Positions 1 to 34,518 of a stretch of DNA of 34,518 nt are shown piece after piece; the stretch's first letter is position 1, and each line of letters starts with the position of its first letter. The notes beneath the pieces are model-generated. The model saw only the letters and a program-made list of their open reading frames with translations. It was not told the origin of the DNA and made no database searches. Both the position numbers and the translations under genes were made by a program. This DNA comes from Thiobacillaceae bacterium (GTDB lineage Bacteria; Pseudomonadota; Gammaproteobacteria; Burkholderiales; Thiobacillaceae): assembly GCA_049592895.1 (NCBI GenBank), contig JBAWGM010000070.1:1-34518 (forward strand), written 5' to 3'.

Positions 1-1
1 C

Positions 2-1081
2 ATATCGGGTGGCGGACGCTGCAACTTCACCAACCGCAATGCGGGCCCGGAAAATTTTCTTTCGCAGAACCCGCATTTCTGTCGATCCGCCCTGGCCCGA
101 TACGGTGCGAAGGACTTCATCAAACTGGTGGACAGCTACGGCATCCGTTACCACGAAAAAACTTTGGGCCAGTTGTTCTGCGATGAAAACGCAGAGGACA
201 TCATTGGTTTGTTGAAGGGCGAGTGCGACAAAGGCAGCGTGAAATGGGCAAAGCCGTGCGCGGTGGAAAAGGTGGTGCACCTGACCGAAGGCCAATTGCC
301 TTTCGAAGTGCTGACCAGCGAGGGAATATTCCGCTGTGGCTCGCTCGTCATTGCAAGCGGAGGCCTGGCCGCCCCAGCCCTCGGCGCAAGTCCGTTCGGC
401 TATCGGGTCGCGGAACAATTCGGCCTGCCCATCGTTCCCCCCAGGCCGGCGCTGGTCCCTCTGTCCCTGGCGCCTGAGGATCTTCATACCTTCAAACCTT
501 TAGCGGGGGTTTGTTTCGACACCCTCTCCTGCTGCAAAGGCCAGCCCGCCAGTTTCCGCGAACAGGCCCTCCTCACCCACCGGGGCCTGTCCGGGCCAGC
601 GATCTTACAAATCTCCAGCTATTGGCAAATGCAGGAATATGGCGGGAACCGGAAGCAACCGATCAGTTTGAATCTGCTGCCCGACGACGATGCCGCTACC
701 TGGTTGGCGCAACACCGGCACTCACCAATGCTATTGGCGAATCTGCTGGCGGAAAGACTGCCGCGCCGCTTGGCCCATGAATGGTGCGCCATGCAGGGCT
801 GCAACCGGCCCCTGGCGGAGCTTTCAAACAAGGCTCTTGACCTGGTCGGCAGCCAGCTAAACAACTGGGAAATGATGCCCTCAGGCACCTTGGGGTACAC
901 CAAGGCGGAAGTCACTTTGGGAGGCGTCGATACGTGCGGCCTTTCCTCCAAAACGATGGAAACAACCAGCGTGCCCGGCCTCTACTTCATCGGCGAGGTG
1001 GTCGATGTGACCGGGTGGCTGGGTGGCTACAACTTCCAATGGGCGTGGTCATCCGGCTGGGTAGCGGGCCAATATGCGTGA
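2..1081 (+). CDS. NAD(P)/FAD-dependent oxidoreductase of the HI0933/YhiN (BaiN-like) flavoprotein family; 5' end cut by the window edge
   Basis: The frame is open from nt 2 (ISGGGRCNFTNRNAGPENF...), upstream of the first Met at 128. The GGGRCN-TN motif and the C-terminal GEVVDVTGWLGGYNFQWAWSSG are family hallmarks as I recall them. Stop is at 1079-1081. Confidence 0.8.
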   Translation: MSGGGRCNFTNRNAGPENFLSQNPHFCRSALARYGAKDFIKLVDSYGIRYHEKTLGQLFCDENAEDIIGLLKGECDKGSVKWAKPCAVEKVVHLTEGQLPFEVLTSEGIFRCGSLVIASGGLAAPALGASPFGYRVAEQFGLPIVPPRPALVPLSLAPEDLHTFKPLAGVCFDTLSCCKGQPASFREQALLTHRGLSGPAILQISSYWQMQEYGGNRKQPISLNLLPDDDAATWLAQHRHSPMLLANLLAERLPRRLAHEWCAMQGCNRPLAELSNKALDLVGSQLNNWEMMPSGTLGYTKAEVTLGGVDTCGLSSKTMETTSVPGLYFIGEVVDVTGWLGGYNFQWAWSSGWVAGQYA

Positions 1082-1174
1082 GTTGTCTGCGCTTCGATTG
1101 AAGAGGAACCCAATCTCCCTCTTCCTGGTTGAGGGAAAGACGGCAGCGCTGCAAGTGAAAGTGTGCCCCACCCT

Positions 1175-3523
1175 CTAACGTCCTCTCCGTGATAACTCAA
1201 CCAGCGTCTTCCACATCGCCACCACCGTATCCGGGTTTAGCGACAAGGACGAAATTCCCTGTTCCACCAGCCACTCCGCCAGATCCGGGTGATCGGACGG
1301 CCCCTGCCCGCAGATGCCAATGTACTGGCCACGTTGCTTGCCTATTTCAATCACCTGGGCCAGGAGCTTCTTCACCGCTGGATTGCGCTCGTCAAAACTG
1401 CCCGCCACCAGGGCCGAATCCCGGTCCACCCCCAGGGTCAATTGGGTCAGATCGTTGGAGCCGATGGAGAAGCCGTCGTAATGCTCAAGAAACTCCTCCG
1501 CCAGCAAGACGTTGGATGGAATCTCGCACATCATGATGAGGCGCAGGCCGGCCTCACCGCGCTTCAAGCCGTTGGCTGCAAGCAGTTCCACAACGGCTTT
1601 GCCCTCCTCCAAGGTGCGGACAAAAGGCACCATGATTTCCACATTGGTGAGCCCCATTTCATTGCGCACTTTCTTCAGCGCCCGGCATTCGAGTTCGAAG
1701 GCCGGACGGAATGAGCTGGAGACATAACGGGCGGCGCCGCGAAAACCCAGCATGGGGTTTTCCTCCACCGGCTCGTACAGCTTTCCACCCAACAGGTGGG
1801 CATACTCGTTGGACTTGAAGTCCGACAGCCGGACGATGACCGGCTTGGGCCAGAACGCCGCCGCCAAGGTCGCGATGCCTTCCGCCAGTTTGTCCACATA
1901 AAAACTCACCGGATCGGCATAGCCCAAAGTCCGCTGCTCGACCGCCTGGCGTAGCTCGTCCGGAAGGTTTGGCCAGTCCAGCGCCGCCAGTGGGTGGATG
2001 CCGATATGGTTGTTGATGATGAATTCCAGCCGGGCCAGACCGACGCCGTGATTGGGCAACTGGCAAAACGCGAACGCGCGCTCCGGATTGGCAACGTTCA
2101 TCATGATCTTGACCGGTGGTTCAGGGAAATTCTGCGGCCCGTCCGCCGAACTTTCAAAGCGCAGCAGCCCGGCGTAAACCTTTCCGGTATCGCCTTCCGC
2201 GCAGGAGACCGTCACCTCCTCGCCGTTCTTCAGAAGTTGGGTGGCGTCCCCGGTGCCGACCACCGCAGGTATACCCAGTTCGCGCGCTACAATAGCCGCA
2301 TGGCAGGTGCGCCCGCCCCGGTTGGTGACGATGGCGGCGGAGCGCTTCATCACCGGTTCCCAGTCCGGATCAGTCATGTCCGCGACCAGCACGTCGCCGG
2401 GCTTGACCTTGTGCATGTCGGCCGGGCTGGCGACCACATACACCGGCCCCGCGCCGATCTTCTGGCCGATGGCGCGGCCGGTAATTCTGATCGGGCCGGT
2501 TTCCTTCAGCACATAGCGCTGCCCAACGCCGCTCTCGCGTGCCTTGACCGTTTCCGGCCGGGCCTGGACGATGAACAGCTCGTCCGTTTTGCCGTCCTTG
2601 GCCCATTCAATATCCATCGGGCGGCCGTAATGCCGTTCGATGGTTAGCGCCATATCAGCCAGACTTTGCACTTCGGCATCGGTCAGGGAAAAGCGCTGCC
2701 GCTCCGCCAAGGACACGTCCGCCTGAACCGTTCCGCTGCTCGCGTAGATCAGTTTCACCGCCTTGCCGCCCAGGGTCCTGCTTATGAGCGCGCGGGTCGG
2801 CTTGTGCACATAGAATTCATCAGGATTGACCGCCCCCTGCACCACCATCTCGCCCAGCCCGTAGGACGAGGTGACGAACACCACATCGCGAAAGCCCGAT
2901 TCCGTATCCAGGGTAAACATGACGCCGGCGGCCGCCAGATCGGAGCGCACCATGCGCTGCACGCCGGCCGACAGCGCCACTTGCCGGTGGTCAAAACCGT
3001 GATGCACCCGATACGTGATGGCCCGGTCGTTGTAGAGCGAGGCGAATACCTTCTTGATATTCGCGACCACCGCATCCGCGCCCTGCACGTTGAGGTAGGT
3101 TTCCTGCTGGCCGGCAAAGGAAGCGTCGGGCAGATCCTCGGCCGTGGCGGAGGACCGGACCGCCACGGCCACCTCGGAGCCCAAGCCTCCATAGGCTTGG
3201 CGTATTCCCTGCTCCAGAGCAGGCGGCAGATCGACCTGCACCACCCAATTGCGGATTTCTGCCCCGGCTGCCTGCACCGCGGCGACATCGTTGATGTCCA
3301 GTTGCGCCAGCCGCTGGTTGATGCGATCTCTCAGCCCATTGAGATCCAGGGTGTCCCAGAACGCCTTAGCCGTCGTGGCGAAACCACCGGGCACTTTCAC
3401 CCCCAGAACGGCGAGCGCGCCGATCATTTCGCCCAGCGAGGCATTCTTGCCGCCTACCTCAGGCACATCGGCCATCGACACCTGTTCAAGGGAAAGGATA
3501 TAGTCGGGGACTGCAACCGTCAT
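1175..3523 (-). CDS. ppsA: Phosphoenolpyruvate synthase (pyruvate, water dikinase)
   Basis: About 782 aa. The N-terminus ...[16 protein letters not shown] matches the PpsA ATP-grasp start. The phospho-His region [21 protein letters not shown] and the PEP-utilising C-terminal domain are present. I prefer the ATG at 3523 because GGAGAA lies 6 nt upstream; the alternative ATG at 3535 has no SD. Confidence 0.95.
3475..3504 (+). promoter_or_regulatory. Candidate sigma70-type promoter for ppsR, embedded in the first codons of ppsA
   Basis: TCGACA (3475-3480), an 18-nt spacer, then TATAGT (3499-3504). This would give a roughly 20-30 nt leader before the ppsR ATG at 3534. Pattern match only. Confidence 0.3.
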
Positions 3524-3533
3524 TGAATTCTCC

Positions 3534-4316
3534 ATGACCGAATGGAATGTCTTCTTTGTGTCCGATCACACCGGCGTCACTGCCGAGGCGATGGGACGCA
3601 GCTTGCTTTCGCAGTTTAACGGGCTGCAATACAAAACTCTAACCGTGCCCTTTGTCACCAGCGCCAGACTGCCGGAGCTGCTGAGCCGGATCGCTTCGTC
3701 TGTGCCCGCGCTGGTGTTCTCCACCCTGACAGAACCGGCCCTGCGGGAAAGAATCGCCGCCAGCGGAGTGCCCCTGTTCGATTTGTTCAACGCCTTGTCC
3801 CTTCCCCTTTCTCAGACGCTCCACCAGACTCCCAAATCCATCACTGGCCTCACTCACGGTGTGAGTCCAGGCTATGAGGACCGCATGGAAGCAGTGAATT
3901 TCGCCCTGGCGCTGGACGATGGCCTGAACCCGGATCGGCTGCCCCAGGCAGAGTTGATCCTGACCGGCGTCTCGCGCGCCGGCAAGACGCCCACATCGCT
4001 CTATCTCGCGCTTCAGTATGGCAAAAGAGTGGCCAACTATCCTCTGACACCGGACGATTTGGGAGCGCATAGCTTGCCACCACGACTCATTGCCAACCTT
4101 CCCCGGCTCAGGGGCCTCACGCTGTCAGCGGATCGCCTGGCGCAATTACGCCAGGCCCGCTTGCCGGGCAGCGACTATGCCAGTTTGCACAACTGTCAGC
4201 AGGAACTGCATGCGGCGGAAAGCCTGTTCAGGCAATACGGTGTACCGCTGATTGATTCGACCCATCGATCGGTGGAAGAGATCGCGGCGCTGATTGTCCA
4301 TGGACCGGGCTCATAG
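3534..4316 (+). CDS. ppsR: PEP synthase regulatory protein (bifunctional kinase/pyrophosphorylase, DUF299/PpsR family)
   Basis: 260 aa. The N-terminus [28 protein letters not shown] parallels E. coli PpsR (..[24 protein letters not shown]). A P-loop-like [15 protein letters not shown] is present. The gene is divergent from ppsA, as in E. coli. Confidence 0.92.
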
Positions 4317-5096
4317 GGTCCGCTGCCGCACAACTTCAAACAACGCTACAGCGGCGGCGGCCGCAACATTGAGTGACTCGGCCCGACCCGGCATGGGAAT
4401 TTTCGCCCGGTGACGGGCTGCATCCAGCACCGGCGTGGACAGGCCCGCCCCTTCATTGCCGACCACGATGCCGACCGGGCCGCTCAGATCAAGCTGGTAA
4501 AGGGAGGTGGATTCTTGCAGGCTCAGCGCCACCACCGGCAGGGCAGGATGGCGCAACATCCAGTCAAGCAAATCGGTCCGCTGCCGTATCGGCAGGACAA
4601 ACTGGGCACCCTGCCCGCCGCGCAGGGCCTTGGGTGACCAGGGATCCGCGCAGCCTGGGGACAACACCGCCAGGCTTGCACCCCCAGCCGCCGCGCTGCG
4701 CAGCAGACTGCCCAGGTTGACAGGATCCTGTATATCTTCCAGCAATAGCACCAGCGGATTGTGGTTGGTAGAGCGCGGATCAAGCCGGGCTGCTTCGGCC
4801 AGCACCCCCACTGGCGATGCGACCGGTGACAGTTCGGCGAACAGCTTGTCGGCCAGGTCGACCCTTCTGGCATGAGGGCAGCGTCCAGCCAGGGGCGCCC
4901 GGAGCTCAGCCGGACAGGACGCGGCAAACACCAGGGTGGCGGGCCGCCCCCCGGCTTCCAGGTAGGCCTCGATCAGATGCAGTCCGTCGAGCAGCGTCAG
5001 CCCTTCTTCCCTGCGTGCGCGTGCCGAATCTGCCAGGTGTTTCAAGCGCTTGAAGAGCGCATTATCGCGCGAGGTAACGGAGGTTTCTATTTCCAC
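4311..5096 (-). CDS. TrmH/SpoU-family RNA 2'-O-methyltransferase (group 3)
   Basis: 261 aa with a GTG start. It carries ITSRDNALFKRLKHL near the N-terminus and the SpoU motifs GNEGAGLS and ESLNVAAAAAVALFE. Its TGA stop (4313-4311) abuts the ppsR TAG (4314-4316). Confidence 0.85.
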   Translation of the reverse strand: MEIETSVTSRDNALFKRLKHLADSARARREEGLTLLDGLHLIEAYLEAGGRPATLVFAASCPAELRAPLAGRCPHARRVDLADKLFAELSPVASPVGVLAEAARLDPRSTNHNPLVLLLEDIQDPVNLGSLLRSAAAGGASLAVLSPGCADPWSPKALRGGQGAQFVLPIRQRTDLLDWMLRHPALPVVALSLQESTSLYQLDLSGPVGIVVGNEGAGLSTPVLDAARHRAKIPMPGRAESLNVAAAAAVALFEVVRQRTL

Positions 5097-5148
5097 GGTA
5101 TTTCAAAGGAGCCCAAACAGGTTCACTATAACCTCGCTGATTCCTGAC

Positions 5149-6114
5149 ATGAAGATAGTACTGATCACCCCTTACGGCCGTGAGCACTGCAACGGCAACT
5201 GGCACACCACTGCGCGCTGGCGCGACTTTCTGCGCGGCGCCGGCCACAGCGTACGCGTGCAGTTGGAATGGGATGACAAGCCGGCAGATCTGATGATCGC
5301 GCTCCATGCCAGGCGCAGCGCCCCGGCGATTCAGGCCTTCGCCTCCCGCTACCCGTGCCGGCCGCTGATCGTGGTGCTAACCGGCACCGATCTATACCGT
5401 GACATCCATGCTGACGAAGCGGCCCGAACCGCCCTTGATCTCGCTCACCGCCTGGTGGTGCTGCAGGACAAGGGCATTGCCGAACTTAATCCATCGGCAG
5501 CGGCCAAGGCTCGGGTGATTTACCAGTCCGCTCCGGAAATTCCCCGTCCGGTGGAAAAATTGGGTGAATTCAAGGTACTGGTCATTGGCCATTTACGCGA
5601 GGAAAAGGACCCCTTCCGTCCTGCTTTGGCTTCGGCGTATCTGGCAGAACATTCCCAGGTTCAGATCACCCACCTGGGTCGGGCCCTGTCCAAGGAAATG
5701 GCAGACATGGCCTACCGCGCCGAACGGCAGTTGTCGCGCTGGCAATGGCTGGGTGACATCAGTCATGGAAAGGTTCTGCAAAAGCTCGGCGAGGCCCACT
5801 TGCTGGTCATCAGTTCCCTCATGGAAGGCGGCGCCAATGTGATTTGTGAAGCGCTGGCGGCCAGGGTGCCGGTAATCGCATCCGACATTCCGGGCAACAT
5901 CGGCATGTTGGGAGATGATTATCAGGGCTATTATCCGGTCGGCAACGAGCGCCGCCTGGCGCAGATGATTTCCATGGCCGAACACGACCCCGACTTTTAC
6001 GCCGGCCTGGTGGCCCAGTGCCGGGAACGTCGCCATTTAATGAAGCCGGAACGCGAGGCCACCAGCCTGAGGCAACTGGTGAGCGAGTTCGAGATCAGCG
6101 TCTCTGGCGCTTAA
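5149..6114 (+). CDS. GT4-family glycosyltransferase, possibly of the SenB-like (TIGR04348, selenosugar synthase) subfamily
   Basis: I chose the start at ATG 5149 (MKIVLITPYG...) because the longer ORF from 5050 would overlap the divergent TrmH gene. A GT4 EX7E region is present (EGGANVICEALAARVPVIASD). NGNWHTTARW..., PADLMIALHARRS and LTGTDLY resemble my memory of SenB-type sequences. Confidence 0.75.
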   Translation: MKIVLITPYGREHCNGNWHTTARWRDFLRGAGHSVRVQLEWDDKPADLMIALHARRSAPAIQAFASRYPCRPLIVVLTGTDLYRDIHADEAARTALDLAHRLVVLQDKGIAELNPSAAAKARVIYQSAPEIPRPVEKLGEFKVLVIGHLREEKDPFRPALASAYLAEHSQVQITHLGRALSKEMADMAYRAERQLSRWQWLGDISHGKVLQKLGEAHLLVISSLMEGGANVICEALAARVPVIASDIPGNIGMLGDDYQGYYPVGNERRLAQMISMAEHDPDFYAGLVAQCRERRHLMKPEREATSLRQLVSEFEISVSGA

Positions 6115-6132
6115 CCAGTCGAAATATCCGGG

Positions 6133-9100
6133 TCAAGCCGCTTTCAGCAGTTCGTCGATAAGCAGCGGCATTCCGGTATGGAAGCCCTGTACAAAGTCCA
6201 CCCCGATCTCCCTCAGTTTCTCCAGGGTCTCCTCATTCTCTACCGACTCGGCGATGGTCTTGATGCCGAGAAAGCGGCTGGTTTCGTTCATCGAGGACAC
6301 CAAGGCCACATCGACCTCATTCCGGAGCATGTCGCGGACAAACGAGCCGTCAATCTTGAGGTAATCCAACTTGAGTTTCTTCAGGTAAGAATAGGAGGAG
6401 AAGCCCACGCCGAAATCATCCAGCGAGAAGCGGCATCCATAGCGCCGCAGATGACGGATAAATTCTTCCGCATGGGCGAAGTTGTCAATCGCAGCGCTTT
6501 CAGTGATCTCGAAGATGAGTTTGTGGCCAGGGATGTCGCCCTTGTCCAGCTCCGCGACGACAAAATCAAAAAAGGCTTTGCTGCCGATCGACTGGCCCGA
6601 AATGTTGATGGCAAAGCTGCCGATGTTTTCGAACCCTTCGGCATGGCGGCGGATCCACTCGAATACCGTTTCCAGCACCCAGCGGTCAAGCTCGTTCCCG
6701 CGCTTGAGCCGCTCAACCGAAGCGACAAACTCGCCGATATTGAAGCGTTCCTCGGAACCGGCCGGCGAGCCCAGCAGGATTTCAAAATGGGCGGCAGCGC
6801 CGGACACATTGCCGATCGGCAGGATAGGTTGGCAGCGCAGCGTAAGATAATTGCCGTCAGCCAGCACACTGTTTATCTGGTTAGACCAGTAAGCCAGACC
6901 GCCTTCATGCAGGCGTGCCAGATCGTCCTCGCGATACATCACAAGCTGGTTGCGCCCAGCGTGTTTGGAGGATATGCAGGCCTCATCCGCCTCGGCGTAA
7001 AGTCCATCCGGATCCAGGCAATCCACTGACCACGCCAGGCCGATATTGACCGTCAGAGGATATTTCTCCCCCTTCCAGACGAAGTTGAACTTGTTCACCT
7101 GGGTAATCAATTGCTCGGTCTGATCCAGCGCGGCCTCATGGTTGTCGGCCTTGAGCATGAAGGCGAAAATCCGCTCGCCGCTACGGGCAAATAGTTCCGG
7201 GTCTGGCAGGCTGCTCTTAAGATATTCGGCCAGCTGCAGCAGCAGGGTGCTCCTGCCCTCATCATCCAGTTGCGTCTGATACAGCCGCAAGTCCTCAAAA
7301 TCCATCACCCCGATGGCGAAGCCGAAATCGCCCGTCCCGGCGCGTAGCCAGGTATGGCGAACCCGGCGCATGAACTCCTTCTGCCAAATGACTCCGGTTA
7401 CCGGGTCAAGAACCGCCTGCCGCATCAGGCTGCGATGCATGTGCTGGACCATCGAACTCAAGGAACGATCGACAAGCGGCAACTGCAAGCTGTCGGTGTG
7501 TTTGAAGGACCCGTCTGCCAGAATGGAAGCGAGCTCGCCGGGCTTGGCGTCGAACTTTTTGACACCGCGGTAATTGGCGAACACGTAGAGCACGGGATCG
7601 TCGCCTATCCAAACCAGATTAAGCGGTTCGGAAAATTTCTCCGCTGTGAACCAATCGCCCACCTGAATCCGGTCAAGCTGGCTCCTTGCCTCTTCAGACA
7701 ATTCCGCCGCGCTGGCTTCGTTCGTGCTGCCGGGCTTAAGGGTCGTGTAGCTGAGTTTGGATCGGTCCTTGGCGTATAGCAAGTGTTCGGCCAGACGGTC
7801 AACCACGCGCTCCTGTCCCTCCCGGTCCGCACTGACGACGGCCAGATGCGTATCCAGATATTGCAACAAGCGATGGGCCTGCTGCCGGCTGATTTCCGCC
7901 CCGGAGTCTGCGTCCAGCCAGTCCAGCAATTGGTCGAGTGCCCCCCAGGCCTGCATTCTCTCATCGTCGTCCTCGGGTTTGCGCAGCAGCCCCCGGGTCA
8001 AGTAGTTGCGCCAGCCATTATTGAGCAGATCTAGCACCACCGTGGGAACGGGCTTGCCTTCCACGCGTTGCTCAATGCTGCGCGTGACGGAGCGCTTGGC
8101 CTGACTGGTTTTTTGCCAACCTTCGAGGGCTTCCTGCAATCGCGCAATCCGCGCGAGCCGGCCTCTCAGCAGGGGCTCCAGCACCTTTTCCAATTGGGCC
8201 CGGGCTTCGTCATAGATAGCCGGATTCGTAGCAGACTCGGCGCGGATGCGCTCGGTCCAGCGATTGATGAGCTTGAGCAGGTTCTCATCCTTGACCTGAC
8301 CCTGGTCGCTGGACACCATGGAGAGTCGGTCTATTGCATTAAGCGCGCGCTGCGCCGGGTGCCGGGGCGAGTTGAAAAAGCTGGCATCCTGTATAGCCAG
8401 CTTGAGCAGCGGTTCTTCCAGCCGCTTGAGAAAGGGTCTGATCTGGGCGGCAATGGAGCGCTGCGCGTCCATGGCTGAGACCAGGGCACTGAATACCGCC
8501 ACCGAACCCTGGACTTCCGCTTCCCTGCCTGCCGGAATGGCACCAGCGGCCGCCATTTCCTGTAACACCTTGGCGGCATAAGGCAGGACAGCATCGGTCA
8601 TGATCTCCGGAGAACCGGGGCCGGCTGGCGCCGCGGGCACGTTGCGACGAACCAAGCCCATCAGGGCCTGCGCCATGAGGCCCATGGTGAGCTGGGGCGC
8701 ACCCAGCTCCTGCTGCGAACCTGCGCCGGAACCGGGGACACGGGCATCGTGCGTGGACTTGGGCCTGACGCCCAATTCCGTCTCGGGCAATATCTCGTCG
8801 AGCTTCTGGTAAAGCGTGCCCAGGGGCTCCTGCATGGCTTCCCTCAGTGCCAGATAAGCTATCGGCCGGACCTTGCCGGCCCGGTCGACGGATTCCAGCG
8901 CCGTCATGAAGATACGGAATTGGGCGGTGGGGCCGTAGGGATTCACCCCTGCGTCCAGGGCGCAACCATAGAGTTGCTCCAACCTGGGCTCCAGCGCATT
9001 GAGTTCGCCTTGGTAGCGGTCTTCCAGTTTGCCAGCCTCGGAAGTTGCGTTGAGCCAGTCCTCAAATTCGTCCTTGTCAACGATACGCAGTTCATCGGTT

Positions 9101-9780
9101 TCAGCCGGTGCCTCAACTGCGAATTGACCAGATTCAAGCTTTCTGACTTCGGCAACGATGCCCTGCCGAAAAGCTGCCCCGACCCGCTGAAAATTGACCT
9201 CAAAATCACGTGCCGCCTGCAACAGCGCGGTACGCTCGGCAAGGCTATCAGCGCTCGATGAAGCCGCACTCAGCTTGTCCGCGATGGATTCGCCAAACTG
9301 CTGAACCGCAACTTCCATAGCGTCGATCAACAGCGCCCGGGCCGCCTCCCGAACACCTTCGTTGCCTCCCTCGGGATGGAGATTGGCGACAATCCGCTGG
9401 GCGCGGGCAGCGATGGCCACCTTGTGCAAGGCCCGGGTTGCATCGCGCAAGGTTTCGCGAAACGCCACTCCCACGCCATTGGGTGTAGAGCGCACGAGGG
9501 TGGCCGTCATTTCGTAGGTTCGAAGGCTGATCAACGGGGGGGGCGTAAAAGCCACCTTGACTTCCTGGCCCTCAAACCTCGCGGCATAGCTTGCATCGTC
9601 GGACGCATTGAGGCGCAGATACAAGCCGCCCGCGCAATAGTCCTGGATTTCGCACGCAAGGTCCTCGCGCTCCCCAACGGAGAGCCGTGCCTGCTGGGAA
9701 ATGGCGTAGCGAATCTTCCGTCTTTGCTCGGGCCGGCTTTCGCTCTCAGGTGTGAGATCTTCTGGCGTCACTAAAGGCAT
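6133..9780 (-). CDS. Multidomain c-di-GMP signalling protein: N-terminal PilZ, a DUF1631-like central region, a degenerate GGDEF domain and a C-terminal EAL phosphodiesterase domain
   Basis: 1215 aa with GGAGGA 8 nt upstream of the ATG. PilZ motifs: RRKIR (RxxxR) and DYCAGG (DxSxxG with S to C). Central FFNSPRHPAQRALN is DUF1631-like. The GGDEF position reads SGERI and there is no RxxD I-site. EAL motifs: FEILLG, NISG, EITES, DDFGVGFSSYSYL, KIDGSF, ESVE, QG. Confidence 0.85.
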   Translation of the reverse strand: MPLVTPEDLTPESESRPEQRRKIRYAISQQARLSVGEREDLACEIQDYCAGGLYLRLNASDDASYAARFEGQEVKVAFTPPPLISLRTYEMTATLVRSTPNGVGVAFRETLRDATRALHKVAIAARAQRIVANLHPEGGNEGVREAARALLIDAMEVAVQQFGESIADKLSAASSSADSLAERTALLQAARDFEVNFQRVGAAFRQGIVAEVRKLESGQFAVEAPAETDELRIVDKDEFEDWLNATSEAGKLEDRYQGELNALEPRLEQLYGCALDAGVNPYGPTAQFRIFMTALESVDRAGKVRPIAYLALREAMQEPLGTLYQKLDEILPETELGVRPKSTHDARVPGSGAGSQQELGAPQLTMGLMAQALMGLVRRNVPAAPAGPGSPEIMTDAVLPYAAKVLQEMAAAGAIPAGREAEVQGSVAVFSALVSAMDAQRSIAAQIRPFLKRLEEPLLKLAIQDASFFNSPRHPAQRALNAIDRLSMVSSDQGQVKDENLLKLINRWTERIRAESATNPAIYDEARAQLEKVLEPLLRGRLARIARLQEALEGWQKTSQAKRSVTRSIEQRVEGKPVPTVVLDLLNNGWRNYLTRGLLRKPEDDDERMQAWGALDQLLDWLDADSGAEISRQQAHRLLQYLDTHLAVVSADREGQERVVDRLAEHLLYAKDRSKLSYTTLKPGSTNEASAAELSEEARSQLDRIQVGDWFTAEKFSEPLNLVWIGDDPVLYVFANYRGVKKFDAKPGELASILADGSFKHTDSLQLPLVDRSLSSMVQHMHRSLMRQAVLDPVTGVIWQKEFMRRVRHTWLRAGTGDFGFAIGVMDFEDLRLYQTQLDDEGRSTLLLQLAEYLKSSLPDPELFARSGERIFAFMLKADNHEAALDQTEQLITQVNKFNFVWKGEKYPLTVNIGLAWSVDCLDPDGLYAEADEACISSKHAGRNQLVMYREDDLARLHEGGLAYWSNQINSVLADGNYLTLRCQPILPIGNVSGAAAHFEILLGSPAGSEERFNIGEFVASVERLKRGNELDRWVLETVFEWIRRHAEGFENIGSFAINISGQSIGSKAFFDFVVAELDKGDIPGHKLIFEITESAAIDNFAHAEEFIRHLRRYGCRFSLDDFGVGFSSYSYLKKLKLDYLKIDGSFVRDMLRNEVDVALVSSMNETSRFLGIKTIAESVENEETLEKLREIGVDFVQGFHTGMPLLIDELLKAA

Positions 9781-9860
9781 CTGATGGATCCTCCGTCAAA
9801 ACCGGTATCGACTTGCGTTCCTGTCCCAGGATCACAGTACAGCATACCAAGGGAAATAAC

Positions 9861-10472
9861 TTAAAACAGCCCTTGCTGATCGCCCGTCCTGGTTTCTTGC
9901 AAGCATTCCCGAACCGGGGAGAAACTGCGACGATGGGCAACGCAAGGCCCATAGCGGCGTAGCGCGTCAAGATGCAGCGCCGTGCCATAGCCAAAATGCC
10001 GGTCAAAGCCAAACTGCGGGTAATCCAGGTGAAGAATTCCCATGACCCGGTCGCGCGCCGTCTTGGCCAAGATGGATGCCGCCGAGATTGCGGCGACCGT
10101 GGCATCTCCCTTCACCACCGCCTCAGCCGGATAGGCCAGAGCGGGACAGTGGTTGCCATCCACCTGAACCCGATCCGGCTTCACCTCCAGCCCGTCGACC
10201 GCGCGCTGCATCGCCAGCAGGGTGGCCTGCAGGATATTCAGCCGGTCAATTTCGGCCACGCTCGCCTCTGCGACCCACCAGGCTATAGCCTCGGACTTGA
10301 TCTGGATTTCCAACTGTTCGCGCCGACGTCGAGAAAGTCTTTTTGAATCCCGCAAACCCAGGATTGATCGGCCGGGGTGCAAGATGACTGCCGCTGCAAA
10401 CACGGGCCCGGCCAGCGGGCCCCTGCCCGCCTCGTCAACCCCGCACAGAAGTGAGGCAGCAGAGCGCTTCAT
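9861..10472 (-). CDS. rnhB: Ribonuclease HII
   Basis: 203 aa. The catalytic N-terminus [14 protein letters not shown] is present. Its ATG overlaps the lpxB stop (ATGA). Confidence 0.95.
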
Positions 10473-11608
10473 GATTTGTTCTGCAAATACGGCAACAGTG
10501 CCTCGGCAATTCGTTCGGCCGCATTGCAGCGCAGGGTCTGGTGCAGAACCAGAAAATCCTGCTTGAGCGCTGCAACCCGCTGCGGTTCATCGAGCCAGGC
10601 CAGGGCTGCACGCGCCAGTGCTTCCGGGGTGGCCTGATCCTGCAGCAGTTCAGGCACGGCAAAACGCTTGAGCAGGATATTCGGCAGGCCCACCCAGGGC
10701 AGATAAGCCTGCCGTTTCATGATCGCGTAGGTTAGGCCCGGCAACTTGTAGGCAATCACCATGGGTTTCTTTAGCAAAGCGGCTTCCAAGGTGGCGGTAC
10801 CGGACGCGAGCACGAGCACGTCAGCCGCTGTCATTGCCTCCTGGCTGGAGGGGCCGGCGGTCAGGGTAATCGGCAAACCGCTGGGACCAACTAGTGAATT
10901 GATAATCGCCGACACCGCCTCCCCCGCCACTGGCAGAACAAAGCGCAAGTCTGGCCGGGCATTCACCAGCATCCGTGCCGTCTCCAGCAGCGTCGGTAGG
11001 AGTCGCTTGACTTCCCCTGCTCGGCTGCCAGGCAACAACCCCACCAGTTCGCCTGCGAGCGGCAGCCCAAGACCACGCCGGGCTGCCGTTTGATCTGGCT
11101 TAAGCGGCAACAGGTCGGCCAGGGGATGGCCGACGTAGTTCACTGGGATATCGGACTTCGCATAGATTTCGGCCTCAAATGGAAACATGACGAGCATGCG
11201 CGACACCGCCCGCTTGATCTTGCGGATGCGCTCGCCGCGCCAGGCCCAGAGTGAAGGGCTGACGAAATGAACCGTGGGAATGCGCGCGTGCTTGAGTCTT
11301 TCTTCCAGTGCGAAATTGAAATCCGGCGCGTCGATGCCAACAAATACATCCGGTCTCGTGTGCAGAAAATGTCGCGCCAAATTACCCCGCAGGGCCAGCA
11401 AGCCGGGCAGATGGCGCAGGACTTCGACGTATCCATTGACCGCCAGCCGATCGCTGGAATAGAGCGCGCGGCAGCCGGCCTCGGCCATGCGTGGCCCGGC
11501 GACGCCTTCAAATTGAATAGTAGACAGCCGGGTTTTCAGCGCGGTGATCAGGTGACCTCCCAGCAGATCGCCGGAAGTCTCGCCTGCCACCAGGCCTACG
11601 CGAGCCAT
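10469..11608 (-). CDS. lpxB: Lipid-A-disaccharide synthase
   Basis: 379 aa. The N-terminus [18 protein letters not shown] is typical of LpxB. Its position after lpxA matches the conserved cluster. Confidence 0.95.
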
Positions 11609-12384
11609 TAACGGATAATGCCCCGCTCGCTGCTGCCGACAAAATCGAGCATCGGCTTCACCTCCGGATGGCTGACGGCCAGATCCGCCATCTGCTGCTT
11701 CGCATCTTCCAGGCTCAGCCCGAGCCGATACAGGAGTCTGTAGGCTTTCTTGATCGCCGCTATCGCTTCAGCGGAAAATCCGCGCCGCCGCAAACCTTCG
11801 CTGTTGATGCCATTGGGCTCGGCTCGAGGACCGGCTGCCATCACGTAAGGCGGGATATCCTGCGACACGCCGCTGCCGAATGCGGTAAAGCAGTGCTCGC
11901 CCAGCCGGCAATACTGATGGACCGCGGTGAACCCGCCCAGGATGGCGTGGCTGCCCACGCTGACATGGCCGGCCAGAGTCGTGTTATTGGCCAGCACGGT
12001 GTGATCGCCGATCTGGCAGTCGTGGGCAATATGCACGTAGGCCATGATCCAGTTGTCTTCGCCCACGCGGGTCACGCCTGCATCCTGGATCGTGCCGGTG
12101 TTAAAGGTGCAGAACTCCCGGATCGTGTTGTTGTCGCCGATCTCCAGCCGGGTAGGCTCGCCGGCATACTTCTTGTCCTGCGGCGCCTCCCCCAGGGAGA
12201 CGAGATGAAAGATCCGGTTATCCCTGCCGATCCGGGTGTGGCCGGTGATCACGGCATGCGCGCCCACTGTCGTGCCGGGACCGATCTCCACATGTGGACC
12301 AATCACCGAGTAGGGTCCGATTTCCACCGCGTCCGCCAGGCTGGCCTCGAGGGCCACGATCGCCGTGGGGTGAATTTTTGCCAC
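11608..12384 (-). CDS. lpxA: Acyl-ACP--UDP-N-acetylglucosamine O-acyltransferase
   Basis: 258 aa with a GTG start (cac at 12382-12384). It begins (M)AKIHPTAIV, has hexapeptide repeats, and lies in the fabZ-lpxA-lpxB context. Confidence 0.95.
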   Translation of the reverse strand: MAKIHPTAIVALEASLADAVEIGPYSVIGPHVEIGPGTTVGAHAVITGHTRIGRDNRIFHLVSLGEAPQDKKYAGEPTRLEIGDNNTIREFCTFNTGTIQDAGVTRVGEDNWIMAYVHIAHDCQIGDHTVLANNTTLAGHVSVGSHAILGGFTAVHQYCRLGEHCFTAFGSGVSQDIPPYVMAAGPRAEPNGINSEGLRRRGFSAEAIAAIKKAYRLLYRLGLSLEDAKQQMADLAVSHPEVKPMLDFVGSSERGIIR

Positions 12385-12824
12385 TATTTGTCCCTCAGAG
12401 TCGCCATTAACTCCGCCTCAGTTGCCAGTTCTCCTCCCACCTCTGCGCGCGCTTTGTATTTCCAGATGCCCCGCATATGACGGGTGATCTCCGCCTTTAG
12501 CACCAGTTGGTCGCCGGGAACCACCGGGCGCTTGAAGCGTGCGCCATCGATGCCTGCGAAGTAAACCACGCCGACATCCTGCGGCAGGCAGCCCTTGGTC
12601 TTGAACGCGAGAATGGCAGCGGCCTGCGCCAGCGCCTCAAGGATGAGCACACCCGGCATGACGGGGTGGCCGGGAAAATGGCCCGCGAAGAAAGGTTCAT
12701 TGATGGTCACATTCTTGTGCGCGACGATGTACTTGCCCAACTCCAGTTCATCCACCCGGTCGATCAGCAGGAAAGGGTAGCGATGAGGCAGGTACAGCAT
12801 CACCTCCTCGACGTTCATCTTCAT
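12384..12824 (-). CDS. fabZ: 3-hydroxyacyl-ACP dehydratase FabZ
   Basis: [13 protein letters not shown] and the [13 protein letters not shown] motif are present. I set the start at ATG 12824, which overlaps the lpxD TGA (ATGA). The longer ORF to 12920 runs inside lpxD. Confidence 0.93.
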
Positions 12825-13864
12825 GGCTTCCCCTCCCATTCTGCGACCTTGCGTTCCAGTTGCTTGATGCGTTCCACGAGCTTGTCGAGATGCCGCAGAT
12901 GCACTGCATTCCTTTGCCACACCTCATGCTCCGAAAAAGGCAGCGCCGACGTGTAGGTCCCCGGCTTGACCAGCGACTTGGTGATCAGCGTGTTGGTGGA
13001 AATGCGCGTGCCGTCGGCAATTTCGATGTGACCGAAAATCATCGCCGCTCCGCCGATGGTGCAGTGCCTGCCGATCTTTGCGCTGCCCGCGATTCCGGTA
13101 CACGCCGCGATCGCGGTATGGGCACCGATCGTGACGTTATGGGCCACCTGGATCAGGTTGTCGAGCTTGACCCCGTCCTCAATCACCGTATCGTCCAACG
13201 CCCCGCGGTCGACGGTGGTGCCCGCGCCCACCTCGACGTCATCGCCAATTATGACCCGGCCGATTTGGGGAATCTTCTCCCATCTGCCCTGGTCAGGCGC
13301 CAGGCCGAAGCCATCCGAACCAATCACGCATCCGCTGTGCAGGATGACCCGGTGGCCGATCCGGCAATCGTGATACACGGTGACATTGGCATACAAGCGG
13401 CAGTCCTCGCCCACCACGCTGTTTTCGCCGATGACGGCATTGGGCCCAATTACCGCGCGCGCCCCAATACTGGCGCACTCACCCACCACGGCGCCAGCCT
13501 GAATTTCCGCCGTGCTGTCGACCATCGCGCGCGCTCCCACAGTGGCCCGCGGATGAATGCCCGGGCGGACCGGCGGGGGCGGATTCAACAGAGCGGAGAC
13601 TCGGGCAAAATAAAGATACGGATTGGGGCTCAGTATTCGCGGCAGCGCTGTCTCCCCACGGGCGTCCGGAGCCAGGATGACTGCACCCGCGCGGCTTCCT
13701 TCCAACTGTTTGAGGTACTTGGCCTGGGAAATAAAGCCTATCTCGTCGGCTCCGGCGCGCTCCAAGGGCGCAACCTGGCAGACGGTGACGTTCGGGTCAC
13801 CCACCAGTTCGCCCCCCAGGCGGGCAACGATTTCTGCCAGCCGATAGCCTCGGGTTTGGCTCAT
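12821..13864 (-). CDS. lpxD: UDP-3-O-(3-hydroxyacyl)glucosamine N-acyltransferase
   Basis: 347 aa. The N-terminal [15 protein letters not shown] is followed by a long left-handed beta-helix of hexapeptide repeats. Position between skp and fabZ is conserved. Confidence 0.95.
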
Positions 13865-13923
13865 GCGGAAACCCTCTGACCGTGTCCCTCGCGACGCATG
13901 ATGGACTCGATCAGAGGTTGCAA

Positions 13924-14421
13924 TTATTTGTCGCCCAGTTCCTTCATCACCCGGTCAGTGATGTCGATCTTGGGATTGAAGTAAACCGCCTGCTCGACGA
14001 TCAGGTCAAACTTTTCGGTCCTGGCAATGTCCTGAATCGCCCTGCGGGCCTTGTCCTGGATCTGCCCCAGCTCCTCATTGCGACGCTGATTCAGGTCTTC
14101 GCGAAATTCCCGGCTCTGACGCTGGAGTGTCTGGCTCAGGACGGACAAGTCCCGTTCCTTGGCTTTTCGGTCCGCATCGGACATGGTCATGCCGTCCTTG
14201 TCGAGTTGGGCCTGAATATCACGGGCCTGTTTGGTCATCTTCTGCAGCTCCAGGTCGCGCCCCGAAAACTCCTTCTCCAGCCGCTTCTGCGCCTTGATCG
14301 AGAGTGGCGCCTCGCGCAGAAGCCGCTCCGTGTTGACGAAGCCTATCTTTTCGGCGAGGGCATCCGTGCTGATGGCCAAGCCACCCATTGCCAGCAGGGC
14401 AACAAAAACCAGATTCTTCAT
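13924..14421 (-). CDS. skp: Periplasmic chaperone Skp (OmpH family)
   Basis: 165 aa. It has a signal peptide ([23 protein letters not shown]) and a coiled-coil-like, K/E/Q-rich body. It lies between bamA and lpxD. Confidence 0.9.
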
Positions 14422-14443
14422 ACCATGCTTACTCCATCAAAAA

Positions 14444-16792
14444 TTAGAAAGTGGTGCCCAAATTGAACTGGAACACCTGGGTCTTGTCATCCTCCTTCTT
14501 GTTCAGAGGCTTGGCAAGGCTGAACTTGAGCGGGCCCATCGGCGAGTTCCAGGCGATGCCGATCCCCGCAGAATAGCGGAAATCACTGACATTGAACTTT
14601 GCCGACCTTCCCAAATAATCGTTCGGCCCAAATACCGAACCGGCATCCAGAAAAGTCGAAAGCCGTACCGATCCGTCCTTGATCCCGGGCATGGGAACGA
14701 AAAGTTCCACGTTGCCAATAATCTGGGTATCTCCACCCAATGAAACCTTCTGGCAGTTGAACAGTGTGGACTGGACGCATTCACCAAGGGTTGTGTTTAA
14801 TGTAGTCAGGGCCTTGGGCCCGATAGTACCTGAATCAAAGCCGCGTACCGAGCTCACGCCGCCGGCAAAGAAATTCTTGAAGAACGGCAAGGGCTTTCCG
14901 CCCAAACCCGCCGCATAGCCCGCCTGTGCGTTGACCAGCAGGGTGAAATCCTTGCTCAAAGGAAAAAATTGCTGATGCTGCGCATTGAGGCGGTAGTACT
15001 GGATGTCACCCGGGGGAGTCCCGAATTCCACGCCGACGCGCTGGAGGAAACCTTTGGTCGGAAACAGGAAACTGTTGCGCGTATCGCGCGCCAGCGAAGT
15101 GTCGACGCGCAGCGTGGTGTTGCTGTTTCCAAAGTCCCTGACGAAATTCTGATAAGTGACGGGGCTGGTCGCACTGGTGGTTACATCGAATAATTCCGCT
15201 GCCACCCCGAGATTGAGAAAATCCTTCTCATTCAACGGCAGTCCGAATCTCAAGCCCAGGCCATCGGTGGATGAATGGTACTGACCTACCCCGCTCAATG
15301 AACTGGTATCCACATCCCGGCGGTAGATGTCATAGCCCAGACTCACCCCATCCAGCGTGTAGTAGGGATTGGTGAAGGAAAGCGAGTAGACCCTGTTGAC
15401 CTTGCCGGAATTGACCTGCAAGGCAAGCTGATTGCCGGTTCCGAACACGTTCGCCTGATTGATCGAGCCCGACAGAATCAGGCCATCCGAGGAGGAGAAG
15501 CCCGCCCCCACCATGATGTTGCCGGTAGCCTTCTCCGTCACGTTGATATTCAGGTCCACCTGATCGGTCGTGCCGGAAACCATGGGCGTTTCAACCGACA
15601 CCTCGCCGAAGTAGCCGAGCCGGTTCAATCGGTCCTGTGACAACTGGATCTTATCGCTGTTGTACCAGCCGCCCTCCATCTGGCGCACCTCGCGGCGGAT
15701 GACTTCGTCCCGGGTCTTGCTGTTACCGGCCACGTTCACCCTGCGCACATAGACACGGCGACCCGGATCTATGTACAGGGTGAAGGCCACTTGGTGCTTG
15801 TCCTTGTCCAGTTCGGGCACCGCGTTGACGTTGGCAAACGCGTACCCTTCCGTCCCCAAACGGTCGCTGATGAGTTTGGTGGATTCGGTCAGCTTCTGGC
15901 GCGAGAAGACATCGCCTGGTTTGAGACTGATCAGCTTCTTGAGCTCTGCCTCAGGCAGCAGCATCTGGCCAGCCAGCTTCACGGCGGAAACCGTGTATTT
16001 GGGCCCTTCCGTCAGATTGACGGTGATGAAGATGTCCTTCTTGTCGGGGCTGATGGAAACCTGGGTGGAATCAAGATTGAACTCGAGATAACCCTGATTG
16101 AGATAAAACGAGCGCAGGGCTTCCAGATCGCCCGACAGCTTGGTCTTCGAATACTGATCGTCCTTGGTGTACCAGGAGAGCCAGCCCGGGGTGCTGGAGC
16201 TGAATTGTCTAAGCAACTGCTTCTCGGTGAATGCCTTGTTCCCGACCAGATTAATCTGCCGGATCTTGGCCGATTGTCCCTCCACCACCTGGAAATTGAT
16301 TGCAACGCGATTTCGTTCCAGCGGAGTGACGGTGGTGTTTACTTCCACCGCATACTTGCCCTTATTGAAGTACTGCGACTTCATTTCATGCACGGCCCGG
16401 TCCAGCACGCTCTTGTCAAAAATCCGCCCCTCGGCCAGCCCGGCGTCCTTGAGCGCCTTCTTCAGGTCGTCCGCGGAAAATTCCTTGATGCCGCTCAGGC
16501 TGATTTTGGCAACGGCAGGGCGTTCCTCGACCGTCACGATCAGCACGTCGCCCTGCGCCTCCAGTCTGACATCCTTGAAGAAACCGGTGGCGAACAGCGC
16601 CTTGATCGCGGCGGCGGCCTTCTCGTCGTCGAGTCTGTCACCCACCTTCACCGGCAAATAGCTGAACACCGTCCCTGCTTCGGTGCGTTGTATGCCTTCC
16701 ACGCGAATGTCCTTGATGACGAAGGGTTCCACTGCCTGGGCCAGGTTTGCAATGGCGCTCAGGATAAGGAACGTGGAAAGGCGAATTTTCAT
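14444..16792 (-). CDS. bamA: Outer membrane protein assembly factor BamA
   Basis: 782 aa. It has a signal peptide ending AQA, POTRA repeats (IKDIRVEGIQRT...) and a beta-barrel ending in ...FQFNLGTTF. Confidence 0.95.
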   Translation of the reverse strand: MKIRLSTFLILSAIANLAQAVEPFVIKDIRVEGIQRTEAGTVFSYLPVKVGDRLDDEKAAAAIKALFATGFFKDVRLEAQGDVLIVTVEERPAVAKISLSGIKEFSADDLKKALKDAGLAEGRIFDKSVLDRAVHEMKSQYFNKGKYAVEVNTTVTPLERNRVAINFQVVEGQSAKIRQINLVGNKAFTEKQLLRQFSSSTPGWLSWYTKDDQYSKTKLSGDLEALRSFYLNQGYLEFNLDSTQVSISPDKKDIFITVNLTEGPKYTVSAVKLAGQMLLPEAELKKLISLKPGDVFSRQKLTESTKLISDRLGTEGYAFANVNAVPELDKDKHQVAFTLYIDPGRRVYVRRVNVAGNSKTRDEVIRREVRQMEGGWYNSDKIQLSQDRLNRLGYFGEVSVETPMVSGTTDQVDLNINVTEKATGNIMVGAGFSSSDGLILSGSINQANVFGTGNQLALQVNSGKVNRVYSLSFTNPYYTLDGVSLGYDIYRRDVDTSSLSGVGQYHSSTDGLGLRFGLPLNEKDFLNLGVAAELFDVTTSATSPVTYQNFVRDFGNSNTTLRVDTSLARDTRNSFLFPTKGFLQRVGVEFGTPPGDIQYYRLNAQHQQFFPLSKDFTLLVNAQAGYAAGLGGKPLPFFKNFFAGGVSSVRGFDSGTIGPKALTTLNTTLGECVQSTLFNCQKVSLGGDTQIIGNVELFVPMPGIKDGSVRLSTFLDAGSVFGPNDYLGRSAKFNVSDFRYSAGIGIAWNSPMGPLKFSLAKPLNKKEDDKTQVFQFNLGTTF

Positions 16793-16799
16793 GTTTGTT

Positions 16800-18146
16800 T
16801 TAACCGCTGGTCAGTCGCGCGAGGTCATTGTAGAGGGCCAGTACCATCAACAGGAACAAAATGGCCATTCCAATACGGCTGCCAAGTTCCATGAAGCGTT
16901 CGGAAACCGGCCGGCCGCGAAAAATTTCGAAACCATAATACATGAGATGGCCACCATCCAATAAAGGCACGGGAAGCAGGTTCAATACGCCAAGACTGAT
17001 GCTGACCAGGGCAAGAAAACTGACAAAACTCAGCCATCCCATCTGGGCCGACTGTCCGGCATAATCGGCAATGGTCAGGGGCCCGGACAGATTCCGCCAT
17101 GAAACCTGACCCATCACCATGCGCCCCATCATCTCCAGCGTGAATACCGACATATCCCAGGTCTTCTGCACGCCTTTTTCCAGGCTATCCCACGGACCGT
17201 AGCGGATTTCGGTGCGGATTTCCGCCAGCCAGCGTTCCTCCAGTTTAGGCCCGGCGCCGATCTTGCCGATGCTCTGGCCACCGTGAATCTCGGTCCCAGG
17301 GGTCAGGGACAAATTCAACTTCTGTCCACCCCGTTCAACTTGCAGACTCAGCCGCTTGCCCGCCGACCCGCGCACCTTGCTGACCAGCGCCTGCCATGTC
17401 GGCATCAGCGCCCCATCGATGGCGAGGACTCGATCGTTCACCCTGAGCCCGGCGGATGCCGCAATGCCTTTGGGCAACAGCATTCCCAGGATGGGTGGAA
17501 TGGGCGGCTCGTAGGGACGGATACCCAGTTCATCCAGAACATCTTGCTCGATTTCATCGCGCTTGATACTGGCCAGGTCGAGTTGAACGGGAGCGTCATT
17601 CCTTAGCTTCAACTCCACGTTTCCGCCTGACAGAGCATGCTTCAACAGACTCAAGCGCAGATCCTGGAAGGATTCCACCGGTGCGCCGTCCACCGCGACA
17701 ATCTCGTCGCCATTATTGAGCCCTGCGTGGGCGGCAGGCGTATTGGGCGCGGGCTCACCAATTAGCGGCTTGATGGCCGGTACGCCGTGCATGAACAGCA
17801 CCCAGTAGAACAGGATGGCCAGCAGGAAATTGGCGATCGGGCCGGCCGCCACGATCAGCAGGCGGCGGCCCACCGGTGCGCGGTTAAACGCCCGGCCAAG
17901 CTCGTGCGGCGCGACCGTCCCTTCGCGTTCGTCCAGCATTTTCACGTAGCCGCCGAGGGGCAGAATGCACAGGGCCAATTCGGTTCGATCCCTGCCGTAA
18001 CGCTTGATCAAGAGCGGGCGGCCGAATCCAACGGCAAAGCGCAATACTTTGACGCCCATCAGGCGCGCAGCAAGAAAGTGGCCGAACTCATGGACCACCA
18101 CAAGTATGCCGATGGCCGCCAGGAAGGAAAGGACTGTAGTCAGCAT
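16800..18146 (-). CDS. rseP: Sigma-E protease RseP (site-2 zinc metalloprotease)
   Basis: HEFGH zinc motif, PDZ region, and NLLPVPLLDGG. I set the start at ATG 18146 (MLTTVLSFLAAIG...), 2 nt after the dxr stop. The longer ORF to 18233 overlaps dxr. Confidence 0.93.
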   Translation of the reverse strand: MLTTVLSFLAAIGILVVVHEFGHFLAARLMGVKVLRFAVGFGRPLLIKRYGRDRTELALCILPLGGYVKMLDEREGTVAPHELGRAFNRAPVGRRLLIVAAGPIANFLLAILFYWVLFMHGVPAIKPLIGEPAPNTPAAHAGLNNGDEIVAVDGAPVESFQDLRLSLLKHALSGGNVELKLRNDAPVQLDLASIKRDEIEQDVLDELGIRPYEPPIPPILGMLLPKGIAASAGLRVNDRVLAIDGALMPTWQALVSKVRGSAGKRLSLQVERGGQKLNLSLTPGTEIHGGQSIGKIGAGPKLEERWLAEIRTEIRYGPWDSLEKGVQKTWDMSVFTLEMMGRMVMGQVSWRNLSGPLTIADYAGQSAQMGWLSFVSFLALVSISLGVLNLLPVPLLDGGHLMYYGFEIFRGRPVSERFMELGSRIGMAILFLLMVLALYNDLARLTSG

Positions 18147-18148
18147 CC

Positions 18149-19345
18149 CTACGCCGCTTTCAGCGAGGCCAGGTAAGAGGCTGTACAGGCCCGCGCCGAG
18201 CGGTCTGCGTCCAGCAGGGATTCCAGGTCGCAAGCCACTGTCGCGGCGAGTTTGTCCAGGGCATGCGCAATGGCACGCGGAATGTCATTGAAGCCGCAGC
18301 GCCGCGTCAGGAACTGGTCAACCGCCACCTCGTTTGCCGCATTCAGAATCGCCGCTGCGCTGCCGCCGGCCCGCAGGGCATCGAACGCGAGTTTCAGACA
18401 GGGAAAACGCCGGTAATCCGGCGCCTCGAAAGTCAAGCCCCTGCCCATCAGTTCCAGTGCGTTGACACCGGCTTCGATGCGCTCGGGAAAGCCCAGTGCA
18501 TAGGCAATGGGCGTGCGCATGTCCGGCGTACCGAGTTGCGCAATCAGCGACCCATCAAGATATTCCACCATGGAATGAATCACGCTCTGGGGATGCACCA
18601 GCACCTGGATCTCCTCGGCCTGCGCGTTGAACAGCCAATGGGCCTCGATAATTTCCAGACCCTTGTTCATCATGCTCGCGGAGTCGACGGATATCTTCTT
18701 GCCCATTACCCAGTTCGGGTGGGCGACCGCCTGCTCCGGGCTGACTTTGGACATCTCCTCGGCGCTCATGGTGCGAAACGGGCCGCCCGATGCGGTCAGC
18801 CAGATCTTGCGCACGCCGGCAGCGGACAGATCGCCAGCAAAATCCTTCGGCAGGGCCTGGAAGATTGCATTGTGTTCCGAGTCGATGGGCAACAATTCGG
18901 CGCCGCTGTCGCGGATCGCGTCCATGAACACACGCCCGGCCACCACGAGGGTTTCCTTGTTGGCCAGCAGGATGCGCTTGCCTGCCCGGGCCGCCGCCAG
19001 GCTGGCGGGCAAGCCGGCCGCGCCGACGATGGCAGCCATCACCGTATCCACCTCGGGCAGAGTGGCGGCCTCGATCAAAGCCTGCGCCCCAGCCCACACC
19101 TCCACCTTCAGTCCTGCGCCCTGCAAACGCTGACGCAGGGCTGCAGCCGCGCTTTCATCCGCCATCACCGCCACCCTGGGCCGATGCATCAGACACTGTT
19201 CAAACAAACGCTCAACCTGCGCGCCGCCGGTCAGCGCGATGACTTCAAAGCGTTGCGGGTGACGCGCGACCACATCCAGGGTATTGACCCCTATGGTTCC
19301 GGTGGCGCCCAGTATGGTCAGCTTGCGCGGCTTGCTCACAGGCAC
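18149..19345 (-). CDS. dxr: 1-deoxy-D-xylulose-5-phosphate reductoisomerase
   Basis: KLTILGATGTIG NADPH-binding N-terminus. The start is GTG at 19345; the GTG at 19339 is an alternative that forms a GTGA overlap with the cdsA stop. Confidence 0.95.
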   Translation of the reverse strand: MPVSKPRKLTILGATGTIGVNTLDVVARHPQRFEVIALTGGAQVERLFEQCLMHRPRVAVMADESAAAALRQRLQGAGLKVEVWAGAQALIEAATLPEVDTVMAAIVGAAGLPASLAAARAGKRILLANKETLVVAGRVFMDAIRDSGAELLPIDSEHNAIFQALPKDFAGDLSAAGVRKIWLTASGGPFRTMSAEEMSKVSPEQAVAHPNWVMGKKISVDSASMMNKGLEIIEAHWLFNAQAEEIQVLVHPQSVIHSMVEYLDGSLIAQLGTPDMRTPIAYALGFPERIEAGVNALELMGRGLTFEAPDYRRFPCLKLAFDALRAGGSAAAILNAANEVAVDQFLTRRCGFNDIPRAIAHALDKLAATVACDLESLLDADRSARACTASYLASLKAA

Positions 19346-20136
19346 CCTCCCGCAACCAGGAGTATCGTGGTGGCCACCGGCAGGGCGGCGGTCAGGGCAT
19401 CAATCCGGTCCAGAATCCCGCCATGGCCCGGCAGCATGCTGCCACTGTCCTTTACCCCTGCCACCCGCTTCATCCAGGATTCGAACAAATCGCCAAGTAC
19501 GGAAAAGAAGAACAAGGCCAACGTCAGCAATAACGCTCCGGCGATCCGTAGCCCATGGATCGAAGCACTCACCGCTGAGGCATAGAGCACAAGCGCGACT
19601 CCCGCACCCGCCACTCCTTCCCATGTCTTGCCCGGGCTGATCGCCGGCGCCAGCTTGCGGCTGCCGAAGCGTCGCCCGACAAAGAAGGCAGCGGAGTCGC
19701 CGATCCATACCACAGCCAGCAACCCGAGCAGATACCACGGACCAAAGTCGCGCAGCGTCACCAGCGCGACCCAAGTAGGCAACAGCACGATCACCCCGAC
19801 CGTGGCCAGGATGAACGGACTTCTCGTTTTCCAACGCCGGGCCAGCCAGAGAGGCGCAATCAATGCCCAGAACACGACTGCTGACCAAAGCAAACCTTGT
19901 TGAAATTCCTTTTGCGCGGCAAGAAAGTCAAGAAAGTGAAACGCCAATGCACAGCCGGCCAGGACGCCGCCATACGCCCACGACAGCGGCGCCGGGAAAC
20001 CTGCGATGCGCCCCCATTCGAAGCCGGCCAGGGCAACTGCCAGTGCGGCCAGCGTCGCCCACAGCCCCGCCGGCGCCCAGAAAAGGATAGGCAGAAACAA
20101 GGCCAGCAGCGCGCCCGCAGTGATCAGCCTAAGCAC
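19336..20136 (-). CDS. cdsA: Phosphatidate cytidylyltransferase
   Basis: C-terminal signature [29 protein letters not shown] set the start at GTG 20136 ((M)[15 protein letters not shown]...), which parallels the E. coli CdsA N-terminus and has AAGGAA upstream. The 347-aa ORF extension overlaps uppS. Confidence 0.9.
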
Positions 20137-20890
20137 CGGTTTCCTTCCGGCTTTCCACCAACTGTTCGCTGGTGCGTCCGAAGCGCCGTTCGCGCTTGTG
20201 ATAGGAAGCAATCGCCTTATCCAGGCAGGTAGCATCAAAATCCGGCCACAGTGTGTCGGTAAAGTACAGTTCGGTATAGGCCAGCTGCCAGAGCAGGAAA
20301 TTGCTGATGCGCCTTTCGCCCCCCGTGCGGATGAAAAGATCGGGCTCAGGCGCATCGGCCAGGCATAAATGGGCGGCAAGATCGGCTTCGCCTACCCGCC
20401 CCTGATGCCCCGAATCGAGCAACCGGTTAACTGCCTGCAGCACATCCCAGCGTCCGCCGTAGTTCGCCGCGATGTTAAGCACCAACCGGGTGTCGTGTTT
20501 CGTGCGGGTCTCCGCATCGGCAATCAGCTGTCTTATGGCGGGGCCGAAGGCATCGATCTCGCCGATCACGCGAAACCGGATACCATTCTTGTGCAGTTTG
20601 GCCACTTCGCTTTTCAGCGCCCGCATGAACAACTCCATCAGCAGCGAAACTTCTTCGTGCGGCCGGCGCCAGTTTTCCGAACTGAAAGCAAACAGGGTCA
20701 GTTGTTCAACACCCCGCTCGGCACAGGCCTTGACAATGGTGCGCACCGATTCAACCCCTTTTTTGTGTCCGGCAATGCGCGGCAGCATGCGCTTCTTGGC
20801 CCAGCGGCCATTGCCGTCCATAATGATCGCAATGTGGCGCGGTACCTCGTATACCTCAGGAATAATGGTGGTTGAGCTCTTGAAAATCAT
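20129..20890 (-). CDS. uppS: Undecaprenyl diphosphate synthase
   Basis: 253 aa with [16 protein letters not shown] and the downstream cis-prenyltransferase motifs ([25 protein letters not shown]). Confidence 0.95.
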
Positions 20891-21025
20891 CGGGCAGTCA
20901 ATCCTGCTGCCCCAAGGGAAACGTCGCGCGAGCGCCGCTCCCCTCGCCCGCGTGAGGGACGGGAGGGAACAGTCAGGGAGGACGCGACGATCATGATGAC
21001 GGAGCAGCGTGTAGCGTCATGACCG

Positions 21026-21595
21026 TTAGACGGTCATCAGTTCCGCTTCCTTGGTAGCCAGAGCCTTGTCGATTTCGGCGATGAACCGGTCGGTCAGTTT
21101 CTGCACATCGTCCTGCGCCCGGCGTTCCTCGTCCTCGCTGGCGGACTTGTTCTTGACCATTTCCTTCAGCGCCGTATTGGCATCGCGGCGAATATTGCGC
21201 ACCGCAACGCGGGCGCTTTCGGCTTCCACCCTGACGACCTTGGTCAGATCGCGGCGGCGCTCTTCGGTCAGCGCGGGCATGGGAACGCGGATCACGTCGC
21301 CCTGGGTTGCCGGATTGAGACCTAGATCAGCCTCGCGGATGGCCTTGTCCACTTTGCCGACCAGGTTCTTTTCCCAAGGCTGCACGCCAAGCGTACGGCT
21401 GTCGATGAGGGACACATTGGCAATCTGCGGGATCGGGGTAGGGTTGCCGTAATAATCCACCAGCACATGGTCAAGGATTCCGGTATGTGCCCGCCCGGTG
21501 CGCACCTTGCCCAAGTCGGCCTTCAAGGCTTCCAGCGTCTTCTGCATCTTGGCTTCGGTCGATCTTTTCACATCGGCTATGGTTTGGTCCGCCAT
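21026..21595 (-). CDS. frr: Ribosome recycling factor
   Basis: 189 aa with [35 protein letters not shown] lies upstream. Confidence 0.96.
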
Positions 21596-21606
21596 TGTCG
21601 CTCTCC

Positions 21607-22341
21607 TTAACTCACGGTCACCCGGGTGCCTTCATCCTCGCCCGATACCACGCGCCTCAATGCGCCCGCCTTGAAAAGGCTGAACACGCCCAGCGGCATG
21701 TGGTTATCCCGGCACAAGGCCAAGGCGGTTGCATCCATAACCTGGAGCTTGTCCTGGATGGCGCGGTCGAAGCTCAGTTGGGCATAGCGAGTTGCGGCCG
21801 GATTCTTTATCGGGTCGTCGTTGTAGACACCGTCCACCTTGGTGGCCTTGAGCACGATATCCGCGCCCATCTCCATGCCGCGCAGCGCCGCCGCGGTATC
21901 AGTGGTAAAGAAAGGATTGCCGGTGCCGGCGCCAAAAATGACTATCTTGCCTTCTTCCAGGTAGCGCAGCGCCTTGCCACGAATGTAGGGCTCGGCCACC
22001 TGCTCCAGGTTCAGGGCCGACTGCACCCTGGATTCCAGTCCGGCGCGGCGCATGGCTTCCTGCAGCGCAAGCGCATTCATGACGGTGGCCAGCATGCCCA
22101 TGTAATCGGCGGTCGCCCGGTCCATTCCGGCTGCTCCCAGCGACACGCCGCGAAAAATGTTGCCGCCTCCGATCACCACGGCGATCTGCACGCCCATTTC
22201 GGCAACCTCCTTGATCTGGGCAACAATACCGTCCAGGGTTTCGCGGTTGATGCCATAGCTGTCCGACCCCATCAGGGCCTCGCCGGACAGCTTGAGCAGG
22301 ATGCGCTTGTAGACCGGCTTGGCCACGCTCGTTTCCCGCAC
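21607..22341 (-). CDS. pyrH: UMP kinase
   Basis: [17 protein letters not shown]-terminus. The start is GTG at 22341, 2 nt after the tsf stop; GTG at 22326 is an alternative. Confidence 0.95.
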
Positions 22342-22343
22342 GC

Positions 22344-23225
22344 TCAGGCCTTGGCTGCCTGGGCCATCACTTCCGCAACGAAGTCATCCTTTTTCTTCTC
22401 AATCCCCTCGCCCACAATGTATAGGGCAAAATTGTTGACCGTCGCGCCTTTGGCCTTGAGCAGTTGCTCGATGGTCTGCTTATCGTCCTTGACGAAAGAC
22501 TGGCCCAGCAGGGTGACTTCCTTAAGATACTTGGCCACCGCGCCCTCCACCATCTTGGCAACGATTTCCGCCGGCTTGCCGGATTCGGCCGCCTTCTGGC
22601 TGGCCACCGAACGCTCCTTTTCGATCAGCTCGGCAGGCACGTTGTCGCGCGACAGGGAGACAGGCTTGGCTGCGGCAATGTGCATGGCCAAATCCTTTCC
22701 CAGTTGTTCGTCGCCACCGCTCACATCCACCAGCACGCCGATCTTGGCGCCGCCGTGCACGTAGCTGCTCAGCCTGCCCTTGGCCTCGATCCGCGCAAAA
22801 CGGCGCAGGCTCACGTTTTCACCAATCCGGCCCACCAGTTCGGTGCGAATCTGTTCCACCGCCTTTCCGTTCAGCATGAACGCGGACAGAATCGCAATGT
22901 CCGCCGGGTTGTTGCTCACGATCAGGCCGGCCAGGTCCCTGGCAAACGCCAGGAATTCATCGTTCTTGGCGACGAAATCGGTTTCGCAGTTGACTTCAAT
23001 TATGGCGCCGCGCTTGCCGTCGGTGTCGATCCGAATGCCAACCACGCCTTCCGCAGCGATCCGGCCTGCGGCCTTGCTGGCCTTGTTGCCGAACCTCACG
23101 CGCAGTATTTCCTCTGCCCTGGCCATATCGCCCTCCGCCTCGTTCAGAGCCTTCTTGCAATCCATCATTGGCGCGTCAGTCCGTTCACGCAGTTCTTTCA
23201 CCATGCCGGCGGAAATTTCAGCCAT
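22344..23225 (-). CDS. tsf: Translation elongation factor Ts
   Basis: 293 aa with [39 protein letters not shown]. Confidence 0.97.
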
Positions 23226-23262
23226 TTCTTGCTCCTAAGTTTCAAAACGCTTGGGTCACGCG

Positions 23263-23286
23263 AAAAGAGGGGCTCGCGCCCCTCTT
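23263..23286 (-). terminator. rpsB-tsf intergenic stem-loop (attenuator or partial terminator)
   Basis: On the minus strand: AAGAGGGGC-GCGA-GCCCCTCTT (9-bp stem) followed by TT. The stem plus tail gives CCCCUCUUUU. The site lies between the rpsB stop (23307) and the tsf start (23225). Confidence 0.5.
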
Positions 23287-23306
23287 GCGGATACTGACCC
23301 GACTCA

Positions 23307-24044
23307 TCACTCCGCCGTGGGCGTTTCCGCCTCTTCGACAAACTCGTCCGCGGTCACGATCTCCTGGATGATGTGTGCACGGCCTTCCAGCACGGCGTCG
23401 GCCACCCCGCGCGCGTACAGGCGGATGGCGCGGCTTGAGTCATCATTGCCAGGAATCACGTAATCCACACCTTCCGGACTGTTGTTGGTGTCGACCACGC
23501 CGATCACCGGGATGCCCAATTTCTGGGCTTCGGTAATGGCGCCTTTCTGATACCCCACATCGATCACGAACAGGGCATCGGGCAGGCCGCCCATATCGCG
23601 GATGCCGTGCAGGCTGCGGTTCAGCTTGTCCACTTCCCGCTCCAGCATCAGAGCTTCCTTCTTGGACAGCTTGCCGGCTTCCGCCAGGGCCGCTTCCGTA
23701 TCCTTGAGGCGCTTGACCGACAGCTTGACAGTCTTGAAGTTGGTCAACATGCCGCCCAACCAGCGATGACTGACATAGGGCATGCCGGCACGCGCCGCTT
23801 CCTCGGCAACAATTTCGCGCGCCTGGCGTTTGGTGCCGACAAACAAGATGGTGCCCTTGTTGGAGGCCAGTTGATGCACGAACTTCATCGCTTCCTCAAA
23901 CAGCGGGAGCGACTTTTCCAGGTTGACGATGTGAATCTTATTGCGATGGCCGAAAATGTAGGGGGCCATCTTGGGATTCCAGTAACGGGTCTGGTGGCCG
24001 AAATGAACACCGGCCTCCAGCATTTGACGCATGGTCACGGACAT
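23307..24044 (-). CDS. rpsB: 30S ribosomal protein S2
   Basis: [27 protein letters not shown] set the start at ATG 24044 with AAGGAAG SD 5 nt upstream. The ORF extension to 24122 is 5' leader. Confidence 0.96.
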
Positions 24045-24163
24045 ATAACTTCCTTCTGCAAAGGTTGGGCCTCCACCCGCCAGGCGCCGCAAGCTGCACG
24101 GCGCACCTTTGGTTCCATCCATGATGGAGCGGGTGTGTGAATTTGTTCGGACGAATCTGAACA
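24045..24163 (-). promoter_or_regulatory. Structured rpsB 5' leader (candidate S2 autoregulatory element)
   Basis: A GC hairpin pairs GCGCCG (24084-24089) with CGGCGC (24099-24104). It is enclosed by a 7-bp long-range stem, 24059-24065 with 24105-24111, whose 3' arm abuts the SD. The length depends on the predicted promoter below. Confidence 0.4.
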
Positions 24164-24170
24164 GTCGGCT

Positions 24171-24200
24171 ATATTAGCTTAATTAAGCCCTTCTTTTCAA
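24171..24200 (-). promoter_or_regulatory. Candidate sigma70 promoter of rpsB-tsf
   Basis: On the minus strand: TTGAAA (24200-24195), an 18-nt spacer, then TAATAT (24176-24171). This sits in an AT-rich patch about 125 nt upstream of the rpsB ATG. Confidence 0.5.
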
Positions 24201-24707
24201 GGCGAAATTCGGCCAAGAAGGCGCACCTGGGTTAACTTGGAGTTCGTCGTTAGGGAAACAGTGCCCAGATCAACAGATCCGATGGCGCCGGCAGCCTGAA
24301 CCAGGTCAGATCGTCTTCAGTCTTCAATTGATTTGCCCGCGGCTCCGAAGTTCAAACATCCGGATCAAGTTCCGCCTTTCTTTCTTCGCAATGCTTGAGC
24401 AGATCGCATGTCCTGATGAAAACCTTTCTGACATCGCATCTGCCCTTGGGCGTGCACGGCCGTTAACCATTCGCCGGGACTATTCGCAAATTCCGGCGCC
24501 CTCCCTCATTGCTGCTCATCCTTCACCCCACTCTTTGGGCACTGCGGGTTCGGATTTGAGACCGCCAAATGGGCGGTAAGCTCTGACGAATGCGGCGTCG
24601 ATTACGTTGGATAATTGCAAGTTCGTGAGACCAACCAGGCGATATGCCAAAAGCACAGCCGCTGGCCTGTCGATCGAGGCACAGGAGTTAAAATAGTCAT
24701 TTGTTTG

Positions 24708-25523
24708 ATGAGCAATTCCATGCCCGTTGGCGTAAAAACCCCTGAGGAAGTCGAAAAAATGCGCGTTGCCGGGCGGCTGGGCGCCGAGCTACTCGACTTC
24801 ATCACGCCCCACGTCAAGGTCGGTGTCACGACGGACGAGCTCGATCGCCTGTGCCATGACTACATGGTGAATGTGCAACACACCATCCCCGCACCGCTCA
24901 ATTATGCGCCGCCCGGCCATGCGCCCTACCCCAGGTCAATATGTACATCGATCAACCATCAGGTGTGTCACGGGGTGCCCGGCGACCGCAAGCTGAAAAA
25001 CGGTGACATCGTCAATATCGACGTCACCGTCATCAAGGATGGCTGGCACGGCGACACCTCGCGGATGTTCTTTGTCGGCGAACCGTCGATCCAGGCGCGC
25101 AGGCTCGTACAAGTCACCTACGAAGCCATGTGGGCGGGAATCACTGGAGTCGCGCCGGGCGTGCAGCTGGGGGACATCGGGCACCGCATCCAGACGCAGG
25201 CCGAAGGCAATGGCTATTCCGTGGTGCGGGAATTCTGCGGCCATGGCATCGGCCGGAGATTCCATGAAGATCCGCAAGTCCTGCACTATGGCAAGCCGGG
25301 CACCGGACTCGTCCTCCAGCAGGGCATGACTTTCACCATCGAACCCATGATCAACGCTGGCAAGAAAGACATCCGCCAGCTGGCCGACGGTTGGACCATC
25401 GTGACCAAGGATCACAGCCTGTCCGCCCAGTGGGAACACACTGTTTTGGTCACCGATACCGGCTACGAGGTGCTGACCCTGTCGGCCGGCAGCCCCGCCC
25501 CGCCCGCCCTTCCGCCAAGATGA
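24708..25523 (+). CDS. map: Type I methionine aminopeptidase
   Basis: ...VKTPEEVEKMRVAGRLGAELLDFI... parallels E. coli Map. Metal ligand contexts are present: DIVNIDVTV, HGIG, EPM, EHT. The start is ATG 24708, or 24720. The ORF extension from 24615 is unlikely. Confidence 0.94.
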   Translation: MSNSMPVGVKTPEEVEKMRVAGRLGAELLDFITPHVKVGVTTDELDRLCHDYMVNVQHTIPAPLNYAPPGHAPYPRSICTSINHQVCHGVPGDRKLKNGDIVNIDVTVIKDGWHGDTSRMFFVGEPSIQARRLVQVTYEAMWAGITGVAPGVQLGDIGHRIQTQAEGNGYSVVREFCGHGIGRRFHEDPQVLHYGKPGTGLVLQQGMTFTIEPMINAGKKDIRQLADGWTIVTKDHSLSAQWEHTVLVTDTGYEVLTLSAGSPAPPALPPR

Positions 25524-28081
25524 TCGCGTCCGCGCAGGCGACGCCGCACGCCGCCCTCCGGGCGCGACTGAAGGAGGGCCGCGACGAGTTGACGCGACAG
25601 TTTCTTGCCCGGCCACGGCCCCGAACTTACCTGCGCCAGCACGCCCGGCTGGTGGATAAGTTGCTGCAGGAATTGAGCGCGCAACTCCTGCCCCCGCACA
25701 TGGCGGTGCTTGCGGTGGGAGGCTATGGACGCGGAGAACTCTATCCCGCCTCGGACGTGGATGTGCTGCTGCTGCTCGCGGCAGAGCCCGGCAGCACTGA
25801 CCAGGCGGCAGTGGAAGCCTGGATCCAGGCGTGCTGGGATGCGGGATTGGAAATCGGCCACAGCGTACGCACGGTAGGCGACTGCATGGACGAGGCTGCG
25901 CAGGATATCAGTGTGGAAACTGCGCTGCTGGAGGCGCGTCTGCTGTGGGGCAACCGGGCCTTGCACAAGCTGTTCAGCCAGCGCTTTCAGGAGCGTTTCA
26001 GAGCAGGCCGCTTCGTCGAGGCGAAACTGCTGGAGGCCCGCGCCCGCCACATCCGCTTCGAGGACAGCGCCTACAAGCTTGAGCCCAATGTCAAGGAAAG
26101 CCCCGGTGGCCTGCGCGATCTGCAGGTCGTCATGTGGCTGGCGCGCGCCGGCGGCGTAACTCCTACCTGGAACGGGCTGGTGCGAGCCGGCCTGCTTGGC
26201 CTCGCGGAGGCGCGCCGGATCGCGTCCAAGGAAGCCGCTCTTGCCCTGCTGCGCATCCATCTTCATTTGCTTGCGCGGCGCCGCGAAGACCGTCTGGCAT
26301 TCGACTTTCAGGCTGAACTGGCAGGCCGGATCGGCCTGCCTCCAGCCACCGAAAGACGTGCCAGCGAGCAACTCATGCAGCGCTATTACCGGGCGGCCCG
26401 GCAGGTCATGCTGATCTATGAAATCCTCTGTCCAGCCCTGCAGCAACTGATTTCCCCGATCAGCCAGCCATCCCAGCCGATCGACGATGAGTTCGTGTTG
26501 CGCGGCAACGCCGTTGGCTTGTGTGATCAACAACTCTTTGAGCGCGATCCCACGGCCATCCTGCGCGCCTTTCTGGCCGCCATGCAGCACCTGTCGATTC
26601 CGGCCTTTGAGGCCGCCGCCTTGCGCGCCCTGTGGCGCGCGCATCGCCTGATCGACACCGGCTTTCGCGCCAATCCGAGCAACCTGGCTACATTCCTCAA
26701 CATCCTGCGGCAACCCAGCGGAGTGACCTGGGCGCTGCAGGCGATGAGCCGCTACGGCATCCTGGGCCGCTATATTCCCGCCTTCGGCCGCGTCACCGGC
26801 CAAATGCAGCATGACCTGTTTCACGTCTACACCGTGGATGAGCACATCCTGATCGTGCTAAGAAACGTGCGCCGTTTTACCGTCACTGAATTCGCCCACG
26901 AATACCCGTTGGCCTCGCGCCTGATAGCCGAATTTGACCGGCCCGAACTGCTCTACCTGGCTGCCCTGTTCCATGACATTGCCAAGGGACGGGGCGGCGA
27001 CCATTCCAAACTCGGCGGTGTCGACGCGCGCCGCTTTTGCCGTCAACACGGTTTGCCCCGGGAAGACAGCGAACTGGTCGCGTGGCTGGTGCAGGAACAC
27101 TTGTCCCTATCGCGCACCGCGCAAAAGGAAGATCTGAGCGACCCGGAAGTCATCGCCGCATTTGCCGCCAAAGTCGGCACGCCGCGGCGACTCGCTGCGC
27201 TGTATATTCTTACGGTGGCAGATATCCGGGGCACCAGCCCCAAGGTCTGGAACGCGTGGAAAGGGAAGCTGCTTGAAGACTTGTATTATTCCACCCTCGC
27301 CCGTCTGAGCGGGCGCCAGGACACCAGCGACTACCAGGCCAAACAGAATGAAGCGCGGGTGAAACTGGCTCTCTATGGCATCCGGCCCGACGCGGCGGAT
27401 GAACTGTGGGAGGCCCTGGACGAAAGCTACTTCCTGCGCTTCGAGCCTCAGGAAATCGCCTGGCATGCGCGCATGCTGTGGCAGAAACAGAATCATCGCG
27501 CCGCGGTGGTCAGGGCGCGGCTATCCCCGGTCGGCGAGGGGATACAGGTGCTCGTCTATTGCCCTGACCAGGAGGACCTGTTTGCCCGCATTTGCAGTTT
27601 TTTTGCCCGCCACCAGTTCAACGTGGTTGAGGCCAAGATCCATACGACGCGCAAAGGTTTTGCGCTGGACAGTTTTCAGGTTCTGGACGACGCTCAGCGC
27701 GATATCCGTTACCGGGACTTTCTTCCGTTTGTCGAGCACGAGTTGGCCCGCGCCCTGGATACTTCAACTGCCCCGGTCCCGGTGCCTGCCGCCCGCATAT
27801 CCCGGCGGCTCAAACATTTTCCCATTCAGCCCCAGGTCGAAATCCGCCCCGACGAACGGGGGCGCTATCACATCTTGTCCATCACCTGCGGGGATCGGGT
27901 AGGGCTGTTGCACAGCGTTGCCCAGGTATTCCTGCGCCACGGCATCGATCTATATAGCGCCAAAATTCTGACTTTGGGCGAGCGGGTGGAAGATCGCTTC
28001 CTGATTAGGGGAGACAGCCTGGCCAAGCAAAAATCGCTGCTTTCCCTTGAACAGGATCTGTTGGCCGCCTTGAGCTTGTAG
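25520..28081 (+). CDS. glnD: Bifunctional uridylyltransferase/uridylyl-removing enzyme (PII uridylyltransferase)
   Basis: 853 aa. It has a nucleotidyltransferase N-terminal region (GGYGRGELYPASDVDVLLL), an HD domain (LAALFHDIAKG) and two C-terminal ACT-like domains. The ATG at 25520 overlaps the map TGA (ATGA). Confidence 0.94.
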   Translation: MIASAQATPHAALRARLKEGRDELTRQFLARPRPRTYLRQHARLVDKLLQELSAQLLPPHMAVLAVGGYGRGELYPASDVDVLLLLAAEPGSTDQAAVEAWIQACWDAGLEIGHSVRTVGDCMDEAAQDISVETALLEARLLWGNRALHKLFSQRFQERFRAGRFVEAKLLEARARHIRFEDSAYKLEPNVKESPGGLRDLQVVMWLARAGGVTPTWNGLVRAGLLGLAEARRIASKEAALALLRIHLHLLARRREDRLAFDFQAELAGRIGLPPATERRASEQLMQRYYRAARQVMLIYEILCPALQQLISPISQPSQPIDDEFVLRGNAVGLCDQQLFERDPTAILRAFLAAMQHLSIPAFEAAALRALWRAHRLIDTGFRANPSNLATFLNILRQPSGVTWALQAMSRYGILGRYIPAFGRVTGQMQHDLFHVYTVDEHILIVLRNVRRFTVTEFAHEYPLASRLIAEFDRPELLYLAALFHDIAKGRGGDHSKLGGVDARRFCRQHGLPREDSELVAWLVQEHLSLSRTAQKEDLSDPEVIAAFAAKVGTPRRLAALYILTVADIRGTSPKVWNAWKGKLLEDLYYSTLARLSGRQDTSDYQAKQNEARVKLALYGIRPDAADELWEALDESYFLRFEPQEIAWHARMLWQKQNHRAAVVRARLSPVGEGIQVLVYCPDQEDLFARICSFFARHQFNVVEAKIHTTRKGFALDSFQVLDDAQRDIRYRDFLPFVEHELARALDTSTAPVPVPAARISRRLKHFPIQPQVEIRPDERGRYHILSITCGDRVGLLHSVAQVFLRHGIDLYSAKILTLGERVEDRFLIRGDSLAKQKSLLSLEQDLLAALSL

Positions 28082-28083
28082 CT

Positions 28084-28314
28084 TTAACCTGCCGGGCGCG
28101 CGTATTCGTCGATGTAGCGGCCGCGGGCAGGCGCTTTGCGTGGTGTAGCGGGCTTCTCGCGGTTGCCGGTACGGCTTGAGCGAGACTTTTCTGCCGCGGG
28201 TTGCTGGTGCGAGCGGCGCTGGCCCGGTTTGATGCCGCCCGTGCCTATAATTCCACCTACCGGTTCTTCGGCAAACTGAAGCGAAATCCAATCAGCGTGT
28301 AGTAATTGTTTCAT
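28084..28314 (-). CDS. Hypothetical small basic protein (76 aa), function unknown
   Basis: ATG at 28314 lies 14 nt after the stop of the upstream small ORF. The sequence is MKQLLHADWISLQFAEEPVGG... followed by an R/K/P/S-rich tail ending RGRYIDEYARPAG. There is no strong SD and I recognise no family. The gene call rests on ORF position only. Confidence 0.35.
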   Translation of the reverse strand: MKQLLHADWISLQFAEEPVGGIIGTGGIKPGQRRSHQQPAAEKSRSSRTGNREKPATPRKAPARGRYIDEYARPAG

Positions 28315-28328
28315 CTGCTTGATCCGGT

Positions 28329-28697
28329 TCAGGCCGCGACCGGCCAGTTCTTCAGGCTGGCTGCCAGATTGCGGGTCAACGCGATCAGCGGACCCAGTTT
28401 GTCCTGCCCCGGCTGCTCGGCAAACTCGCTGAGCTTGCCATCCGCATAGACCGACAAAATAAGCAGGTTTTGCCGCACTTCCAGCGGCAGATCCAGATGG
28501 TCCATGGCCAGTGCATCCTGCACATCGTGCCAGACGGCATGGTTGGCCTCCATGGCCAAGGCGAGTCGGGCTTCGCAATCCGGCGCCCGCCAGTTGCTCA
28601 TGCAGGCCATCAACAGGGCGGCGGCCCCATGCAGGCGTTCAGCATCCACGGGTAGCATGGGGTGGATAAGTGCCGATAAGTGTGGGCTTGGGTTCAC
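28329..28697 (-). CDS. Hypothetical protein (about 122 aa) with a remote FlaF-like sequence pattern
   Basis: Tentative GTG start at 28697, with AGGAAA about 8 nt upstream; ATG 28658 is an alternative. ...AMEANHAVWHDVQDAL..DLPLEVRQNLLILSVY...LIALTRNLAASL resembles the FlaF layout (..W..L....N.LP..LR..L.SL......I..N..I..GL) from memory. The larger ORF to 28991 overlaps def. Confidence 0.45.
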   Translation of the reverse strand: MNPSPHLSALIHPMLPVDAERLHGAAALLMACMSNWRAPDCEARLALAMEANHAVWHDVQDALAMDHLDLPLEVRQNLLILSVYADGKLSEFAEQPGQDKLGPLIALTRNLAASLKNWPVAA

Positions 28698-28809
28698 GGG
28701 ATTTTCCTGCTCAATATGCCGCTCTGCGCAGCGTTCAGTACAGTTAGCGGTGCAGAGCAGGCAGCCCTTTAGGCCGTTCGTCAGCCAGGGAATGGCCCCC
28801 CCACCACGC

Positions 28810-29343
28810 TTATTCGTCCGTAAGCGCCTGACCCGGGAAAAGTACCTCGCTGAAGCCAAAATTGCGCAAGTCGGCAATGCGCATGGGGTAGAGCACGCCA
28901 AATAGATGATCCACCTCGTGTTGAACCACCCTTGCATGAAACCCGTCCACGGTCCGGTCGATCGGATTGCCAGCCCCATCCCTGCCCTCATAGCGCAGCC
29001 TCTTGTAACGCGGCACCAGACCGCGCATCCCGGGCAGGGAAAGGCAGCCTTCCCACCCTTCCTCGAGTTCTTGGGTCAATGGAGTGAGGCGCGGGTTGAC
29101 CAGCACGGTAAACGGCACCGGCTCGGCCAGGGGGTAACGAGGATTGGAGTCCACCTCAAAAATCGCCACCTGAAGATTCACCCCGATCTGCGGCGCCGCA
29201 AGACCCGCGCCATCGAGCGCCCGCATGGTGTCGGTCATGTCCTCAATCAAACTGGCCAGCGACGCCGTGCCGAATGCCTCCACCGGCCTGGATGGCGCCA
29301 GCAACCGAGCATCGCCCATCTTGAGAACGTCTCTAACGGCCAT
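28810..29343 (-). CDS. def: Peptide deformylase
   Basis: Motifs GAGLAAPQIG, EGCLSLPG and QHEVDHL are present. I set the start at ATG 29343 (MAVRDVLKMGD...), 2 nt after the mtnP stop. Confidence 0.94.
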   Translation of the reverse strand: MAVRDVLKMGDARLLAPSRPVEAFGTASLASLIEDMTDTMRALDGAGLAAPQIGVNLQVAIFEVDSNPRYPLAEPVPFTVLVNPRLTPLTQELEEGWEGCLSLPGMRGLVPRYKRLRYEGRDGAGNPIDRTVDGFHARVVQHEVDHLFGVLYPMRIADLRNFGFSEVLFPGQALTDE

Positions 29344-29345
29344 GG

Positions 29346-30107
29346 CTACAGCGGGCAAAAATCCGGGTGTTCCAGCACGACGAGTTCCTCCAGCACCGCC
29401 CTTACCTTGGCCATCAGGCCATCCAGGACGGCGCGGATGTCAGCTTCCCGAATGCCGCTCTTGGAAACGCCCCGGCCAGCAGCATCATTGATCACCACCC
29501 CGATGGTGCCATAGCAAAGCCCCAGTTCGCGGGCCAGGTAGGCTTCAGGCATGCCGGTCATGCCTACCATGTCGGCCCCATCCCGTTCAATCCGGTTGAT
29601 CTCGGCCAGGGTTTCCAGACGCGGACCCTGTACTGCGGCATAAACGCCGCCATCCCTCACATTCACCCCGGCACGGGTAGCTGCTGCCAAAATGTCCTTG
29701 CGCATCGCGGAACAGTAGGGCTCGGTAAAATCCACGTGGACCACGGCCTTTTCGCCATAAACGGCAAAGGTGGAGGCCCTTCCATGGGTGTAATCGATAA
29801 TCTGATCCGGCACCACCAGGGAACCTGCCCGCAGGTCTTCCCGGATTCCGCCGACCGCGGCAATGGAAATAATGCGATTCGCCCCCTTTTCCTTCATCGC
29901 CCAGATGTTGGCCCGATAGTTGACCTCATGCGGCGGGATGGTGTGGCCATAGCCGTGCCGCGCCAGGAACACCACCTCTTCACCGCACATACGCCCGAAC
30001 GTCAAGGCACCCGATGGCTCACCATACGGGGTGCGCCGTACCTGGCGGTGGGTGATTTCCAGATTGGTCAATTTGGTCAGTCCGGTACCGCCGATAATTC
30101 CGAGCAC
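29346..30107 (-). CDS. mtnP: S-methyl-5'-thioadenosine/S-methyl-5'-thioinosine phosphorylase (MtnP/PNP family)
   Basis: (M)LGIIGGTGL..., FLARHGYGHTIPPHEVNYRANIWAMK and VGMTGMPEA. I set the start at GTG 30107 with AAGGAG 9 nt upstream, just after the hpt TAA. The ORF extension to 30152 overlaps hpt. Confidence 0.88.
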   Translation of the reverse strand: MLGIIGGTGLTKLTNLEITHRQVRRTPYGEPSGALTFGRMCGEEVVFLARHGYGHTIPPHEVNYRANIWAMKEKGANRIISIAAVGGIREDLRAGSLVVPDQIIDYTHGRASTFAVYGEKAVVHVDFTEPYCSAMRKDILAAATRAGVNVRDGGVYAAVQGPRLETLAEINRIERDGADMVGMTGMPEAYLARELGLCYGTIGVVINDAAGRGVSKSGIREADIRAVLDGLMAKVRAVLEELVVLEHPDFCPL

Positions 30108-30112
30108 TTCCC

Positions 30113-30661
30113 TTACTCCTTCAAAGCGTAGATGGCGGGCAGATTGCGCCACAAACCGTAGGCGTCCATGCCGCAGCCGAATACATAGCGGTCAGGTACG
30201 GTCAGTCCCACATAGTTTGCGGCAATGGGCTTGGGGCGGCCGTGCTCCTTGTCGGTCAAGACCGCGGTCCAGACCTGGCCCGCGCCCAATTCCCGCAACT
30301 TGCCCACCACTGCGGCCAAAGTCTCGCCTTCGTCCAGTATGTCGTCCAGCACCAGCACGGTACGTCCCACCACGCTCTTGCCCGGCAGCACGCGCCACTC
30401 GATGGCGCCGCCCTCCGTCTTGCCCCGGTAGCGGGTGACATGCAGGTAATCGAACTCGAGCGGAAACACCAGGCGCGGCAGCAGTTGGCCGGTGAATACC
30501 ACCGCGCCCCCCATCACCCCGAGCACCAGGGGAAAACTGTCCGCCAGATCGGCGCGGATTTCTTTTGCCAAACGGTCCATCGCCGCCTGCACCGCCTGTT
30601 CGCTGGCGATCAGTTCAGCGCCATCCAGCAGTTCGCGGGCGCGAGACGCTGATTCAGCCAT
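30113..30661 (-). CDS. hpt: Hypoxanthine-guanine phosphoribosyltransferase
   Basis: PRPP-binding loop [14 protein letters not shown]. The C-terminus is [24 protein letters not shown]. The ATG at 30661 overlaps the rlmB stop by 8 nt (ATGGCTGA). Confidence 0.9.
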
Positions 30662-31391
30662 GATGGGACCTCTGCCGGATGGTTTCGTACAAACAGATGC
30701 CGGCCGACACGGAGACATTCAGGCTTTCAACGCTGCCGACTATGGGAATGCGCACGGCGTCGTCGCAGTTCTCCCTGGTCAGCCGTCGCAAGCCGGCCCC
30801 TTCGGCGCCCAACACCCAGGCGACACCCGTTCTTGCATCTACTTGCGCCAAGCTCTTGGACGCTTCCGCGTCGGCCGCGACAGTCCACACTTCATGTTCC
30901 TTCAGCTCATTCAAACTGCGGGTCAGGTTGGTCACCATCAGATAGGGGACGGTTTCCGCCGCCCCGCACGCGACTTTCTCCACCGTGGCATTCACGCCCA
31001 CGGCCCGGTCTTTGGGAGCGAGCACGGCATGGGCGCCGAATGCGTCGGCGGAACGCAGCACTGCACCCAGGTTATGCGGGTCGGTGACGCCATCCAGCAC
31101 CACGATCAGGGGCGGACCTTCGATGCCCTCCAACACCTCTTCCAGACTGTGCGCCTGAGGCAGGGTTTCCACTTTGGCCACCACCCCTTGATGGCGGGCG
31201 CCGCCCACCATCTTGTCGAGGCGCGTGCAATCCGCAAGCCTGGCGCTGATTCCCCTGCCCTCTGCCAAGGCAAGCAGATCGCGCGCCCGGGCATCGCGCC
31301 GGCTTTCGTCCAGCCAAAGCTCATGCACCGAAGCAGGCGCCGTGCGCAAGCGCGCCTTGACCGCATGAAAACCGTAAATCCAGCGTTCCAT
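30654..31391 (-). CDS. rlmB: 23S rRNA (guanosine-2'-O)-methyltransferase RlmB
   Basis: [16 protein letters not shown]-terminus and SpoU motifs [12 protein letters not shown] and [16 protein letters not shown]. It lies downstream of rnr, as in E. coli. The ATG is at 31391. Confidence 0.92.
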
Positions 31392-31467
31392 CTTCAACCC
31401 CCTCGCCCGGCTTCGCCACCCTCTCCCCCTGCAAGGGGGAGAGGGGCTGGGGGTGAGGGGGTTGAAG
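31392..31467. repeat. REP-like nested imperfect palindrome in the rnr-rlmB spacer
   Basis: The outer 13-bp stem pairs CTTCAACCCCCTC (31392-31404) with GAGGGGGTTGAAG (31455-31467). The inner 11-bp stem pairs CCCTCTCCCCC (31419-31429) with GGGGGAGAGGG (31435-31445) around a TGCAA loop. The sequence style matches GC-rich REP elements common in proteobacterial intergenic DNA. Confidence 0.7.
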
Positions 31468-31494
31468 CGGAATGGGCGGCCGCGGCGCAAGGCG

Positions 31495-33759
31495 TCATCG
31501 CGAACCTCCTTTCGTCCGCTTTGCTTTGGCTGCAGACTTGGTTTCCGCCTCGTCCACCGCGACCAGGACAAAATCAATCTTGCTGGATTCGATATCAGCC
31601 CGCACCACTTTCACTCGCAGCCTGTCACCGAGACGAAAGCGCTGGCCGGTGCGTTCACCCAGCAGCCAGTGCTTGGCCGGGTCGAAGCGGAAATAATCCT
31701 GGCCCAGTTCGGAGATGTGAACCAGGCCTTCGACAAACACTTCGTCCAGCGCCACGAACAGCCCAAAGCTGGTGACCGAACTGACCGTGCCCCAGAACTC
31801 CGAGCCCAGATGCTCGCGCATGTAGTACGTCTTGAGCCAGGTCTCCACATCCCGGCTGGCGTCGTCCGCCCGCCGCTCGGTCATCGAGCAGTGCGCGCCG
31901 ATGACATCAAGCTTTGACTGCGGCGGCTTCTCTCCCAGCAAGACCGACTTGATGGCGCGGTGGATCAGCAGGTCCGGATAACGCCGGATCGGCGAGGTAA
32001 AGTGCGTGTATTGCTCGTAAGCCAGACCGAAGTGGCCGACGTTGTCCGGGCTATAGACGGCTTGTCTGAGCGAGCGCAGCATCACCGTTTGCAGCAACTG
32101 GGCATCAGGGCGCGGTTTTATTTGCTCGAGCAGATGAGCATAGTCCAGGGCCCTGGGCTCATCTCCGCCCGGCAGATGCAGGCCGAACTCAGTCAGAAAC
32201 TGCTGCAGCAATTCCAGCTTCTCCGGCGTGGGCCCTTCGTGTATGCGGTAAAGTCCGGGCACCTTCTTCTTGCGCAGCAAATCCGAGGCGCACACGTTGG
32301 CGGCCAACATGCACTCCTCGATCAGGCGGTGGGCCTCATTCCTGACCACCGGCTCGATGCGGGTGATCTTGCCCTGATCGTCGAAGATCATGCGCGTCTC
32401 AACGCTCTCGAAATCGATCGCGCCACGCTTCTGGCGCGCCTTGAGCAAGGCCCGATAGGCGATTTCCAAATGCTTCAAATGCGGAAGCAGCGCTGCCTGT
32501 TCATCATGCGGTTGTTCCGCGCCGGACAGCAACGCCCAGACCTGGGTGTAGGTCAGGCGCGCGTGGGAGAACATGACCGCCGGATAGAAACGATAAGACT
32601 TGATCGCACCCTGCATGCCCACCACCATGTCGCACGCCATGCACAGGCGCTCGACCTTGGGATTCAGCGAACACAGCCCATTGGACAGCGCCTCGGGCAG
32701 CATGGGAATGACGCGGCGGGGAAAATAAACCGAGTTGCCGCGCTCGTATGCGTCAAGGTCCAGCGCATCCTTCGGCTGCACATAGTGCGACACGTCTGCA
32801 ATTGCGACCACCAGCCGCAAGCCGCTGCCCGCCGGTTCGCAATACACCGCGTCGTCGAAATCCCTGGCCGTCTCGCCGTCGATGGTTACCAAGGGCAGCG
32901 CCGTGATGTCCTCGCGTCCCGTCCAGTCCTTCTTCAGCACTTTCTTCGGCAAGGCAGCCGCCTGAGCCTGCGCGTGGGGAGAAAACTCGTAGGGCAGTAC
33001 ATGTTTGCGCAACGCGATCTCGATTTCCATCCCGGGATCGGCATAGGAGCCCAACACTTCCACGATGCGTCCCACCGGCTCGGAGTACTTGGTCGGCGGC
33101 GCAACCATTTCCACCGTCACCACCTGGCCATGTGTTGCGCCGCCAGCCTGGTCGCCGGGAATGAGGATGTCCTGGTTGATGCGGCGGTTTTCCGCCACCA
33201 CGAAGCCAACCCCTTTCTCCTGGTAGTAGCGGCCCACGACGCGGGTCTGGCCACGATCCAGCACTTCGACGATCTTGCCTTCGCGCCGCCCACGCCGGTC
33301 GAGTCCTGCTTCCTTGACCAGTACCCGGTCGCCATGCAGCACCTGGTGCATTTCGCGCGGCGAAAGAAACAAGTCAGCCGATGCATCGTCCGGGATGACA
33401 AAGCCGAAGCCTTCCGGATGGCCCTCGACCCGGCCGCGAATCAGCGCAAGCTTGTCCGGCAGGCATAACTGCCCTTTGCGGTTGACCATGAGCTGGCCAT
33501 CCCGCTCCATCGCGTTGAGGCGGCGCTGAAACACATCCCGCTCGTCGGGCTCGATGTCGAGCAATTGAACCAGTTCATCAACCAGCAGGGGTCGCCCCTG
33601 CTCGCCCATGACGTGCAGAGTCCATTCGCGGCTGGGCAGGGGATGCTCGTAACTCGATCGCTCCCGTTCCAGAAACGGGTCCTGATCGCGCAAGCGGTTT
33701 CGGGAACGGCTTCCGGATTTGCGGGGAGCGGATTTGGCGGGCGCTTTTCTCGTTGACAA
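31495..33759 (-). CDS. rnr: Ribonuclease R
   Basis: 754 aa. It has conserved [16 protein letters not shown] near the N-terminus, cold-shock-like domains, an RNB catalytic domain, an S1 domain ([15 protein letters not shown]) and a basic tail. The only in-frame start upstream of the conserved N-terminus is TTG at 33759, with GGAAG 6 nt upstream. Confidence 0.93.
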
Positions 33760-33781
33760 TTGGGCTTCCGGTCTTTAATAT
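33753..33781 (+). promoter_or_regulatory. Near-consensus sigma70 promoter for tRNA-Leu
   Basis: TTGACA (33753-33758), a 17-nt spacer, then TAATAT (33776-33781), followed by a GC-rich discriminator (TCGCGGC). The tRNA starts at 33794. The -35 box overlaps the rnr TTG start codon on the other strand. Confidence 0.7.
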
Positions 33782-33793
33782 TCGCGGCTCCTG

Positions 33794-33878
<85 letters not shown>

Positions 33879-33888
33879 GAGATAACTT

Positions 33889-33919
33889 AAAGGCAGCTTG
33901 CGCTGCCTTTATTTATTTT
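33889..33919 (+). terminator. Rho-independent terminator after tRNA-Leu
   Basis: AAAGGCAGC-TTGC-GCTGCCTTT (9-bp stem) is followed by ATTTATTTT. Confidence 0.85.
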
Positions 33920-34066
33920 ACCTCTTTCCATCCCTAGTCTGCGTTTCAGAGTTTCTCTCCGTCTATGCGGGAAAACCAACTGGAAAGCCGTTCCTTAACC
34001 GCTATGTGTAATCAAAGACGCGTTGCAAATCTTTCGCTGCCGGAGGCCCAAAGCGGACTTGATAAC

Positions 34067-34348
34067 TCACCGGGTGCGCGCCACTTGTTTGCCGCGCGCT
34101 CTTGCTAGCGACTTGTCCAGCCGTTTGAGCATTTCGTCAGAGGAGACATATGGTCCGGATCGCCTCGCATCTTCACGCGCAGCCAGCCCCCGCGCAATGA
34201 ATTCTCGCTGTGCCTCACGGTGCTCGATGCTCAAACGCACAGCTTCCAGCACAAAGCCCGACAAGGTCTCGCCTTCCTCCAAAACCGATTCAGCCGCCGC
34301 CCGCAGCGCGCTATCCACCCGCAAGGGGAGCAAAGTGGCGTTCTTCAT
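34067..34348 (-). CDS. Ribbon-helix-helix (CopG/Arc/RelB-DinJ-like) antitoxin-type DNA-binding protein, with no adjacent toxin gene
   Basis: 93 aa from ATG 34348, with AAAGGGGA SD 5 nt upstream. LPLRVDSALRAAAESVLEEGETLSGFVLEAVRL fits the RHH beta-alpha-alpha pattern. The ORF extension to 34465 runs through the operator and the repeat. Confidence 0.7.
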   Translation of the reverse strand: MKNATLLPLRVDSALRAAAESVLEEGETLSGFVLEAVRLSIEHREAQREFIARGLAAREDARRSGPYVSSDEMLKRLDKSLARARGKQVARTR

Positions 34349-34360
34349 GACGTCCCCTTT

Positions 34361-34382
34361 CTGTATCGCATATGCGATACAG
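34361..34382. promoter_or_regulatory. Perfect 22-bp palindrome, candidate operator for the RHH protein
   Basis: CTGTATCGCATATGCGATACAG is self-complementary over all 22 nt. It lies 13-34 nt upstream of the RHH start codon. Confidence 0.6.
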
Positions 34383-34410
34383 CGTAGCGGCCACCCATCC
34401 CGCAAGCAAG

Positions 34411-34518
34411 CATTCCGCGCCCGGCCTTGCGGTCGGGCGATGCCGCCTTCTCTTGATCTATCCATAGCTTTGATTGCTTGGTTTCAATCCGCGCCCGGCC
34501 TTGCGGTCGGGCGATGCC
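34411..34518 (-). CRISPR. Probable trailer end of a CRISPR array: one degenerate terminal repeat, one 36-nt spacer and one repeat cut by the window edge
   Basis: The 34-mer CA(T/A)TCCGCGCCCGGCCTTGCGGTCGGGCGATGCC occurs at 34411-34444 and 34485-34518, a 74-nt period. The second copy extends to GTTTCAATCC..., whose reverse complement ends GGATTGAAAC. The internal stem pairs CGCCCGGCC with GGTCGGGCG. Only two copies are visible. Confidence 0.55.

What the first reader, a model, noticed from the sequence alone, without database searches (positions are those of the whole stretch)
34411..34518. Probable CRISPR array trailer running off the right edge of the window
Two copies of a 34-nt sequence with one mismatch lie 74 nt apart. 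The complete-looking copy starts GTTTCAATCC. On the minus strand the repeat therefore reads about GCATCGCCCGACCGCAAGGCCGGGCGCGGATTGAAAC (37 nt). That form has a 9-bp internal hairpin and the ATTGAAAC 3' handle typical of many type I (I-C, I-G) and type III repeats. The inner copy (34411-34444) is degenerate exactly in the handle nucleotides (GGAATGCTTG instead of GGATTGAAAC), as expected for the last repeat at the trailer end. The intervening 36 nt (34445-34480) are unrelated, AT-richer sequence of spacer-like length. If this is correct, the leader, the rest of the array and possibly cas genes lie just beyond nt 34518.
Basis: partly seen in the sequence, partly recalled or inferred. Interest (0 to 1): 0.7.

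Follow-up and report, generated by a model that had tools for sequence, protein, structure and literature searches.

The report
Tail end of short CRISPR array
The two repeats at the right edge of the window are the last two repeats of a real but very short type I-C CRISPR array, and near-identical public contigs show its neighbouring cas operon broken by an insertion sequence, so this is an ordinary and probably decaying immune locus.

Summary

- **What is in the window (minus strand):** a degenerate terminal repeat (34407-34443), one 37-nt spacer (34444-34480) and an intact 37-nt repeat (34481-34517). The intact repeat matches Rfam CRISPR-DR9 above its gathering score.
- **What lies beyond the edge:** four public contigs are 97.5-99.8% identical to the window. 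They run cas2, a ~180-nt leader, the array, then the window's antitoxin gene, with type I-C genes (cas8c, cas7, cas4, cas1c, cas2) upstream.
- **First qualification:** the "rest of the array" is almost nothing. Sister contigs hold 2 or 3 repeats in total.
- **Second qualification:** in those contigs an IS1634-family element replaces most of cas3, all of cas5c and the 5' end of cas8c. The locus therefore cannot process crRNA or carry out interference on its own.
- **Other results:** no protospacer was found. A sister repeat (2 nt different) forms arrays of up to 116 repeats in metagenomes.

This is a known kind of element and of low interest. One base (34518) disagrees with every sister contig and is unexplained.

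The parts
34407..34443 (-). Terminal (trailer-end) CRISPR repeat, degenerate in its last 7 nt: GCATCGCCCGACCGCAAGGCCGGGCGCGGAATGCTTG
   Evidence: It aligns in register with the intact repeats. It scores 26.6 bits against Rfam CRISPR-DR9, below the gathering score of 45, because the 3' handle is lost.
34444..34480 (-). Spacer, 37 nt: CAAGCAATCAAAGCTATGGATAGATCAAGAGAAGGCG. It is the oldest (trailer-proximal) spacer and is conserved in all sister contigs.
   Evidence: It is identical in L001-L004. No match was found in phages, plasmids or viral contigs. No self-target with up to 8 mismatches and no partial match of 11 nt or more was found in the window or the loci.
34481..34517 (-). Intact 37-nt CRISPR repeat: GCATCGCCCGACCGCAAGGCCGGGCGCGGATTGAAAC
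   Evidence: It matches Rfam RF01322 CRISPR-DR9 at 48.5 bits (gathering score 45), model positions 1-37 of 37, on the minus strand (same result on L001). The hairpin spans positions 5-26 and is followed by 11 nt, CGGAUUGAAAC.
34518..34518 (-). One base upstream of the intact repeat (G on the crRNA strand). It belongs to an unseen spacer, to the leader, or to an assembly-end artefact.
   Evidence: Alignments to all sister contigs stop at 34517. The sisters have A (last leader base, L002 and L003) or T (end of an extra 34-nt spacer, L001 and L004) at this position.
34361..34382 (.). Trailer-side flank: a perfect 22-nt palindrome, CTGTATCGCATATGCGATACAG, between the terminal repeat and the ribosome-binding site of the next gene. 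It is not part of the array and is a likely operator.
   Evidence: Read directly from the sequence. Its function is inferred.
34067..34348 (-). The first gene downstream of the array, a 93-aa YlcI/YnfO-family (antitoxin-like) protein. It marks the trailer boundary and served as the anchor for finding the sister contigs.
   Evidence: It matches NCBIfam NF041551 at 49 bits (cutoff 30). The exact protein was found on 4 public contigs.

Best explanation
The window ends inside the trailer end of a genuine but very short type I-C CRISPR array, transcribed on the window's minus strand. In the same bacterial population the order is: WYL regulator, cas3 stub, IS1634-family element, truncated cas8c, cas7, an inserted ParE toxin-antitoxin pair, cas4, cas1c, cas2, a ~180-nt leader, 2-3 repeats, the YlcI-like gene, tRNA-Leu, rnr.

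In an intact I-C system Cas5c would cut each repeat at the 3' base of its hairpin. That leaves an 11-nt 5' tag (CGGAUUGAAAC) on the next spacer, and the crRNA would guide Cascade and Cas3.

Here most of cas3, all of cas5c and the first ~95 codons of cas8c are replaced by the IS. The array is therefore most likely a relic. The adaptation genes (cas4, cas1, cas2) are still intact and could add spacers, but crRNA processing and interference cannot be supplied from this locus.

Shown: the repeat family, the array anatomy, the cas gene content and the IS junction in the sister contigs. Inferred: that the window's own genome has the same broken operon, and that the array is functionally inert.
For: - **Repeat copies:** confirmed and non-random.
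- **Repeat family:** the intact repeat matches Rfam CRISPR-DR9 above the gathering score, at full length, on the minus strand.
- **Repeat structure:** a hairpin followed by exactly 11 nt. This matches the Cas5d cleavage product described for type I-C (PMC5965381).
- **Extension past the edge:** four contigs carry the identical antitoxin protein and are 97.5-99.8% identical to the window over 2.5-10.5 kb. All four continue into the leader and cas2, cas1, cas4 and cas7; cas8c is near full length in three of them and reduced to a 122-aa piece in L002.
- **Subtype:** NCBIfam gives Cas1c at 480 bits (I-C-specific cutoff 385), Cas8c/Csd1 at 469 bits (cutoff 219), Cas7/Csd2 at 373 bits, plus Cas4 and Cas2.
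- **Array size:** 3 repeats with 2 spacers in L001 and L004, and 2 repeats with 1 spacer in L002 and L003. The difference lies at the leader-proximal end.
- **Operon break:** Cas8c matches only profile positions 96-583 of 588. A 66-aa stub after the WYL gene matches cas3_HD positions 1-45 (E = 7e-7) and runs in frame into an IS1634 transposase (300 bits).
- **Repeat family builds arrays:** a sister repeat differing at 2 of 37 nt forms arrays of up to 116 repeats in 3 metagenomes.
Against: - The window stops at the array, so its own cas operon was never seen.
- Base 34518 differs from all four sister contigs. The source may therefore carry a different or longer array.
- No protospacer was found for either spacer.
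- No sigma-70-like promoter was found in the leader by a simple consensus scan.
- Whether cas3 and cas5c exist elsewhere in the genome could not be tested. Only 34.5 kb on one side was examined, plus about 10 kb on the other side in the sister contigs.
Confidence: 0.85

Rival explanations
1. The array is functional. A second, complete type I-C system elsewhere in the same genome supplies Cas5c, Cas8c and Cas3 in trans. The mini-array is then processed and used for interference despite the broken local operon.
For: - The adaptation module is intact.
- The leader-proximal spacer is polymorphic between strains, which fits recent acquisition.
- Both intact repeats keep the full 3' handle.
Against: - No other copy of the exact 37-mer was found in the genome or metagenome collections, apart from this locus.
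- There are no cas3 or cas5 genes in the 34.5-kb window.
- Every repeat copy carries an A.C mismatch in the stem, relative to the family consensus.
- One sister contig (L002) shows further decay, with an IS110 before cas4 and cas8c reduced to 122 aa.
Confidence: 0.12
2. The window's own genome differs from the sister contigs. It carries a longer array beyond nt 34518, and possibly an intact cas operon. The short, broken version would then describe only related strains.
For: Base 34518 (G on the crRNA strand) matches neither the leader end (A) nor the extra spacer end (T) seen in the sisters. Spacer content is already polymorphic in this population.
Against: - The window is 99.6-99.8% identical to L002-L004 right up to nt 34517.
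- All three sister contigs that reach that far have the IS1634 junction, and the fourth contig starts exactly there.
- A single base at the end of a sequence is weak evidence.
Confidence: 0.12
3. The element is not a CRISPR array. It is a dispersed REP-like or palindromic repeat, or a regulatory CreA-like mini-CRISPR whose pseudo-spacer represses a neighbouring toxin or cas promoter.
For: There are only 2-3 copies. Toxin-antitoxin genes flank and interrupt the locus. The terminal repeat is degenerate.
Against: - The copies are not dispersed. They occur only here, regularly spaced, directly after cas2 and a leader.
- The repeat passes a curated CRISPR repeat model.
- Sister repeats build arrays of over 100 units.
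- The spacers have no partial complementarity of 11 nt or more to anything in the window or in the locus.
Confidence: 0.02

Closest known systems
Type I-C (Dvulg) CRISPR-Cas arrays, e.g. Desulfovibrio vulgaris, Bacillus halodurans, Xanthomonas oryzae
   Same: - Gene order cas8c-cas7-cas4-cas1-cas2, then leader, then array, with no cas6.
- Cas1c, Cas8c/Csd1 and Cas7/Csd2 all pass the I-C-specific models.
- The repeat has a GC-rich hairpin followed by an 11-nt tail ending in ATTGAAAC, which is the Cas5d substrate layout.
   Different: - The repeat is 37 nt, whereas the best-studied I-C repeats are about 32 nt (from my own knowledge).
- cas5c is absent, cas3 is reduced to a 60-codon stub and cas8c is truncated at its 5' end by an IS1634-family element.
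- A ParE toxin-antitoxin pair sits between cas7 and cas4.
- The array has only 1-2 spacers.
Rfam RF01322 CRISPR-DR9 repeat family
   Same: The match is full length (positions 1-37 of 37) at 48.5 bits, above the gathering score of 45. It has the same 9-position stem, a 4-nt loop and the GGAUUGAAAC tail.
   Different: The seventh stem pair is a non-canonical A.C pair. The 5' four bases and the base after the stem differ from the consensus.
Sister-repeat mega-arrays in metagenomes Ga0209721, Ga0116210 and OGCI01
   Same: The repeat has the same length and the same 23-nt 3' half, with a period of 71-74 nt.
   Different: - Two substitutions (A11 to G, which restores the pair, and G14 to T).
- Arrays of tens to 116 repeats.
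- No shared spacers, leader, trailer or cas genes on those contigs. They belong to a different locus or organism.
Type I-G (GSU0051-type) arrays
   Same: The repeats are of similar length and share the ATTGAAAC end. There is also a weak hit of the cas3 stub to Cas3g.
   Different: Cas4 and Cas1 are separate genes and fall below the Cas4g/Cas1g fusion cutoff (135 and 301 bits against 560). The large subunit is Cas8c, not Cas8u.

Membership tests
CRISPR array (generic) | Direct repeats of 23-55 nt, regularly spaced by unique spacers of similar length | tested here: met
   37-nt repeats with spacers of 34 and 37 nt. There are 2 copies in the window and 2-3 in the sister contigs.
CRISPR array (generic) | The repeat matches a curated CRISPR repeat model | tested here: met
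   RF01322 at 48.5 bits against a gathering score of 45.
CRISPR array (generic) | Adjacent cas1 and cas2 genes and a leader | tested here: met
   Met in four contigs 97.5-99.8% identical to the window. It cannot be seen in the window itself.
CRISPR array (generic) | Spacers derived from mobile elements (protospacer matches) | tested here: inconclusive
   No hit in phages, plasmids or viral contigs.
CRISPR array (generic) | Spacer content varies between strains at the leader end | tested here: met
   L001 and L004 carry one extra leader-proximal spacer compared with L002 and L003.
Type I-C CRISPR-Cas | Signature large subunit Cas8c/Csd1 | tested here: met
   TIGR01863 at 469 bits (cutoff 219), but only profile positions 96-583 of 588, so the gene is truncated at its 5' end.
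Type I-C CRISPR-Cas | Cas5c/Cas5d endoribonuclease present, with no Cas6 | tested here: not met
   No cas5 gene is called between the cas3 stub and cas8c. That space is occupied by the IS1634 element. No cas6 is present either. Whether one exists elsewhere in the genome was not testable.
Type I-C CRISPR-Cas | Cas3 helicase-nuclease | tested here: not met
   Only a ~60-codon HD-domain stub remains (TIGR01596 positions 1-45 of 178, E = 7e-7). It is fused in frame to the transposase ORF.
Type I-C CRISPR-Cas | I-C-type Cas1 with separate Cas4 and Cas2 | tested here: met
   TIGR03640 cas1_DVULG at 480 bits (cutoff 385). Cas4 (TIGR00372) scores 119 bits and Cas2 67 bits.
Type I-C CRISPR-Cas | Repeat hairpin followed by an 11-nt single-stranded tail, which becomes the 5' tag after Cas5d cleavage | tested here: met
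   The fold puts the stem at positions 5-26 with 11 nt after it. The rule is taken from PMC5965381. Actual cleavage was not tested.
Type I-G CRISPR-Cas | Fused Cas4-Cas1 (Cas4g/Cas1g) | tested here: not met
   They are separate genes. NF049935 scores 135 and 301 bits against a cutoff of 560.
REP or dispersed palindromic elements | Many scattered single copies across the genome, unrelated to cas genes | tested here: not met
   There are no other copies in the 34.5-kb window. The 23-mer gives a single unrelated hit in 185,579 reference genomes. All other occurrences are tandem arrays.
CreA-like regulatory mini-CRISPR | A pseudo-spacer partially complementary to a nearby toxin or cas promoter | tested here: not met
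   No match of 11 nt or more for either spacer in the window or in L001-L004, outside the array.

The most novel reading that the evidence does not exclude
The mini-array is kept under selection rather than simply decaying. The single spacer conserved in all strains could have a non-immune role, or the intact Cas4-Cas1-Cas2 module could keep adding spacers to an array whose effector genes were removed by an IS. The embedded and flanking toxin-antitoxin genes could stabilise the remnant.
Probability: 0.06. Interest if true: 0.4.

Novelty: new member of a known kind. Interest (0 to 1): 0.12.

Why it matters
It matters little beyond correct annotation. The right edge of the window should be labelled as the trailer end of a type I-C CRISPR array on the minus strand, not as a gene or a REP element.

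The locus is a clear example of CRISPR-Cas decay. An IS removed the effector genes, a toxin-antitoxin pair was inserted into the operon, and the array has shrunk to 1-2 spacers. Such loci are common.

The strain-level spacer polymorphism could serve as a marker for tracking this population across the metagenomes in which it occurs.

Tried and rejected
- **Spacer targets:** blastn of the window's spacer against 50,697 phage records and 72,556 plasmids gave only chance-level partial hits (E of 1 or more). Exact 23-26-mer scans of viral contigs for both spacers gave nothing. The self-target and partial-match searches were negative.
- **Reference genomes:** the scan with the repeat's 3' 23-mer gave one hit, in a Planctomycetota MAG with a different 5' half, which was uninformative. 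The gene content suggests a Gram-negative proteobacterium (inference).
- **Metagenomic sister arrays:** they have no cas genes and no leader or trailer similarity, so they say nothing about cas context.
- **More array states:** a look-up through RNase R returned only a 2.4-kb contig.
- **tRNA-integrated island:** tRNA-Leu lies next to the locus, but its 3' end is not duplicated anywhere in the locus. GC content is only slightly lower across the cas block.
- **Toxin stub:** the 22-codon ORF after the antitoxin looked like a ParE/RelE N-terminus by eye, but it has no Pfam or BLASTP support.
- **Leader promoter:** the simple sigma-70 scan found none.

Full report
**Observation.** The last 112 nt of the window contain two direct copies that share 33 of 34 bases and start 74 nt apart, at 34411-34444 and 34485-34518. 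The 29-nt core occurs nowhere else in the 34.5-kb window on either strand, even with 3 mismatches allowed, and none is expected by chance.

**Extending past the edge.** The gene next to the repeats (34067-34348, minus strand, 93 aa) was looked up by exact protein sequence, and four longer public contigs carry it. Over the shared DNA they are 99.6-99.8% identical to the window (L002, L003, L004) or 97.5% identical (L001, which is rich in indels). They therefore sample the same bacterial population.

In the orientation of the window's minus strand, all four continue as follows:
- cas4, cas1 and cas2
- a leader of about 180 nt
- the repeats
- the 93-aa gene, tRNA-Leu, rnr and rlmB

The array has 3 repeats and 2 spacers in L001 and L004, and 2 repeats and 1 spacer in L002 and L003. 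The extra unit lies at the leader-proximal end. The trailer-proximal spacer and the degenerate last repeat are identical to the window in all four.

These alignments fix the boundaries, for an element on the minus strand:
- terminal repeat: 34407-34443
- spacer: 34444-34480 (37 nt)
- intact repeat: 34481-34517
- nt 34518: a single base upstream of that repeat

**The repeat.** On the minus strand it reads GCATCGCCCGACCGCAAGGCCGGGCGCGGATTGAAAC (37 nt). It matches Rfam RF01322 (CRISPR-DR9) over all 37 model positions at 48.5 bits, against a gathering score of 45. This holds both in the window itself and in L001.

The terminal copy scores only 26.6 bits because its last 7 nt have diverged (GGAATGCTTG). 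That is the usual state of a trailer-end repeat.

The fold has a stem at positions 5-26 made of 6 bp, an A.C mismatch and 2 bp, with a GCAA loop, followed by exactly 11 unpaired nt, CGGAUUGAAAC. Rfam flags the A.C pair as the one non-canonical position in a 9-pair consensus stem.

The opposite strand folds slightly better through a G.U pair, so folding energy does not decide orientation. Four other lines of evidence do:
- the strand of the Rfam match
- the ATTGAAAC end
- the orientation of the cas genes
- the position of the degenerate repeat, distal to the leader

**Subtype.** NCBIfam scans of the L004 genes gave these results:

| Protein | Model | Bits | Cutoff |
|---|---|---|---|
| Cas1c | TIGR03640 (I-C specific) | 480 | 385 |
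| Cas8c/Csd1 | TIGR01863 | 469 | 219 |
| Cas7/Csd2 | TIGR02589 | 373 | 182 |

Cas4 and Cas2 are also present. Cas4 and Cas1 are separate genes and fail the I-G fusion model. This is type I-C. According to the review PMC5965381, a type I-C locus comprises cas3, cas5d, cas8c, cas7, cas4, cas1 and cas2, with no cas6. The same review states that Cas5d cuts at the base of the repeat hairpin and leaves an 11-nt 5' tag. The 11-nt tail seen here fits that layout exactly.

**State of the operon.** The locus is broken.
- Cas8c matches only profile positions 96-583 of 588.
- Immediately upstream lies an IS1634-family transposase (300 bits).
- Upstream of that, directly after a WYL-domain regulator gene, a 66-codon stretch matches the first 45 positions of the Cas3 HD-domain profile (E = 7e-7), including the HD motif. 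It then runs in frame into the transposase ORF.

The IS thus occupies the place of most of cas3, all of cas5c and the 5' end of cas8c. A ParE toxin-antitoxin pair sits on the opposite strand between cas7 and cas4. In L002 there is a second IS (IS110 family) in front of a shortened cas4, and cas8c is reduced to 122 aa.

Neither the 34.5-kb window nor the roughly 10 kb on the other side holds a cas3 or a cas5. The window consists of core chromosomal genes:
- tsf, pyrH, frr, uppS, cdsA, dxr, rseP, bamA, lpxD, fabZ, lpxA, lpxB and rnhB
- ppsA, glnD, map, def, rnr and rlmB

**Relatives of the repeat.** A scan of 185,579 reference genomes with the 3' 23-mer found a single unrelated hit. A metagenome scan found 74 contigs from three metagenomes. 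These are almost pure arrays of up to 116 repeats with a period of 71-74 nt.

Their repeat differs from the window's at two positions. G11 restores the ninth stem pair, and T14 lies in the loop. The exact 37-mer of the window occurs only in L001-L004. The sister arrays share no spacers, leader, trailer or cas genes with this locus. They show that the repeat family builds large arrays elsewhere, but they are not part of this locus.

**Spacers.** Neither spacer has a convincing match in phage or plasmid records or in viral contigs. Neither has a self-target or a partial match of 11 nt or more within the window or the locus.

**Interpretation.** What could not be seen from the window is that the remainder is minimal (0-1 more repeats in the sister contigs) and that the effector half of the operon has been destroyed by an IS.

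The most likely reading is a decaying type I-C locus. The adaptation genes are intact and the leader-end spacer polymorphism shows recent gain or loss, but processing and interference cannot be supplied in cis. Function through a second I-C system in trans cannot be excluded without the full genome.

**Unexplained.** Base 34518 (G on the crRNA strand) matches neither sister state, which is A for the leader end and T for the extra spacer end. The source may therefore carry a third, unseen leader-proximal spacer, or this is an end-of-sequence artefact.

**Verdict.** This is an ordinary, correctly recognised CRISPR array end. It is a new instance of a known kind and of low interest.

Noticed in passing
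window 34361-34382: A perfect 22-nt palindrome, CTGTATCGCATATGCGATACAG, lies between the terminal CRISPR repeat and the ribosome-binding site of the YlcI/YnfO-like gene. It is a plausible operator for that ribbon-helix-helix-type protein.
   Followed up: partly
window 33794-33878 (+): tRNA-Leu(CAG) lies about 190 nt from the antitoxin-like gene, with its 3' end pointing towards the cas block. No duplication of the tRNA 3' end was found anywhere in the locus and no integrase is present, so an island integrated at the tRNA is not supported.
   Followed up: yes
window 34002-34070 (-): A 22-codon ORF (VSYQVRFGPPAAKDLQRVFDYT) overlaps the stop codon of the antitoxin-like gene through GTGA. By eye it resembles the N-terminus of a ParE/RelE toxin, which would make the antitoxin an orphan. 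Pfam and BLASTP give no support, because it is too short to test.
   Followed up: yes
L004 2747-4330: A cas3 HD-domain stub of about 60 codons is fused in frame to an IS1634-family transposase ORF. The other end of the IS abuts cas8c at about profile position 96. This looks like an IS-associated deletion of cas3, cas5c and the 5' end of cas8c. The IS ends and any target-site duplication were not defined (one search found no clear terminal inverted repeats).
   Followed up: partly
L004 7024-7576 (-): A ParE toxin (PF05016) and a TIGR02574/Unstab_antitox antitoxin pair are inserted between cas7 and cas4, on the opposite strand. The pair is present in all four sister contigs.
   Followed up: partly
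L002 3162-7775: One strain shows further decay. cas8c is reduced to a 122-aa piece, and an IS110-family transposase sits in front of a shortened cas4 (164 aa against 206 aa).
   Followed up: no
L006-L079 (metagenomes Ga0209721, Ga0116210, OGCI01): More than 2,000 copies of a sister repeat occur, in at least five 5'-end variants (GCAT…, GCTT…, CAAT…, GGAT…, ACTT…). They form arrays of up to 116 repeats on one contig, and some contigs switch variant within an array. The organism and the cas context are unknown.
   Followed up: partly
L004 5922-7019: Cas7/Csd2 is 365 aa, against a 284-position profile, and matches in two stretches. This suggests an insertion of about 80 aa in the N-terminal part.
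   Followed up: no
window 6133-9780 (-): A large 1215-aa protein combines DUF1631 with GGDEF and EAL domains, so it is probably involved in cyclic-di-GMP signalling. It is unrelated to the finding.
   Followed up: no
window 34518: The last base of the window disagrees with all four sister contigs at the position just upstream of the intact repeat. This could be a third array state or an assembly-end artefact.
   Followed up: partly
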